Part shown: positions 1 through 64,000 of the stretch, piece by piece
Layout: each line of letters opens with the position of its first letter
How positions within the stretch are numbered: the stretch's first letter is position 1
Source of the DNA: Octopus vulgaris
Taxonomy: Eukaryota
Assembly: GCA_951406725.2 (NCBI GenBank)
Contig: OX597832.1
Coordinates: forward strand, 8,308,001-8,372,000
Length of the DNA stretch: 64,000 bases
Direction of reading: 5' to 3'
Notes under the pieces: generated by a model
Databases searched by the model: none
What the model saw: the letters and a program-made list of their open reading frames with translations, nothing else
What the model was told of the DNA's origin: nothing
Program-made: the position numbers and the translations under genes

Positions 1-300
1 TTTGATATATGCGAATTCACAATAATAAAGAAATAAAAGTAAAAGTTAATCAAACAATGCTTTACCAAAATAATAACAAATGTGATAACAGAAGTATAAC
101 AAAACATCATAATTATAAAATAATAAATAACGTAACTAGAACGAAATTAAACAATATAAAATCAACGGAATCCTCATATTTTCCAAATAATACAGAGAGA
201 GACAGATAGATGTAAATGTAGATTTTCTGTGAATTAAGTTACTAAGAACACTAAGAAAACTAAGAACATTACCCTTACTATGGAAATTAACCATGTATGG

Positions 301-507
301 TCATCATCATCATCATTGTTCGACCGTGGTCGAGACAATGGAATTTACCATGCTATGTCAGACTTCACGGTCCATCATAGCATTACGGAGGTCCTGTTGC
401 TGGATGCCTGTATCCCTACTATTCTCCTCTGGAAGCCATCTACTCGCAATACCAGAGGGCGCACACTCTCCTACCCTGATGTAATCTCCAGGGGTACAGG
501 CATCCAT
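301..507 (-). mobile_element. 3' end of an RTE-like non-LTR retrotransposon with an inverted 5' segment
   Basis: Minus strand 417-301 reads SRDTGIQQQDLRNAMMDREV and ends in a (TGA)n tail. Plus strand 418-507 reads LLWKPSTRNTRGRTLSYPDVISRGTGI, the adjacent upstream part of a typical LINE ORF2 C-terminus. Confidence 0.65.
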
Positions 508-1027
508 AAAAGAGGAGGGGAAAGAAGAACCATGTGTCACCCTAATCTCATGGACTGTTGTGTATCTCATCCGATACCTCACCTGATTGCTCCCTAGTTA
601 TATAGGTAGCAGTAAAAATGTTTATATCATATTGCTAATTTCTGTGTTTTATTTATGATATCGTCTGACGTAAATACTAGGCGTGACACTTCTAGGTAAG
701 GTTCGCATCTCGATCTTTCTACGTCGTAAGTTAGTACCCAACTTAATATCGAACATACTAAATTATATTCTAAAGTTTTATTGTTGCTAAGATGACAAGT
801 TAGCTTACTAAGCGCTGTTGAGCTTTCTTTATTTCTATGTCTGAATGTTGAGAGGTGGTTATAAAATCGAAGTTAGAAAGCTACTGCGCAAAATCTTATG
901 TAATTGAAAACATTATTATCCATAAAGACCAAGCATTTTGCACTATGTTCTCTAGACATTGTTTATTTGTTTGGTTCCCTAGAGTTACAATTATTAATTT
1001 TGCCATTATTTTCGCTACTTTAATTGT

Positions 1028-2060
<1,033 letters not shown>

Positions 2061-3217
2061 CAGTAGTTTTTTTTTTTATCACGTGCTTTCACTTCACTAC
2101 CGAGCGCAGCTCTGTGTGTCTTTGGTATGTGCTGTGGTTTGCTGTGATGCTCTTTAGGTTACTGTATTGAAAGTGTTTTGCGCAACATGTGTGCAGTACC
2201 CAGTAGTGCAATTTTCTGTATGTACATATATTTGTAAGTCCTGGTGTTTTGTTATGTATTTGTCTGAATATTTTTTATCATACTAATGTGCCCATAATGG
2301 TAGGAATTGTTTCTGTTTTTAGATTCCGCATTCGAGTTACCTCTATTTCCAGGACTTTGTATTTTGAAAGTTTCTCTATTTCTTTTAGAGAAAAGTTGTC
2401 ATCTGATAGTATTGATACGTCAATTAGAAAGCATTTTTTCCTTCATGATCTCTGACAACTATATCTGGCACTTTATTCTTAATTTCTCTATCTGTTTGTA
2501 TCCCAGAGTATGGTTGCTTTCTCGTTTTCTGTGACCTTTTCTGGCGTGTGCCTATACCATCTTTTTTTCTGTTGTTATTCCATAGTGTTGGCATAGCTTC
2601 CAGTATATGTAGGTCCCAGCTCTGTTGTGTCTGTGAATATATTCTTTCTTAGCCAGGACTGGGCAGCTAGAGATAATATGATTTATTGTTTCTTGTCTAT
2701 CTCCATATATTCTGCAGTTTCTTGTTATGTTTCTTTTCATTATATGTTTTTGGTAATTTCTGGTGGGGAGGCTTTGGCCTTGTGCTGTAATTAATAATCC
2801 TTCAGTCTCTGCTTTGAGTCCTGAGCTTCTCAACCAATGCTGGGATTTTTCTTTGTCTATTTCTTTTGCATTTAGTTTAGTCCAGTATTTACCATGAAGG
2901 GGCTTTTCTTGCCATCGTTTTATCATGGTCCGTTGCTATTCTAATTTTAGTTTGAATTTCATTTGTTTTATAATTTTTGTTGTTTCTTCTTCGTATTTGT
3001 TAGGTACTATGACTTCTTGTTTGTATTTGCCAGCTTACTTAAATACTGAAAACAGTTTTTTTTGTTTTGCTTTTTTGTGGCTATCTCTGAAGTAGGTATT
3101 TTTGCAGCCCTAAGGTGGTTATTTTATAATAGTTTTCCATCTGTATAAGGCCTCCACCACCTTTTATACGTTGTACATATAGCCTTTCCATGTCAGATTT
3201 TGGGTGGTGCATCCTAG

Positions 3218-3218
<1 letters not shown>
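2061..3218 (-). mobile_element. 5'-truncated R4/Dong-clade non-LTR retrotransposon (restriction-like endonuclease type) inserted in (TAA)n
   Basis: ORF 2552-2926 has W-x-x-KPLHGKY, LKAETEGLL-x-AQ-x-QSLPTRNY, a decayed CCHC knuckle (CRIYG...ETINHIISSC) and YIHRHN, all R4/Dong hallmarks. Both ends abut TAA repeats, the known Dong target. Confidence 0.85.
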
Positions 3219-3288
<70 letters not shown>

Positions 3289-3300
3289 TTCTACTTCTAC

Positions 3301-3365
<65 letters not shown>
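3219..3365. repeat. (ATT)n microsatellite
   Basis: Directly visible. Confidence 0.95.
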
Positions 3366-3366
<1 letters not shown>

Positions 3367-4997
3367 CGATTGAGACAGCAGTGCATACCATCAATGTGAC
3401 ACTGGGGTAAAATATAGGAAACCCAATATACCCACCCATCAATTAAGGGTACACCAGGCACGTATATCACAACCATATGTGTGCGACATGGTGATCTCAT
3501 ATCAAGAAATATTTGGTGAAATGGGGCGAGTGATGGGATTGCGCTGGAGAGAACGGAGGACACGTAGGATCATTTGAAGAAGGGGTAGGGTGGAAGGGTG
3601 GAAAAAGAGGGGAAAGGGTTGTGGTTAAGGTATTGGTGTGGGGAAGGTGAGACGATTCAGCACATCCGTATACCGTATATATATATATGTATGTATGTGT
3701 AAAAAAATAAAACTGGGACAAGAACGCAAAACATTTAGAAGACGATATAAAAAACACGGACGGGACATTCAAAGCCTTCAATCTTCAGTCAAGAACCGGA
3801 TCATCCTCGCAATTTCGGCTGATTAATCTTGAGATCGCTCCGATCCGGCCAGCCCCAAGGAAAAACTAAGCTACGAGCATTAGATTCCTTGGTAAAAGGA
3901 TCGAATGTATACGAAACAGGGACAGAAAAACGGGCGATATATGAGATAAATTAAGATAATATGGGGTGTCTATGTACTTTTGATATTTCTATATACTATA
4001 TACACACAAATCGCGATGGTGATAGAATTGATTAGGATGTTATATAAGGCAAAACCATGTGTTGCATCTTAGATGCTCATTATCCTCATTCAAATTTTAG
4101 TTCTGCTATATAACACACCGTTAGATGTTTCCAATTTCAAGAGCCCTCAGGTTTCTAATAATCCATACGGAATGTTCAAGTAAGAATTTCACACCGTCCA
4201 GATGAAAATTAATAAATGCACTCGGCCACAGATATAGAAGCACAGTCACAATCCCATACACCCAAACACTTTCTGTAATCATGTGGACGCAGGTGTGTTT
4301 CAGGTTAAAACTATTGTTCCATAAACATCTCGTTATAGGATCGATCTCACTGTTTGGTAACTTCGACGAGTGTCAATTATAATAGATTTTTCTCAGCTCA
4401 AAACAGATGAGTGTAATCGGGTGGAGGTTTCAGATGTGGAGATGCCCAAATAATATTTTCTATAATTTACTGTATAAGAGTCTATGATCTAAGCCATCGT
4501 ATGTGGCAACATTGATATCCAACACACTCATGAAACAGAATGTTCATATAGAAATAAATTTGCAGTCGCTGTCGGGATGCTCAAGCATGGTCGGAGCAAA
4601 TGTTCGTGCGTGTGTTTGTATGTGTCTGTGTATGTGTGTGTCTATGTATGTGTGTATGTATTTATAGGTATATATATATACTTTAGACTGCAAGAAATCA
4701 AAAAAACCCTAATTGACAGACATTACCCAGCTCAACTCATATAGGATGGGATCAGACGTGCAACAGAAATCGACATAGAAACTTTGAGAAAAGTTCAACA
4801 CAACAACACACCTTCCCCGAAAATACTACCTTACATATCCACATACAACCCCAGAAATAAAGAAGCCTTCACCATCATCACCCAGGATTTACCAATACTT
4901 CATAAGGACCCCAAATTAAAGGAAATTCTAAACACACAAAATCATTAAAAGCTACAAACAACCTAAATCACTTAAAAAGATTCTCACAAAGGCAAAA

Positions 4998-5477
4998 TTG
5001 TTTTCTGAAATTACGGATGCAAAAGTAAAAAAATGTGGTAGACCGAAATGTGTAACATGTCCAAACCTGCTAGAAGGATCAGAATTCCTTTTCAAAGAGG
5101 GACAGAAATTCAAGATCAAATCTAATTTTACTTGTGCCTCTGAAAACATAATTTATGTCATAAAATGCTCGGGCTGCCACCAAAACTACGTGGGGTCCAC
5201 GGGACTATCACTCAGACGTAGATGCACACTGCATCGACAACAGATTGCATTCCCAGAATACAGAATGATACCCTTTAGTGAGCACATTGAGAAATGCGCA
5301 AAGCAACTACTACCACAATTGTTAATCTTTCCATTTTACCAATGTGCTATCGGAACACCAACACAAATTAGACTAAACAAGGAAATATTCTTCATTGAAA
5401 AATATAAGCCCAAACTGAACCACTCCAACATTCTTATACGGAGAAACTCACCCCTCCAAAAAGGCAAGAAATATTAA
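4998..5477 (+). CDS. PLE Zn-finger/GIY-YIG endonuclease fragment
   Basis: KCGRPKCVTC, FTCASENIIYVIKCSGCHQNYVGST, LRRR, KEIFFIEKYKPKLN. Confidence 0.85.
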   Translation: MFSEITDAKVKKCGRPKCVTCPNLLEGSEFLFKEGQKFKIKSNFTCASENIIYVIKCSGCHQNYVGSTGLSLRRRCTLHRQQIAFPEYRMIPFSEHIEKCAKQLLPQLLIFPFYQCAIGTPTQIRLNKEIFFIEKYKPKLNHSNILIRRNSPLQKGKKY

Positions 5478-5569
5478 GCGATTATCTCCCTTACACAGGA
5501 AGAAATCACTTATTGCTTCCCCTTACCTGGAACTCTTCTTTACACTTCTCAACGAAAACATAACGAGGT

Positions 5570-5609
5570 AAGAAATTTGAAAAGCTGAACGCGAAACCGG
5601 TCATTTCTT
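5570..5609 (+). ncRNA. Minimal type I hammerhead ribozyme, U3-A8 core variant
   Basis: aagaaat TTGAAAA gc tgaac gc GAAA ccg GTC atttctt: perfect 7-bp stem I, palindromic stem III ACCGGT, GUC cleavage triplet. Confidence 0.8.
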
Positions 5610-5765
5610 CAAAAACTATGTCATTGTATGAAAAAAATTTATAACATTCTTCTGACATAATGACTCAAATATATATTTTTTAACCTTTTAAAACAAGCCT
5701 TCTGTAGTTTTTTCACTTTTTACTATTTTCTATATATTCAACCACGTGCTTTCACACACCAATTT

Positions 5766-5769
<4 letters not shown>

Positions 5770-5838
<69 letters not shown>

Positions 5839-6012
5839 CATATATATATGTATGTAGATATGTATATATGTATATATATATACATATATATATGCATATA
5901 TATATATGTATATATATATATACATATATATACACACATATATATATATATAAATATATATAATATATATACTTATATATGTATACACACACACGCATAT
6001 ATATGTATACGC

Positions 6013-6059
<47 letters not shown>

Positions 6060-6062
6060 CAC

Positions 6063-6112
<50 letters not shown>
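5770..6112. repeat. (TA)n/(CA)n/(TG)n compound microsatellite
   Basis: Directly visible. Confidence 0.95.
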
Positions 6113-6113
<1 letters not shown>

Positions 6114-6115
<2 letters not shown>

Positions 6116-6420
6116 GAGGCGCAATGGCCTAGTGATTAGGGCAGCGGACTCGCGGTCATAGGATCGCGGTTTCAATTCCTAGACCGGGTGTTGTGAGTGT
6201 TTATTGAGCGAAAACACCTAGAAGCTCCACGAGACCCCGGCAAGGGGTGGTGATCCCTGCTGTACTCTTTCACCACTCTTTCTCCCACTCTTTCTTCTGT
6301 TGGCCTGCTCGCTTAGCCAGCGGGGTGGCGTCATTTGAAGGCTAAAACAATGCGAACGCATTGTGACCAGCGATGTGTAGCAACATCTGATAGTCTGGTC
6401 GGTTACAGTGATCACGTGAT
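6114..6420 (+). mobile_element. tRNA-derived SINE (octopus OR-like head)
   Basis: A box TGGCCTAGTGATT and B-box-like GGTTTCAATTCC. The head matches the copy at 15417. Confidence 0.8.
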
Positions 6421-6484
6421 ATATATATATTTTTCTTTTTCTTTCCAGCCTCAGCTCAGAGCTGCGGCCATGCTGATGCACCGC

Positions 6485-6534
<50 letters not shown>

Positions 6535-6852
6535 GTATATATATTGTGTATTTAAAATTTGTTTCTATAGCAAGATTCTCACTGGACAACAAATATGTGT
6601 AATTAAAACAAATGGAGAATAATTTCTTGCGATGTGTTCATATTTTCGCAGAAATTATATTGATATAGTGTTTGTATACTGTCAACTCAACGTGACAGTC
6701 CCGAAGGTGACTTTGGCATATATAATTTATATAAACATATAGGCGCCACGAAATTTACCGAGTAACATGTTGTTTCGAGTCTTTTCCATAGGAAAAGGTT
6801 TCAGTATGTACCGTGTTTGAGTTTACATACGTATATATACACGCATATAGTT

Positions 6853-6897
<45 letters not shown>

Positions 6898-7096
6898 GAC
6901 ACACAAATATACAATTATACTCATGCACACATACGTCAAGATAACGTCATGATTCTATAAGTTTAGAATTGCAGAGAATAGAATTTACTTCATTCAAGTC
7001 TGAAATGATTGATGATTAATTGTATAGGATGCTATGAAATTCACGGGGATGTGTTGAAAAGTTGATCAATACACTGTGTCATATATATACACCGTG

Positions 7097-7142
<46 letters not shown>

Positions 7143-7149
<7 letters not shown>

Positions 7150-7330
7150 GGTACTCGAATACCGGAGGTAGAGTGAGGAAGCTCCAAAAACAACACAAAA
7201 ATTGTTACTCAGAGTTTCACGTTCCCTTTCGTGGGACAGTTGTCGGACAAAACTGTCCGACGAAAGGGAACGTGAGACTCTGAGTAACAATTTTTGTGAT
7301 GTTTTTGCAGATTTATTAATTAAGCATACA
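7143..7330. mobile_element. Fold-back pair of PLE 3' tails containing degenerate hammerheads
   Basis: acaaaaattgttactcagagtttcacgttccctttcg...cgaaagggaacgtgagactctgagtaacaatttttgt inverted repeat. The same family occurs at 20735-20905. Confidence 0.7.
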
Positions 7331-7523
7331 GTTTTATTTATTTATTTTATTTTATTTTATCTAGTTTCAGCTCACGAGATGTGGCCATGCTGGGGCACCG
7401 CCATATATATATATATGTACGTATGTATGTATGTGTTCCCATACATGCATACATACACACACACACACACACACATTTATACATATATACATATATATAT
7501 ATTTATCTCTGTCTGTCTGTCTG

Positions 7524-7595
<72 letters not shown>

Positions 7596-7774
7596 CTTCG
7601 TGTTGATATTACGGTAATTTCCTCGACCGCGACCATCAAAAGCGTATATCAATCAATGTCCTTCTTGACTGAATTTTAGTTAAAGCCAAGGTTTTGATAA
7701 AGTCTGTACAGATTTGTGTCTCTTAAGTATCCTGAGAGCAAGGAACACTGAATTCTGGGAATACGACAATAACG

Positions 7775-7876
<102 letters not shown>

Positions 7877-7965
7877 TATAATAATAACAATGATAATAAT
7901 AACAACAACAACAACATCGAAAAATACCTTAGGAATGAGAACCCATGTTCGAAATTCTCCCACGT

Positions 7966-8008
7966 CACCTGATGAATGCTACAAGGTATATCAGCCGAAA
8001 CGTTGTGT
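7966..8008 (+). ncRNA. Minimal type I hammerhead ribozyme, canonical CUGAUGA core, in a short PLE-like tail (about 7919-8095) after (AAT)n
   Basis: cac CTGATGA at gct...agc c GAAA c GTT gtg, with palindromic stem III ACGT. Stem II is partly decayed. Confidence 0.65.
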
Positions 8009-10619
8009 TAACATCAAACAAGATGAGTACAAATACCCGTCAAATGTAAATAATGTAAATAATGAACATAATAATTTATCTCTTAAATATAGGAAATGTA
8101 TTACATATTGAATCATTGCACCCTATGTAAATTGAGACAATAAATACTAAATCGTTGATTGTGTAAATTGTTCCAATGCCATGTAGAATAACATACGGTG
8201 ACATGTTTCTGATTTTAGCATAATATACATCCGTTTTATAGTAGAGTATTACTCATTTATAAGTCTTTGTGCTTTTACAATCCAAAATTAATGCTGAAGT
8301 TATTCACAATGAAAGATAGAGCTGGGTATCAAATTTGAGGTATAGGACAACCATGTCACTTGCGACGATGCTGATTGATAAATAGTAAAACCAGGACTGT
8401 TTTAATCAGTCTAGAGCAGTGTTTTTTCTATTTATCAAGGAGCTTCTATTATCACGGCGTTCCTGCCTCAGATGAAAGCAGAGTGTGAAGACCTGAGGAA
8501 GACAACAATTTGCAAAGATTGCCTCGAAAATCAGGAATACTAGACTCAGAAACATAATTTAAATCGATTCCATTTATAGGTTTCAAATATGATCCTTAAA
8601 TCCTTTTGGAATTTATTCACGCTTGGAATTAGATATTGCTTTTATAAGTTTCCCCATCCACCTTCCACACACCACCGTGAATCCTTAGTATAGCGTTGAT
8701 AGTTTATCATCTATCATGAAACAGATAGTAGTTATATACTGCTTAGTAGTAGCAAATACTTTTTGATCAGATATCTACAATTCTGGCTTAGAGATGAACT
8801 TTATCTCTTCTCTTTTTCTCTTAAGGCCATGGCTTTCGTTACTTCAGTTATATACTAACATGCAATATAGTAATTTAAAGTATTGATACTAGCCATTTTG
8901 TATTTATCACTCCATAGAAAATTTTTATGACAACAATTTTTTAGCCTTGTTTGAATATCTGCCTTAATACCCGTAATGAGACAAAACCTGACTACTTATA
9001 CGAGCGAGAGACAATTACATTTAAGAAAAAATTATGACGCAAAATGTATAGATAACGGTTTGGTAAGAGAGGAATATAATTTAGAAATAAGACTTAGCGC
9101 ACCAATAAGCCAGTAAGTGTGACTGATATTTATAGGTAGAGCGATTATATTTGCAGACTGATATCTATACAAAATGCGTTTAGTCTAAAATTTCTCTGGT
9201 AAAATATATCTCCAGCAAGTAAGGCGTAAATTCTTTAGAAACTGATTTCCTAGATTAAAACGATTTCATTTAAATGTTTGCTTAAAATTGCTTCAAGTAA
9301 TATATGTTTTTATTTGCAACATCAAAGGGATAGTAGTATTTATAGTTAGACACAGTATGTTAGTGCTCTATTAATTATTACCTGTCAATGAACAAATATT
9401 TCTTAAGTTATTTTCTACTTTGTACCAGGCTTACTGAGTTTTAGAAGCTGGTTCGTCTCAGATACATATGGATTCTGAAAAGTGCTGTGGGATTCTTGCT
9501 CTGATTGTTCAACCATAATTCAACCCTGGTTGAGTAACTCTAATCAAACATGTTCAAACATTGATCATAGATTAACTAATATATCCTTTCCCTATTTAAC
9601 GTGGTTGGATAAAATTTTATGGATATTTGGTTGCTGCTTCTATCATGTCGTTCATAACGTAGAAAATTCATCGTTCACTTCTGAATTATTTTTCTTTATC
9701 GATGGTAGAGCTCGAATATGTATCTTATATTTCTTGAACAGTTGTTAAGAAATGATGCAGAATTGAGTTCGCTGAATCCAATATTTCTATTGTACAATGA
9801 ACTATTGACAGTATCATAGATATGGTTCTGATATATATATAAATTACAATGACATCCATGATGAAAGTATATTTTTTCTTTCAATTAATGTTGCACATTA
9901 TTTCTGGAATGCTACAGGTAAGAATAATATTTTTTAATGAAAAGAAAATTTCCGCTCACTTACATAAAACTTAGTTTATGTTTAAGAATTTTGTGCATTA
10001 TCAAAACAAAGGAAAATGTTAAAAGCGTATGAGAGAAAAATGCAAAACCAAAATGGTGTAATTACAGGTTAAATTTCGAAATTTCACAGGAGAAATGTAA
10101 TCGTATTTCATAAAAATTACCAACTGTTAACATTCCACCAGTGTAGATTCGTATCGCAATATTGGAAAGAACTAACGCACTCACATACACCACTCTCTCA
10201 CAAACACACACGCGCACACACATTGACATACGCACAGAGACCTGACTGACACACGCACAATGAACTAAATACACAAACATACACACACGCACATACGCAC
10301 ATTCTTACACTCACATTGTGTGATTCCAATCCTATTGCTATGCTATTTACCATAATATGCATTTAACACATTAGCGTTATACATGCACCTGGTTCTAAAT
10401 ATGCTAACGTTTTAACGTTTACTGTATTCTGATATTTTTACTATAACAAAAACATTTTCACTTATGAAGGAAAGCCTATGTCGTCTGGCTTCACAACCTC
10501 ATGGTTCGGGATCCATGTAGGGAAGAGTTTTCTACTATAATTTCGGGAAAACAAAATCCTAGTGAGGGCAGTTGGTAAATAGAAACTGAAAGAAGCCCAT
10601 CTTGTATACACTCACACAC

Positions 10620-10653
<34 letters not shown>

Positions 10654-10778
10654 CAATTTAGATAGGTTTAAAATACACACAATGGATATTAAATATCCGA
10701 AGAATTTACTGGTTTATATTTATGTTTAAACAGATATGTCTATCTGATGGAGAATCATTACAAATTTAAACGGATTTG

Positions 10779-10826
10779 ATTACTTTGAAAAACTCCGTTT
10801 TATTAATGGAGCGGAAATGGCTGTAA
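10779..10826 (+). ncRNA. Degenerate U3-A8 hammerhead in a PLE-like tail between TA repeats
   Basis: attac tTTGAAAA actcc gttttattaat ggag c GGAA atggct gtaat. Stems I and II are recognisable; GAAA and stem III are mutated. Confidence 0.4.
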
Positions 10827-11077
10827 TTTATGAGATGTGTTATTCGTTTCTATAAAATATTTAAATTGAATTGAATTTATAATTGTTCAATTTATTGTAT
10901 TGTTTTCCATTTCTTATATATATATGTGTCACACTGAATCTCCACGTGTCGTTGAAGTGCTCACCTACTTACACATTAATTCCACAATCGGATCAATTGC
11001 AACCCTCGTCGTCGCAAGCGACGGAGTGCCACGATGCACGCACACACACACACACACACATATATATATAATATATA

Positions 11078-11135
<58 letters not shown>

Positions 11136-14100
11136 TGCATACATGCACAGATATTATATACATGTGTTTGTGTTTATGTGCGTGTGTATCCTTGTATCTG
11201 GATTGTTGCCCACTACTTGGAAACCGATGTTGGTTTGTTTATATTCCTGTAACTTAGCACCTCGGGAAAAAGAACTGGCAGAATAAGTGCGAGACTAAAA
11301 ATAAAGAAAAATAAAAGCAATCATGAGGTGTATATCTACCTATGTATTCGCAGAGAGGGATGATAATACAGATGACAAGCTAGAAATTTCCTGAAAACAA
11401 AAAAAATTCTAAGGACCCTTTACGTATGCTCGGATAGCCATCAAGACTTAGATTTTTCATTTTGCCACACATTATATACATTGAAAGACACAGCGAATTT
11501 AATATGGCAGGACGTACATGTTAAACGGTTACGAAGCCAAATAGACGATATAGATAACATGTATAACTAAATGCATTCGTTCGGAACTGATGTACCAGTA
11601 AAACCAAAACCAAAGCTATCCCAATGTATATTTTAGAGAGGAAACCTCCTAATGATGGAAAGGCATAAATGTATTATAAATATGCTATTTGTAGTCAGCC
11701 ATCATCAGGAATACCATAACATCTTACACTAGGCCAAAGGATATCTTCCAATTTTACAACAATCCTCAAATTTCAGAAAAAATCCATAAAGAACCACAAA
11801 TTATCAACAACCGAAGATAATTGGTAACGCTTTATAAAAATACTGTACCACTTTGCTTTCGATTCCTTATGATTTGGGTTCAAATTTCGCAGGAAACAAA
11901 TTTGTCTTTTATTCTGCAGATGTCGATAAAATAAACCACCGGGGAGAATGTAACCTTCTTGGCCCTTCACTTAAAACAGATGTTCGTGCAACTAGGTAAG
12001 AAATAATAATTGTTGTTGGTGTATATCGTCGTCATCATCCTCATGATGATCACCATCATAATCCCCAGTGAATTGGTAGCAAATTTCGGGAAATTTCATT
12101 TACTTGTGTTCCAAGTCTAGTCGCTAACTGTGTGGAATATGTCAAACATTTTCTAATTCTTTAGAGAAGATAAAACGACCTTTTTGTAATATTTCAATAG
12201 AAAACGACAACTCGAATTGCAGGATGTTGAGATTTGCAACCACCTGATTTTGCCATTACATGAATGCAAGCAGTGAGAAACCGTATTGGAAGCTGAGGAG
12301 AGGATTGGGGTCACTATAATGTTAACCCTTACCCTATAGAACTGGCCGTTTATCAATAGATACTTCTATACACACTAGCTAGTGTTTCGGTGTGTAAATA
12401 ATACAGAATTCGTGAACGGAAACTGTCATTCAGCTGTGTCATCGGGAAATTATATTAAATGTCACCTTCACGACATGTGTGTTGTAAGTTCGTATCCTAT
12501 TACTTTCATATAATATCGAAATAAAGAACAAAAAATGAGAAAGTGAGGGAAATCGAAAGAGCGATAGAGATGGAGAATGAGCTCTTCGTTTTACTGTATT
12601 ATTAGGCTTCTATTTAATTGCCCATTCAAGGGACAACATAATAGAGAGTGAATAAATATGTTGTGTAACTGAAAACAAAATACAATATATAGAATAACAA
12701 TTGACGATTTAATGGACTATATGCTGCCTATCGATTACTGCAGTGACTATCGAACTTCTGAATCGATTTGGAAATGTGTTGTATACCATCCGTATGCGAA
12801 ATAAAAAAAACAACAAAAAACAAAAAACTCTTTTCAGAAAATAACGAATACGAGAAAGAAAAAAAAACCTACTTATCTCAGTTTCCAAAGACTACAAAAA
12901 GGTTAAAGGAAAGAACAGATAACAGAGAATCTCGTGTTATTAAGTGAATACCATTTCAATAGAAACATTATGAAGTTGAGTGATTCCTTCAATATTGGAG
13001 ATTAATTTAAAGTAAGAAGCTATGAATTCGATAAAAGGCTGCAACAAATTTATTTGCAATCTTAAAAGTTTTGGAGTATGTACTATAACAAAGTCTATTA
13101 CAAACCACTTGCATCCGCTGCCTTGACATTTCAATATTGACCAGGTCCACCTGTTATTAATCACACCGTATGAATATCGACAGAAGCCTATGTTGAAGTA
13201 AATCTTTATCTTAGCTATTTTATATTTCTCATTTTGTTATACTTTTTTGTTATTTTCTTAATCATGGTGAGTATTTATTCATTCTCCTAGGCAAGTTTAA
13301 TCTAATGTAACTCGCCAATTCTACTTCGTCATTTCATTACAGTGAAGAGGTAACAGTACCTACAACCATGTCCCCCTAGGGGTTAATGGGGAAATAAATT
13401 CTCTTAAGATGTGTTTTGATAGTAAACTAGATTGCTATATAATTGACGAGTTGCACCGATAAAGATCATGTCAGTATTAATCATAGATTATCGAAATTGA
13501 TGTGAGCAATGCATATTTCATGTGGCACTAAATTAAAAGAAGAACGAAGGTTATTGTTTAGAACCGAATCTTCGGTTAATAATACTTTTCCATCGGTTGT
13601 TGTAGTTCAACCCCCAGGTCAATTCCTATCGCATCGTTCAATGATCAAAGCTCTTCTGCCCATGGCCATCACGTATTTTTTTGTATCAAACATGATATTA
13701 TCTAATGTCTCATTTTTCTACAAGGTGCTCGGTGTAATGTCATAGAATTTGGTGGATATTTCTAGAGGCTCATTTCTGATTGTAGGTGGAGAAGTTATTA
13801 CCGGCATGGGCGGCGGCTAAGAACTGTAGAATAAATGAACACTTATTAAATTATATCATTATATCATGATAAAAGATTTGTTGTTTGGTGGACAAGAAAA
13901 TAATTTGTGAACAGAAATATATTATATCACATTCTGGGAATGACTTGGAGCATAATGTTTAAATATTGACGTAAATTAGAGTATAGCAAATAGCATTATA
14001 AACTACCTACTTATCTATATTCGTTTTTAATTATGTATGCATTTTGACTGTATCTTTCTACCGATCTATGAAGGAACTGATAAATCTCTCTCTCTCTCTC

Positions 14101-15416
14101 TCTCTCTCTCCCGATATACATCTTTATCTACATCTATATTTATCTACACACACACACACACACACGCACTTACATACACACATAAACGCACTACCACACA
14201 TCCTTTCTCAGTCTGACGTTCTTGTTTCTCTTTTCGTTTTTACACTTCACTGTACATTTTGGTGCTTCTAGGTGTAAATCTGTCTCATTATCTACAATCG
14301 AAATCAATCGATCAGTTAATGACTTAATTGTCAGTCAAGAAATCAATCATCTTGACATTAGTTATCACTATGAATATTATATCAAGACCCTTCTACCCAC
14401 TATGCCGTAAAATTAAGACAGAATGCAGACGTCTTGAAAGGCCTTTGATCTTAGATTTGCTCAATTAGAGTTGACCTTCGTCCGAACATCAGCAACAACT
14501 ACAGCAAATATAATGAATAACCGTGTATTGTTTCTGTATCTGTATGGAAATACATTATTTTTCAGTAAATATTCAAAGAGAATGAAAAATATGTAGAAAG
14601 TATCGACACATTTAAAAATATATTATTTATATTATGGCTTTAAAACGGCGAACTGGTTGAATTGTTAGCGCATTGAATTGTCTCGGTGGTATTTCTTGCC
14701 TATCTTTACGCGTTTTAAGTTAAAATTCTGCTGACATCGACTTCGCTTTTCATCTCACTGGGTTCGATATAATAAATACCACTTGAGCACTAGCATCGAC
14801 GTAATCGACTAACACCTTCCCCATAAATATCATTCGTTTCGCCTCTAGTGGAGAGAACAGATTTTTCTTTAGTTTATAACAAATATCAACGAAAATTCGA
14901 ATTCAAATAGATATAAACTCACAAGTGTTCCTCGTATGTGATAGAGTGAGTTGAAGAACTAGTCAAAATTATTGAGAACTAGTTTAAATTATTGAGACAA
15001 TAAAAATTTCTCACTGGTGGTGCTTAAAATCTGAGAAATGAATGATATATTGGAACAAACACTACAAAAATTAACGCAAACTAAAAAAGTTTTTCACTTT
15101 AACAAAAATTATGTTTACATGGACGCCATATTTGGTGTAGTTTTTTAGTGCCAAGTGCAAATTTATCCGATAGGGATTTGATCAAACACCATGACTAGTA
15201 CATGTATTTAAAAAATAGACTTGTATCTTTACTTTGGCTAATTACCGATTAATACTAATGTGGCCCAACCATCGCCGTCTACTTTCCAATATTTCTTCGA
15301 TAATTCCGATATAGGTCGGTTACTTCAATGTCAAAACAGATATTCAATGTTTTTCGTAATGCTGTATTTTCAAAAACGACTACTTGAGCTATATGCCTTT
15401 ATTCTATTAACCAGTG

Positions 15417-15797
15417 CGGAGGCGCAATTGCCTAGTGGTCAGGACAGCGGATCGTGGACATAGGATCGCGGTTTCGATTCCCAGACCGGGTGTTGTGAGT
15501 GTTTATTGAGCGAAAACACCTAAAGCTCCACGAGGCTCCGGTAGGGGGTGGTGGTGAACCCTGCTGTATTCTTTCACCACAACTTTCTCTCACTCTTTCT
15601 TTCTGTTTCTGTTGTACCTGTATTGTATTTCAAACGGCCGGCTTTGTCACACTCTGTGTCACGTTGAATTTCTCCGAGTACTACTTTAAGGCCTGTGTCT
15701 GTGAAGTTCTCAGCCACTTGCACGTTAATTTTACGAGCAAGCTGTTCCATTGATCGGATCAACTAGAACCTTCGTCATCGTGACCGACGGAGTGCCA
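15417..15797 (+). mobile_element. tRNA-derived SINE: head shared with 6114, 3' half shared with 20445 and 53444
   Basis: B box GGTTTCGATTCCC. The 3' module gtcacactctgtgtcacg...tcgtgaccgacggagtgcc recurs in the window. Confidence 0.8.
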
Positions 15798-17972
15798 CGA
15801 ATTAACTTATCAAAACGCCTACTACTAACACATATGATTTGATTTTCGCACGAATAACAGTTTAAGTGGCTACAATATATTTGAAAGCATTCCTATTGCA
15901 GTTTTAATTCTTCCATTAAATTCAGACTCTAATGACCCATGATATTTAGGAAAATTCCAGTTGATAACTATAAGTAAATCACATACTTGTGATTTACTGA
16001 TTATAAGTAATACGATTAAATAATACGGCTTCTATCTTAATTGAAGCGTGAAATAATTTCATTCACGATCACAAGCACAAGTAATTTCTATAAGATTTCA
16101 AAGGTGTCGAACTGATGTAGGATACATTTACACGCTCTGACGTCCAGAGTCGTACATAATCCGCTCAAAGAGCACATCCGAGGCCAAAAAGTCCTTTCAG
16201 TATAAGGAACGGCTAAGATCTGAGAGAATAACTGTACTCTATCTAGGAAAATAACATACAAGAAACTTACCATCTTCACCACTAGCGCGGGAAAGGCATG
16301 TAATTACGATAAACAGACTTTGTCCATTACGCCAAAAATCGTAGAAACCAATGTTGCTTAAACTGGACACTATGGTTGCGTCGTCCAAACGACAGTACAC
16401 GTTGGAAGAACAGAACATTTTCACAGCAAATATGCAAAAAAAAAAAATAATAAATAAAGATGATAAATCACGAATGTATTCAACCTCATAAACTTGCTGT
16501 ATTGTTAACCCTGTAAAACCTATCGTTATTGAGTATATACATTATTTATGTAGCCATGTGTGACTGCCATTCCCCAACTCGAAGAAATGGATTTTTCATC
16601 ATCTTCTGGTGACAGTAATAAATTCTGCGCCATTGATTCATACGAGTATCAAGGAATTTGAACTGTTCAATCTGAATTAACTAAAGAATACTATATCATA
16701 AACTACTCACAAACAGTCAATTTGCAAAGATATTTCGACTTGCATGCATGCTATGAGCTTTTAGCCACTAGTTTTAACCACATCAAATATTACTTAACTT
16801 GACACAAGTCTATGTTTCGCTTTTCCATTTACTTCAGAATGCCGATATGTTATAAAATTCCTAGATAGTAGCGTGAAGCTATACTTTGAATGAAAGTATG
16901 AATATATGTTGAATCAACTACTGCTACTGAACATAAAGATAAACTTATACACATACAATATATGCATACATACACGCATGTACATAGGTACATACATACA
17001 CGCATGTACATACGTACATACATACGCACGCGTGCTTACACGCACATACCCTCAAATACACTCACACATTTATGTAATATTATATAGTATACTCCAACAG
17101 AGACTCGATGAGTGCATATTAAATTACTTTGCGATTTACGCAAAGAAAATCATCGTCTGTCTGCATCTATACTCCACCACACAGACAAAAACACACAAGT
17201 AAATCTATGTTTGCATAAACGTATTCCCTTTTTCATCTACATAAACTATATAAATAAGCATGTGTGTATGTGCGGAAGCATGCATATGTGTATATTTGAA
17301 AGTTAGATGAAAAAAAAAACATATAAAATAATATGATTTCATTCTATGTACCATTTTGTTTGAAATCCGATTTAAATAATGCACAGGACAACAGTAAATC
17401 CTCTGTAATTTAAGTCAGTTATACTTCGGAATTATTGCTTTGTTCACTAATATCAATCGAATTACTCTTGTAATTGGTAAAGATATTTCCAATGATGCAA
17501 TTTTCCAAAATTACGTAATCAATTTAGATTCAAAATCTAAACGCAATGCTATCATATCAAGAAAATCTATATCCACAGTATAAAATATATACATTTTAAA
17601 AAATAAAAACTAATGATATAAGTTGTTTATAAGAACAAATATAAACTAAGTAACTTTGTAATATACGCGCTCTCAAGTTATATATCAAATTTGTTGACTT
17701 TGTTTACGTTATATAACTTTTCGATCTGTTCCAATTTTATATATTCTCATACCGGCTGATTTCACATGCTACATTATATGTACATAGACAGTTGCTTGCA
17801 TACATATATTCCACATTTAATGTATGCACATCGTATGTATGTGTATGTGTGTATGTATGCATGTATGTATATATGCATGCACGTATGTATGTATGTGTGT
17901 ATGTATAGATGTATGTATAGATGTATGTATGTATGTAGGTAGGTAAATAGGTATGTAGGTAGGTAGATAGGT

Positions 17973-18203
17973 AAGGCGGCGAGCTGGCAGAAACGTTAGC
18001 GTGTCGGGCGAAATGCTTAGCGGTATTTCGTCTGCGTTACGTTGTGAGTTCAAATTCCGCCGAGGTCGACTTTGCCTTTCATCCTTTCGGGGTCGATAAA
18101 TTAAGTACCAGTTACGCACTGGGGTCGATGTAATCGACTTAATACCTATGTCTGTCCTCGTTTGTCCCCTCTGCGTTTAGCCCCTTGTAGGTAATAAAGA
18201 AAT
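17973..18203 (+). mobile_element. tRNA-derived SINE with a central GCCTTTCATCCTTTCGGGGTCGATAAA domain and a Tx1-like 3' tail
   Basis: B box GAGTTCAAATTCC. Degenerate copies near 14645-14830, 28060-28200 and 55120-55306 (-). The tail matches 60645-60668 (-). Confidence 0.8.
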
Positions 18204-18459
18204 AGGTAGGTATGCAGGTATGCAGGTATGTGATGTATTAACCTGCACGTGGTTCTGTTTGCAAGCCTTCTAACATTTTCGTTAAGGGTAAGTTCCTTGT
18301 GGTTGTTCATTCTTTCATCTACCTTGGAACTTCTGCACAAATGTAGTTATGTATGTGTGCATTCATACAAACATACATGACCCACCACACACGCACACAC
18401 ACACACACACGCACACATATATATGTGTGTGTATCTATGTATATATATACATGCATGGT

Positions 18460-18960
18460 CGTTGTCTACTCCTTATGCAAAGTGTGACCACTTCTTGCAC
18501 TTACACCTAAGATCCCTCTTGGCAACTAATATAGCTTTTTGAATCAGACAATGTATTGAAAAGACACCCACATAGATTGCATATCTGTTCAGGAGCATCA
18601 AGAGCGGCAGTTAAGTTCTGATCTTTGTGGATCTTAAAATATCTTTTGAGCCCTGCGTTAGATTCGCAGACCTCATGGCATACTCAATATTGAAAGATGT
18701 GCACAGATATACGGGCGTAGTGCTTGGTTGAAGTTCATCTTTTCATAGGTCCGTAAATTTGTTTTGAGCACAGCAAAAGAAAGGCACAAAATGTGCACAA
18801 AAAAAGTTGCTGAGATCCAGTTTCTCGTTGATCGCAACATTCTTCGTTAAATCTCTCCTGTCTTGCATATATTATCCTGGCCTCCTCAGAAGCTTTCACT
18901 CCATTACACACTTTTGATCACCATCCATATCGATCAGGAGGAAGGGTTTCAATGGCTTTG
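18460..18960 (-). mobile_element. Decayed RTE-type LINE 3' region with C2H2 zinc-finger remnants
   Basis: Manual minus-strand translation gives [36 protein letters not shown] and GVKASEEARI, with multiple stops. Confidence 0.55.
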
Positions 18961-18987
18961 AGTTCATTCTACGTGACTGCATGGTAG

Positions 18988-20268
18988 TCAATACGCATAT
19001 GTGCTGCTGTGTCTTTGTTCACTTCTGGAGTACTTTTTGGAGTAACTGTTGGCCAGGAGTACCGGTTGGCCGGAATTGTGTGTTGGCGTGTTTTGAACTG
19101 TCTTCCTTCTTTCTTTTTCTATTCTTTGTCTTTCTGCTTTTCATTGTCTTTCTTTGAACTGCCATTTGACTTTGTTTAGACTTATGTTGTTTATTTCTGA
19201 ACTTTTCTTCAAAGCATGGCGAAGAAATTGAACCCTGCATTGGAGTGGAAAATCATCCTACCCAAGCAATGGTTGAAAAACTTGGAGGAAAGAACGGTGG
19301 TGTTGAGGACTTATTCTAAGTCACTCGACACCATCGCGGTCTTTACTAAGACAAAGATAGAAAAAGTGTTGGCAGAACATCTGCCAACGGTGTGGTTGCT
19401 GTTTGACACCCCTGAGGTGGCTCGCAAATTTGAGAGCCAGCCCTTAGATGGGCAAGAGATTCTGTTTCTTCTCACATATTGTGGGAAGAAATTAACAAGA
19501 GCTTGGGTCTGTGGGCTGCCACCGGGCATTGAACCGGAATGGTTTGGGGATACTATCCGCCGCTGTCTGGGTGGCAGCGGGCCCAAGGTTTTAAATGTGA
19601 TATTGTTGCCGGGGGCTGATTGGGTGGGGTCAAAAGCGGTTTTGACCCTATGGACACAATCAGCCGCTAAAGATCTGGAATTTCCAGATTTTTTTAAAAT
19701 AGACGGTTGCAGGTACCCAGTGATACTTGAGGGACGCATCCCTAAGTGTCACCTGCGCCTGGAATCGGGCCATATTAAGAAGAACTATCCTCAGGACCAA
19801 AGTAGGGTCCTGGAGCAGTTAATAAATGTAGCGACCCCCTCCTCGTTTGGAGGGAAAGAAGAAGGCAGTCGAGGAGGTGGAGACTTCCTCGAAAAAAGGG
19901 TAAAAAGAAGGTGGGCAGTAATGTTCAGGGTGAGGGACCCCTTTCCAAATGACCAATATAGGTTTAGTTTTAGGAGCCCCGGCTTGGGACTGCAGGATTG
20001 CCTGCGGGAGGGTAGGAAAGGTAACAGACTCAGTGCCTCAATTTCTAAGGACGATTGCGTTCATTCTTTGAATTGAGGTAAGAGGTTCAATACCACATTT
20101 TGTTTTGTTGGGCAAAAAGGGAACAATGTATTCGAAAAGCAACAATCGGCGGGTGTTGTCTGCTTCTCACACCAACCATTTTTTCCCATTCCATTATCAT
20201 TGTGTCTTTGTCCAACCCGCAGCTTCTTCATTTTTGTAAGGCTGCATAGTCAATTTTATGAAATAAAG
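18988..20268 (+). mobile_element. ORF1-only (HAL1-like) non-autonomous Tx1/L1-type element inserted in a SINE head
   Basis: About 1.3 kb with a single ORF1-like frame and no RT. It ends TTTGTAA-hairpin-AATTTTATGAAATAAAG like the LINE at 60607. Flanked by a SINE-head-like remnant (18971-18987) and the SINE remainder (20269 onward). Confidence 0.7.
19216..20076 (+). CDS. Retrotransposon ORF1-like protein with a degenerate CCHC zinc knuckle
   Basis: RRM-like segments (LTRAWVCGLPPGIEPEW; FPDFFKIDGCRYPVILEGRIPK) followed by CHLRLESGHIKKNYP, a decayed CxxCxxxGHxxxxC. Confidence 0.65.
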   Translation: MAKKLNPALEWKIILPKQWLKNLEERTVVLRTYSKSLDTIAVFTKTKIEKVLAEHLPTVWLLFDTPEVARKFESQPLDGQEILFLLTYCGKKLTRAWVCGLPPGIEPEWFGDTIRRCLGGSGPKVLNVILLPGADWVGSKAVLTLWTQSAAKDLEFPDFFKIDGCRYPVILEGRIPKCHLRLESGHIKKNYPQDQSRVLEQLINVATPSSFGGKEEGSRGGGDFLEKRVKRRWAVMFRVRDPFPNDQYRFSFRSPGLGLQDCLREGRKGNRLSASISKDDCVHSLN

Positions 20269-20406
20269 AAGCTTTCTTCCTAAACACATGGTTCCGGATT
20301 GAGTCCCATTGCGTGGCACCTTGGGCAAATGTCTTCTACTATATCGTCGGCCGACCAAAGCCTTGTGAATGCATTTAGTTGACGGAAAGTGAAAGAAGCA
20401 AGCCCG

Positions 20407-20408
<2 letters not shown>
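20269..20408 (+). mobile_element. OK-like tRNA-derived SINE lacking its first ~25 nt
   Basis: aagctttcttcc...catggttccggattgagtcccattgcgtggcaccttgggcaa matches the intact heads at 36253 and 60017. Confidence 0.8.
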
Positions 20409-20444
<36 letters not shown>

Positions 20445-20445
<1 letters not shown>

Positions 20446-20726
20446 AATTCCGTCGGTTACGACGACGAGGGTCCCAGCTGATACGTGCAAGTGACTGAGG
20501 AATCCACAGACACGCGTACCCCTAATGTAGTTCTCAGGAAAATTCAGCGTGACACAGAGTGTGACGAGGCCGGCCCTTTTGAAATACAGATACTACTCAT
20601 TTTTGCCAGCTGAGTGGACTGGAACAAAGTGAAATAAAGTGTCTTGCTCAAGGACACAACGCGTCGCCGGGAATTGAACTCACGACCTTACAATCGTGAG
20701 CCGAATGCCCTAACCACTAAGTCACG
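20445..20726 (-). mobile_element. tRNA-derived SINE
   Basis: Minus strand has A box TGACTTAGTGGTTAG and B box GAGTTCAATTCCC. Homologous to 53444-53730. Confidence 0.8.
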
Positions 20727-20734
20727 TATAAATA

Positions 20735-20905
20735 CAAATAAAGATGCAAATACATCACAAAAACTGTTACTCGGAGTTTCAGATTTCCGTTCGGTGGACA
20801 TACTGTCCATTGCTCGCGAACCTGAAACTGTGTAACAGTCTTTGTGATGTCTTTGCATTTTTATTAATAAAGTATACTGCTCTGGAACTCCGATATTCGA
20901 GTATA
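20735..20905. mobile_element. Fold-back pair of PLE 3' tails (family of 7143-7330)
   Basis: atgcaaatacatcacaaaaactgttac...ggaca tac tgtcc...gtaacagtctttgtgatgtctttgcat inverted repeat abutting (TA)n. Confidence 0.65.
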
Positions 20906-21170
<265 letters not shown>

Positions 21171-21172
21171 AG

Positions 21173-21223
21173 TTTGTCAGTGAACAGGTCGCGGTCTCAA
21201 AGCGACGAAAATATTTTGACAAA
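21173..21223 (+). ncRNA. Minimal type I hammerhead ribozyme, G3-C8 core variant, in a ~135-bp PLE-like tail embedded in (TA)n
   Basis: tttgtca GTGAACA g gtcgc ggtctcaaa gcgac GAAA atat TT tgacaaa: perfect 7-bp stem I, 5-bp stem II, palindromic stem III AATATT. Confidence 0.75.
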
Positions 21224-21304
21224 TTAAATTTAAATGTTGAAGTGAATCTAACGGTTTTTGTGTTTCTTAAATGGCTTACAAACACCGTCCACGCTACAAT
21301 TGTT

Positions 21305-21372
<68 letters not shown>

Positions 21373-21387
21373 TAGATAGATAATGAG

Positions 21388-21436
<49 letters not shown>

Positions 21437-22721
21437 TAAGTAGTAAGATGTATACGAAGAGAAATAAATGAATAGATGGAGACGATATAAACATAGATGT
21501 TTGTGTACGTGAGTGTGCGTCCTTACAGATACGTACCTATGTACTTACATACGCATGCACATATATTTTGTTTTGTTACTATTTGGTTTATATTTTCGAA
21601 ACCTTCATACATGCTCGTTTCATCCTTTTATTTTTTGTGGAATTCTAAATAGAAATATATTTATGATAATTCCTATTTTCATATCTAATTGTGTTGAAAA
21701 TATATGTTATCGCTATAGGTTGATACGGTTTCTTACTATAAATATATGATCTAGCGACAAGAGAGTGTTATAATTGACTCTTCAATGTAGCAGCGTGATA
21801 CAAGAAGTTTACATCCTTCATATTTGCATTAGAATTTATGTATTACGCTTTCAGTGTCAAGAACGTTTTGTGTTGGTTCACACTATCGTATAAATAAGGA
21901 TTTTGACTCTGCTTTCAATGTAACATATTATAACATTTAGTTTCTTTGAATTGTTATAATACATTTTTCTGCTTTCTTTTAAAATCGTTCCTTTTATGTG
22001 TTTCCTAACACAGAATGGATAAATGCATTAATATATGGCGATATATAATAGGTGTACCATGAGTTTGATGTATTTTCGGTGCTCTTGGTTCAAGTAGTTT
22101 ACAATACTACTTAGAGGGTTATCTTTGATAGGCGCTGCACCTTTGTGAATACAATTGATTATATCTGTATGAGTTTTTCTGCATATTTAATGGTAACTTA
22201 TGTTTGTTTTACACATAGGATTTCTTATTTAGCTCTTGTTCGTCTTATGAATATTTAAAAGCTAGTCGAAGTAGGGATTTTGTCTATGGATATGTTATAT
22301 CTATAGGAACACCCACTCTATATATGAAACATAAAGCATATCAGCAATTTCGTGAATAGAAACGTGCTGCATGTGTTATTTCTTATTTCTATATTGATGT
22401 ATCTAAGAACACATTGATATTATTGGCTGAATTTATATTAAAGATAAGGCGGGTTGTGAGTGCATAACGTTATTTATGTAGAGTCACCATCTTAGTGGAA
22501 AGAGTGACCTAAGTATTTATTTTTAAATCTGGTACATATTCTATCACTCACTTTTATTCGAATATACATATATGTACGTTAGTTTTCCTCGTAGTTTACT
22601 ATTATCAAACTCATGCAAAAGTAAACTGATTGCAAACGGGATTCTTAACCACACGTCTTTGCTTTATGGTGTTCTTTCTCCAGTCCTCTTTTACGACTAA
22701 AAGACTGTTTAAATCTCTCTT

Positions 22722-22763
<42 letters not shown>

Positions 22764-22774
22764 ACTCTCTCTCT

Positions 22775-23450
22775 TTCTTGTTTTTCCTCCATTTATATCT
22801 GTCTCCCGCAACATCACCCAGGCCCTTCAGGCTCTGCACGTTCAGTCCCTTCTTTTTCCAGCCGAACATCTTCATTCTCTGCCTTCCCCTCGCTCTCCCT
22901 CCCACCAGCTCAGTCTCCACCATATAACACTCCATTCCGTCAACCTCTCTGAGAAAATGACCAACAAATCTCCACTGTCTTTCTCAGATAGTATCTATCA
23001 ACTGTCTCTTCACTCTCATCTTCTTCAACACTTCCACATTCATCACCCTCTGTACCCACCAGGTTCTAAGCATTTTTCTATAAAACCAGAGTCTTGCAGC
23101 TTTGAGTCTCTTCTCTATGATTATCTTTATCGTCCAAAACTCACATCCATACGTTAGCACCGTTCAGACGTAGCACTTTAATAGTCTTTTCTATTAAACT
23201 CTATCGCTCTAATTAAAAGTGTCAACATATCTTCTATATATATTTTGATTGTGTTTGAGAATAATTTTATTTATTCCAGAGTCCGCCCTGTATTTTGCTC
23301 CATGTGGTGGGCACTTACCTACAGAGAACTTCAGTAAGTATATATTGCCTTATAAGGGCCTCCTAAGAGGCAGACATATATGCTTGTCATTAAGATCATT
23401 CTACTTGTGCTTCTTGAGACAGAGGCTGAAATTAGTGTATGTGTAAATAT
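22775..23450 (-). mobile_element. Decayed RTE-clade LINE 3' fragment
   Basis: MECYMVETELVGGRARGRQR...DRYKWR resembles the RTE C-terminal G-x-R-x-RGR motif. Confidence 0.65.
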
Positions 23451-23914
23451 ATATTCTAGGATTTTGCTGATAGTTACCATCACAGAGGAGTTGTAAAAAG
23501 GTACGCAACAGGCACAGACACAGCTGTTCAGTAAGAAGTTTGCTTTCCATAATATGGTTCGATTTTAATTCCACTGTCTTCTATCATAGCCACAGGTCGA
23601 TCGATGCCACATGAGTGGAATAGCAAACAAAAATTAAAGTAAATCGCTGTATATATATATATGTGTGTTTGTCCTTCCATACCACGTACGAGCAGCTGTT
23701 GGTTTGTTTATGTCCCCGTAGACAGGATTCCACACAGTTTCCATCTATAAAATTCATCAATGAATTACTCGACTCGGGCTATAATAGAACGCACTTGCCA
23801 AATATGCCGTGCAGTAGGATCAAACCACATAACAACTGGTTCCAAAGTAAGTATATATGTATGCATATACATAGTTAATTCCCCACCACCACCACCAAAA
23901 AAAAAACGAAGAGT

Positions 23915-24390
23915 AAACACAAGAAAAAAAACCAACGTGAGGACGTGGTACATGCAAAGTATTAGCAGACACTCAGGGAAGGAGAGAAAGGCAGTTTTAC
24001 GTTTCGAGCAAAGCTCATCGTGAGAAACAGAACACGTAGGAAAGTCTAAGAGAAAAGGAAGGCGGAGAAAACAAAGAAAAACACCAACGATCTACATGTG
24101 CATACATTTTGAAATGACCCGAAGGGAAAGAGTGAAGTAAAAGTTCTTTCTAAGACAGTGGAGTGTAAGAGAATGAGGTATCTGTGTGTATGTGTGGGTA
24201 TGTGTGTGCGCACAAGTCTGTGTGTATGTGCTCGAGTGAGTGTGTGCGCGTGCGTGTCTGTGTGTGTGTGTGTGTACGTACGTTTGTGTATGTTTGTTTG
24301 CGCGTGCACGTGTGTGTGTGTGCGTGTATGTACCTGCGTGTGTGTATGTGCCTGTGTGCTTGTGTGTACGTGTGTGTGTGTGCGCATGTA
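23915..24390 (-). mobile_element. 3' tail of the CA-rich Neptune family (as 31996-36182) with a decayed hammerhead at 23994-24028
   Basis: Minus strand: cryptic (CA)n, then gttt CTCACGA t gagc ttt gctc GAAA c GTA aaac. Downstream sequence is similar to 36090-36180. Confidence 0.65.
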
Positions 24391-24431
24391 TGTGTGTGTT
24401 GTATCTATCTATATATATATATATATATAGG

Positions 24432-24670
24432 TGAGAAAGTTGGTTTATGAAAGCACGTGGTTGAATATATAGAAAATAGTAAAAAGTGAAAAACTACAGA
24501 AGGCTTGTTTTAAAAGGCTAAAAAATATATATTTGAGTCAATATGTCATTTCTTCTAAACTATGTCATTGTATGAAAAAAAATTATAACATTCTTCAGAC
24601 ATATTGACTCAAATATATATTTTTTAACCTTTTAAAACAAGCCTTCTGTAGTTTTTTCACTTTTTACTAT

Positions 24671-24671
<1 letters not shown>
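24432..24671. mobile_element. Fold-back mini-insertion made of two inverted copies of the PLE tail at 5600-5770
   Basis: 24432-24547 is the reverse complement of about 5654-5770. 24545-24671 matches 5600-5727 forward. Confidence 0.9.
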
Positions 24672-24750
<79 letters not shown>

Positions 24751-25437
24751 TTAAAATTAAAGTTCAAAGTGAAGAGCTTCGTGACACATTCCTATCCATG
24801 GTGGGAAACACATACCTATCCTTATCTGCAGTGGATAGGTTTTCGGTGAGGTCAGTACCACCTAATCAATTGCTGATATTTTCTTCACCGACTGGAAGCA
24901 TCATTCCAAACGATATTATTGAATTATCGAATGGGATGGGCATTTAAAAAATAAGCTGTGTACTCTAGATAGGGTAACAATATGCTATTCTTGTCGTTTA
25001 ATGCCATTTCAATATCAATGGTTCCAAAGAATCATCTCAGATCTTATAACTGACTCAGTGCTATAGAAAACAAAACTATCGAAATCAATTTTCTCTCCAT
25101 TAAAGACGCATATGTTTAGGATCTTGTTGAAGATATATTTTCTACTGGGACTCACGTCTCGTAGTTATTCCCCAATATTAGTGGATTCCTTCACTCTTTA
25201 CAACATATATGAATTAGTGGCCCCTTGTTTGTTAATACTTAATATACGAATGATTGAAGGCCAGCATGGATATTGACAAAGCACGAAGAATTTTCAATGT
25301 CCTAAACTATTGAACCCTTATTTGCTGCATATATTTTCTTTATTTTTGGAAATTTTATAAATACTAGCAAGTTTAAGGGCTGATATATATATATGCATAC
25401 ATTCATACAACTATGTATTATATTTATGTATACGTGC

Positions 25438-25522
<85 letters not shown>

Positions 25523-25579
25523 CAAATATATGTGTGTGTATATATATATGCACACATATATATGTAAGTATATATATAT

Positions 25580-25922
25580 ATGTCTCCAGCAGATCATCCA
25601 ACTGAAGTGGTTCGACAGAGTGCCAAACACTGACCTGTGGGAAAAGGACAACCATGAGCCCATACATGTTCAGATTAGACAAAGGAAATGGAGATGGATC
25701 GGACACACACTGCGGAAAGAACCCGACAAGCACTTGATTGGAACCCGCAGGGGAAAAGGAAGCGAGGATACCCGAAGCAGACGTGGAAGCGGAGCATTTT
25801 GGACGAGTTCAGGAACATCGGACTGACATGGGAAGCAGCCAAGAAACACGCCAATGACTACAAAAAGTGGAAAACAATTGTTAAGGCCTCATGCTCCACA
25901 ATGGGGAAAAAGGATAAAGAAG
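25580..25922 (+). mobile_element. RTE-clade LINE 3' fragment
   Basis: CLQQIIQLKWFDRVPNTDLW...IRQRKWRWIGHTLRK, then by frameshift ALDWNPQGKRKRGYPKQTWKR. Confidence 0.9.
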
Positions 25923-25957
25923 AATATATATATATATACATACGCACTCACACACAT

Positions 25958-26034
<77 letters not shown>

Positions 26035-26567
26035 AATATATATATATATGTATTGTATTAATGTACATCACGATGCCTATATATCTGTGCACACCTTTGA
26101 ATGCCATGTATGGCATAAGGTCTGCACATCTGACGGAGATCTCAAAATACCCTTTAAGAGTCAGAAAGATCAGAACTTAACTGCAGCTTTTGGTAGTTCA
26201 AATCAGATATAAAATCTATGTGGGTGTCTTTTCAATACTTTGGTTTAAAAAGCCACATCAGATGGCATGACGGGTCAAAGGTGTAGGTACAAGAGGTGGT
26301 CAGAAGTAGCATAAGGCGTAGACAACAACCATGTATATACGTATGTATGTATGTATGTATGTATGTATGTATGTATGTATGTATGTATGTATGTATGTAT
26401 GTATGTATGTATGTATGTATGAATGTATGTATGTATGTATGTTTATGTATATATATATATATACAAATACAGGTATGCGTAAATACATGAATGCAAATAA
26501 ACATATATATATATATACATATATATATACACAAATACAAGTATGCGTAAATACATGCATGCAAATA

Positions 26568-26641
<74 letters not shown>

Positions 26642-28983
26642 GAGCATATATATATATATATATATATACGTATGTGTATGTATCTATATCTGTATGCATA
26701 AATGTGTATGTTTGTATGTGTGTGTATGTATGTATGTATGCGTGCATGCATGTTTGTACATATGTATATGTGTACATTTTGGTCTGCATTCTAAGGAAAT
26801 ATATTTCACTCTCTGTAGAATGGCGTGGTGTGATTTGTTTTCAAGTAGGCTATACGTTGAGTTATATCACAGAAGCATACAATTTATGTCGAATGAATGT
26901 CTGCTATGCTTTCAAACATTCTTCAAATTTGAACTAACGCAGCGAAACAATACAAACAAATTGCGCTTCTTGCACATTATCATTCGCGTTCTTGATATAT
27001 GCAACGTCTAAACACATACGTTCGATATATAACGATAAATCAAGCTAATAAATAAATCTTTAATATTGTTCACAAACAAAGCTCGCATTTATACATTTTC
27101 ATATGCCGTCCTAATTTATTGCCCGTTAGGAATATGATTAAGATGAGGCTTCTACCTGCAAGGTGGATTGTAGCTAACCTAGACTTGTTTATTACGACCA
27201 CGGAAATTGTGATCAGAGAAGCAATACATCGTTATATGAGAAATTCTTTAACTCAAGCTGCGACATATCCAAATATGATTAGTGGAATATAAAATTGGTG
27301 AAGATATAAACTTGCTGATTTTGGGCCTGTGAACTTAATTTGAATTACAGTACACAACTTATATTATAAGATTCCTATTTCTCTACCATGCGCTGAATCT
27401 TGATACGTCCTACTATAACAAATCTCTCACTCTTTGATATCACATCGATGTCATTAAGGACACATGTAGGACAAGTTACATAGCTGATTAATATCTCTCG
27501 CCTCACGCTGCTTGTAATCTTATTATGCACTGTAAGTTCTGTTCAGGCCTCTGTTACCTTATTGATCAATGCTTTGAGTAACACACGTATTCTCAATCAC
27601 ATTGATGTAACCTACGCTAAACATTGTTATCTATTTAATGCACATCATTAATGCACTATGTGTACGCACACTCAATGCTGACTCATCATCATTATATCAT
27701 ATTCTATCATTAAAGAAAATTTTTAAAAAAGCAATTTATAAAATAAGAACCTTTACATCTTACAGTACAGAGCCTGACATTATACAACGTGTATAATGGA
27801 AAAGCGAGTTCGAAAAGCTTTAACGAAGTGACCTGTCTAATACTCAGTCGTTTACTCTTTTTCACAACAATCACTCTGAACTCTTCTTACTTGCCCTTTG
27901 CAAAAACAGAATAAAACACTTTTTCTGCAAGCAAAATATCATGTCATTTTGAGGTGTGTATTTTAAAATCTGGAGGAAACCACAAAGAATATCACATATT
28001 CAGAAGTTACTTGCAAACCAATACTATTGCATTAATACCAGAAAATACAGTAGCTTTGCAGAATCGCTTTAGTGGTTATGTAGAAATTCCCTTATTTGTT
28101 TTATCTCTTTTCGTTCTGGGTTCAAATGCCGCTAAACTCTGAGTGACTTTCGTCTATTTGGAGTCGATAAAATTAGGCCCAGTAATGTACCTCGATCTTC
28201 TAAATGAACTAATGTTATTAATACAAGCATTGTTTATAAAGCTTTTCACATTGACAGAATCAGTACATTTGCAACGAAAGCTTCAATTTCGCTGCCCACA
28301 CGCCACCGAGGTTATTTCTTCTATCACTGTTTTTCTTTTTTAATTTTACGAAATATGTAACTGCATTAAAAGAAGAAAGACACAAAAGATAAGGAAAGAT
28401 ATAAGATAAATGTATCAAGAAGGAAAGTACAAAAATTACTGCAGTCATGTAGGAAGAGCAAAGTCGTATACTTTTAATGTATTCGGTACACAACCAATCA
28501 TAAATTGCAATAACTTTTAATTTTTCTCAATTATTGAAATAAATGACTGCAAAGTAAGAACAGAAGACGCCTTCTGCTTGGAACCTTAATTCTAAAATGG
28601 GTGCTAACAACTGATTTTAACTAATTAAATTAAAATCTTAATCTTGGGAGCAATGATTTAGTCAATAAACAATTCAGAACAAACAATGAATAGTTGGAGA
28701 AAACTTGCGATATTACAATTAATCAAAATTCATTAAAGCGGGAATGGTGGATAGAGTGAATCTAATCTTTGGAGTATTAATAATATTTTCAGTAATATTC
28801 ATCCTTCCATTTTCTCGAACCGAAATTTTGAATTATAAAATTATTGTCTTTAACATTACTTAATTAAAAATGATTATATACTACATTGGTTAAGCTGGTT
28901 GTAATTTGTTGCCAGGTTTTGTTCTGCAATGTTTATCTTCATAAACAAATTCAACGTGGTATTTGAACACAGTAAAACCTTAC

Positions 28984-29070
28984 ACCGAATAAATAATTCA
29001 GCAAATGTCCTACCCGCTCCATCTCCAGCTGCAGTGATCAGTACTACTTCACGTTTAACAATAATTGTGT
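28984..29070 (-). pseudogene. Possible exon (or decayed exon) of a short-chain dehydrogenase/reductase
   Basis: VKREVVLITAAGDGAGRTFAELF resembles the SDR Rossmann motif (VLITGAGxGIGR) and is followed by a GTAAG donor. No clean acceptor or other exons found. Confidence 0.3.
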
Positions 29071-29362
29071 ATGAAAACAATATGGAAATGAAAGAATCTA
29101 ATTATCAAATATTCGACGTTTATTCCTTAAAGGTATTTATTTACCATCATTATTGGATCTTAAACTGCAGGATTATTACACGACAGGCCATCATGCGTAT
29201 AATAGACCGTTTATATTCTCGGGCGAAATATCTTCCAATAAAGAACACTAGTATCTGTTTACATACCTAAATACATGCATACAAACAATATATATATATA
29301 CACATATACATATATATGCGTGGTATGTGTATGTACATATGTACAGAAATGCATGTAAGTAT

Positions 29363-29418
<56 letters not shown>

Positions 29419-29426
29419 GTATATTT

Positions 29427-29476
<50 letters not shown>

Positions 29477-30831
29477 ATAAGCCCACATATTTACTTATCC
29501 CGTCATCCTTGCAAGGATTGCCAGTTCTCTAGATTTCTTTATGAATATATTCTTCCAAAGTTATATGAATTTCGATTACTTCTGCATCATAATCCAAAGA
29601 TGTCTTTAGAAAAATTACGTGAATCGAATAGGTTATTGTCATATTACGATTTATTTTACAATTCAGGTATCATCTCATATGTGTCCAGCTATTATTGATC
29701 AATGCTCAATAACTCAGTCTTGAATAAGTTGGAAAATTTTGTCTATTTACACGTGCATTCTACAAGTATATATTCATGTTCTAATCATTCTACTTATTGT
29801 TGTCGTATAAGCCATACCCATTGTTTATTTCACTGATCTATGATGAAATGCAATCTTGTTGAAGCCATGATGATTTATTTCACAATAGACTCAGGATTAC
29901 ATGAAGTACTTTTTTTTTACAAGATTTAGGTTGTGTTCTTAGGGAAAGTCGATTTATCTATAGCAGATATATGGACCGCATTGATGTTTCCGCAGTTTTA
30001 TGAGGCATTTGCATTTAGTGATATTTATTAGTTGACACTAATTTTAATGACTTGTTACATATATTTTGTTGATCTAATCAATATAAACGTTTGTATTATT
30101 TCGTACTTATTTCATCCTATCATAAAGTTTAATATAACGAGATACCTAAACTCGCGTATGCATATAAGGAGGTGATTTCTTAGAAGGAAAGCTGCAGCTT
30201 AAGGCATTTAAAACAAAACATCCACGTTAAGCTGGATGTGCAAATTAATATTTTTTACAGAGGCAGCTTTCACTTCTCATCGCACATTTATATACAGCCT
30301 ATTAGCTTTTCACAAGTTCACTGCCTTTGACCCAGTGTTAAACTATATCATTCTTACATTATATAATTTGTCGAACTGCACGCCAGATATTAACACGAAG
30401 TCAAAAACACGAGTAGTTCGGCCTATTATATGTGTGTGTGTGTGAGAGAGAGAGAGAGACAGAGAGCGAGTGCCATTTACACATACATACAAAGAATACA
30501 TATATGATAAGACATACCTTCACATATTCTCTCTCACGCTCATGCGCACACGCACTCACGTCCATTTCATAAACACGCCCATACATCTTTCCCTTTCTCT
30601 TTAACTTTCTCCTCCCTTTCCCTTTCTACTCTCATTTCAAAGCAAATGGCACCTTCTCACTTTCAGCTTTCCCTCAATTTCTGCTCTATTCATAGCATAT
30701 AGAAAAAAAGAAAACATTACGGAAATTAACGAACAATCATATGACACTATATGATGGACCAAATGAAATAGTTGACAAATTTGCTGCTTCAAACGAATGA
30801 ATACCATAAAATAATTTCCTTTGGCACACAC

Positions 30832-30875
<44 letters not shown>

Positions 30876-31159
30876 TAAGAAAATCTTCTGTGCGAATTAT
30901 GTATTTCTTGTTATGGGCACGCGCAAGATTACAGCTCAAACCCAATTGAAATAGCATTTTTCTATGCTGTAACTTGCGTTTGTGAATCGCTTGTGTAAAA
31001 ACCTAATCGGTGATATAAACTTAAATGTTTTCCCAGAAATTCTGTCCTTTACCTGTTGTTTCTTGCATGTCCGAGGTGCCATCTGCGCACCACTCGTATT
31101 TTTTCCTAAATTTTTTTCCGATTCCTGTTTTCGAGACAGCAGATTGATATTTGCCCCCC

Positions 31160-31690
31160 CCCCTAAAAAAAACGCGTTCTCAATATTTTAATTTTCTGCT
31201 ACCCCACACTAATTTCTTGATTTTTTACTTTTTGCCAAGATTTTTTTTTCTTAGTAATCCATGAAGAAAAAAAGACGCACGAAGCCTTAAGTATTTACTA
31301 CTTTTCTTGAAGAATCACTAAAATCTACTTTCGAAACACCCACCCGTCACCTAAATACTTTCAAAAAGCTACAAACGCCCAATACTTCACTTTAAGCCTT
31401 TTGGAAAGCTCTTTCAGTACAATTCTACGCATGCGTGAAACATCAGAGGAAAGTGAAACATTAGGAAAGTTTAGCTTTTTGAATGTGGGTTGGTGATGGT
31501 TGGGCGAGGTGGGTCAATGGGCATTGAGCGTTTCTTTAAGAAAAATTATACTTTAATATATATATATATTGTGATCCGTATTTTTCTACGTGGATAACAA
31601 AAGCTTCGATAAAAACTTAAAAATCAAGAAATTGCGGTGGGGACAGGGGGGAAAATTGAAAGTTTGAAATGTGATTTCTGGGCCAAATCG
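31160..31690. mobile_element. Degenerate palindromic MITE/foldback-like element
   Basis: Nested inverted matches (aatttcttgattttt / aaaaatcaagaaatt; ttcaaaaagcta / tagctttttgaa) around the central palindrome ACGCATGCGT at 31427-31436. Confidence 0.55.
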
Positions 31691-31972
31691 TATTAACCCT
31701 CTTTTATAAGATGAAGCGATACATAGTTTATGATCCTTCTTAAGAACAGAAAACACTATCATACAAATCCATGCAAATTATACCCTCTTCACTTTCAAAC
31801 AAACAATATCTTGCATTACGCCAGTAAGGCAGTTCACTATCTATCAGCTGTATTCATTCTGCCTTTAAGAAAAGAACAAAGAATACAATATGGCAGTAGG
31901 TCATCATTCGCGCAAAACCGCGATGTATTGTTAGTATACTATATACACGTGTGTACATGACTATGTGTTTAT

Positions 31973-33190
31973 ATGTATGTAATATCTATATCTATATACC
32001 AACAGGTGTCCGGGGTCGCGATGGGAACTAGGATGGGCCCCAATTTCGCCAATCTCTTTCTTGGCTACATTGAGGCCCAAGTGTTCTCCCAGTTCTCTGG
32101 GCCGACCCCCGAACTATACGGTCGCTATATCGACGACTGCGTAGGTGCCACCTCCCTTTCCCGGGAACTTCTCGGCCAATTCATCTCTTTCCTTTCCAAC
32201 TTTCACCCCTCTCTTCAATTCACCTCCACCATCTCCAACACCTCTGTCAACTTCCTTGACATCTCTCTCCGCATCGATCACCCCTCCAGCTCTCTCACCA
32301 CCACCGCCTTCTTTAAACCTACGGATTCCCACCTCTATCTCAACTTCTCTTCCTCCCACCCCTTCCACACCAAACGAGCCATCCCCTACTCCCAGTTCCT
32401 CCGCCTCCGACGTTTGTGCAGCCGCGACCAGGATTTCGAGACCCAATCTCAATACCTGGCCCGCATGTTCAGACTCCGAGGTTACCCACCCACACTCCTC
32501 TCTGATGCCCTCACCCGCGCCCGTCGCATCGACCGCACTACCGCCTTGTCTCCTTCCTCCCGCCCACCCCCCAACCGCACCCCCTTCCCCCTCCTTTTCC
32601 ACCCCTCTACCCTACCCCTTCGTCGCAAGATACTACGTGCCTTCCGTCGCCTCCAGCTTGATCCCACCACCCGCCCCATTTTCCCTAACCCACCCCTGTC
32701 CTCTTTCAAACGAGCCCGCAATCTGCGTGACCTCCTGGTCCACAGCACCCTCTCTCCTTCCCCCTCAGCCCCACACGGATCATTCCCTTGCTCTAGATCC
32801 CGCTGCAACACTTGCCCCTTCATCACCAACACCACCGCTGTCACCGGCTCCAACCTGCATACTGTACGCATTAGGCACTCTTTTACGTGCACCTCGTCTG
32901 GCCTTATTTACTGCATTAAATGCAACCTATGCGGGATGCTGTATGTAGGTCAGACGGGACGCCGGTTGTCCGACCGTTTCACTGAACACTTGAGGGACGT
33001 TCGCCTACACTCTTTTTCTCCCGTCGCACGCCACTTCCGCTCGGCCGGCCATTCCCGAGATGACATCTCAGTGTTTGGTCTCGCCCCCCACAATGGTCGC
33101 CCACTTTCCAGGCTCCACTTGGAGCAACGCTACATCTTCACCCTACAAACTACCACCCCACACGGACTTAACACAGCCCCCTCCTCTTGA
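31973..33190 (+). CDS. PLE reverse transcriptase (C-terminal part) + Zn finger + GIY-YIG endonuclease
   Basis: GVAMGTRMGPNFANLF, RYIDD, VNFLDI, KPTDSH, AIPYSQFLRLRRLCS, PCSRSRCNTC, LIYCIKC...YVGQTGRRL..RFTEH, TTPHGLN. Homology starts about 31996; the Met comes from flanking sequence. Confidence 0.92.
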   Translation: MYVISISIYQQVSGVAMGTRMGPNFANLFLGYIEAQVFSQFSGPTPELYGRYIDDCVGATSLSRELLGQFISFLSNFHPSLQFTSTISNTSVNFLDISLRIDHPSSSLTTTAFFKPTDSHLYLNFSSSHPFHTKRAIPYSQFLRLRRLCSRDQDFETQSQYLARMFRLRGYPPTLLSDALTRARRIDRTTALSPSSRPPPNRTPFPLLFHPSTLPLRRKILRAFRRLQLDPTTRPIFPNPPLSSFKRARNLRDLLVHSTLSPSPSAPHGSFPCSRSRCNTCPFITNTTAVTGSNLHTVRIRHSFTCTSSGLIYCIKCNLCGMLYVGQTGRRLSDRFTEHLRDVRLHSFSPVARHFRSAGHSRDDISVFGLAPHNGRPLSRLHLEQRYIFTLQTTTPHGLNTAPSS

Positions 33191-36180
33191 GACCGTTTTT
33201 TTTTTTTTTTTTTCGGACACACCACCCACACACACCCACCCACCTACCTCCCACCCACCTACCTCCCACACGCCTGTTCACACACACATACGTAGACCCA
33301 TCTACGTACATACATTCACACATTTAATCACACACACTTACAGACACACATGCACATACACACACACATACATACATACACACACGCATACATACTTACA
33401 CACACACACACACACACAGACATACATACACACATACACACACACATACATACGCACATACATACACACACACACACACACACCGCACGTACATACTTCA
33501 CACACACACACATGCACACATACATGTAGGCACATACATACATACATACCCACACATGCACACCCGTACACTGAATGCACACACACATACACCTTTTTGC
33601 ATCCAGGCAGCCCCCCTCTTTTCTGCTTTCCGGTTTTGGCTGATGGATCCTCGGTTCCCGCGTAGCGGGGCGTTCGAGGGCCTTTGCGCTCGCGCGCCTT
33701 GGCGCGCGCTGGGGCTCGGTCGGCCCCTTTGGGCTTGCGTTGCACTGCTTGTGCGCTGTGTGCGTGAGCGCGCTTCGTGTGTGTGGCTTGCTTCGGATGT
33801 GCGCTTGCGTATGTTTGCATACATACCCACACACTCGCATGCATCCCTACCCACATACATACACGCACACCTACTCACACACACACATACACACACACAC
33901 ATACCCGCACACACACACACATACATACATACACACACATACCCACTTCAGACATACACACACACAGACATACACCCATACACCCACACTCACACGCATA
34001 CACACACACATACACACGCACACGTACACATACACACACACACACACCTACATACATACATTACACTTGTATACACACACACTTACATTCATACACACAC
34101 ACACCTACACAGCCATACCCTCACTCAGACACACACATCTACCTACACACACACAAACACACACTGACACACACCCATACATACATACATCTACACACTC
34201 ACGCCTACACACATACATACACACATACATAAACACACACACATACACATACACACACATACGCACACACGCATATACTTATACACATGCACACACACAC
34301 ATACATACATACACCCATATACATACACACACACATACCTACATACTCCTATACGCACATACATACACACAGACATACACACATACACACTCACACAAAC
34401 ATACACACACACATACTTACACACACACTCACCTGCACGCGCACACACATGCATGACAAACACTCATACACTCACACTCACATACGCACACACCAACATA
34501 AACACGCACACGCACACACACACCTACACTCCCACACACATACACACGCACCTACATACACACACGCACGCATACACACGCATACACACATACATTACAC
34601 ACGTACACACACACCTACATACACATGCATACACACACACACACAAACATGCACGGACACACCCAGACATACATACATACACCTATATACACACGCCCAC
34701 ACACCTACATACACACACATATACACACGCCCACACAGCTACATACACACACATACATACACACATACACGGACACACCCATACATACTTACATACATAC
34801 ACCTATACACACACGCCTACACACCTACACACACATGCACACACACACACATGTACGCACATACACACACATATACGCACACACATATATACCCACACAC
34901 ATGCACACACACACACATACGCACATACATGCACGCATGCACACGCGCACACCTACACGCATACACACACACACACGCACGTACACATACATACATACAC
35001 ACACGCATACATACACCCATACACATACATGCATCCTACACACACATACATACACACTCACACATACATACACACACACGCACTCACTCACACACCTGTA
35101 TGTTCGCGCACACACATGCACATACACACACTTCCCCACACCCACACGTACATACATACACACTCATACACATACACACACACACACACACGGACATACA
35201 TCTATGCACACACATATATACACACATACTCACATACATTCATCGGACACACTGCCACCCAGACATACACACAGACACACTCACACATCCACACGCACAC
35301 ATACGTACGCGCACACTCGCAGGCGCGCGCACACACGCGCTTGCGCCGGTGGGCGCACGCATGCGCGCCGCATGCACCTCGCCCTTGGACCCGACGAGAC
35401 CTCCCGCCCGTTCCTGGGATGTCGCTTGTCGTTGGGTTTTCCCACGCCCGTCTCCGCGGTACCACTCTTCCATCTTCCCATCCGCTGGAGTCTTTTTCCT
35501 AAACCCCCCTTTTTTTTCGTTACACACACGCGCACACATATACACACATTGCTTAAACATATACATTACTCTTACACACATTCAATCTACTCGCCACTAA
35601 TACTACCACGACACTGGACACACACACACACTACTACTCAACACACGCTGGCACGCTACATACGCCCCCACCCCTTCCCCTCCCTCCCTTCCTCCTTCCT
35701 CCCTTTTCTTACTACTGACCTTTGTCTGCTATGCTGCTGCTATGCTGACCACCGTCTCGCCCTACCTCACACGCCTACACACAGACGCACACACTAACAC
35801 ATACATATATTTTTTGTTTTTTTACCTCGCCTCACACACACACATACACACACGCACACGCACACACTCACACATACACACACATCTGTTGCGTTACCAA
35901 CCTTGTCTCCACTCTTTTGCCTTTAAAAACCCACTTTGCTCTTGTTATCGTAAACATCCGCCTTTCACCATGTGCTATTCCTAACACCAGTCGTTTTTTT
36001 CTCTATCTCCGTTGCCCGCTCCGGGATCTTTCTTTCCTCTCTCTTCCTTCTTTATGTTTCCGACGAAGAGCTCCGCTCGAAACGTCATACCTCCCTGCTT
36101 CCATTTCCTGAGCGCCTATTAATAATAATACTGTAATTGTTCCATTGTTGTTGTTCTTTTGTTTCCCGTTTGGATTAAAA

Positions 36181-36182
<2 letters not shown>
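31996..36182 (+). mobile_element. 5'-truncated Neptune-type PLE (second family, C-rich) with a ~3-kb cryptic-CA 3' region ending in a hammerhead and (TA)n
   Basis: RT/GIY-YIG ORF, then a CA/CATA cryptic repeat with GC-rich islands, a hammerhead-like motif at 36056-36090, and a tail homologous to 23915-24050 (-). Confidence 0.8.
36056..36090 (+). ncRNA. Minimal hammerhead-like motif with CCGACGA (U4C) core
   Basis: gttt CCGACGA a gagc tcc gctc GAAA c GTC atac. Confidence 0.55.
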
Positions 36183-36252
<70 letters not shown>

Positions 36253-36255
<3 letters not shown>

Positions 36256-36429
36256 CGCAGGAGTGGCTGTGTGGTAAGTGGCTTGCTTACCAAACATATG
36301 GTTCCGGGTTCAGTCACTTGGGCAAGTGTCTTCTGATATAGCCTTGGGCCGACAAAAGCCTTGTGAGTGGATTTGGTAGACGGAAACATCATCATCACCA
36401 TGATCATCATCTTCTTCTTCTCCTTCTTC

Positions 36430-36484
<55 letters not shown>

Positions 36485-36956
36485 ACATCGTTATGTTCTT
36501 CTTCTTCTTCTTCTTCTTCTCCACCTTCTACCTCTTGACTATATCACTAATGCTTTTTAGTATAACCCCTACGCAAATTCCATAAACAAACCTTTCAATA
36601 GAAATATTCTCCTGAATTGAACTGCAACTGCTAGCCGCCACTGACCATTCAAAATACGACCATCAAGGCACTCCCAAATTTTCCACCCCATCTCCTCATC
36701 AACCTTCTTCTTCTTCTACCCTACCAAAAATTCACAACGACCTCGAACACACAAGTGCAAACAAGGGAGACAGAGAAAGGCAGAATGCCACTTATATTTG
36801 AACACTATACAAATATTCCTTTAAAAAAACTTTTCTTTTAATTTTTCTAAATTTAATTATTTAATCGTTACAGTTGAAAAGGTCTCAAAATGACCGGAAC
36901 CGGTACTGAAATGTTCTTTATAAAATTATTTTAGCATTTTCTATTTTGACTTGTTT

Positions 36957-37050
<94 letters not shown>

Positions 37051-37212
37051 ATGTTTGTGTATCTGTGTCTGTCCCCCTAGCATTGCTTGACAACCGATGC
37101 TGGTTTGTTTATGTCCCCGTCACATAGCGGGTCGGCAAAAGAGACCAAAGAATAAGTCCCGGGGTCGAGTTGCTCAACTAAAGGCGGTGAAATGACTGAA
37201 ACAAGTAAAAGA
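36253..37212 (+). mobile_element. OK-like tRNA-derived SINE interrupted by a PLE tail
   Basis: Head ggcgcaggagtggctgtgtggtaag...ggttccgggttcagtc at 36253-36387. Body resumes at about 37050 (cattgcttgacaaccgatgctgg...gaaacaagtaaaagag). Confidence 0.85.
36388..36960 (+). mobile_element. 3' UTR of the Neptune family seen at 41.3-49.4 kb, with a hammerhead at 36866-36913 (GAAA mutated to GGAA)
   Basis: Colinear with about 48860-49390, including the (ATC)/(TTC) arrays and the terminal tgttttttcatata. Confidence 0.9.
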
Positions 37213-37268
37213 GAGAAAAGAAAGAAAGATATATATATATATATTATATAAGCGTGTATACGTGTGTG

Positions 37269-37300
<32 letters not shown>

Positions 37301-37993
37301 CATACATACATACATGCACATAGACATATATATATGCATACAAGAATTCGTGGTAATCATAAGAGTAAAAGACTTTTGAAATACAGCTTCTCGTGTATTT
37401 CGCAGCAGCTCATTCTTTTTACGGCTTCATTCGATACATATAAATCATGACTAATCGACAGAATTCTTTCTAGAACCAACTGAATTTAATTTGCAGTTTC
37501 GTATCTAAGCACAGTATCAATCTCATGCAGGCGTAAGCGTAAGGAGAAACTGTGAGTTATGGGTTCAAGCAGAGAAGTAAGGAAAAACTGAATTATGTGC
37601 TAAGGCAGAGAGGTACAAAAGAACACCATTTAAAAAAAAAAACGTGTTACTAAATTTCTTGATCTGAAACACTCAAAAATGTTGCAACAAATCACATGCT
37701 AAAATGCCATGCGCTACTCTAGCGTATTATTCTCATCATAGTGTTTCAAACATGTAATTACTGATTTTAAAAACAGAAGACAACACAGTCATTTAGAAAA
37801 TTAAGTGAACAAGAAACGTTTGTAAATTAATCTTCGTCTCTCCATTTCTTTTTAACCGTAAAAAATTGTATATGACTGTATGTGTGCGCGCGTAAGTGAA
37901 TATATGTAAGCATGCATACATAAAAACATGAACATATATTTATACATACGTACATGCACACGTATATTTATAGATGCATACATAGATGCACAT

Positions 37994-38036
<43 letters not shown>

Positions 38037-38359
38037 GAGAGAGAGTGAGCGAGTTTGATAGATAGATAAGAATTTTTTACGTAATAAGATAAAAAACCAA
38101 GGCTGTATAGATGTTAGACATAGCTGTAAGACCTGTCTATAATTGCGCTAATACCTTCTATCTATAAATGCTCTAATATCTACACAGCCTTGGTTTATTT
38201 TTTAATCTTATTACGCAAAAAATTCTTATATACACACGCTGACATAGAACCAACGTTGAACACTTTATTTGCAATATTACTGAATCTAGAACTTAACTAT
38301 AGTCTGTCTATAGCACTTATTCAACATTACCTGACATCTTTGGGTCTCAATGATTATCA

Positions 38360-38435
<76 letters not shown>

Positions 38436-38559
38436 GTATGTATATATGCATAGGCGTACATAAAATACTCATTATATGTACATAGTATATATATATATAG
38501 ATAGATACATACATACATAATATATATACATATACATACATACATACTTACATACATAC

Positions 38560-38615
<56 letters not shown>

Positions 38616-39627
38616 GTATGTATATATGTATATGTTTGTAGATTTATAATATTTACGTATTATTAAAATAACTGCAAGTTTTCTACCAGAATCTATTAAT
38701 ACGAAATATGGATCATATTCCTGCATCAGAGGTCCCCACCAGCACCGGTGATCATGAAACCGCTTGCTACCGAAAATCTAGGTATATTACCTTAACACTG
38801 ACTGCAATTAGCACTCGCTGCTCCACAGCCACGACGAACAGGGTACAAATCCATCAATGTCTATGCAGGCCGCTAACCGTTCCCACGACCTTATGTATCT
38901 CTTGTAGCTACCTACATTCGCCTCCATATGCATGTTATGCGCACGGAAACACACACACATACGCACGCACATTAACCTCTATGAAAAAAACACACATATA
39001 TACGTTCGTACACATGCACACATACACTCATGCACACATATGTACGTATTCCTGTCTGTTCTTATCTCTCCTACACTACCAAGTCTCAAGTCAACGCCTA
39101 TTCTCTAAAACATTGCTCCGGCAATGCAATAAGCATACATCTTCCACATCATCACATATAAATACTAAGAGTATAAATACACTCACACCCACGCTCACAC
39201 ACATAAAACATACCAGAGACAAACACATACGGGCACGAATATTTGTACATCCACGCAAACGGGCACTGATACTTTTTATACTGAAATGCAAGCATATACA
39301 CACTAACGTACACACAGACAAACACAAACACACAGACACACACACACACACATACACACACACATACAGACACTCGCCACGGTCCAAGATGACATGTCTA
39401 GCCACGCGTTGCAAGAAATACTCCTTTCCAATATATCTGGTGTCGCTATGTTGCCAATCGTACTTCTTGTTACCAACAGCAGCCCATTTTCCAGTAGACA
39501 TCTCAGACCACCTGCCTTTCTTTATTCGGTAATATAAACCTCAACGAGCCCGATGAAACTGTTTTAAATAACAATATGTATAGCTCTTACAAGATGTATT
39601 GAGGGTCTCTTACTTCCATTTATTCGA

Positions 39628-39667
<40 letters not shown>

Positions 39668-40364
39668 GTATAGATATGTATATGTATATATGTATATACA
39701 CAAGGTGTTTATAAAATACTGACGACGCTAAACACACCTGTTTCGGTTGTGGAACTGCTAGCTACTGAATGGGGCTAGTCACAGCAAAGAATTCCTCGAT
39801 TATAATGAATATGCACAAGGGTATTACATGCAACAGAAACCATTCTATCTCTGTAAGAAATCGCAAGCATTTTCTCTTCGTTGAATATTTTCTCCCGAAA
39901 GATTCACGTTCAGAAAATTAACTAATACTTAATCGGACATGTATATAAGCCTCAAGAAATTCCTGAGCAGAGTTTCACTGGTAATGACTTGCTAATTAAT
40001 TTATTCTTATTCAGCTGATATTCTGGCGAAATTTCTATTGGCAATTTTTGTGGTACAGAAATTAATTCCGAAATAAATTCAATTGAAATCCCTAGCATTT
40101 CGGCAACGTCAAGACCGTATTCGGCAGTCACAGTCAATGAGACAAAAAGGGATACACTATCAACAGGAGTAGCATGAAGAGAAACGCCAACTGCACTAAC
40201 AACAGCAACTAAATGATAAAAAGTACACCAGCAACACAAATAATCCTATTTTAATCACGTAGATATATTAATTCTTACTCAAACAACGCAGCACAGGTGT
40301 TTATTTTCATGACAGTATTCATAGATACATGATTGTGTCAATATATATATATGGAAACTCTCTC

Positions 40365-40409
<45 letters not shown>

Positions 40410-41273
40410 GAGTGTATTTTTACCTTGTTAAAAATTAACACGGAAAAAATAAATCAATAGTTACAAGGGTAGCAAAAATCTCACAAGTAAAGAGGTTGTA
40501 ACTCCTTGTTTATAAAGCTAGAAACATGTGTCGAAAGTAAAAATATTTGATTTATACCTGCGTTAAACTCCATTTATTTATTCATATATATATATATGCT
40601 CATATATAGTATACATATACATACACATGTATATACCCAAGAAACTATATGTGTATACATACATATATCTATCTTTCGATATGTATACATATATATACCG
40701 TTTTCTTCCTCCATCCTTCTCTAATTCCTTTTTTCTTCCCCTCTTTCCTTTAACGTTTTCTACCCATCTCTCTCTTTCACCTCTTTCTCTCTCGTTGCTA
40801 ACACGTGATCATCGTCCATCTTCCTTTTCCTCAAGATTAAATCTTTCTTTTCTTGCACGGATATTTAAAGGAATGAACGTGTCTTTTCTCTCTTTTCTAT
40901 CCTATCACTTTTCAAAAAAATGTTTTTCCCAGCGTTCACTATTTCCCTCTCGTTCTGGTCTAACGACCATCCACGTTTGAATTCGTTAGGTTTCCTTGTA
41001 TGTGCCTACTGTGGTTTTTTTTTGTTCTGAACCTTGTCCCTCCATAAATCACGAATTTCATTTTATAATTAATGAGAAGAACTGTCTTTGAAGACTCATA
41101 TTGTCATTGAATGCTCGGAATCAGGAGTAGACAGCCGACAACTGATGAAGGGTCCTTTCTCTGTGTTAAATTGTCTTTGTTTCTCGTCGTTAACGTATTT
41201 CATGTTATTTACATCGTTGGTGACGTTCTGTACTCATATATGCATTTACATATATATATGTATATTATAGTCC

Positions 41274-41320
<47 letters not shown>

Positions 41321-41364
41321 AAACAAGTAAAAAATAGAAAATGCTAAAATAATTTTATAGTGAA

Positions 41365-41412
41365 CATTTCAGTACCGGTTTCGGTCATTTTGAGACCTTT
41401 TCAACTGTAACG
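41365..41412 (-). ncRNA. Minimal hammerhead ribozyme, U3-A8 variant
   Basis: Reverse complement of 49294-49341. Confidence 0.75.
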
Positions 41413-42147
41413 ATTAAATAATTAAATTTAGAAAAATTAGAAGAAAAGTTTTTTTAAAAGAATATTTCTATAGTAGTGTTCAGATTTAAGTGGCATTCTG
41501 CCTTTCTCTGACTCCCTTGTTTGCACTTGTGTGTTCGAGGTAGTTGTGAGTTCTTGGTAGGGTAGTAGAGGGAAGGCTGGTGAGGAAAGGGGGTGGGAGA
41601 ATCTGGGAGTGCCCTGATGGTCGTATTTTGAATGGTCAGTGGCGGCTGGCAGTCTCAGTTCAATTCAGGATTGTTTATAGAATTAGCGTAGGTGTTATAC
41701 TAAAAAACATTAGTGACAAACTTAAGGGGTAGGGGGTGGAGAAGAAGAAGAAGAAGAAGAAGAAGAAGAAGAAGAAGGAGAAGGAGAAGATGATGGTGAT
41801 GGTGGTGATGATTATGACGACGATGATGATGATAACGATGATGATGAAGAAGAAGAAGAAGAAGAAGAAGAAGAAGAAGAAGAAGAAGAAGAAGAAGAAG
41901 AAGAAGAAGAAGAAGAAGAAGAAGAAGAAGGAGAAGGAGAAGATGGTGGTGATGATGGTGGTGATGATGATGACGCCGATGATGATGATAACGATGATGA
42001 TGAAGAAGAAGAAGAAGAAAAAAACAGAGAAGGGAGAATATGAATGGGTGTAAATATAGCTATGAAGGGGCTGATTAGTAATGGATTCTATGGAGTGTAG
42101 TATTTGTGTGTGTATATATATTTTTTTCTTTTATTCTAAAGTTGAGG

Positions 42148-44500
42148 TATATTAATTGTTTGTCGTAGACCCGTTAAGAAGTGGCTTGTATTTTGTAATA
42201 AAGAGATTTTCTTTACTTATTCTTTGTCTCGAGGTTGTATCGTCCCTAAATTGGTAGAGGGGAAAATTCTGAAGTTTGGTGTTTTTTTGTTGGCGCAAGT
42301 ATCTATGTGTTGGCTAAAAGCTATTTTTCTGTTTTGGGGAATTTTTATCTGGGATCTGTGCAGGGCCATTCGTTTACGCAAACCATTTTTTGTTTGGCCT
42401 ATGTACTGCTCTTGACACCCGGAGCAGGTTAGTGAGTATATTAGGTTCTCCGAAGCACATGTGAAGTTGCTTTTCACTGTAAACCGTTGTCCCTGTTTGA
42501 AGGAGAACTCCGAACCCTCGATTAGATAGTCGCATATCCCGCAATTGGGTCTTCCACATTTTTTTACTGTCGGCTTCTGTGTTGAAGAGTGAATTCGGGC
42601 TTGTGTAAGGAGACTTTTCATGGATCTAGGCTGTCTTTTGCTTTTTATGATCGTGTGTGTTTTTGGAGGATTGTGTTCATTCTGTGGTCTTTTTTTAGGA
42701 GGGGTATGTTGTGGAGGATGGTGTCGAAGGCTTCGTTATTGAGAGGGTTGTGTGTGGAGATGTATGGTAAGGCTTTTGGTTGTAAGTTTTTCTTTGATTT
42801 GGGATGTCTCAGTTCCTTGATGTTAAGTTGAAGGGCACGTTGAATGCACTTGTCAATAAGTGAAGGTGGATAGTTCCTGGTGATTAGGGTATCTTTTAGT
42901 TCTTGTAGTCGTGTGTCTCTGGTGTTTGCGTTAGAGACTATAGTGCATATCCTTTTTGCTAGATTGAAGGGGATATTCATCCTGGTGTGTCTGGGGTGGC
43001 ATGAATTGAATGGAAGATATTGCTTAGAGTCTGTAGGCTTATAGTATATGTCTGTTTCTATTATATCATTAGCTTTCTTAATGAGGATATCGAGGAAGGG
43101 GAGTTGTTGTTGGCTATATTCCATCGTGAATTGGATGTTTACGTCCAGTCCGTTTAAAATTTTCTGGAATTCTATGAGTTTTTCTATATTTTTATGCCAA
43201 AGGATGAAACAGTCATCTAGATATCTCTTCCAGTTGTTTTCTATGTAGATGGAGAAAGGGCTGCCATATCTTTCTAGAACCTTACGATACAGACTGATCT
43301 CTAGGTATCCTATGACTAGGTTGGCAAAGGAGGGGGCCATTCGTGTACCCATCGCAGTCCCCGATTTTTGTCGGTAGAAGTTGTCATTGAAGGCGAAGAA
43401 GTTATTTTCCAGGATGAATTTAACCCCTTCTATCACAAATTCTTTTTTGATGCGGTGTGGTAGTTCGTTGGCGTGATTCTCTAGCCAGAATTGGATTGCC
43501 TCTAGTCCTAGGTTGTGGGGGATATTGGAGTAGAGGTTGACTACATCGAAGGATACCAGTATGGTGTTTTTGTTTATAGTATTCGGTAGGTGATTGAGCA
43601 TATCTAAGTCGTCCCTTATATAGCTTTTGACATGTTTGAGGAGTGGTTTTAACAGGGTGTCTAAAAAGTTACTGAGGCGGTGGGTTTCGCATGCGGGACC
43701 TGCTATTATGGGTCTCAATTTGAGGTCATTAGGATTAGGGACTTTAATTATTTTGTCTGTAGCTATCTTGCATGCTTTGCTTATTTTTTCACTTTTGTGG
43801 ATCTTAGGTATACCGTAGAATTGGCTAGTTTTACTTGTGAAATTGGTCATATAATCATATTCTTTGTCGGTGAGCCCTGCTTTGTATGGGTTTAATATGG
43901 ATTTTAGTTCCCTCATTATTTTTTGTTGACTGTAGTTTTGTGCCTTTTCATAGTATGTTGTGTCTTCCAGCATAGAAAGTACCAAAGTTATGTAAAATGT
44001 CGTATCCATTAAGACAACAGCACTCCCTTTATCGGCCTCTTTGATTGTTATTGTTTTATCTAGTTTTAATTTGTTCAACTCAGCCCATTCTTTTTTTGCT
44101 GAAGTTTGGTTTGTGTTTTTGTTTGTGCATATGTTGATATGGGTAATTTGATATGTGGTCACAGAAATCATCAAGTGTTTTATTCTTACCTTTCGAGGGG
44201 GTGTAGTTACTCCTATTTCTGGCTAACGATTCGTCCTCGTTGTATTTATCGTATAGCTCCTCAGTAAGTCTTAATTTTCTGCAGAATTCTGCGATGTCTT
44301 CTTTCATTTCATTGTAGTTGGGGTGTTGTGGGGTGGGTGTAAACTTGAGTCCTTTGGAAAGTATGTTTATTTGGTTTGCTGTTAGTTCCTTGTGAGTTAG
44401 ATTAATAATTTTTATTACTTTTGGTTCCTCCTGCTTGTTTGGTGCTATCTTGTGTCTCTGTGTTTGCGTATTGGGTCTAAAAAATGAATGCGGTGGTTGG
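42148..44500 (-). CDS. PLE RT + Zn finger + GIY-YIG (split by 1-bp homopolymer indels)
   Basis: KEADKGSAVV, FYGIPKIHK, LRPIIAG, SFDVVNLYSNIPH, GTAMGTRMAPSFANL, RYLDD, LPFLDI, CGRPNCGIC, NLIYSLTC...YIGQT. Confidence 0.9.
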
Positions 44501-45360
44501 GACGGTAGCTAGTATATAGTTGTTCTTTGTTGATTAGGGGTCTCCTGTTGTGATTTGTGGTGTGTGTTCTTGGAGCAGTATTGAGGAGAGCATCCCGATA
44601 TCCCATATTCGGGTGTGGTGTTCTAGGAGGCCTTCGTAGGTAATCATTGCAAGTGGTGTGGGTTTGTTGTGCATGGTTGTTTAACCGGTTAATGGGACGA
44701 AGATTTCGTTGGTAACTCCTTTGGGTGGGGATGAGGTTGCAGTGTCTATGCTGTGGGTGTTGATTTATCCTTTCTCTGCTTGAAGTGGGGTATTCCTGAT
44801 ATTGTATCGCTGGCTGCTTACAGAGTTGGGGTTAGGTCCTGTATTCTTTTTTGATAGTAGTGAAGGTTCCGATTTTTAGACGGGTGTGTATCGGTGTTTG
44901 GGTGTTGTTTTGGTTTTCTTATTTTCTGGAAAGGGTTGTTGGAGGCGTGCTCTGTTTGAAAGACGGCTTCATAGTCTGAGAACCAAGTGGCGCTTTTCTC
45001 CCAGCGTTGGAGAGATTTTAGTTCTTCTTTTTCACAGTCCTCTTTCCATAGTTTGGAGAACTTCTCTTGATCTGGGCCTTGGGTCATTTTGCGAATTTCT
45101 TCGTTGATATCTTCATCGGTGGATTTTATTTTATCCTCATTCGTTTGGGCCCTCAATTTCAGAAGTTCTATTTCCATTTTCATTTTTCCAGTGCCATTCT
45201 CTCCCTGAGGTGTCTTTGTGTTTCAGGTTCTTCTGTAATAGCTTTGAACTGGAATTTACGTGGGAGGATTAACGGGGTCCGGTTGAGCCATTTTTCGTAT
45301 ATATCCGCTTTGTTGTTGTTTTGGATCATCTTCCAAAAGGCGAACTTTCTATCTCTGAGT

Positions 45361-46270
45361 GATAGAAAGTTCGCCTTTTGGAAGATGATCCAAAACAACA
45401 ACAAAGCGGATATATACGAAAAATGGCTCAACCGGACCCCGTTAATCCTCCCACGTAAATTCCAGTTCAAAGCTATTACAGAAGAACCTGAAACACAAAG
45501 ACACCTCAGGGAGAGAATGGCACTGGAAAAAATGAAAATGGAAATAGAACTTCTGAAATTGAGGGCCCAAACGAATGAGGATAAAATAAAATCCACCGAT
45601 GAAGATATCAACGAAGAAATTCGCAAAATGACCCAAGGCCCAGATCAAGAGAAGTTCTCCAAACTATGGAAAGAGGACTGTGAAAAAGAAGAACTAAAAT
45701 CTCTCCAACGCTGGGAGAAAAGCGCCACTTGGTTCTCAGACTATGAAGCCGTCTTTCAAACAGAGCACGCCTCCAACAACCCTTTCCAGAAAATAAGAAA
45801 ACCAAAACAACACCCAAACACCGATACACACCCGTCTAAAAATCGGAACCTTCACTACTATCAAAAAGAATACAGGACCTAACCCCAACTCTGTAAGCAG
45901 CCAGCGATACAATATCAGGAATACCCCCACTTCAAGCAGAGAAAGGATAAATCAACACCCACAGCATAGACACTGCAACCTCATCCCCACCCAAAGGAGT
46001 TACCAACGAAATCTTCGTCCCATTAACCGGTTAAACAACCATGCACAACAAACCCACACCACTTGCAATGATTACCTACGAAGGCCTCCTAGAACACCAC
46101 ACCCGAATATGGGATATCGGGATGCTCTCCTCAATACTGCTCCAAGAACACACACCACAAATCACAACAGGAGACCCCTAATCAACAAAGAACAACTATA
46201 TACTAGCTACCGTCCCAACCACCGCATTCATTTTTTAGACCCAATACGCAAACACAGAGACACAAGATAG
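45361..46270 (+). CDS. 5'-truncated PLE ORF1 (charged, coiled-coil-like, then low-complexity basic)
   Basis: DRKFAFWKMIQNNNKADIYEKWL...LRERMALEKMKMEIELLKLRAQ... With one A-run indel near 45865 it continues to ...GYRDALL...RIHFLDPIRKHRDTR*. Confidence 0.65.
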
Positions 46271-48558
46271 CACCAAACAAGCAGGAGGAACCAAAAGTAA
46301 TAAAAATTATTAATCTAACTCACAAGGAACTAACAGCAAACCAAATAAACATACTTTCCAAAGGACTCAAGTTTACACCCACCCCACAACACCCCAACTA
46401 CAATGAAATGAAAGAAGACATCGCAGAATTCTGCAGAAAATTAAGACTTACTGAGGAGCTATACGATAAATACAACGAGGACGAATCGTTAGCCAGAAAT
46501 AGGAGTAACTACACCCCCTCGAAAGGTAAGAATAAAACACTTGATGATTTCTGTGACCACATATCAAATTACCCATATCAACATATGCACAAACAAAAAC
46601 ACAAACCAAACTTCAGCAAAAAAGAATGGGCTGAGTTGAACAAATTAAAACTAGATAAAACAATAACAATCAAAGAGGCCGATAAAGGGAGTGCTGTTGT
46701 CTTAATGGATACGACATTTTACATAACTTTGGTACTTTCTATGCTGGAAGACACAACATACTATGAAAAGGCACAAAACTACAGTCAACAAAAAATAATG
46801 AGGGAACTAAAATCCATATTAAACCCATACAAAGCAGGGCTCACCGACAAAGAATATGATTATATGACCAATTTCACAAGTAAAACTAGCCAATTCTACG
46901 GTATACCTAAGATCCACAAAAGTGAAAAAATAAGCAAAGCATGCAAGATAGCTACAGACAAAATAATTAAAGTCCCTAATCCTAATGACCTCAAATTGAG
47001 ACCCATAATAGCAGGTCCCGCATGCGAAACCCACCGCCTCAGTAACTTTTTAGACACCCTGTTAAAACCACTCCTCAAACATGTCAAAAGCTATATAAGG
47101 GACGACTTAGATATGCTCAATCACCTACCGAATACTATAAACAAAAACACCATACTGGTATCCTTCGATGTAGTCAACCTCTACTCCAATATCCCCCACA
47201 ACCTAGGACTAGAGGCAATCCAATTCTGGCTAGAGAATCACGCCAACGAACTACCACACCGCATCAAAAAAGAATTTGTGATAGAAGGGGTTAAATTCAT
47301 CCTGGAAAATAACTTCTTCGCCTTCAATGACAACTTCTACCGACAAAAATCGGGGACTGCGATGGGTACACGAATGGCCCCTCCTTTGCCAACCTAGTCA
47401 TAGGATACCTAGAGATCAGTCTGTATCGTAAGGTTCTAGAAAGATATGGCAGCCCTTTCTCCATCTACATAGAAAACAACTGGAAGAGATATCTAGATGA
47501 CTGTTTCATCCTTTGGCATAAAAATATAGAAAAACTCATAGAATTCCAGAAAATTTTAAACGGACTGGACGTAAACATCCAATTCACGATGGAATATAGC
47601 CAACAACAACTCCCCTTCCTCGATATCCTCATTAAGAAAGCTAATGATATAATAGAAACAGACATATACTATAAGCCTACAGACTCTAAGCAATATCTTC
47701 CATTCAATTCATGCCACCCCAGACACACCAGGATGAATATCCCCTTCAATCTAGCAAAAAGGATATGCACTATAGTCTCTAACGCAAACACCAGAGACAC
47801 ACGACTACAAGAACTAAAAGATACCCTAATCACCAGGAACTATCCACCTTCACTTATTGACAAGTGCATTCAACGTGCCCTTCAACTTAACATCAAGGAA
47901 CTGAGACATCCCAAATCAAAGAAAAACTTACAACCAAAAGCCTTACCATACATCTCCACACACAACCCTCTCAATAACGAAGCCTTCGACACCATCCTCC
48001 ACAACATACCCCTCCTAAAAAAAGACCACAGAATGAACACAATCCTCCAAACACACACGATCATAAAAAGCAAAAGACAGCCTAGATCCATGAAAAGTCT
48101 CCTTACACAAGCCCGAATTCACTCTTCAACACAGAAGCCGACAGTAAAAAAATGTGGAAGACCCAATTGCGGGATATGCGACTATCTAATCGAGGGTTCG
48201 GAGTTCTCCTTCAAACAGGGACAACGGTTTACAGTGAAAAGCAACTTCACATGTGCTTCGGAGAACCTAATATACTCACTAACCTGCTCCGGGTGTCAAG
48301 AGCAGTACATAGGCCAAACAAAAATGGTTTGCGTAAACGAATGGCCCTGCACAGATCCCAGATAAAAATTCCCCAAAACAGAAAAATAGCTTTTAGCCAA
48401 CACATAGATACTTGCGCCAACAAAAAAACACCAAACTTCAGAATTTTCCCCTCTACCAATTTAGGGACGATACAACCTCGAGACAAAGAATAAGTAAAGA
48501 AAATCTCTTTATTACAAAATACAAGCCACTTCTTAACGGGTCTACGACAAACAATTAA
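46207..48558 (+). CDS. PLE RT + Zn finger + GIY-YIG (split by 1-bp homopolymer indels)
   Basis: KIINLTHKEL...LSKGLKFTPTP N-terminus, RT motifs as in the left arm, and a C-terminus restorable to ...KENLFITKYKPLLN, matching the 4998-5477 homologue. Confidence 0.9.
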
Positions 48559-49293
48559 TATACCTCAACTTTAGAATAAAAGAAAAAAATATATATACAC
48601 ACACAAATACTACACTCCATAGAATCCATTACTAATCAGCCCCTTCATAGCTATATTTACACCCATTCATATTCTCCCTTCTCTGTTTTTTCTTCTTCTT
48701 CTTCTTCATCATCATCGTTATCATCATCATCGGCGTCATCATCATCACCACCATCATCACCACCATCTTCTCCTTCTCCTTCTTCTTCTTCTTCTTCTTC
48801 TTCTTCTTCTTCTTCTTCTTCTTCTTCTTCTTCTTCTTCTTCTTCTTCTTCTTCTTCTTCATCATCATCGTTATCATCATCATCGTCGTCATAATCATCA
48901 CCACCATCACCATCATCTTCTCCTTCTCCTTCTTCTTCTTCTTCTTCTTCTTCTTCTTCTTCTTCTCCACCCCCTACCCCTTAAGTTTGTCACTAATGTT
49001 TTTTAGTATAACACCTACGCTAATTCTATAAACAATCCTGAATTGAACTGAGACTGCCAGCCGCCACTGACCATTCAAAATACGACCATCAGGGCACTCC
49101 CAGATTCTCCCACCCCCTTTCCTCACCAGCCTTCCCTCTACTACCCTACCAAGAACTCACAACTACCTCGAACACACAAGTGCAAACAAGGGAGTCAGAG
49201 AAAGGCAGAATGCCACTTAAATCTGAACACTACTATAGAAATATTCTTTTAAAAAAACTTTTCTTCTAATTTTTCTAAATTTAATTATTTAAT

Positions 49294-49341
49294 CGTTACA
49301 GTTGAAAAGGTCTCAAAATGACCGAAACCGGTACTGAAATG
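49294..49341 (+). ncRNA. Minimal type I hammerhead ribozyme, U3-A8 variant
   Basis: cgttacag TTGAAAA ggtc tcaaaat gacc GAAA ccg GTA ctgaaatg, with palindromic stem III ACCGGT. Confidence 0.78.
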
Positions 49342-49423
49342 TTCACTATAAAATTATTTTAGCATTTTCTATTTTTTACTTGTTTTTTCATATATATCAA
49401 CTCGTGTGTTCCTTTTCACCCTT

Positions 49424-49533
<110 letters not shown>

Positions 49534-49636
49534 TATTATTTAACTGAACGCGACGCATTCATTTCCAAGTAAGTATATAAGTATATATAGACTAAACCTT
49601 TTTTCTATTTTCTCTCCCTGTTTATTTCTGTGTTCC

Positions 49637-49670
49637 TTTCTGTCGAAGAGATTACGCTCGAAACGTAAAA
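49637..49670 (+). ncRNA. Degenerate hammerhead-like motif in a short PLE tail (about 49600-49755)
   Basis: ttt CTGTCGA a gag attacg ctc GAAA c GTA aaa. Same layout as 36056 and 23994. Confidence 0.5.
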
Positions 49671-49789
49671 TACTTTCTCACTTCCCGAGCACTAAACGAG
49701 TACGTCTGTTTACACACCTGTCTTCATCTTTTGTTCTTTTGTACATTCTCACTATATATATGTATATGATTCTGTTTGCATGTTTATAT

Positions 49790-50110
49790 TCTTTTATTCT
49801 TGTAATTGTGTCAGTCATTGATTGCGGCTATGCTGGAACACCGCCTTTAGTCGAAAAAAATTATTGTATGTACTAGTACTTATACCGAACCACTAAGCTA
49901 CGGTAAGTAAGCACACCAACATCGGTTGTCAATCAATGGTGGAGGGCAAACAGACACACAAATACATATAGATATATAGATATACAATGACCTTCTTTCG
50001 ATTTCCGTCTACCAAATCTACTCACAAGGCTTCGGTCAGCCTGAAGACAGCTGTGCAAGGTGCTACAGACGTGGTTGGGAAGCAAGCTTCTTAGCACACA
50101 GCTTCTCCAC
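49790..50110 (-). mobile_element. Degenerate OK-like SINE
   Basis: Colinear with 60187-60606. Confidence 0.7.
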
Positions 50111-50399
50111 ACTCACACATATAAATATGCAAATTATGCATACACATATATGTATATATGTGTGTGTGTGTGTCCAAAAACAAAGAATAAAAGGTAAATA
50201 TGTACATGTGGTTGCGTATGAACATACATATATATATATCACTTTTACATACACATACATACACGATAAACCACACACACGCGCGTATGTAGGTGTTAGT
50301 GTCTGTGTAGGTATTCAGCTTTTTATGTACTATGATAAGCACGAAGATATATGTGTGGGATTTTGTATGTGAGTGAGTGTGTGTGTGTGTGAGAGAGAA

Positions 50400-50433
<34 letters not shown>

Positions 50434-50898
50434 TTAATATTAATGTACGTATTTGCGTGAGTATTAGCTGCTGCAGTCAAATGCTCTTGTACATCGACTC
50501 GTAAACGATACGCATGTCTAAATAACTGTATAATATATTGAGAGATATATGGCTAGTAAAAGTGAAACTGCAGTGTGATTAATATTCCCAATAGCTACGA
50601 TGCATTAATAGTTCCTCATGTGAGATAATTTAATATTCGAGCTGATAAGTCACACTGAATAATTCCAGTAGGCTACACTTGCTATTTCACGGTGCTAGCT
50701 TCCTTTCTATTTACATCTCGCCATTTATGCACGCATAAATACACGGATATGGATACTTACACACACGTATAGACACACGCACATTTATATGCACATATAA
50801 CCACATACGTATACATATATGTATGTATGTATATATGTATGGATGGATGGATGTACCTATGTATCTCTCCCTTTCTCTCCCTTTCTCTCTCTCTCTCG

Positions 50899-50955
<57 letters not shown>

Positions 50956-51148
50956 TATATGTATATATACATATATGCACTAACGGACACACACATATGT
51001 ATAGCTGCATGCATGCATATTATTAATCTGTACAAAAATATACCACAATGTACACATATATCTATCTATATATCTATCTATTTATCTATCTATCTATATA
51101 TATATATATATATTTATTTTATATATATATATAATATTTTTATATATG

Positions 51149-51191
<43 letters not shown>

Positions 51192-51501
51192 TTATGTATA
51201 AATGTGTGTACATATATATATATATATATATATGTATATACATATATATATATTATACATTGTTATTATAGATATGTGATATATGTATATCCATCTACGT
51301 GCGTGTGGGTATAGGTGCATGTGCATGCGTGTGTGAGTGTGTGTATCTGTGTGAGGGAGTGCGCGCACACGCGTGCGTGTGTGTGTGTACAGATATATGA
51401 ATGTTGATATATTCAAGGAACATTGTTTCCATTTTTATTTATGGAACATTGACGTGAGGCACGTGCATACACTTCATATCGTTTTGCTTCAAAAAATCAA
51501 C

Positions 51502-51541
<40 letters not shown>

Positions 51542-51934
51542 TACGTAAAGGCATACATAGATGCATACATGCAAGCAGACATACATACATGCGTACATGT
51601 ACTCATGCAAGCATGCATGCATAATATACAGGCATGTGGGTATAGTAATGTGTGTGTGACTGCTTGTATGTGACTGTATGTATGTATCTTCCATATATTT
51701 ATATTTAATATATGATATATATAACATATACATACATACATACACACACACACATATGCATATATATATATGTGTGTGTGTGTGTGTGTTGTGTATATAT
51801 ATATATGTATATATATAGATATGCATATATAGAATTACGTCTTTCGATACAAGACTAGATATTTACATATGTTTATACACGGATGCAGGACGGTGTGTAG
51901 AAAAACACACACACGATATATGAGTATATGTGAG

Positions 51935-51973
<39 letters not shown>

Positions 51974-52297
51974 GTATGTATTTATATATTACTACGAGGT
52001 AAAATATCACAATTGTACACTGTGGGGATTAAAGAGTTATGAGGCTTGGCGTATAAATGTATGATGTCAGAGTCTTTAATTCACTTGTTGCTTTGTTTTC
52101 ATGTTTTATGTGTCGGCTATGCCTTGTACGTACGTATGTATGTATGTATGTATGTATGTATGTATGTATGTATGTATGTATGTATGTATGCATGTATGTA
52201 TGTATGTATGTATACATGCATATATGTGCTCATGCTTCGGTGATTGTGCATATCTATATCCATATATATATATATATATTTATATAAGCATTATGTA

Positions 52298-52337
<40 letters not shown>

Positions 52338-53443
52338 GTGTGTATATACATACATATATAACCATACATATATATACCCATATACATATATATATGTATA
52401 TATTTATATTTATATATACTCTATAATATATGTATATGTGTGTGTACATGTGTGTGTGTAATCTTTTTTTAAGCTCTGTACTAAATTTGAAGTATCTAAT
52501 TTAAAAAATCTGTTATTTTTATATGTAGGCCAATGCTTAGCTAGGATTTATAATCACTAGCGAACACATTGTCGTCCCGTTATACCTGAATATGTTAAAT
52601 AAAACTTTAGCTCCATTCGGGTTTGTATTATGCACAAAATGTGATTCTTGATGAGCTTCAGCAAAAAAATATTGTAAATGAATCCATTATGTTGGGCCCC
52701 AGTAGATTGCATTTGTAAGATTCCTGTAATCCCTTTTATTCTTCACACTTCTACTTGCGTGAAATATCATGATATATGATTATTTTACTCTCGAGGAATT
52801 GTGTTTCCATGGATGGATAAGAAAATTAGATATGGAAATCAAGCATTCTTTTATCGAGCTGTCTAAATCTGCGCTCAGCGAATTGTTCAGTAAATTTTCA
52901 CTTACAGAACATAGTTTTACGCTAAGAGATTTGATATGCAAGATGTAGGCTCTTCACACTCTTTTTATTCAAAATTTCTTCACAAAAGACAAAAAAAAAT
53001 ATGCTTAGAAACGATTATCACCTTCTCAGCAATATATCTCTTTGAATCTCTGTCTCTACCATAGTATATACTGCTTCCTGTAAGACCACCATGTGCGAGA
53101 CACTGATTAGATTCAAAATACTATCCGCTAAAATTGATGGCAAACGATGAAATAAAAAGCACATGGTCCTTACTTATCCCGACGGTCAAAACAAAGAATA
53201 GAATACAGATAGATGTTCCACATTTGCATCCGAGAAAAGCAAACGTGTGCTTCTGTCTTGAAACGTAGCGAGAGAAATAACTGTGGCTACATTAAGGACA
53301 CTTACGCATAGAAAATTAATGCTGGATATATACAAAGAAAGAAAAAAACTATAGATATTAACCTATTATCCTTGCATCTGAACATTAATATTATTTCAGT
53401 CTACGACGTCTGTAAACTCGGGTTTTGATTGATATCGTGTTAA

Positions 53444-53730
53444 GGCACGTGGCTTAATGGTTAGGGTTTTCAGCTCACGATCATAAGGCTGTGAGTTCCA
53501 ATCCCGGCGACGCGTTGTGTCCTTCACATTGCTCCAGTCCACTCATCTGGTAAAAATGAGTAGTAGCTTCATTTCAAAGGACTGGCCTTGTCACATTCTG
53601 TGCCACGCTGAACCTCTCTGAGAACTATGTTAAGGGTACCTGTGTCTTGTGGAGTACGCAGCCACTTGCACGTTAATTTCATGAGTAGGTTATTTCGTTG
53701 ATCGGTTCAACTGGAACCATCGTCGTCGTA
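53444..53730 (+). mobile_element. tRNA-derived SINE
   Basis: A box TGGCTTAATGGTTAG, B-box-like GAGTTCCAATCCC. Homologous to 20445-20726. Confidence 0.8.
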
Positions 53731-54761
53731 ATTTATATCGCGGTACAGAGGCTTGTTTATTACTTTCATCACACATTGTGTAGAGCCAGTTTTTTTTCCT
53801 TCTCGGACATGACAATATAATAATTCAATGTAAGGCCTTGCTCCTAATACCTATTTTTCTATTCTATGTATTTCTGACAGTGTCATACGTGGACATCATA
53901 GAAGATGTAGCGCAGTGTTTACAAATACTGTGACTCAGAGTCACGTCATTCCTGGCTCGTGTGCACTTTTGACAAAACAACTACAATTTTCCTTGGTAAA
54001 ATTCAAAACATCGGCAACCACAAAATGGGAGAAAGTCCGTGGATCTATTTCTTTAATCAGATAATGAAAACAACTTGCAAATGGGTCTTGAATAACACAA
54101 TCCAATTCTTGTTTGCATAATTACCAGCTCTTCGATCAACTTGATTCTATTAAGATCTTTGTCTTTCTGTTGTGTGTTTTGTCCTTTATTTTCTCTCCGC
54201 TAGTGCAGTGGGTCATACAAAAGATCATATACTCCTCTATGCCAGAAAAATAATATTCTGTGGTAAAAAAATAAAGAAAAAAGTTGCTGCTACCGAAAGC
54301 CTTGAAATTTTGCGAACTTAAGCACACATTGAATTTTATTCGCATTGAAACTGTTGCCAGCCACAGGAGCTGGGTCATGATGTTGCTGAAGTGGTATGAA
54401 TAGAAAGTGTAATGAATTCAACTGATTTCACGTAGTTCCCTAACGGTACTGCTTAAAGTAAGGATCTTTTTCAAATAAAAAAAAACATGATGGAGAAATG
54501 AGTAGCGTCACAACTCCGTTTTTGGTATTTCTCCAAATGTAGAGCTTGAAATTACGTTTTGCATAGAAACCCAATGCTGAAGACATTTTGTAGCTGTTCC
54601 TCCAAGTAGAATGATAATGAAAATCTACCCGAACTCATGCTCCGCTGTATTAAGTAGAAAAAAATGGTTATATTTAACGATGTTGTTATTCCTTACTTTG
54701 GTTAAAAAACAAAAGATATTGCCAAATAATATGTATTTTAACTGTGTTGAATTCATCGTGG

Positions 54762-55040
54762 TCTAGAAGACCGCTTTTGGTCATGAATGACCATGAGATT
54801 GCACCTTGGATGTTTCCCGCCGAGGCACAAGTCTAGGCAAAGTTGTTTATAGAAGCAGTCGTCCATGCATACTACCCTACTCTCTCCATGCTGCCGATGT
54901 TACCAAGGCAAAAAGAAAGGCCGATACAGCTTGGTGTCAGTGACGTCGCAACTGATCCCTAGAGCTAAGTGAAGTGGAGCAACGTACAACCTAGTCCGGG
55001 AATTGAGCTCACCCCCTCATGATTGTGAGCCCGACGCTCT
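54762..55040 (-). mobile_element. tRNA-derived SINE (related head, different body)
   Basis: Minus strand ggcacatggtccagtggttagagcgtcgggctcacaatc...gagctcaattcccgg. Confidence 0.7.
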
Positions 55041-56305
55041 AACCACTGGACCATGTGCCTTCAATCATAAGCAATAATTACAGCAAAGATAACGCTGATT
55101 TCAAATTTTGGCTCAACGCCACCAACCTCAGTGGATAGGGTAAGTCAATAACACTAACCCTTGTGCTCAACTGGGAGCTATTTTATCCTGAAAGAATGAA
55201 AGGCAAAGTCGGTCTCAGCCGATTTGAAATCAGAACGTAAAGGGGGACAAAATGATACTAAACCTTTTTATCTGTCGTGCTAACGATTCGGCCGTCTCAT
55301 CGCCTTAGAACTGACAAAAGAAATAATAATAATTATAACATCAGCTACACGAAAACAACGAAGAGAAAACGAGTACATGAGACAAAAACACTAGTGATAT
55401 TGTAAAGATGAACGACTTGTAAGATATTAGATAAAACAATAAAAAAAAAACATCAACCACAGCAAAAATATTATCAAGAAAAAATCAGCAACAATGCGTA
55501 GAACAACTTTCAATCAATATTTTGCAATACTGATAAATTAAACGTGTTTTGCTTCAGATCCACACTTTGGCATATCATTGATCTAATGTGTTCCAGCTGT
55601 CATCGTTTATTATTCCTCTATAAGGAAAATGTTTCGTGACTATCAATTTTAAGACATAAGATTTAGGTTGATTTGGCTGATATTTCTAGCATGTTAAAAA
55701 GCCAGCTGTAAGTTTCCTTTCTGTCTCTTTTTTTTAGCATAGTAAGCTAGCGGAGATAGTAGAGAGCTATACATGCATCAATCAGTTACGATTTTGTAAC
55801 ACCAGACGTCAAGCACAGCGAAATTCAACTTTGGCCTTCGGATAACTCTGCAGATGATAAAATAAGTAACGGTGGATACAGTTGACACTTAACCTTTTCG
55901 TAGAGGAAAATATGATAAACTATATATACATATATAAAACAAAAATCAATATTTATAATTAAATTTGAAATATTTATTCAATATGTCAAACAGCGCATTA
56001 AGAAGGTATTTCGAATTATTTTTTATCATAGAAATCCGTATATAAATATATCTAATCTAACATTACCTACAGTAAGATTCATGATGTTTCACAGTTTGAT
56101 ATTCAGAATTTTGTTGTCAATTCGAGACAGAATTTTGGCAAGAAATACAACCAAAATACACACAGCATATGCATTCCAAGGCATATAATGCACTTAAACT
56201 AATACATTTGTATCCGTCAACTAGCAAGTAAAAACGCACACGTGTGTGTGTATACATAGGCACATACATAAATACATATATATATATACACACGCATATA
56301 TATAT

Positions 56306-56363
<58 letters not shown>

Positions 56364-56390
56364 GTATATATATACATATACATATAAACA

Positions 56391-56475
<85 letters not shown>

Positions 56476-57069
56476 GTATATATATATATATATATACATG
56501 CACACAGACACATATATATACACATATGTATATATATATCAAAGTATCAAATATATATATATATACAAATACATATATATATACATATGTAAGCGTGCAT
56601 ATGTATGTATGTACGTTTGTATGTATGTGTGTGTGTTTCTGGAAGAGTGTGTGTCTGTATTTGTGGTTGTTTATACAAACATATATATACTCGTATACAT
56701 ATATATATGTGCATATATATTGTTTTGAGAAATGTTTCCATATGTATTCAAAAACGGAGTGAATTTTTTTCTATTATTGGTAACTGCTGAAAAATCACAT
56801 TGTTAATAGCTAATAAACTTGTACATCATTCCCTGACTTTCTTCTATATCTTCTCTCTTTTTACTGGTTTTCTCTATCTTCCTCTCTTTCTTTTTCTCTC
56901 TCCCCCTCTCTCTATATATATATCTGTTTATATTCAATAATTTCATATGCATTGTATATGTGCGTGTGTGCGTGAGTATGTGTGCATATGTGTATATTTA
57001 TGTATATGCATATATGTATTTATATATATGAATATATATGTATATATATATACATATATATATACATAC

Positions 57070-57117
<48 letters not shown>

Positions 57118-57294
57118 CAATTTATTCCTGTGTATGTGTATATATATATGTATATATATATATATACTTACACAACATACACAGACACACACACGTAAAT
57201 ATACATGTTTGTTTAAATGTACCCGTTGAGCGATTGAGTGAGGCACTATGTGAGCGAAAGAGCATAAATGCGGAGAGGTGTGCGCCCCTGTGTT

Positions 57295-57359
<65 letters not shown>

Positions 57360-57655
57360 TAAGTAAGTAAGTAACATTCATGTGTTAAGAAACAAACTTC
57401 GCTTACGCTAAAACAGTATGTCTTCTGAGACGGAATATTTTCTATCTCTAAAAGTGGTAAGATCGGAACAGAGGTTTGTGCTTAAGGAATTGGAACAGAT
57501 ATCATTCACAGCAGTTAGTGATGAATATGATATCAAAGAATTAGAAATAGTATAATGAAACGATGCCATTTCATGTTAAGCGAACACGTATATTACACTA
57601 TTATACGTTATATATATTTAATTTTATATATATATATATATACATTGAATTTATA

Positions 57656-57733
<78 letters not shown>

Positions 57734-57966
57734 ATATTTTTTTTACTTATCTCATAAACTTTTTAATACTTTTTAATAGTTATATATAATTATAAAGAAA
57801 ATTATAGATATACATATAAATATAAATTAATAATTTTAAATTTAAATAATTTAAATTTTAAATTTTATATTTCATATATTTTGTAAATTATTTTAATTAT
57901 TTTTATTTTTATGTTTTGGTTTATATTTTTCACTGTTTGATTTGCCTAATAGTGGTTTTATCTCTA

Positions 57967-58020
<54 letters not shown>

Positions 58021-58739
58021 TAGCAACAGAAATAATGCCAATACTAAAAGCGGTTGTTACCGTGAGACTAACTCTCATATTGACCTTTTGGTGAAATCTG
58101 CAGTTTTGTTTATATCGCTAGCAGAGAGATAAACTACCCACTAACTGCAGGTTCAAAATGTCCAGATATAATTACTTAGACCTTGTTTGGTCTTGTCCAC
58201 GACGGGCACCGGACCGCTTCTGTCAGAAGCGATTCATCTCCTCGCCAGCGATACATAAATTGAGAGTGACAGACCAGCCACTGGTGTCGTGATTAGCCAG
58301 TTAGCCCGTTAAAATATATATATTAGCGACAGGGGCAGTGTCAATACTAAGAGATAATATTTCTCCCCATTTAAACCTGGATATTCTATTAGAACAAACT
58401 ACACTGCAGTTGTTACCATACGACAAACACTCATATTCATTTTTTAGTGATAAATACACTTTTTTATATCGCTAGCGGGGAGGAAAAAAAGCTGCTACCT
58501 CCGCCAACGAGACCACCAGATATATCCATCAATGACAAGACCAAACAATATAGAAATGACGTTATCGGATGGTCGCGTCGTTGGAAGTAACTGGAGTGTA
58601 TCTAACCTCCTAGGGATATAAATATGTCGGTTTGTAACGTCTGCCTATTATAAACGACGTAAATATCTATCTACCCATCTTTCTCTGTCTCTCACTCTCT
58701 CTCACTCTCTCTCTCTATGTACATATATGTGTGTGTATT

Positions 58740-58804
<65 letters not shown>

Positions 58805-58865
58805 GTTTTAAAAATATTTTATCTAGTTTCAGCTCACGAGCTGTGGCCATGCTGGGGCACCACCA

Positions 58866-58993
<128 letters not shown>

Positions 58994-59433
58994 GTATATA
59001 TATATATTTGCGTGTGTTTGTGTGTGTGTGTGCGTGTGTGAGTGTATGTGTGTGTATGTGTGTAGTACCGGTTTATGAATACTCAAATATGAGGATATGC
59101 TTGCGAAGCAGCTTTATGGATAAGTACTTAACGGAGCATGTGAATTTGCGACGTTTCAGCTCACTCGTCGATTTCTCTGATGCTTTATCTCGTGGAGAAA
59201 ATATTTCGAATGTTACGAACAAAATACCTTCGAATATTTGGAACACAAATAAACATTCTGAAATTTACAAACTGTGTTTTGGTATTTTGTTTCAGATGAG
59301 CAATTGGATTGGCTATCTTTCTGTCCCTCTGTGTCTCTCAGTCTGTCTATTCACCTGCCTCTTTCTCTTACATACACACATATGCATACATACAGATGCA
59401 TGTACATAGATACATACATATATATTTAGACCG

Positions 59434-59464
<31 letters not shown>

Positions 59465-59545
59465 TATATATATATGATTTTTTATTTTTTGATTTTTCCA
59501 GTTTCAGCTAATGAGCTGTGGCCATGCTGGGGCACCGCCATTTAC

Positions 59546-59613
<68 letters not shown>

Positions 59614-59968
59614 GCATGTACCTGCTTGTGTTACTGTTAGTCTATGTCTAGCTGACCTTCTATCTATCTATCTATCTATCTATATTTACTGATATGTATA
59701 TGAGTGTGTGTATGTGTTGTGCGTACATATACACACACACACACAAGAGCACATACACACACACACATTTGTATATAGTATTTCCGCTACGTGTTCGCGT
59801 AACATTTTTCATATTTTTTAAATAGTAAAGTAACTTCTCTGGGCGGAATTGAGGTTGAGATTGTCTCATCAGGTGTGGGTATGCATTTTCTTATGTTTTC
59901 TACTTAACTGTGAGTTCACTTATCGCACCTACCCCGCGCTACATTTTCATCACCTATATATATTTATA

Positions 59969-60016
<48 letters not shown>

Positions 60017-60021
<5 letters not shown>

Positions 60022-60183
60022 AGTCGTGGATGTGTGGTAAGAAGCTTGCTTTCCAGTCAAGTGTCTCCTGGCTCAGTCCCATTGCGTGGCACCTTGGGCG
60101 ACTGACTCTTACTATAGCTTCTGGGCAACCAAATCCTCGTGAGTGGACTTAGTGGGCGTAAACTGAAAGAAGCCAGTCGCGTA
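60017..60183 (+). mobile_element. OK-like SINE head
   Basis: gcgcagtcgtggatgtgtggtaagaagcttgct...gcgtggcaccttggg; an uninterrupted target site. Confidence 0.8.
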
Positions 60184-60186
60184 TAT

Positions 60187-60386
60187 ACTCTTTACTCTTT
60201 TACCTGTTTCAGTCATTTGACTGCGGCCATGCTGGAGCACCGCCTTTAGTCGAGCAAATCGACCCCGGGACTTATTCTTTGTAAGCTCAGTACTTATTCT
60301 ATCGGTCTCTTTTGCCGAACCGCTAAGTGACGGGGACGTAAACACACCAGCATCGGTTGTCAAGCAATGCTAGGGGGACAAACACA

Positions 60387-60466
<80 letters not shown>

Positions 60467-60606
60467 TACGACAGGCTTCTTTCAATTTCCGTCTACCAAA
60501 TCCACTCACAAGGCATTGGTCGGCCCGGGGCTATAGCAGAAGACACTTGCCCACGATGCCACGCAGTGGGACTGAACCCGGAACCATGTGGTTGGCTAGC
60601 AAGCTA
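60187..60606 (-). mobile_element. OK-like SINE, complete except for the first ~25 nt displaced by the Tx1-like LINE
   Basis: Minus strand starts tagcttgctagccaaccacatggttccgggttcagtccc and runs through the internal microsatellite to the gtaaaagagtaaaagag tail. Confidence 0.88.
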
Positions 60607-63600
60607 CTTTATTTCATATAATTTGCCATTTAGGCATTTACAAAGAGGGGACAAACAAGGACAGACAAATATAAAGGGTGAAGTAGCTTAACACAGTTAC
60701 AATTTTCGAATGAAATTATGGATAAGATTATAAACAATGAATTTTACGAAGGCAATGTTTAAAAATATTAATGATCATGTCGAAGGACGGACACCCAGCC
60801 ATCCGGGTAGAACCTTTACTTTCTGATCCGATCACACTTACCTGGTGCCAAACATACCCATCTTGTATGCCACAGGCTTCCATCTTTTCACAAACATATC
60901 TCGTGACAGACACCTCTTCTCCAGCCTGATTTTGCTACTGAGGTGGTAACTAAAAAAGTTAATCAACCCCTGGCCGGAGACAAAGGTGCCTGTCACTATA
61001 CCTTTCGTACGCGTCTTCCATACTGTTTCTTTCAGTATGGCTACTACACAGAAAAAACAAGCCTTTCTTTCCCTGTTAAGGAAAGGGGCGGCACAATCTC
61101 GATGATAGACTCAGCTGATAGCTGTACTCTTCCCATCACTGACAACAGTTGTTCAACAAAAGCTATCAGTCCCGATAACTCCGGACACTCCACGAATGCG
61201 TGCAAGACGGTCTCCCTATCCTGCTCACATCGCGGGCATGTCGGCGAGACGGCACTACCGTGCCTTGACAGCTTGTCGCGAACAGGTAAAGCCGCACGGA
61301 AACACTGCCAGGCTAGGGATTTCTGGTAATTATCCAGATACCCCGGCCCGAACGTCCTCCGGAACAGGTTGACCAACTGATTTTCATCGTAGCCCAGGGT
61401 CTCCCCCAAGGCGTCTTCGGACTTAATCTCCACTAACCTGCTATAGAAATCCGTGGTGGAACTCCTGTTGCCGGCGTTGCCCACCCGAGATAGTAGCTGG
61501 AGTGCCTGACGGCAGTCCAAATAACATTCACTCAGTTTAGGTCTCCGCTTGATCCATGCACCGATGTCCGTTAGGGATGTTAACTGGGGAAGGTAGAACC
61601 GGACGTGCGGCGACCACACCTGCTCTCCATCCAGGTAAAGCCAGAGGTGCCTCAACCTTAACGCGAATTTTCGCATCCTCAGCCAAGGCATCCCTAGCCT
61701 ACCCTTTAGCGGTTTCTGGCAGCAGACAGAGCGCTTTACAAGTGGCTTTCCTCCTTTCCACAAAAATCGGAAAAGGATTCTCTCCAACTTGTTCAGCCAC
61801 AAATCGGGGCAAGGCACCACGGTCAGACGGTAGGTGATTACTGATGCTATAAACATCTGCACCACCTCCGCCTTCCCTAGCAGGGATAACGCCCGCCCAG
61901 ACCAGGTCTGGGTTAGAGCGGTCACCTTGTTGGCCACCTCACTCCAATTTTTCTCAATCTGGAGGTCTGGCCCGAACCAGACTCCGAGCAGCTTAACAGG
62001 ACCTTCCATCCAACGCCCTACGACGTTATTGGACGGCTTCGGCTTGCCCCTCCAGGTGCCGAGTTGCAAACCGACCGACTTGTCCTTGTTAACCTTTGCT
62101 CCTGCCACCGCCTCGTAACTTTTGATGGCCTCTTCCACCACTGGAAGCTGGCCTTCGTCTGCCACGATGATGGAGGTGTCATCCGCATACGCCGTAGCTC
62201 CTCTTCCACACCATAGATCATGCGGCGCGCCCCCTAGTACCTCCAACTTCCGCAGCAAAGGCTCAAGAGCCAATACGTATAGGAGCGAGGACAGGGGACA
62301 CCCTTGACGAACTGAACGCTCGATCCTGAACGGCTTCGAAAAGGAACCGTTCACCTTGACTACAGACTCGATGTCGCTATACAAAGCAGCGATCCAACCT
62401 CGAAAGGTCGGGCCTAGGCCAGCCTCTCCGAGGACCGCCGCCAGGTACCGATGGTCGACCCTATCAAATGCTTTGGACTGGTCTAAATGTACCAGTGCTC
62501 CCCCTGCGCCAGAAAGCTTCCCCACCCTCTCTAAGGAGTAGCGTATAAGGTGGAGATTGTCGTGGATCGTTCTGCCGGGGATAGCGCACATTTGCGCTTC
62601 CCCGACAAGTTTGTCCACGACCCGCGCCAACCTTTTTGCTAGCACCTTGGCCAGAATCTTTAACTCTGTGTTTAACAGAGTTATGGGCCTGAAGTTCCCT
62701 ATCTCGTCCCCCTTGTTCGGGTCCTTCCTGATCAACGTCACCGCCCCCCGGCTCGCAGACTTGGGAATTCTCCCATTCTGCTGCCAGTTGGCGTAGACGC
62801 TAGCCAGCAGGTGCCCGAACAAGTCTGGCATACTTCTATAAAATTCATAGGGCAGACCATCGAGACCCGGCGACTTCTCCCCGGGGCACTTGCCCAACAC
62901 CTCGATTACTTCCTCGGCTGTGAATGGCCCTTCACAGCACTCAGCCTCTCGTGTCGAGAGGCGCGGGCCACCAGACAGGAAGTCCCTAAGGGCCTCACCA
63001 TGATCCAGCGTCCCGCACCCCCGAACAACTCGGCGAAGTGCTTGTGAAGTGCCTCACACATCTCGTCCCGCTTCTTGATCGTGCATCCGTTTTCATCAAC
63101 AAGAGACCCAATTGTGGCATCGTTTCCACGCTGTGTTTCTATCGTACGGGCCCATCCGGCAACATTAATCCCCTCACGGCCCAATGCTCGTACTTTAGCC
63201 CGGACTCTACATCCCTCATGTTTGGTTTTGAGGTGACGGTCTAATGCCGTTCTCGCCGCTAAAATGTGAGATGCAGAGCCCAACCTCAACGCCTCCTCTA
63301 AGTTCTTAACTTGTTGCCCTTCTATTCTAGCCCTATCTAGTCTTAGTTGTTTACTAAATCTAATGGACTCGAATCGAATGGCTCTTTTGAGGGTGAACCA
63401 CCACCGGTTATTAACCACGGCTCCGGTTAACGCCCTCTGCACTAACACCTTAATCCGGCTACGGTATGCCTCGCGTGTCAAAATAGACTTGTTCAGCTTC
63501 CAGTAGCCGGTTTCTATCTTAAGTGTGCTATCTATGTCCAGTCTACACGTGACCATTCTATGGTCAGTATAGGGCACCTGGACGAGCTGTGGACAACTAA

Positions 63601-64000
63601 AACTAGACTTATCTCTAGTTCTTATCACTATCCTGTCTAGATAAGACTTGAACCTTCCGTCGCCACTCATCCAGGTCCACTCTGGGACGTTCGGATGGTC
63701 AAGTCTGTAACGATCTGCTAGCTGAAACCGCTTAAGCAGATCTACGAGACGTGAGTTCACTTTCCTATAGATCGAGCCAACGCTATCGATGTGTACGTCA
63801 ACGATAGCATTAAAGTCCCCTAATATCACTAAAGTCTTCGACGTCACGAGAAAGCCCTCTAGGCGCCGATAAAAATCAGTTTGGAAACCTCTAGCACAAG
63901 GTGCATAGAGTCCGATCAACCTGAAGGCCTTACTGCTGTATGTCACATCAAGGACGACCAGCCCACCTTCTGGGTCTACATAGACTGTACTTGTCTGTAG
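60607..64000 (-). mobile_element. Tx1/L1-clade non-LTR retrotransposon (continues beyond the window)
   Basis: APE + RT + C-terminal zinc finger. The 3' UTR ends with ATGAAATAAAG at 60607. Confidence 0.93.
60838..64000 (-). CDS. Tx1-like ORF2: apurinic endonuclease, reverse transcriptase, zf-RVT (two 1-bp frameshifts near 63020 and 61060)
   Basis: GDFN, SYLDRI, TDH, GYWKLN, KSPGLDGLP, FRPITLLN, DQSKAFDRV, RQGCPLS, YADD, CPRCEQDRETVLHAFVEC. Confidence 0.92.

Follow-up and report, generated by a model that had tools for sequence, protein, structure and literature searches.

LINEs of the Tx1 clade are known to insert into other mobile elements, and the accessible part of PMC4494074 describes Tx1 within Tx1D of Xenopus as well as Tx1-Mar, together with SINEU, within Mariner-N4_AMi of crocodilians. 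The same text regards a family as target-specific when >20% of its flanks carry one target, and it attributes target choice mainly to the endonuclease. Non-autonomous LINEs that possess an ORF1 have been described in three other clades, namely HAL1 (L1), HeT-A (Jockey) and Ag-Sponge (CR1), in a list that names no Tx1-derived case in the available section of PMC5786205; HAL1 is also covered in the accessible portion of PMC5753468. In the R2 SIDEs of Drosophila, internally deleted partners retain both the 3′ end of a target-specific LINE and its insertion site, and these multi-copy elements of the 28S rDNA have UTR-derived ends, a ribozyme and a conserved 3′ fold (PMC3414825, available part). 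As for the ORF1 proteins, variants of type I ORF1p (RRM + CCHC) are linked to the Tx1 clade in animals other than mammals, according to the accessible part of PMC5203782. In Octopus vulgaris, 421 recent L1-Tx1 insertions covering 2.29 Mb are reported in the available text of PMC13282606. The supplement of the O. vulgaris repeat paper gives 80 L1-Tx1 families with no detail, and in its main text the words target, nested, ORF1 and non-autonomous have 0 occurrences. Titles and abstract openings in the literature likewise contained no SINE-targeting or ORF1-only Tx1 in octopus, although Repbase, Dfam, the repeat library of the O. vulgaris paper and subscription journals may already include such elements.

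The window analysed here, a stretch of 64,000 nucleotides of O. vulgaris DNA, carries a 1.3-kb unit on the forward strand, made of a decayed ORF1 with no remnant of ORF2, and a LINE located about 40 kb away. Each joins a separate copy of a SINE-like repeat, in both cases at one and the same base (GTGTGGT/AAG), which likely reflects the site-targeting habit of the Tx1 group; a preliminary description of the unit had left this target unnamed. The structure is real, and what it probably adds is a new target to a habit already known; the claim that the unit marks a family is unproven. The preliminary description had given the unit as 18971..20408, whereas the element proper is now placed at about 18988-20265, with 18972-18986 and 20266-20412 assigned to the target repeat. 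The features discussed below are these:

18972..18986, + strand: probable remnant of the SINE-like repeat head, left half of the target site (motif match)
18988..19215, + strand: putative 5′ UTR, exact 5′ end not fixed (multi-copy from about 19005)
19216..19922, + strand: decayed ORF1 with two predicted RRM-like domains and a CCHC knuckle (P0003 homology, model and fold search)
19747..19788, + strand: zinc-knuckle position, with Arg and Tyr replacing two cysteines (translation)
19917..19950, + strand: junction zone, where the ORF1 homology ends and the 3′ segment starts (contigs, P0003 alignment)
19923..20232, + strand: multi-copy 3′ segment, putative 3′ UTR, with no detectable coding remnant (contigs, protein-end tests)
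20233..20265, + strand: 3′ terminus common to unit and LINE, consisting of TTTGTAA, a 4-bp hairpin whose sequences differ, and AATT.TATGAAATA (alignment)
20266..20412, + strand: SINE-like repeat body from AAG, right half of the target site (aligned copies)
36254..36388, + strand: empty (uninterrupted) SINE-like copy that defines the target (alignment)
60016-60190 (+), 49985-50112 (-) and 23515-23640 (+): further empty SINE-like copies (alignment)
60462..60609, - strand: SINE body behind the LINE, with its junction at the same base as in the unit (alignment)
60610..64000, - strand: L1/Tx1-type LINE with endonuclease, RT, zf-RVT and a 231-nt 3′ UTR, frameshifted (Pfam, PDB match)

The SINE-like repeat is short, dispersed and very abundant, and the six copies aligned have a common 5′ start. 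The four uninterrupted copies of the window run head-AAG-body, the two best kept of them with GTGTGGT-AAG, and the body next to the unit (20266-20412) aligns with all four as well as with the copy behind the LINE. The pattern that combines terminus and body matches twice in the window against 0 expected, and both LINE-type termini of the window stand at the SINE site (2/2). For the SINE body behind the LINE, identity is 80.3% with the body next to the unit and 88.6% with the empty copy located at 36254, values that fit independent insertions; moreover, the two filled bodies differ at the first base after AAG, as the empty copies do. On the 5′ side of the unit, the head motif at 18972-18986 has 3 mismatches in 15 positions, with 1.04 such matches expected per window and, scaled from the whole window, about 0.001 per 120-nt zone. 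A looser local-alignment test of the head, in which diverged copies were used one at a time, gave no significance (151, 365 and 187 of 1,056 zones as good). Concerning the origin of the repeat, ARAGORN gave 0 tRNAs, Rfam no tRNA match and the exact A/B box pattern 0 matches; words at 36265-36275 and 36308-36316 look box-like by eye when set against the A/B-box consensus. The copies at 60016-60190 (+) and 60190-60609 (-) lie tail to tail, and the minus-strand copy behind the LINE is longer, with a second half beyond a (TA)n(TG)n tract.

Copies elsewhere were followed in public contigs from 4 of 24 runs (three organism labels, four studies), aligned to 18740-20315 at 80% likeness, with 1,665-2,501 contigs per run. 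Results are given for 32 listed of 8,585 pieces, 15 of 82 joints and 24 of 1,505 rows of loose ends; relative depth is the summed depth divided by the single-copy depth (60, 20, 8 and an estimated 52), for 16 of 30 bins. In these data an empty head ending at 20266 occurs in 77-153 contigs per run in the four runs, and the depth at 20277-20315 is several thousand times that of single-copy DNA. Ten contigs of run X1 carry a LINE-type hairpin end at 20258, in an alignment where ends in other DNA are mostly undetectable. At the left side of the unit (18987) the window reads GGTAG and runs X2 and X4 read GGTAA, and the right side begins with AAG, which would fit a 2-3 nt overlap at this one locus. 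The junction pattern had no match in the viral, metagenome and genome contigs scanned, nor had the empty-head pattern in the viral contigs scanned, and protein scans for genomic context found no matches in viral, metagenome and genome contigs.

A close-up view of the 3′ ends shows that both were present as first described, at 20233-20268 (+) for the unit and 60644-60607 (-) for the LINE, and that the unit indeed has a LINE-type 3′ end, with terminus and insertion base common to both elements. Over the last ~35 nt the two reach a local alignment score of 32, which 0 of 10,000 shuffles attained and which, among 2,976 tiles of the window, was reached by the unit's own tile alone. Upstream of these ~35 nt, a blastn comparison of the entire unit with the LINE gave only matches of up to 18 nt with E > 1. 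The flanks and a hairpin had been described as kept while the loop differs; the flanks are common, but the stem sequence differs too and the hairpin is weak. Folding gave a z of 0.13 for the unit (107 of 200 shuffles as good) and -2.19 for the LINE (7 of 200), and a 4-bp stem arose by chance in 2,491 (unit core) and 860 (LINE core) of 20,000 shuffles. Because of these weak results, the terminal hairpin is plausible rather than established. Such 3′ ends can be written as TTTGTAA-N(10-16)-AATTNTATGAAATA, and the conserved terminus is likely to serve as the recognition signal of ORF2.

The LINE contains the Pfam domains RVT_1, zf-RVT and Exo_endo_phos, and its best PDB match is L1 ORF2p (E 1e-46, versus R2 at 4e-21), so that it displays the features of the L1/Tx1 group, that is, an APE endonuclease, an RT and a C-terminal zinc motif. 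It is interrupted inside the endonuclease by the window end at 64000, and its ORF1 lies beyond the window. We infer that it is Tx1 rather than L1 from the type of ORF1 that the unit has, from the preference for one site and from sequence motifs. A query with the endonuclease found 1 match among 8,000 scored, an ORF2 piece without ORF1. The unit does not derive by deletion from the family to which this LINE belongs, because the two have nothing in common upstream of the last ~35 nt.

The unit had been said to encode only an ORF1-like protein, and this is borne out: the ORF is real and of the RRM + CCHC type, and an ORF2 remnant is absent from 19923-20268. The frame is open from 19201 to 20076, and homology extends only from the ATG at 19216 to 19922, spanning a frameshift near 19833. 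The translated unit ORF is 69% identical to P0003 (LOC115225585; a 281-aa Octopus sinensis model), the 1 match among 662 candidates, and the homology reaches 19922 across the frameshift (0 of 502 shuffles as good). A profile search of 1.84 billion representatives returned 49 matches at E <= 0.001, 27 of which were aligned with the window ORF (alignment A2); P0008 and P0042 were excluded as spurious or knuckle-only matches, and P0011 as a chimeric model. In A2 no stretch was conserved enough for scanning contigs. A zf-CCHC match was found in 14 of the 28 aligned members at E <= 0.5 and no Pfam match in the window's own ORF. P0003 lies near CCHC and ZCCHC3-RBD clusters in the ESM Atlas (0.90-0.92), which is a lead only. 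Its AlphaFold model (pLDDT 79.6, pTM 0.59) retrieved tandem-RRM proteins such as SFPQ and hnRNP A1 in a fold search, with a best E of 4e-5 and a TM by query of ~0.25. The unit ORF is thus predicted to be an ORF1 of the RRM + CCHC type, with two RRM-like domains followed by one CCHC knuckle, as in type I ORF1p. P0003 differs from it in being compact, beginning at the first strand and ending in a 79-aa tail, whereas the tails of the long relatives measure 380-400 aa.

Of 21 ORF relatives looked up, 13 are recorded with an organism, in every case an octopod. The C-terminal domain of the 800-860-aa forms is missing from the octopod-named relatives, whose tails measure 22-293 aa; these short octopod ORF1 models may be truncated models or pseudogenes. 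Five long relatives of the unit's ORF1 (P0046, P0047 and P0055-P0057; 799-861 aa) have in common a C-terminal domain of ~150 aa that is conserved and matches nothing in Pfam. Longer or fused forms of P0003 were not found among 1,831 candidates. P0011, an O. sinensis gene model, has the first ~46 residues of the unit's ORF1 fused to an integrase-like piece and attests a further copy of the start of this ORF1 family in the O. sinensis genome. Three proposals for coding traces beyond the break were rejected: remnants of ORF2 or of the long-ORF1 C-terminus in 19923-20268 (0 of 7 tests, the best at 40 of 467), a further, degenerate knuckle within the 3′ segment (weak tblastn matches, E 0.02-0.4; 157 of 806 shuffles as good) and homology of the last 35 residues of P0003 to the 3′ segment (253 of 649 shuffles as good).

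The putative 5′ UTR, the ORF1 and the 3′ segment are each multi-copy in all four runs. Relative depth, which is not a copy number, is about 24-109 at 19058-19163 and 50-410 for four ORF-core bins, then 3-11 at 19906-19958 and 8-41 at 19959-20223; it is near single-copy over 18952-19004 and rises from 19005. The paralogous contigs X2 r10, X4 r26 and X20 r17 bridge the 5′ UTR into the ORF, and they do so across a dip at 19164-19216 (0.2-6) that is deeper than the one near the junction, so a dip alone is weak proof of a break. At 19376-19428 the summed depth has a spike far above the rest of the ORF (109,027 in X1, less in the other runs), possibly caused by a single short repeat or contig of very high abundance.

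The junction near 19920 is spanned by X1 r8, X2 r16 and X4 r32, with 1, 3 and 6 other letters, and the depth of these contigs (58.7, 21.4 and 9.09, versus 62.7, 19.1 and 6.59 in the flank) is that of single-copy DNA at the unit locus. An assembly artefact at the junction was rejected, since contigs of three runs span it, of which X1 may be the source of the window. No paralogous piece spanning 19917-19950 is present among the 32 listed of 8,585, and of the excess depth in the bin around 19917, pieces stopping at that position would explain 188 of 204, 100 of 114, 28 of 18 and 393 of 575. X20 r22 departs from the unit at 19917 and continues for 1,004 letters, where the unit has ~350 left; X20 r24 covers 20020-20249 and is preceded by 131 unmatched letters; and majority differences in 19967-20186 are common to 4-29 contigs per run. 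The preliminary description had proposed an ORF1-only family: that each segment is multi-copy agrees with it, but among the listed pieces the 1.3-kb form occurs at one locus. It had also pointed out that a junction unique to this locus would indicate a one-off deletion, and this check leans against the family (3 of the 32 listed pieces span, all from the unit locus), at a low power given that 8,553 pieces are unlisted.

The copy in the window is heavily decayed. A 36-bp in-frame deletion is found at 19385/19386, and the missing stretch is present in 24-40 contigs per run (loose ends at 19385). Of 17 listed private (majority) differences in the ORF, 15 change the residue. The unit is an old, dead copy, which lacks these 36 bp, has the frameshift near 19833 and differs mostly by residue-changing substitutions. 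The knuckle had been called decayed, and two cysteines are indeed lost (to Arg and Tyr); the decay is nonetheless largely private to this copy, as 43-54 contigs per run have a Cys codon at 19756. P0003 keeps Cys at both of the positions decayed in the unit and has lost a different cysteine.

Several readings of the unit can be confronted with these data. The one that we prefer, which we regard as about evenly poised between right and wrong, is that the unit descends from a SINE-targeting lineage of Tx1 type and is a dead copy that lost its middle once; such a one-off loss is slightly more likely than the mark of an ORF1-only family. Targeting itself is favoured by the use of the same base in two SINE copies only 80.3% alike that differ right after AAG, by the terminus-body pattern (2 versus 0 expected) and by the ten X1 contigs with a LINE-type end. 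A reading without targeting, by which an ancestral LINE hit a SINE once and its later copies carried the SINE body as their 3′ end, could appeal to the fact that there are two filled sites only, with the 5′ flank of the LINE beyond the window, and to the failure of the head remnant in the looser test (151 of 1,056 zones); it is nevertheless very improbable in view of the head motif on the 5′ side of the unit, of the closer likeness of the LINE's body to an empty copy (88.6%) than of the two filled bodies to each other, and of a first base after AAG that varies as among empty copies. For the loss of the middle, the homology to P0003 ends at 19922 practically where X20 r22 leaves (19917), the junction is spanned solely by single-copy contigs of the unit locus (3 of the 32 listed of 8,585), and this decayed copy already has another private deletion. 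The break near 19920 and the unequal depth on either side of it would also suit a one-off chimera, in which the 5′ part of an ORF1 family was joined to the 3′ end of another SINE-targeting family by a template switch at insertion, but nothing assigns the two parts to different families and a deletion explains the data with one parent, which makes the chimera highly unlikely.

In an alternative that we hold somewhat less likely than the one-off loss, and that loosens the proposal of the preliminary description, there is a true ORF1-only (HAL1-like) family, ~1.3-2 kb long, which the ORF2 of a SINE-targeting Tx1 element mobilises in trans via the common terminus; the unit would then be one of its decayed members, possibly with additional loss in the variable tail of ORF1. 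With it would come a three-tier octopus system formed by a SINE landing pad, a LINE engine and a Tx1-derived one-gene parasite that rides on the 35-nt terminus, a picture whose chances we place somewhat below even. In its favour, all three segments are multi-copy in the four runs with the 5′ depth at least that of the 3′ segment, there is no ORF2 remnant, and only the last ~35 nt are common with the LINE, as expected of a partner. Moreover, P0003 ends 35 codons past the break, the tails of the octopod-named relatives (22-293 aa) go without the C-terminal domain of the long forms, and ORF1-bearing non-autonomous LINEs are known in three other clades (PMC5786205, available section). On the other hand, no paralogue spans 19917-19950 among the 32 listed of 8,585 pieces, X20 r22 has its 1,004 further letters and X20 r24 its 131 unmatched ones before 20020, and the single-copy depth of the spanning contigs speaks against near-identical young copies with this junction; truncated pseudogenes may underlie the short ORF1 models, and an ORF2 can also follow a short ORF1. 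The one-off loss has difficulties of its own, in that no relative is seen to continue into ORF2 among the listed pieces and no ORF2 remnant is left in 19923-20268, so that the deletion must end near or inside the UTR. In addition, a 5′ UTR depth at least equal to that of the 3′ segment (24-109 versus 8-41) is the opposite of what 5′ truncation of long LINEs gives, an argument weakened by the fact that long copies are not rare in octopus, as the 421 L1-Tx1 insertions in the available text of PMC13282606 indicate.

Under the preferred one-off loss, the parent of the unit would be an autonomous family related to, and distinct from, that of the 60.6-kb LINE. Following the general course of target-primed reverse transcription, the APE endonuclease would nick the bottom strand at GTGTGGT/AAG, and the A-rich end of the RNA, whose conserved terminus would be recognised by ORF2, would anneal to the freed T's and prime reverse transcription, leaving the 2-3 nt overlap. 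A single deletion near 19920, either during or after insertion, would have removed ORF2 entirely, together with the end of ORF1. The common terminus and target would then come from the descent of two LINE families and not from parasitism.

Compared with the known systems, the octopus locus resembles Tx1/Tx1D and Tx1-Mar/SINEU, as far as these are described in the accessible part of PMC4494074, in having an APE-type LINE inside another transposon and a shorter element with the same target. It differs in that the target is one base in a SINE-like head, that the shorter element has an ORF1 instead of an snRNA head and that the specificity is seen at the scale of a window. As in HAL1, HeT-A and Ag-Sponge, the unit consists of a 5′ UTR, an ORF1 and a LINE-type 3′ end with no ORF2; those, in the available section of PMC5786205, are amplified ORF1-only families, whereas the form of the unit is seen at one locus and its ORF1 is shortened. 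We therefore do not grant the unit membership in a HAL1-like class, for which the evidence leans negative because the test for a repeated junction does so (0 paralogues among the 32 listed of 8,585 pieces). The unit also resembles the R2 SIDEs in having the 3′ end and the insertion site in common with a LINE, but it has a weak 3′ fold and is only a candidate for family status.

The firmer result is a likely new target of Tx1-type LINEs, one base in an abundant octopus SINE-like head, which is used by two element types with only ~35 terminal bases in common. The two offer a natural minimal pair for what ORF2 needs at the 3′ end of its RNA, and the site is an APE endonuclease target that is both short and defined. 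An insertion into a SINE head would do the host no harm and would probably disrupt the promoter of the SINE. An ORF1-only family, if true, would provide a Tx1-derived, target-specific case, a fourth origin of such elements beside HAL1, HeT-A and Ag-Sponge, and it would become possible to ask why partners keep ORF1; if the deletion was a one-off, the unit is an ordinary ruin and the targeting alone is noteworthy.

Other observations concern the surroundings. Upstream of the unit, an older repeat at 18440-18722 matches 26069-26347 at 76%, its part at 18846-18951 is multi-copy in the four runs, and a convincing Pfam match was absent from three minus-strand frames of 18460-18975. The window contains many microsatellites, and its 4 kb at 32000-36000 are GC-rich, with a very strong skew of C over G and short-period repeats. 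A near-perfect palindrome extends from 41309 to 49397 (centre near 45357, arms of ~4 kb), which could stem from a fold-back artefact of the assembly or from an inverted duplication of very recent date; most of its segments are 100% complementary, and its arms look LINE-like by eye.

Follow-up and report, generated by a model that had tools for sequence, protein, structure and literature searches.

Head-to-head insertion of two Penelope-like element tails that meet at a predicted hammerhead cleavage site

Penelope-like elements of the window and their predicted hammerheads

The stretch of DNA analysed here, 64 kb in length and referred to below as the window, is microsatellite-rich animal DNA. 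At 24432-24674 it holds an insertion of 243 bases made of two 3'-tail ends, arranged head to head, of a Penelope-like element (PLE) family designated family A. The reference copy of this family (4684-5770, plus strand) is a 5'-truncated PLE that lies between (TA)n runs and consists of the end of an open reading frame (ORF) followed by a 3' tail. The ORF end (4932-5477) contains a CX4CX2C linker and then a GIY-YIG/CCHH region, reading YVIKCSGC...YVG followed by HRQQ and EH, as looked for in a C-terminal GIY-YIG domain with CCHH. Pfam alone returned sub-threshold matches only (GIY-YIG, E=0.0075). Over 163 aa the frame shares 58% identity with the C-terminal end of P0001, a protein of 753 aa that has a hit to RVT_1. 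The window copy is truncated at ~4684; a reverse transcriptase (RT) domain is carried by this close relative and by a second family of the window, family B. The linker, CGRPKCVTC, and the (TA)n flanks agree with the CX2-5CxxC linker before GIY-YIG and the microsatellite targets given for the Neptune and Nematis clades in the available text of PMC8557442. As judged by its GIY-YIG region, linker and targets, family A is an EN+ PLE with a linker of the Neptune/Nematis type.

The named relatives of the retroelement proteins in the window comprise bivalve proteins along with records that carry a mollusc-symbiont label. Family A is abundant, with 5067, 4628, 3535 and 2163 contigs of four public runs aligning to the reference copy. 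Among metagenome contigs a 24-nt tail pattern gave 0 matches and the family A protein gave 223 pattern matches, none of them a relative; a search of viral contigs with an alignment of relatives gave 66 matches, again with no relative among them. A GTDB search for family A relatives returned 39 loci with 27-47% identity. Hammerhead motifs were found by scan in 3 of the 39; when 12 of these loci were scanned again, 2 were confirmed. Loci with hammerheads form a set too small and too divergent for breakpoints to be compared. Twenty-seven of the 39 (L010-L020, L023 and L025-L039) come from one bacterial-labelled assembly, with a PLE-type RT every ~32 kb on several contigs, an arrangement suggestive of host DNA in which a very long element is tandemly repeated.

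Family B, 66% identical to family A in the ORF, forms an 8-kb head-to-head palindrome (41309-49425) with a tail on the right arm only. The turn at ~45357 is a near-perfect hairpin inside the ORF, ~4 kb from the hammerheads of the palindrome, and both arms end at family B's own 3' ends. Over ~4 kb the arms show no substitution, and their 12 gap columns all fall in simple runs; the palindrome is either very young or assembled with homopolymer errors. An older family B tail copy (36521-36960, minus strand, 86% identity) has the short 3' end and reaches far past the hammerhead in the 5' direction. Across the three family B copies of the window, two 3' ends are short and one is long. A third, GC-richer PLE fragment (31961-33190, plus strand) has an open RT-thumb-GIY-YIG frame of 409 aa and ends near a T run; motif scan found no hammerhead in it. 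Other retroelement frames are a 669-aa open frame at 61044-63053 (minus strand), which we take to resemble the RT of a non-LTR retrotransposon, and a 291-aa frame at 19201-20076 (plus strand), presumably similar to an ORF1 protein.

A minimal type I hammerhead motif with a U3-A8 core is present in the family A tail at 5570-5609 (plus strand), with stems I and II of 7 and 2 bp and a palindromic stem III; the core reads TTGAAAA (5577-5583) and the triplet is GUC (5600-5602). All elements expected of the minimal type I class, namely the 3-8 pair, GAAA, NUH, stems I and II and a palindromic stem III, are found at this site. Scanning both strands of the window gave three such motifs, that of family A and two in the 8-kb palindrome, where each arm has one whole motif (49302-49333, plus strand, and 41404-41373, minus strand). 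The family B copy at ~36.9 kb has a changed GAAA in its hammerhead and was missed by the scan. Two copies of the family A motif fold to the expected dimer at -14.3 kcal/mol, with stems I and II and an intermolecular stem III, and in this predicted dimer the bases directly 5' of C5602 lie inside the intermolecular helix. The monomer fold is not significant (z 0.8-1.3 in two short windows). Rfam gave no match for 5570-5609 at gathering level and, up to E=10, 6 matches with no hammerhead family among them, while the family B hammerhead matches Hammerhead_HH9 at E=0.015, below gathering; in our reading the Rfam models are not made for minimal hammerheads of the dimer type. Families A and B share the same core on stems that differ in sequence but stay paired, the triplet being GUA in family B, and the hammerhead therefore looks maintained in this comparison.

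Cleavage of the family A RNA is predicted after C5602. Hammerheads cut 3' of the NUH triplet, so GUC would stay on the upstream product and the 3' product would start at A5603. The family A motif resembles the metazoan PLE hammerheads of Cervera and de la Pena 2014 (PMC4209133), for which the available text gives the U3-A8 variant, a dimer requirement and low in vitro activity, in its U3-A8 core, palindromic stem III and predicted dimer; it differs from them in a stem II of only 2 bp and in being known as a predicted motif only. Pairs of hammerhead motifs 100-700 bp apart on opposite strands also figure in that source. The role of minimal hammerheads in animal PLEs is called unclear in the available text of PMC8557442, and a review model of hammerhead PLEs involves cleavage, circles and tandem copies (PMC6765202).

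Architecture of the insertion at 24432-24674

The inverted arm of the insertion (24432-24547, minus strand) is a copy of reference positions 5654-5770, with 5 substitutions and 1 gap in 117, and reaches the long 3' end at (TA)n. The direct arm (24545-24674, plus strand) copies 5600/5603-5730, with 5 substitutions and 1 gap in 128, and ends at the short 3' end; it matches to 24671 (reference 5727) and continues through one mismatch and two matching bases to 24674 (5730). Both matches lie well outside what chance would give (95% over 132 bases, E 1e-55; 94% over 125 bases, E 1e-48). The insertion is flanked on the left by (TA)n (24410-24429) and on the right by (TC)n(TA)n (24673-24747), and no target duplication is readable in these repeats.

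The arms meet in a shared GTC (24545-24547), which equals reference 5600-5602 on one side and the complement of 5654-5656 on the other. Identity of the direct arm with the reference reaches exactly 3 bases to the left of ATTTCTTC (24548, reference 5603), so that the direct arm may start anywhere in 5600-5603. The ambiguity of the junction spans 5600-5603 on the direct side and 5657-5654 on the inverted side, and includes the predicted scissile bond. The overlap is 3 nt (GTC) with the majority allele, A at 5653, and 4 nt with the reference allele of the window; A at 5653 accounts for most of the contig depth in all four runs (206k/304k, 157k/243k, 193k/256k and 30k/42k). The initial annotation had described a fold-back insertion whose arms share a GTC at the predicted hammerhead triplet, and the arm alignments and the motif scan bear this out. 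Its broader reading, of a retrotransposition product of a hammerhead-bearing PLE tail with the scissile bond inside the junction window 5600-5603, also holds; the mechanism that it proposed does not, as discussed below.

The arms are staggered at both ends. Reference 5603-5653 is held only by the direct arm and 5731-5770 only by the inverted arm (40-51 nt unique to each), the latter as a 40-nt tail at 24432-24471 (minus strand). In the 77 nt that both arms copy, they differ by 2 substitutions and 1 indel. The direct arm shows 2 differences from the unrelated reference copy against these 3 from arm to arm, and at the level of sequence the divergence of the arms does not separate one cDNA from two.

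An inverted, 5'-truncated pLTR that overlaps a direct pLTR, with microhomology joins and (TA)n targets, is the layout described for EN+ PLEs (PMC3846280, PMC8557442), in which a tail of 30-40 bp can be at either end (Arkhipova et al. 2013, PMC3846280; Craig et al. 2021, PMC8557442). The insertion has an inverted, 5'-truncated pLTR beside a direct pLTR and a 40-nt tail at one end, that of the inverted arm, and shares with the published cases, as far as the available text describes them, the head-to-head arms, the one-sided tail and the (TA)n targets. The 5' shortfall of its inverted arm is 54 nt, compared with 37 bp in Pen2a_Av, and its overlap is 3 nt, compared with 15 bp. Unlike the layout in these sources, it consists of two pLTR stumps with no ORF, and its direct arm begins at the hammerhead triplet. 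It is a real insertion with a known PLE layout.

Other classes were considered for the insertion and set aside. It is no intact ribozyme: of the hammerhead, the triplet and the 3' stem I strand are all that remain. Neither is it a non-LTR retrozyme, which requires tandem units with a whole hammerhead, whereas here the arms are inverted and the hammerhead core is missing. Tandem retrozymes derived from pLTRs are described in a 2026 preprint, and the insertion is not of the form given in the available text.

Family A breakpoints in contigs of public sequencing runs

The initial annotation had predicted a pile-up of 5' breakpoints at the GTC site. As a surrogate for a genome-wide breakpoint map, contigs of four (X1, X2, X3 and X5) of 24 listed runs were used, with a likeness of 85. 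The best of these covers 57% of the words, and the window's own individual may thus not be among the four. Depth in the runs is noisy, with neighbouring bins differing more than tenfold, and is no copy number.

Loose ends behind 5737 that lead into (AT)n are present in 37, 22 and 20 contigs of X2, X3 and X5, respectively. Since reference 5731-5737 reads TATATAT, these loose ends correspond to the short 3' end at which the direct arm stops, and 5731-5770 is the optional tail. The short 3' end thus recurs in many contigs. Among the 24 of 922 loose-end rows listed, none starts at 5598-5606, and no place where many molecules begin on the reference was tabulated from the contigs of the four runs. 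The summed depth at 5611 over that at 5567 is 0.92, 1.11, 1.06 and 0.95 in the four runs, with no step. The predicted pile-up was accordingly not seen among the listed rows, in what is a weak surrogate test. The survey argues against a dominant pile-up at the cut; the rows listed, 24 of 922 for loose ends and 15 of 22 for joints, leave room for a modest one made of junctions present in single copy. A pile-up of insertion ends at the cut would be evidence of cleavage in vivo, and the very high copy number of family A would allow ends to be counted.

Two strand-changing joints are found among the 15 of 22 joints listed, 5160/5727 (X1 and X3) and 5542/5655 (X2 and X3), and the joint of the insertion itself is absent from these 15. 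The short side of 5160/5727 in X3 is 44 letters long, exactly 5727-5770, so both joints are read as head-to-head. Their long arms start at 5160 and 5542, neither at the cut. The long arm of 5160/5727 starts right after a GTC (5157-5159) that lies outside any hammerhead, with a 3-nt overlap, which cautions against taking GTC-adjacent ends as ribozyme cuts.

The short arm starts at 5654-5657 in two of the three family A head-to-head junctions seen. The site also forms the 3' side of a predicted hairpin (5617-5659), and the majority allele TCAGAC in its region resembles, on our assumption, an initiator motif; transcripts may start there, or RT may stop. Given the noise in depth, an apparent rise at 5653-5669 in the run contigs is not counted as evidence.

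The base that follows the predicted cut, A5603, is lacking in 4, 7, 3 and 6 contigs of the four runs, which corresponds to ~7% of depth in X2, 5% in X5 and ~0.1% in X1 and X3. In X5, the T that pairs with A5603 in stem I is missing from a loose end at 5588; the two losses were not seen together on a contig. Loss of A5603 may be one half of a compensatory change by which a subfamily dropped a stem I pair; alternatively, it may be a scar of ligation. A loose end behind 5602 (10 contigs, X1) was rejected as a breakpoint, as it runs on as family sequence without A5603 and is an indel allele.

Origin of the junction

A tail on the inverted arm together with a loop on the direct arm points to two cDNAs rather than to self-priming, and the stagger of the arms fits two cDNAs and not one. 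The account that we hold slightly likelier to be right than wrong is that two cDNAs, likely primed from both target strands, were joined by 3-nt microhomology on uncleaved RNA. The endonuclease would cut the (TA)n tract on both strands; one target end would prime at the long site (5770) and be extended to 5654-5657, the other would prime at the short site (~5730) and be extended to 5600-5603, and the two cDNA ends would join through the GTC/GAC overlap, the RNA still being intact. Two-strand priming, two initiation sites, joining by microhomology and an uncleaved template are all inferred steps. In their favour are the published layout with its microhomology joins, the short 3' end frequent in the contigs, and the presence of both short and long 3' ends in family B. 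Consistent with an uncleaved template, the long arms of the two other opposite-strand joints (among 15 of 22 joints listed) start away from the cut. Against it stand the maintained-looking hammerhead and a 6-nt overlap at 5623 that was left unused. It also counts against the account that the 3' ends could have become staggered afterwards, through deletion of the tail between (TA) runs.

Biochemical data on a PLE of another family are compatible with this account. Purified protein of the Anolis Poseidon element (PAc) cleaves and extends each of the two strands of its target. It initiates reverse transcription at two positions of the RNA, one on either side of the 'tail', and insertion is just as efficient when the hammerhead is dead; in the available text of that study, no RNA-seq reads were found to start or end at the hammerhead cut (Frangieh et al. 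2024, PMC11167929). Family A resembles PAc, as described there, in its two 3' ends bounding a tail downstream of the hammerhead and in its AT-rich targets, and extension of both strands is what the two arms of the insertion would need. In contrast to PAc, family A belongs to another clade (CX4CX2C linker, Neptune/Nematis type) and is known from sequence alone; against two-strand priming at this locus, the supporting data were obtained in vitro with a Poseidon element of a different family.

L1 twin priming is related to the two-cDNA account: there, too, each of two target ends primes a cDNA and microhomology joins the products. The difference is that in L1 different parts of one RNA are copied, while both arms of the insertion copy the same 77 nt near the 3' end.

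The overlap of the junction with the cut site is one case, and one junction cannot decide on cleavage. In the literature surveyed, no PLE insertion with its start at a hammerhead cut is described. Random head-to-head pairs drawn in the family A tail share an overlap of at least 3 nt in 6.9% of 56,850 cases, before any selection for overlaps. With a blunt start at 5603, the GTC matches at only 2 of 156 partner positions. To an inverted arm ending at 5654, a 6-nt overlap was on offer at 5623, as opposed to 3 nt at 5603, and the join nevertheless used 5600-5603; that the better overlap was passed over suits a cDNA that simply ended there. Joining explains the GTC overlap only if the template still held GUC. 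The two are alternatives: with a cleaved template the overlap is coincidental, and if the overlap was used the template was uncleaved. We regard the match to the hammerhead cut site as probably incidental.

A different, rather unlikely origin of the direct arm is a cDNA started at 5730 that ran off at A5603 of a cleaved RNA and was end-joined to a cDNA stopped at 5654, in which case the GTC match would simply reflect the preferred stopping place of the second cDNA. A5603 falls within the four-position ambiguity of the junction, the unused overlap at 5623 suits a run-off end, and the dimer folds with stems I and II and an intermolecular stem III. The second joint (X2 and X3) also ends at 5655; if that end is favoured whatever its partner, a GTC match comes cheaply, whereas with a uniform partner end its probability is the 2/156 given above. 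A rough likelihood ratio of 10-15 for run-off, assuming a ~230-nt spread of long-arm starts and a fourfold enrichment of 3-nt overlaps, is offset by a low prior (an estimated few percent of copies) that follows from the contig survey and in vitro work. No loose end occurs before 5598-5606 in the 24 of 922 rows listed, and the noisy depth shows no step between 5567 and 5611; cleavage is dispensable in vitro and, in the available text, no RNA ends were found at the site in the anole (PMC11167929), and metazoan minimal hammerheads cleave poorly in vitro (PMC4209133). That a fraction of family A insertions is copied from the hammerhead 3' product, with RT starting ~130-170 nt from the cleaved 5' end, running off at A5603 and yielding a short cDNA that is joined to another primed from the opposite target strand, is an equally tentative proposal. 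If true, the insertion would document in the genome that a metazoan PLE hammerhead cuts in vivo and that a PLE primes from two strands. Less probable still is that RT stalled within a few bases of the folded core, or crossed the cleaved but paired junction, and that the resulting GAC 3' end joined the other cDNA. Both the position and the GTC overlap would then be explained, at a site favoured by the ribozyme fold with or without cleavage, and the bases directly 5' of C5602 do lie in the intermolecular helix of the predicted dimer; set against this are the weak monomer fold, the need for RT to unwind stem I beforehand, and no excess of ends near 5600 among the rows listed.

The mechanism of the initial annotation, a single cDNA run off a cleaved template and self-primed on an internal GTC, is very improbable. 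Self-priming has been proposed for inverted PLE junctions (PMC3846280) and fits the symmetric 8-kb palindrome. Here, however, a 5' end set by cleavage and self-priming on the GTC are mutually exclusive, since a cDNA of a template starting at A5603 has no GAC end. In addition, the second half of the bottom strand contains 5731-5770 and that of the top strand contains 5603-5653, both absent from the respective cDNA. The copied-back arm is thus not wholly within the first cDNA, which removes the insertion from the single-cDNA fold-back class; the stagger would call for an extra step, such as a later deletion or nuclease trimming to account for the 40 extra nt of the inverted arm. Least probable of all is an assembly or read fold-back artefact. 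The joint is absent among the 15 of 22 contig joints listed, as an artefact would have it, yet over 77 nt the arms carry 2 substitutions and 1 indel relative to each other, their ends coincide on neither side, they stop at the two natural 3' ends of the element, and the flanks are unrelated.

The two cDNAs on uncleaved RNA favoured here make the insertion most likely ordinary for its class and not proof of ribozyme cutting in vivo. Nor did the suggestion that it is a small-scale model of the 8-kb palindrome survive: the palindrome belongs to the other family (66% ORF identity) and turns ~4 kb from its hammerheads. The head-to-head layout is common to both and the breakpoint is not; a single-cDNA fold-back fits the palindrome better than it fits the insertion. 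The lasting point of the locus is its geometry, with the tail on the inverted arm and the loop on the direct arm, in a layout that was itself already known.

Follow-up and report, generated by a model that had tools for sequence, protein, structure and literature searches.

A young LINE of Octopus vulgaris and its ORF1-only partner families insert at one position in the head of a tRNA-derived SINE

A young family of L1/Tx1-group LINEs in the Octopus vulgaris genome, together with families of elements that encode ORF1 alone, is nearly always inserted at a single position in the head of a tRNA-derived SINE, and we are highly confident that this placement reflects recognition of the target sequence by the LINE endonuclease followed by priming of reverse transcription at the nick. 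The insertions share one position and one orientation, arose independently of one another, are associated with a 14-nt target-site duplication, lack poly(A) at the 3' junction and, when full-length, begin with a target-like 5' leader of the element's own.

The LINE was detected in the window (the whole analyzed stretch of 64,000 nucleotides), where its 3' part occupies positions 60608..64000 of the minus strand. The whole element spans 5.45 kb, and the best genome copies are ~98-99% identical. Its 5' end lies in the adjoining genome stretch, at G000:C19:8374046, ~2 kb past the window edge, and the order there is SINE head (up to 8374079), 15-nt target copy (GTAGCTTTGCTAACC) and 5' UTR of the element, so that the SINE head and the short duplication, of 14-15 nt, that an earlier note on this DNA had anticipated beyond the window are both present. 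ORF2 (60844..64000, minus strand), with APE endonuclease, RT and zf-RVT regions, starts ~235 bases past the window edge and is broken in the window copy by frameshifts near 63019 and 61088; ORF1 is frameshifted as well. Among 40 fetched copies, two (L106 and L122) retain intact ORF2 frames of 1140 aa and a third has a frame of 1133 aa.

The domain architecture is that of the L1 group: ORF1 with a zinc knuckle (Pfam zf-CCHC) and ORF2 with an N-terminal APE endonuclease (Exo_endo_phos), an RT (RVT_1) and a C-terminal zinc finger (zf-RVT). As in that group, both 5' truncation and target-site duplication occur. Among PDB proteins, where L1 and R2 are the sole clades represented, the RT is closer to human L1 ORF2 (E=1e-67) than to R2 (E=2e-20), and the endonuclease aligns with that of L1 (E=6e-12), retaining the GDFN and DH motifs. 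The nearest named relatives of ORF2, all unannotated, come from Argonauta hians (64%) and Acanthosepion pharaonis (51%), with further unannotated relatives at 39-40% in lancelet, sea cucumber and limpet; the two closest agree with the octopus origin assumed in the earlier note. We use the label "L1/Tx1 group" rather than Tx1 clade because named Tx1 proteins were absent among the protein-search matches; the target preference described below (91 of 94 flanks) lies above the >20% of flanks that the excerpts of PMC4494074 give for target preference in that clade. Several LINE copies (L014, L019, L054, L093 and L115) carry internal deletions and keep both ends, possibly as young non-autonomous derivatives. 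Among the sequencing runs listed, the stretch is present in 20 of 24 entries, from 10 studies, none listed as RNA; contigs from 4 runs (4 organism codes) span all 30 bins of the LINE, and in run X2 a contig extends over the 5' junction.

In the window, the LINE end …ATGAAATAAA (last base 60608, minus strand) runs straight into the SINE GTAGCTTGCTAGCCAACCACATGGTTCC (60607 onward), which confirms the fusion reported in the earlier note, at 60608/60607, as a direct join without poly(A). Genome searches were run with the element sequence alone and hence were blind to the flank. They returned 107 exact 27-nt LINE 3' ends, 96 of which are followed by GWAGYTT, far beyond chance and in support of the fixed SINE target proposed in that note; 10 of the 11 exceptions, all inspected, are mutated SINE sites or tandem junctions. 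The set inspected junction by junction comprises 94 distinct copies of the 107. The SINE site forms the 3' flank in 91 of the 94 (~97%), the same position each time, so the mostly unrelated flanks that the note had set against its own proposal did not materialize. Of the 91 on-site copies, 82 lead into the SINE body; in 7 the target motif comes next and then the 5' end of another element; and 2 (L097 and L102) are SINE insertions that were later rearranged, with the head kept on the 5' side in both. The three copies outside SINEs lie in a target-like tandem repeat with a 14-nt duplication (L120), in a (GTAG)n run (L099) and in unrelated sequence (L096). The base after the LINE end is G in 93 of 94 copies, C in one and A in none, and no added A residues were seen at any of the 94 inspected junctions. 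Since the LINE end and the target share TAA/AA, followed by this nearly invariant G, the exact join is ambiguous by 1-4 bases. Young LINE and partner families alike are inserted in the SINE's own orientation. Older subfamilies, sampled as 40 copies hand-picked from the lower part of the protein search (77-91% aa identity), occupy the SINE site in 37 cases, 34 recognized by script and 3 by eye (one with a short deletion), and the remaining 3 have no 3' end.

The 5' side tells the same story of a pre-existing target. The best 30 full-length 5' ends are preceded by the SINE head in 28 cases, 2 of them with small deletions, and the other 2 follow the 3' end of another element; the upstream SINE remnant on which the earlier note had made its proposal depend is therefore regularly found. 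Among 16 5'-truncated copies, 7 have a clear head at differing breakpoints, 1 is ambiguous, 3 are off-target and 5, which lie in SINE bodies, have no head at the breakpoint. Across 82 copies, the LINE ends are a median 98% identical and the SINE bodies a median 91%, and in the 932 pairs with LINE ends at least 99% identical, the SINE bodies still show 91%. The divergence of SINE bodies beside nearly uniform LINE ends indicates that the SINE is a target that was there beforehand rather than a part of the LINE, and the heads carried by truncated copies with differing breakpoints, together with flanking SINEs older than the LINE, imply independent insertions. In the truncated copies L092 and L125 and the off-target copy L120, 14 nt of the local target are duplicated, implying a staggered cut. 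The 5' junction was compared with the target in 43 pairs, 4 of them tandem (the 3' flank being another element). In full-length copies within non-CTAACC targets, it differs from the target in 13 of 13 cases and ends in TAACC in 12, often with an extra T; in CTAACC targets it is identical to the target in 18 of 30 (Fisher p=1.6e-4 for the contrast). This departure from non-CTAACC targets shows that the element carries a target-like 5' leader of its own.

The 3' part of the SINE interrupted by the LINE occupies 60469..60607 (minus strand), is 97% identical to an intact SINE copy and continues from the body into (TA)n; its first 14 nt, at 60594..60607 (minus strand), are the 3' copy of the target-site duplication identified by junction comparison (GTAGCTTGCTAGCC here). 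A B-box-like motif follows at 60578-60568, and the insertion site falls between the A-box-like and B-box-like motifs, so the two boxes are separated as the earlier note held. Sequence comparison identifies two empty sites on the plus strand of the window, namely an uninterrupted SINE copy at 36253..36387 and a more diverged one of the AAGAAGC type at 60018..60179; the sequence formerly ascribed to uninterrupted copies needs correction, given that 36253 and 60017 read TAAGTGGC and TAAGAAGC, not TAAGTAGC. The SINE head, with its A and B boxes, is tRNA-related: it aligns along the full length of host tRNA genes (best z ~5.5 against shuffles) and is folded by ARAGORN, at a lowered threshold only, into a degenerate cloverleaf, while an Rfam search of the head gave no tRNA match (microsatellite hits and two chance hits). 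We presume that the SINE resembles octopus OR2 / CORE-SINE. OR2 is listed as an octopus CORE SINE in the excerpts of PMC4758252. A partnership in which the SINE would be mobilized by this LINE was rejected, as the SINE tail bears no resemblance, by eye, to the LINE 3' end. Other short repeats, apparently of further SINE families, lie beside the SINE at 60184-60400 and 20460-20720 of the window, and for one of these neighbors, too, the end lies near GTGAAATAAAG (20629), but it has nothing to do with the LINE junction. At the locus L233, two SINE copies in inverted orientation stand directly behind an older LINE insertion.

The same site is used by elements that encode ORF1 only. The earlier note had taken a second element in the window, at 18988-20268, for an independent copy of the LINE; the shared terminal bases and SINE position stand, but the element belongs to another family and is a decayed, HAL1-like ORF1-only partner (18988..20267, plus strand). 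Its ORF, at 19201-20076, is 61% identical at the amino acid level to the ORF1 of a young partner and 25% to that of the LINE, no ORF2 similarity was detected in it, and it ends in the same 9-10 bases as the LINE, with the SINE joined at the same position (3' part of the SINE at 20268..20399, plus strand, 83% match). The head-like remnant noted on its 5' side (18973..18986, plus strand) is plausible, with 11 of 14 bases matching, but weak, because 193 of 20000 shuffles match equally well and there is no duplication. Among 30 filled junctions taken in genome order, many belong to elements without ORF2. Ten partners fetched whole are 1.2-2.25 kb long (nine of them 1.9-2.25 kb), are flanked by SINE head and body, and in 6 of 10 have 13-15 identical bases on both sides. 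The partner ORF1, of ~416 aa, is homologous to that of the LINE (E=5e-23) at 29% identity, a distance indicating that the partners are old rather than recent deletion products. ORF1 stands alone in these families: tblastn of ORF2 at E<=1 found no remnant in the 10 partner loci or the window element. For one young partner family (~2 kb), 195 exact 39-nt ends were counted, which puts it at no fewer than 195 copies, and all of the first 30 examined are at the SINE site. All families share a terminal TGAAATAAA, which was part of the search pattern that retrieved the partner loci, and a predicted 4-bp hairpin, which was outside that pattern. In the window LINE, the former (60608..60616, minus strand) ends in an AATAAA signal with no poly(A) at the junction, and the latter (TGCC-N5-GGCA) is at 60624..60636 (minus strand). 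With 91.7% of cells paired and 2 pairs changed on both sides (in 1 sequence each), the predicted hairpin is likely an RNA recognition signal. The shared 3' end, site and junction variants imply, as judged from sequence comparison, that the LINE probably mobilizes the partners in trans.

Exact counts of a 34-nt pattern give 53,641 empty sites and 415 filled junctions, an occupancy of ~0.77% (exact patterns only). With fewer than 1% of its sites occupied, the SINE family is not suppressed by the insertions, and we reject such an effect; the "disabling" of the SINE put forward earlier can hold for the individual copies hit (~0.8% of sites), with a negligible effect on the family. For the LINE, the SINE may act as a "safe haven", as the earlier note supposed. 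The SINE-head 13-mer occurs 145,275 times in the genome and the core 9-mer 183,082 times, compared with 19,619 for the reversed control of the 9-mer, and the SINE is the source of 79-89% of the genome's AAGTAGCTT 9-mers. Owing to this supply, much of the apparent SINE targeting would follow from recognition of a short motif. The off-SINE share, 3 of 94, is nonetheless below what the 9-mer alone predicts (P=0.007 against 11%), a modest excess for the SINE, and recognition is likely somewhat longer than the 9-mer or helped by pairing. That two of the three off-SINE copies, L099 and L120, sit in target-like sequence points to sequence recognition.

The targets have a history of their own. Young copies lie in CTAACC (50) and CTTACC (30) subtypes and older copies in 6 and 26, respectively (p=5e-5). 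Greater homogeneity (94.5% vs 88.2%) makes CTAACC probably the younger of the two types. On the simple reading, the shift mirrors target availability at the time of insertion; on a bolder one, the leader tracks the subtypes. Filled sites are hit again at ~5-10x the expectation: the count is 7 among 94 flanks on the 3' side and, by hand, 5 among 56 on the 5' side, compared with ~0.8-1.5% expected (P<0.002). Mixed arrays of LINE and ORF1-only elements, separated by the target motif alone, are seen at L203, L204, L205, L213, L216, L221 and L235, and such LINE-partner arrays need separate events or template jumps. Another array (L207-L209, at G000:C9:2664553-2680900) consists of three full-length LINEs, head to tail in one SINE; all three show an identical 15-nt junction variant, and the array may have arisen by duplication. 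For related loci in other species, a profile scan for flanks matched 77 stretches and confirmed 0.

The mechanism we propose would run as follows. Judging from the junctions, the endonuclease would nick the bottom strand near TAA^GTAGC and the top strand ~14 nt downstream, and the nick would prime reverse transcription. ORF2 would recognize the 3' hairpin and terminal bases common to all families and thereby also mobilize the ORF1-only partners in trans. Joining of the 5' end may then come about through annealing between the leader, as copied into cDNA, and the 14-nt overhang. Less certain is a step at the 3' end, in which the RNA may read through AATAAA into the duplication and pair by its own 3' end with the primer strand; pairing of this kind would explain the tail-less, base-precise 3' junction. 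Polyadenylation cleavage falls 10-30 nt downstream of AATAAA, and because this signal stands at the very end of the element, target sequence would be left on the RNA. According to the excerpts of PMC7265360, reverse transcription by R1Bm is accurate only if target sequence from downstream is present, and as cited in PMC1919474, the Tx1L endonuclease alone confers target specificity.

Several other explanations deserve consideration. The SINE body could form part of the LINE's 3' end, or the partner LINE of the SINE could have amplified a SINE-LINE-SINE composite as one piece, as might be suggested by the majority of copies that are full-length with both SINE halves and by a weak positive correlation of LINE and SINE identity (rho 0.10). 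Such a unit is refuted by the heads of truncated copies with differing breakpoints and by the age mismatch between SINE bodies and LINE ends; the differing SINE subtypes around the same LINE family, the unrelated ORF1-only families at the same site and the tandem copies separated by the duplication alone also speak against it, and we give it hardly any credence. Alternatively, RNA polymerase III factors bound at the SINE promoter might tether the integration machinery, much as TRE5-A is directed to the vicinity of tRNA genes, in place of guidance by the DNA sequence. A site between the A-box-like and B-box-like motifs would suit tethering, and the excess of re-hits could reflect chromatin state, yet the position is base-precise within the SINE, whereas tethered elements land at a distance from their target and not at a fixed internal base (PMC3706591, in excerpt), and L099 and L120 landed in look-alike sequence with no SINE; we consider tethering improbable.

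Recognition of the target sequence by the endonuclease is thus our preferred reading, and what remains to be weighed is how the preference came about. The SINE could be an accidental sink for an enzyme whose preference evolved on another target, such as a tRNA gene or an older repeat, a view that is compatible with the preferred reading on mechanism and differs from it on history. The SINE dominates the genomic supply of the 9-mer; relatives of the LINE exist in cuttlefish (51% RT identity), and SINEs are, according to the excerpts of PMC8967140, scarce in decapodiforms, so that the LINE lineage may predate the SINE. Conversely, 33 sampled tRNA loci, of 7 isotypes only, contain no exact target core (the best has 2 mismatches, at another position), and the 5' leader of the element matches the youngest SINE subtype. 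On balance, the accidental origin is a tentative possibility that we take seriously. The opposite history, a LINE specialized on the SINE and tracking its evolution, with an RNA bracketed by SINE sequence, a target set by pairing and endonuclease together, a leader renewed with new subfamilies and an old ORF1-only guild that now outnumbers the LINE, is speculative and, in our view, rather doubtful.

The insertion habit itself has precedents. Tx1-clade elements are known from within other transposons, including Tx1 in Tx1D, Tx1-Mar in Mariner-N4_AMi and others in LTR and Harbinger elements. Like Tx1L of Xenopus laevis, in the piggyBac-type Tx1D, and the crocodilian Tx1-Mar, the octopus family is an L1-group APE LINE with a fixed site in a transposon, forms tandem copies around the duplication and shares its target with non-autonomous partners (for Tx1-Mar, the SINEU passengers). 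The octopus family differs from them in that it hits the head of a tRNA-derived SINE instead of a DNA transposon or an LTR element, that its partners encode ORF1, and that ~97% of copies use one site, compared with two regions in Mariner-N4_AMi and a threshold of 20% for calling a family target-specific (all according to the excerpts of PMC4494074). Keno (U2), Mutsu (5S), Dewa (tRNA-Leu spacer) and Kibi and Koshi (microsatellites) are likewise sequence-specific LINEs in multicopy targets (PMC4494074, PMC3706591, in excerpt); their targets are conserved host genes, spacers and simple repeats, whereas the SINE hit in octopus is itself mobile and diverging, and its subtypes differ in age. Being ~2 kb long, coding for ORF1 alone and having the 3' end in common with an autonomous LINE, the partners resemble HAL1 (half-L1), HeT-A and Ag-Sponge, whose sources in the excerpts of PMC5786205 and PMC5753468 are L1, Jockey and CR1, none from Tx1. 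Dada elements also occupy fixed sites in tRNA-type sequence, with target-like flanks that sometimes travel along; in contrast, they are DNA transposons that insert into real tRNA genes and generate duplications of 6-7 bp, and the word SINE is absent from the main texts of both papers (PMC3706591, PMC8869645, in excerpt). A repeat annotation of Octopus vulgaris lists 13 recently active L1-Tx1 families, and the word "target" is absent from its main text and one supplement (PMC13282606). We found no report of a LINE targeting a SINE among the papers listed by our full-text searches, and an earlier entry may exist in Repbase, Dfam or the subscription literature.

Other elements surround these insertions. 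The frames at 31961-33190, 42645-44222, 46207-48365 and 4932-5477 of the window resemble, by eye, Penelope-type RT with a GIY-YIG endonuclease, which we presume them to encode; overlapping near-identical copies lie within 42217-48365. The opposite-strand frames 45052-45882 and 45180-45644 have long peptides in common, a sign that an inverted repeat of >150 bases may adjoin the Penelope-like copies. A frame with helix-turn-helix-like peptides 1 kb upstream of a LINE copy (L031:7031-7558) is presumably a mariner-transposase-like fragment.

Insertion at specific sites is a known habit, and the SINE is a new target for it with good support. To the conserved host genes and DNA transposons used by site-specific LINEs, the >150 inspected insertions add a dispersed SINE. 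The family is young, keeps intact ORF2 frames in some copies, and provides many junctions as well as natural variants of the target, which makes it a ready system for the study of endonuclease specificity and 5' joining. Nests of the SINE-LINE-SINE type will be mis-built in annotation as composite consensus sequences, and for work on cephalopods, a LINE that inserts with base precision and has >100,000 dispersable sites could be put to use as an integration tool.
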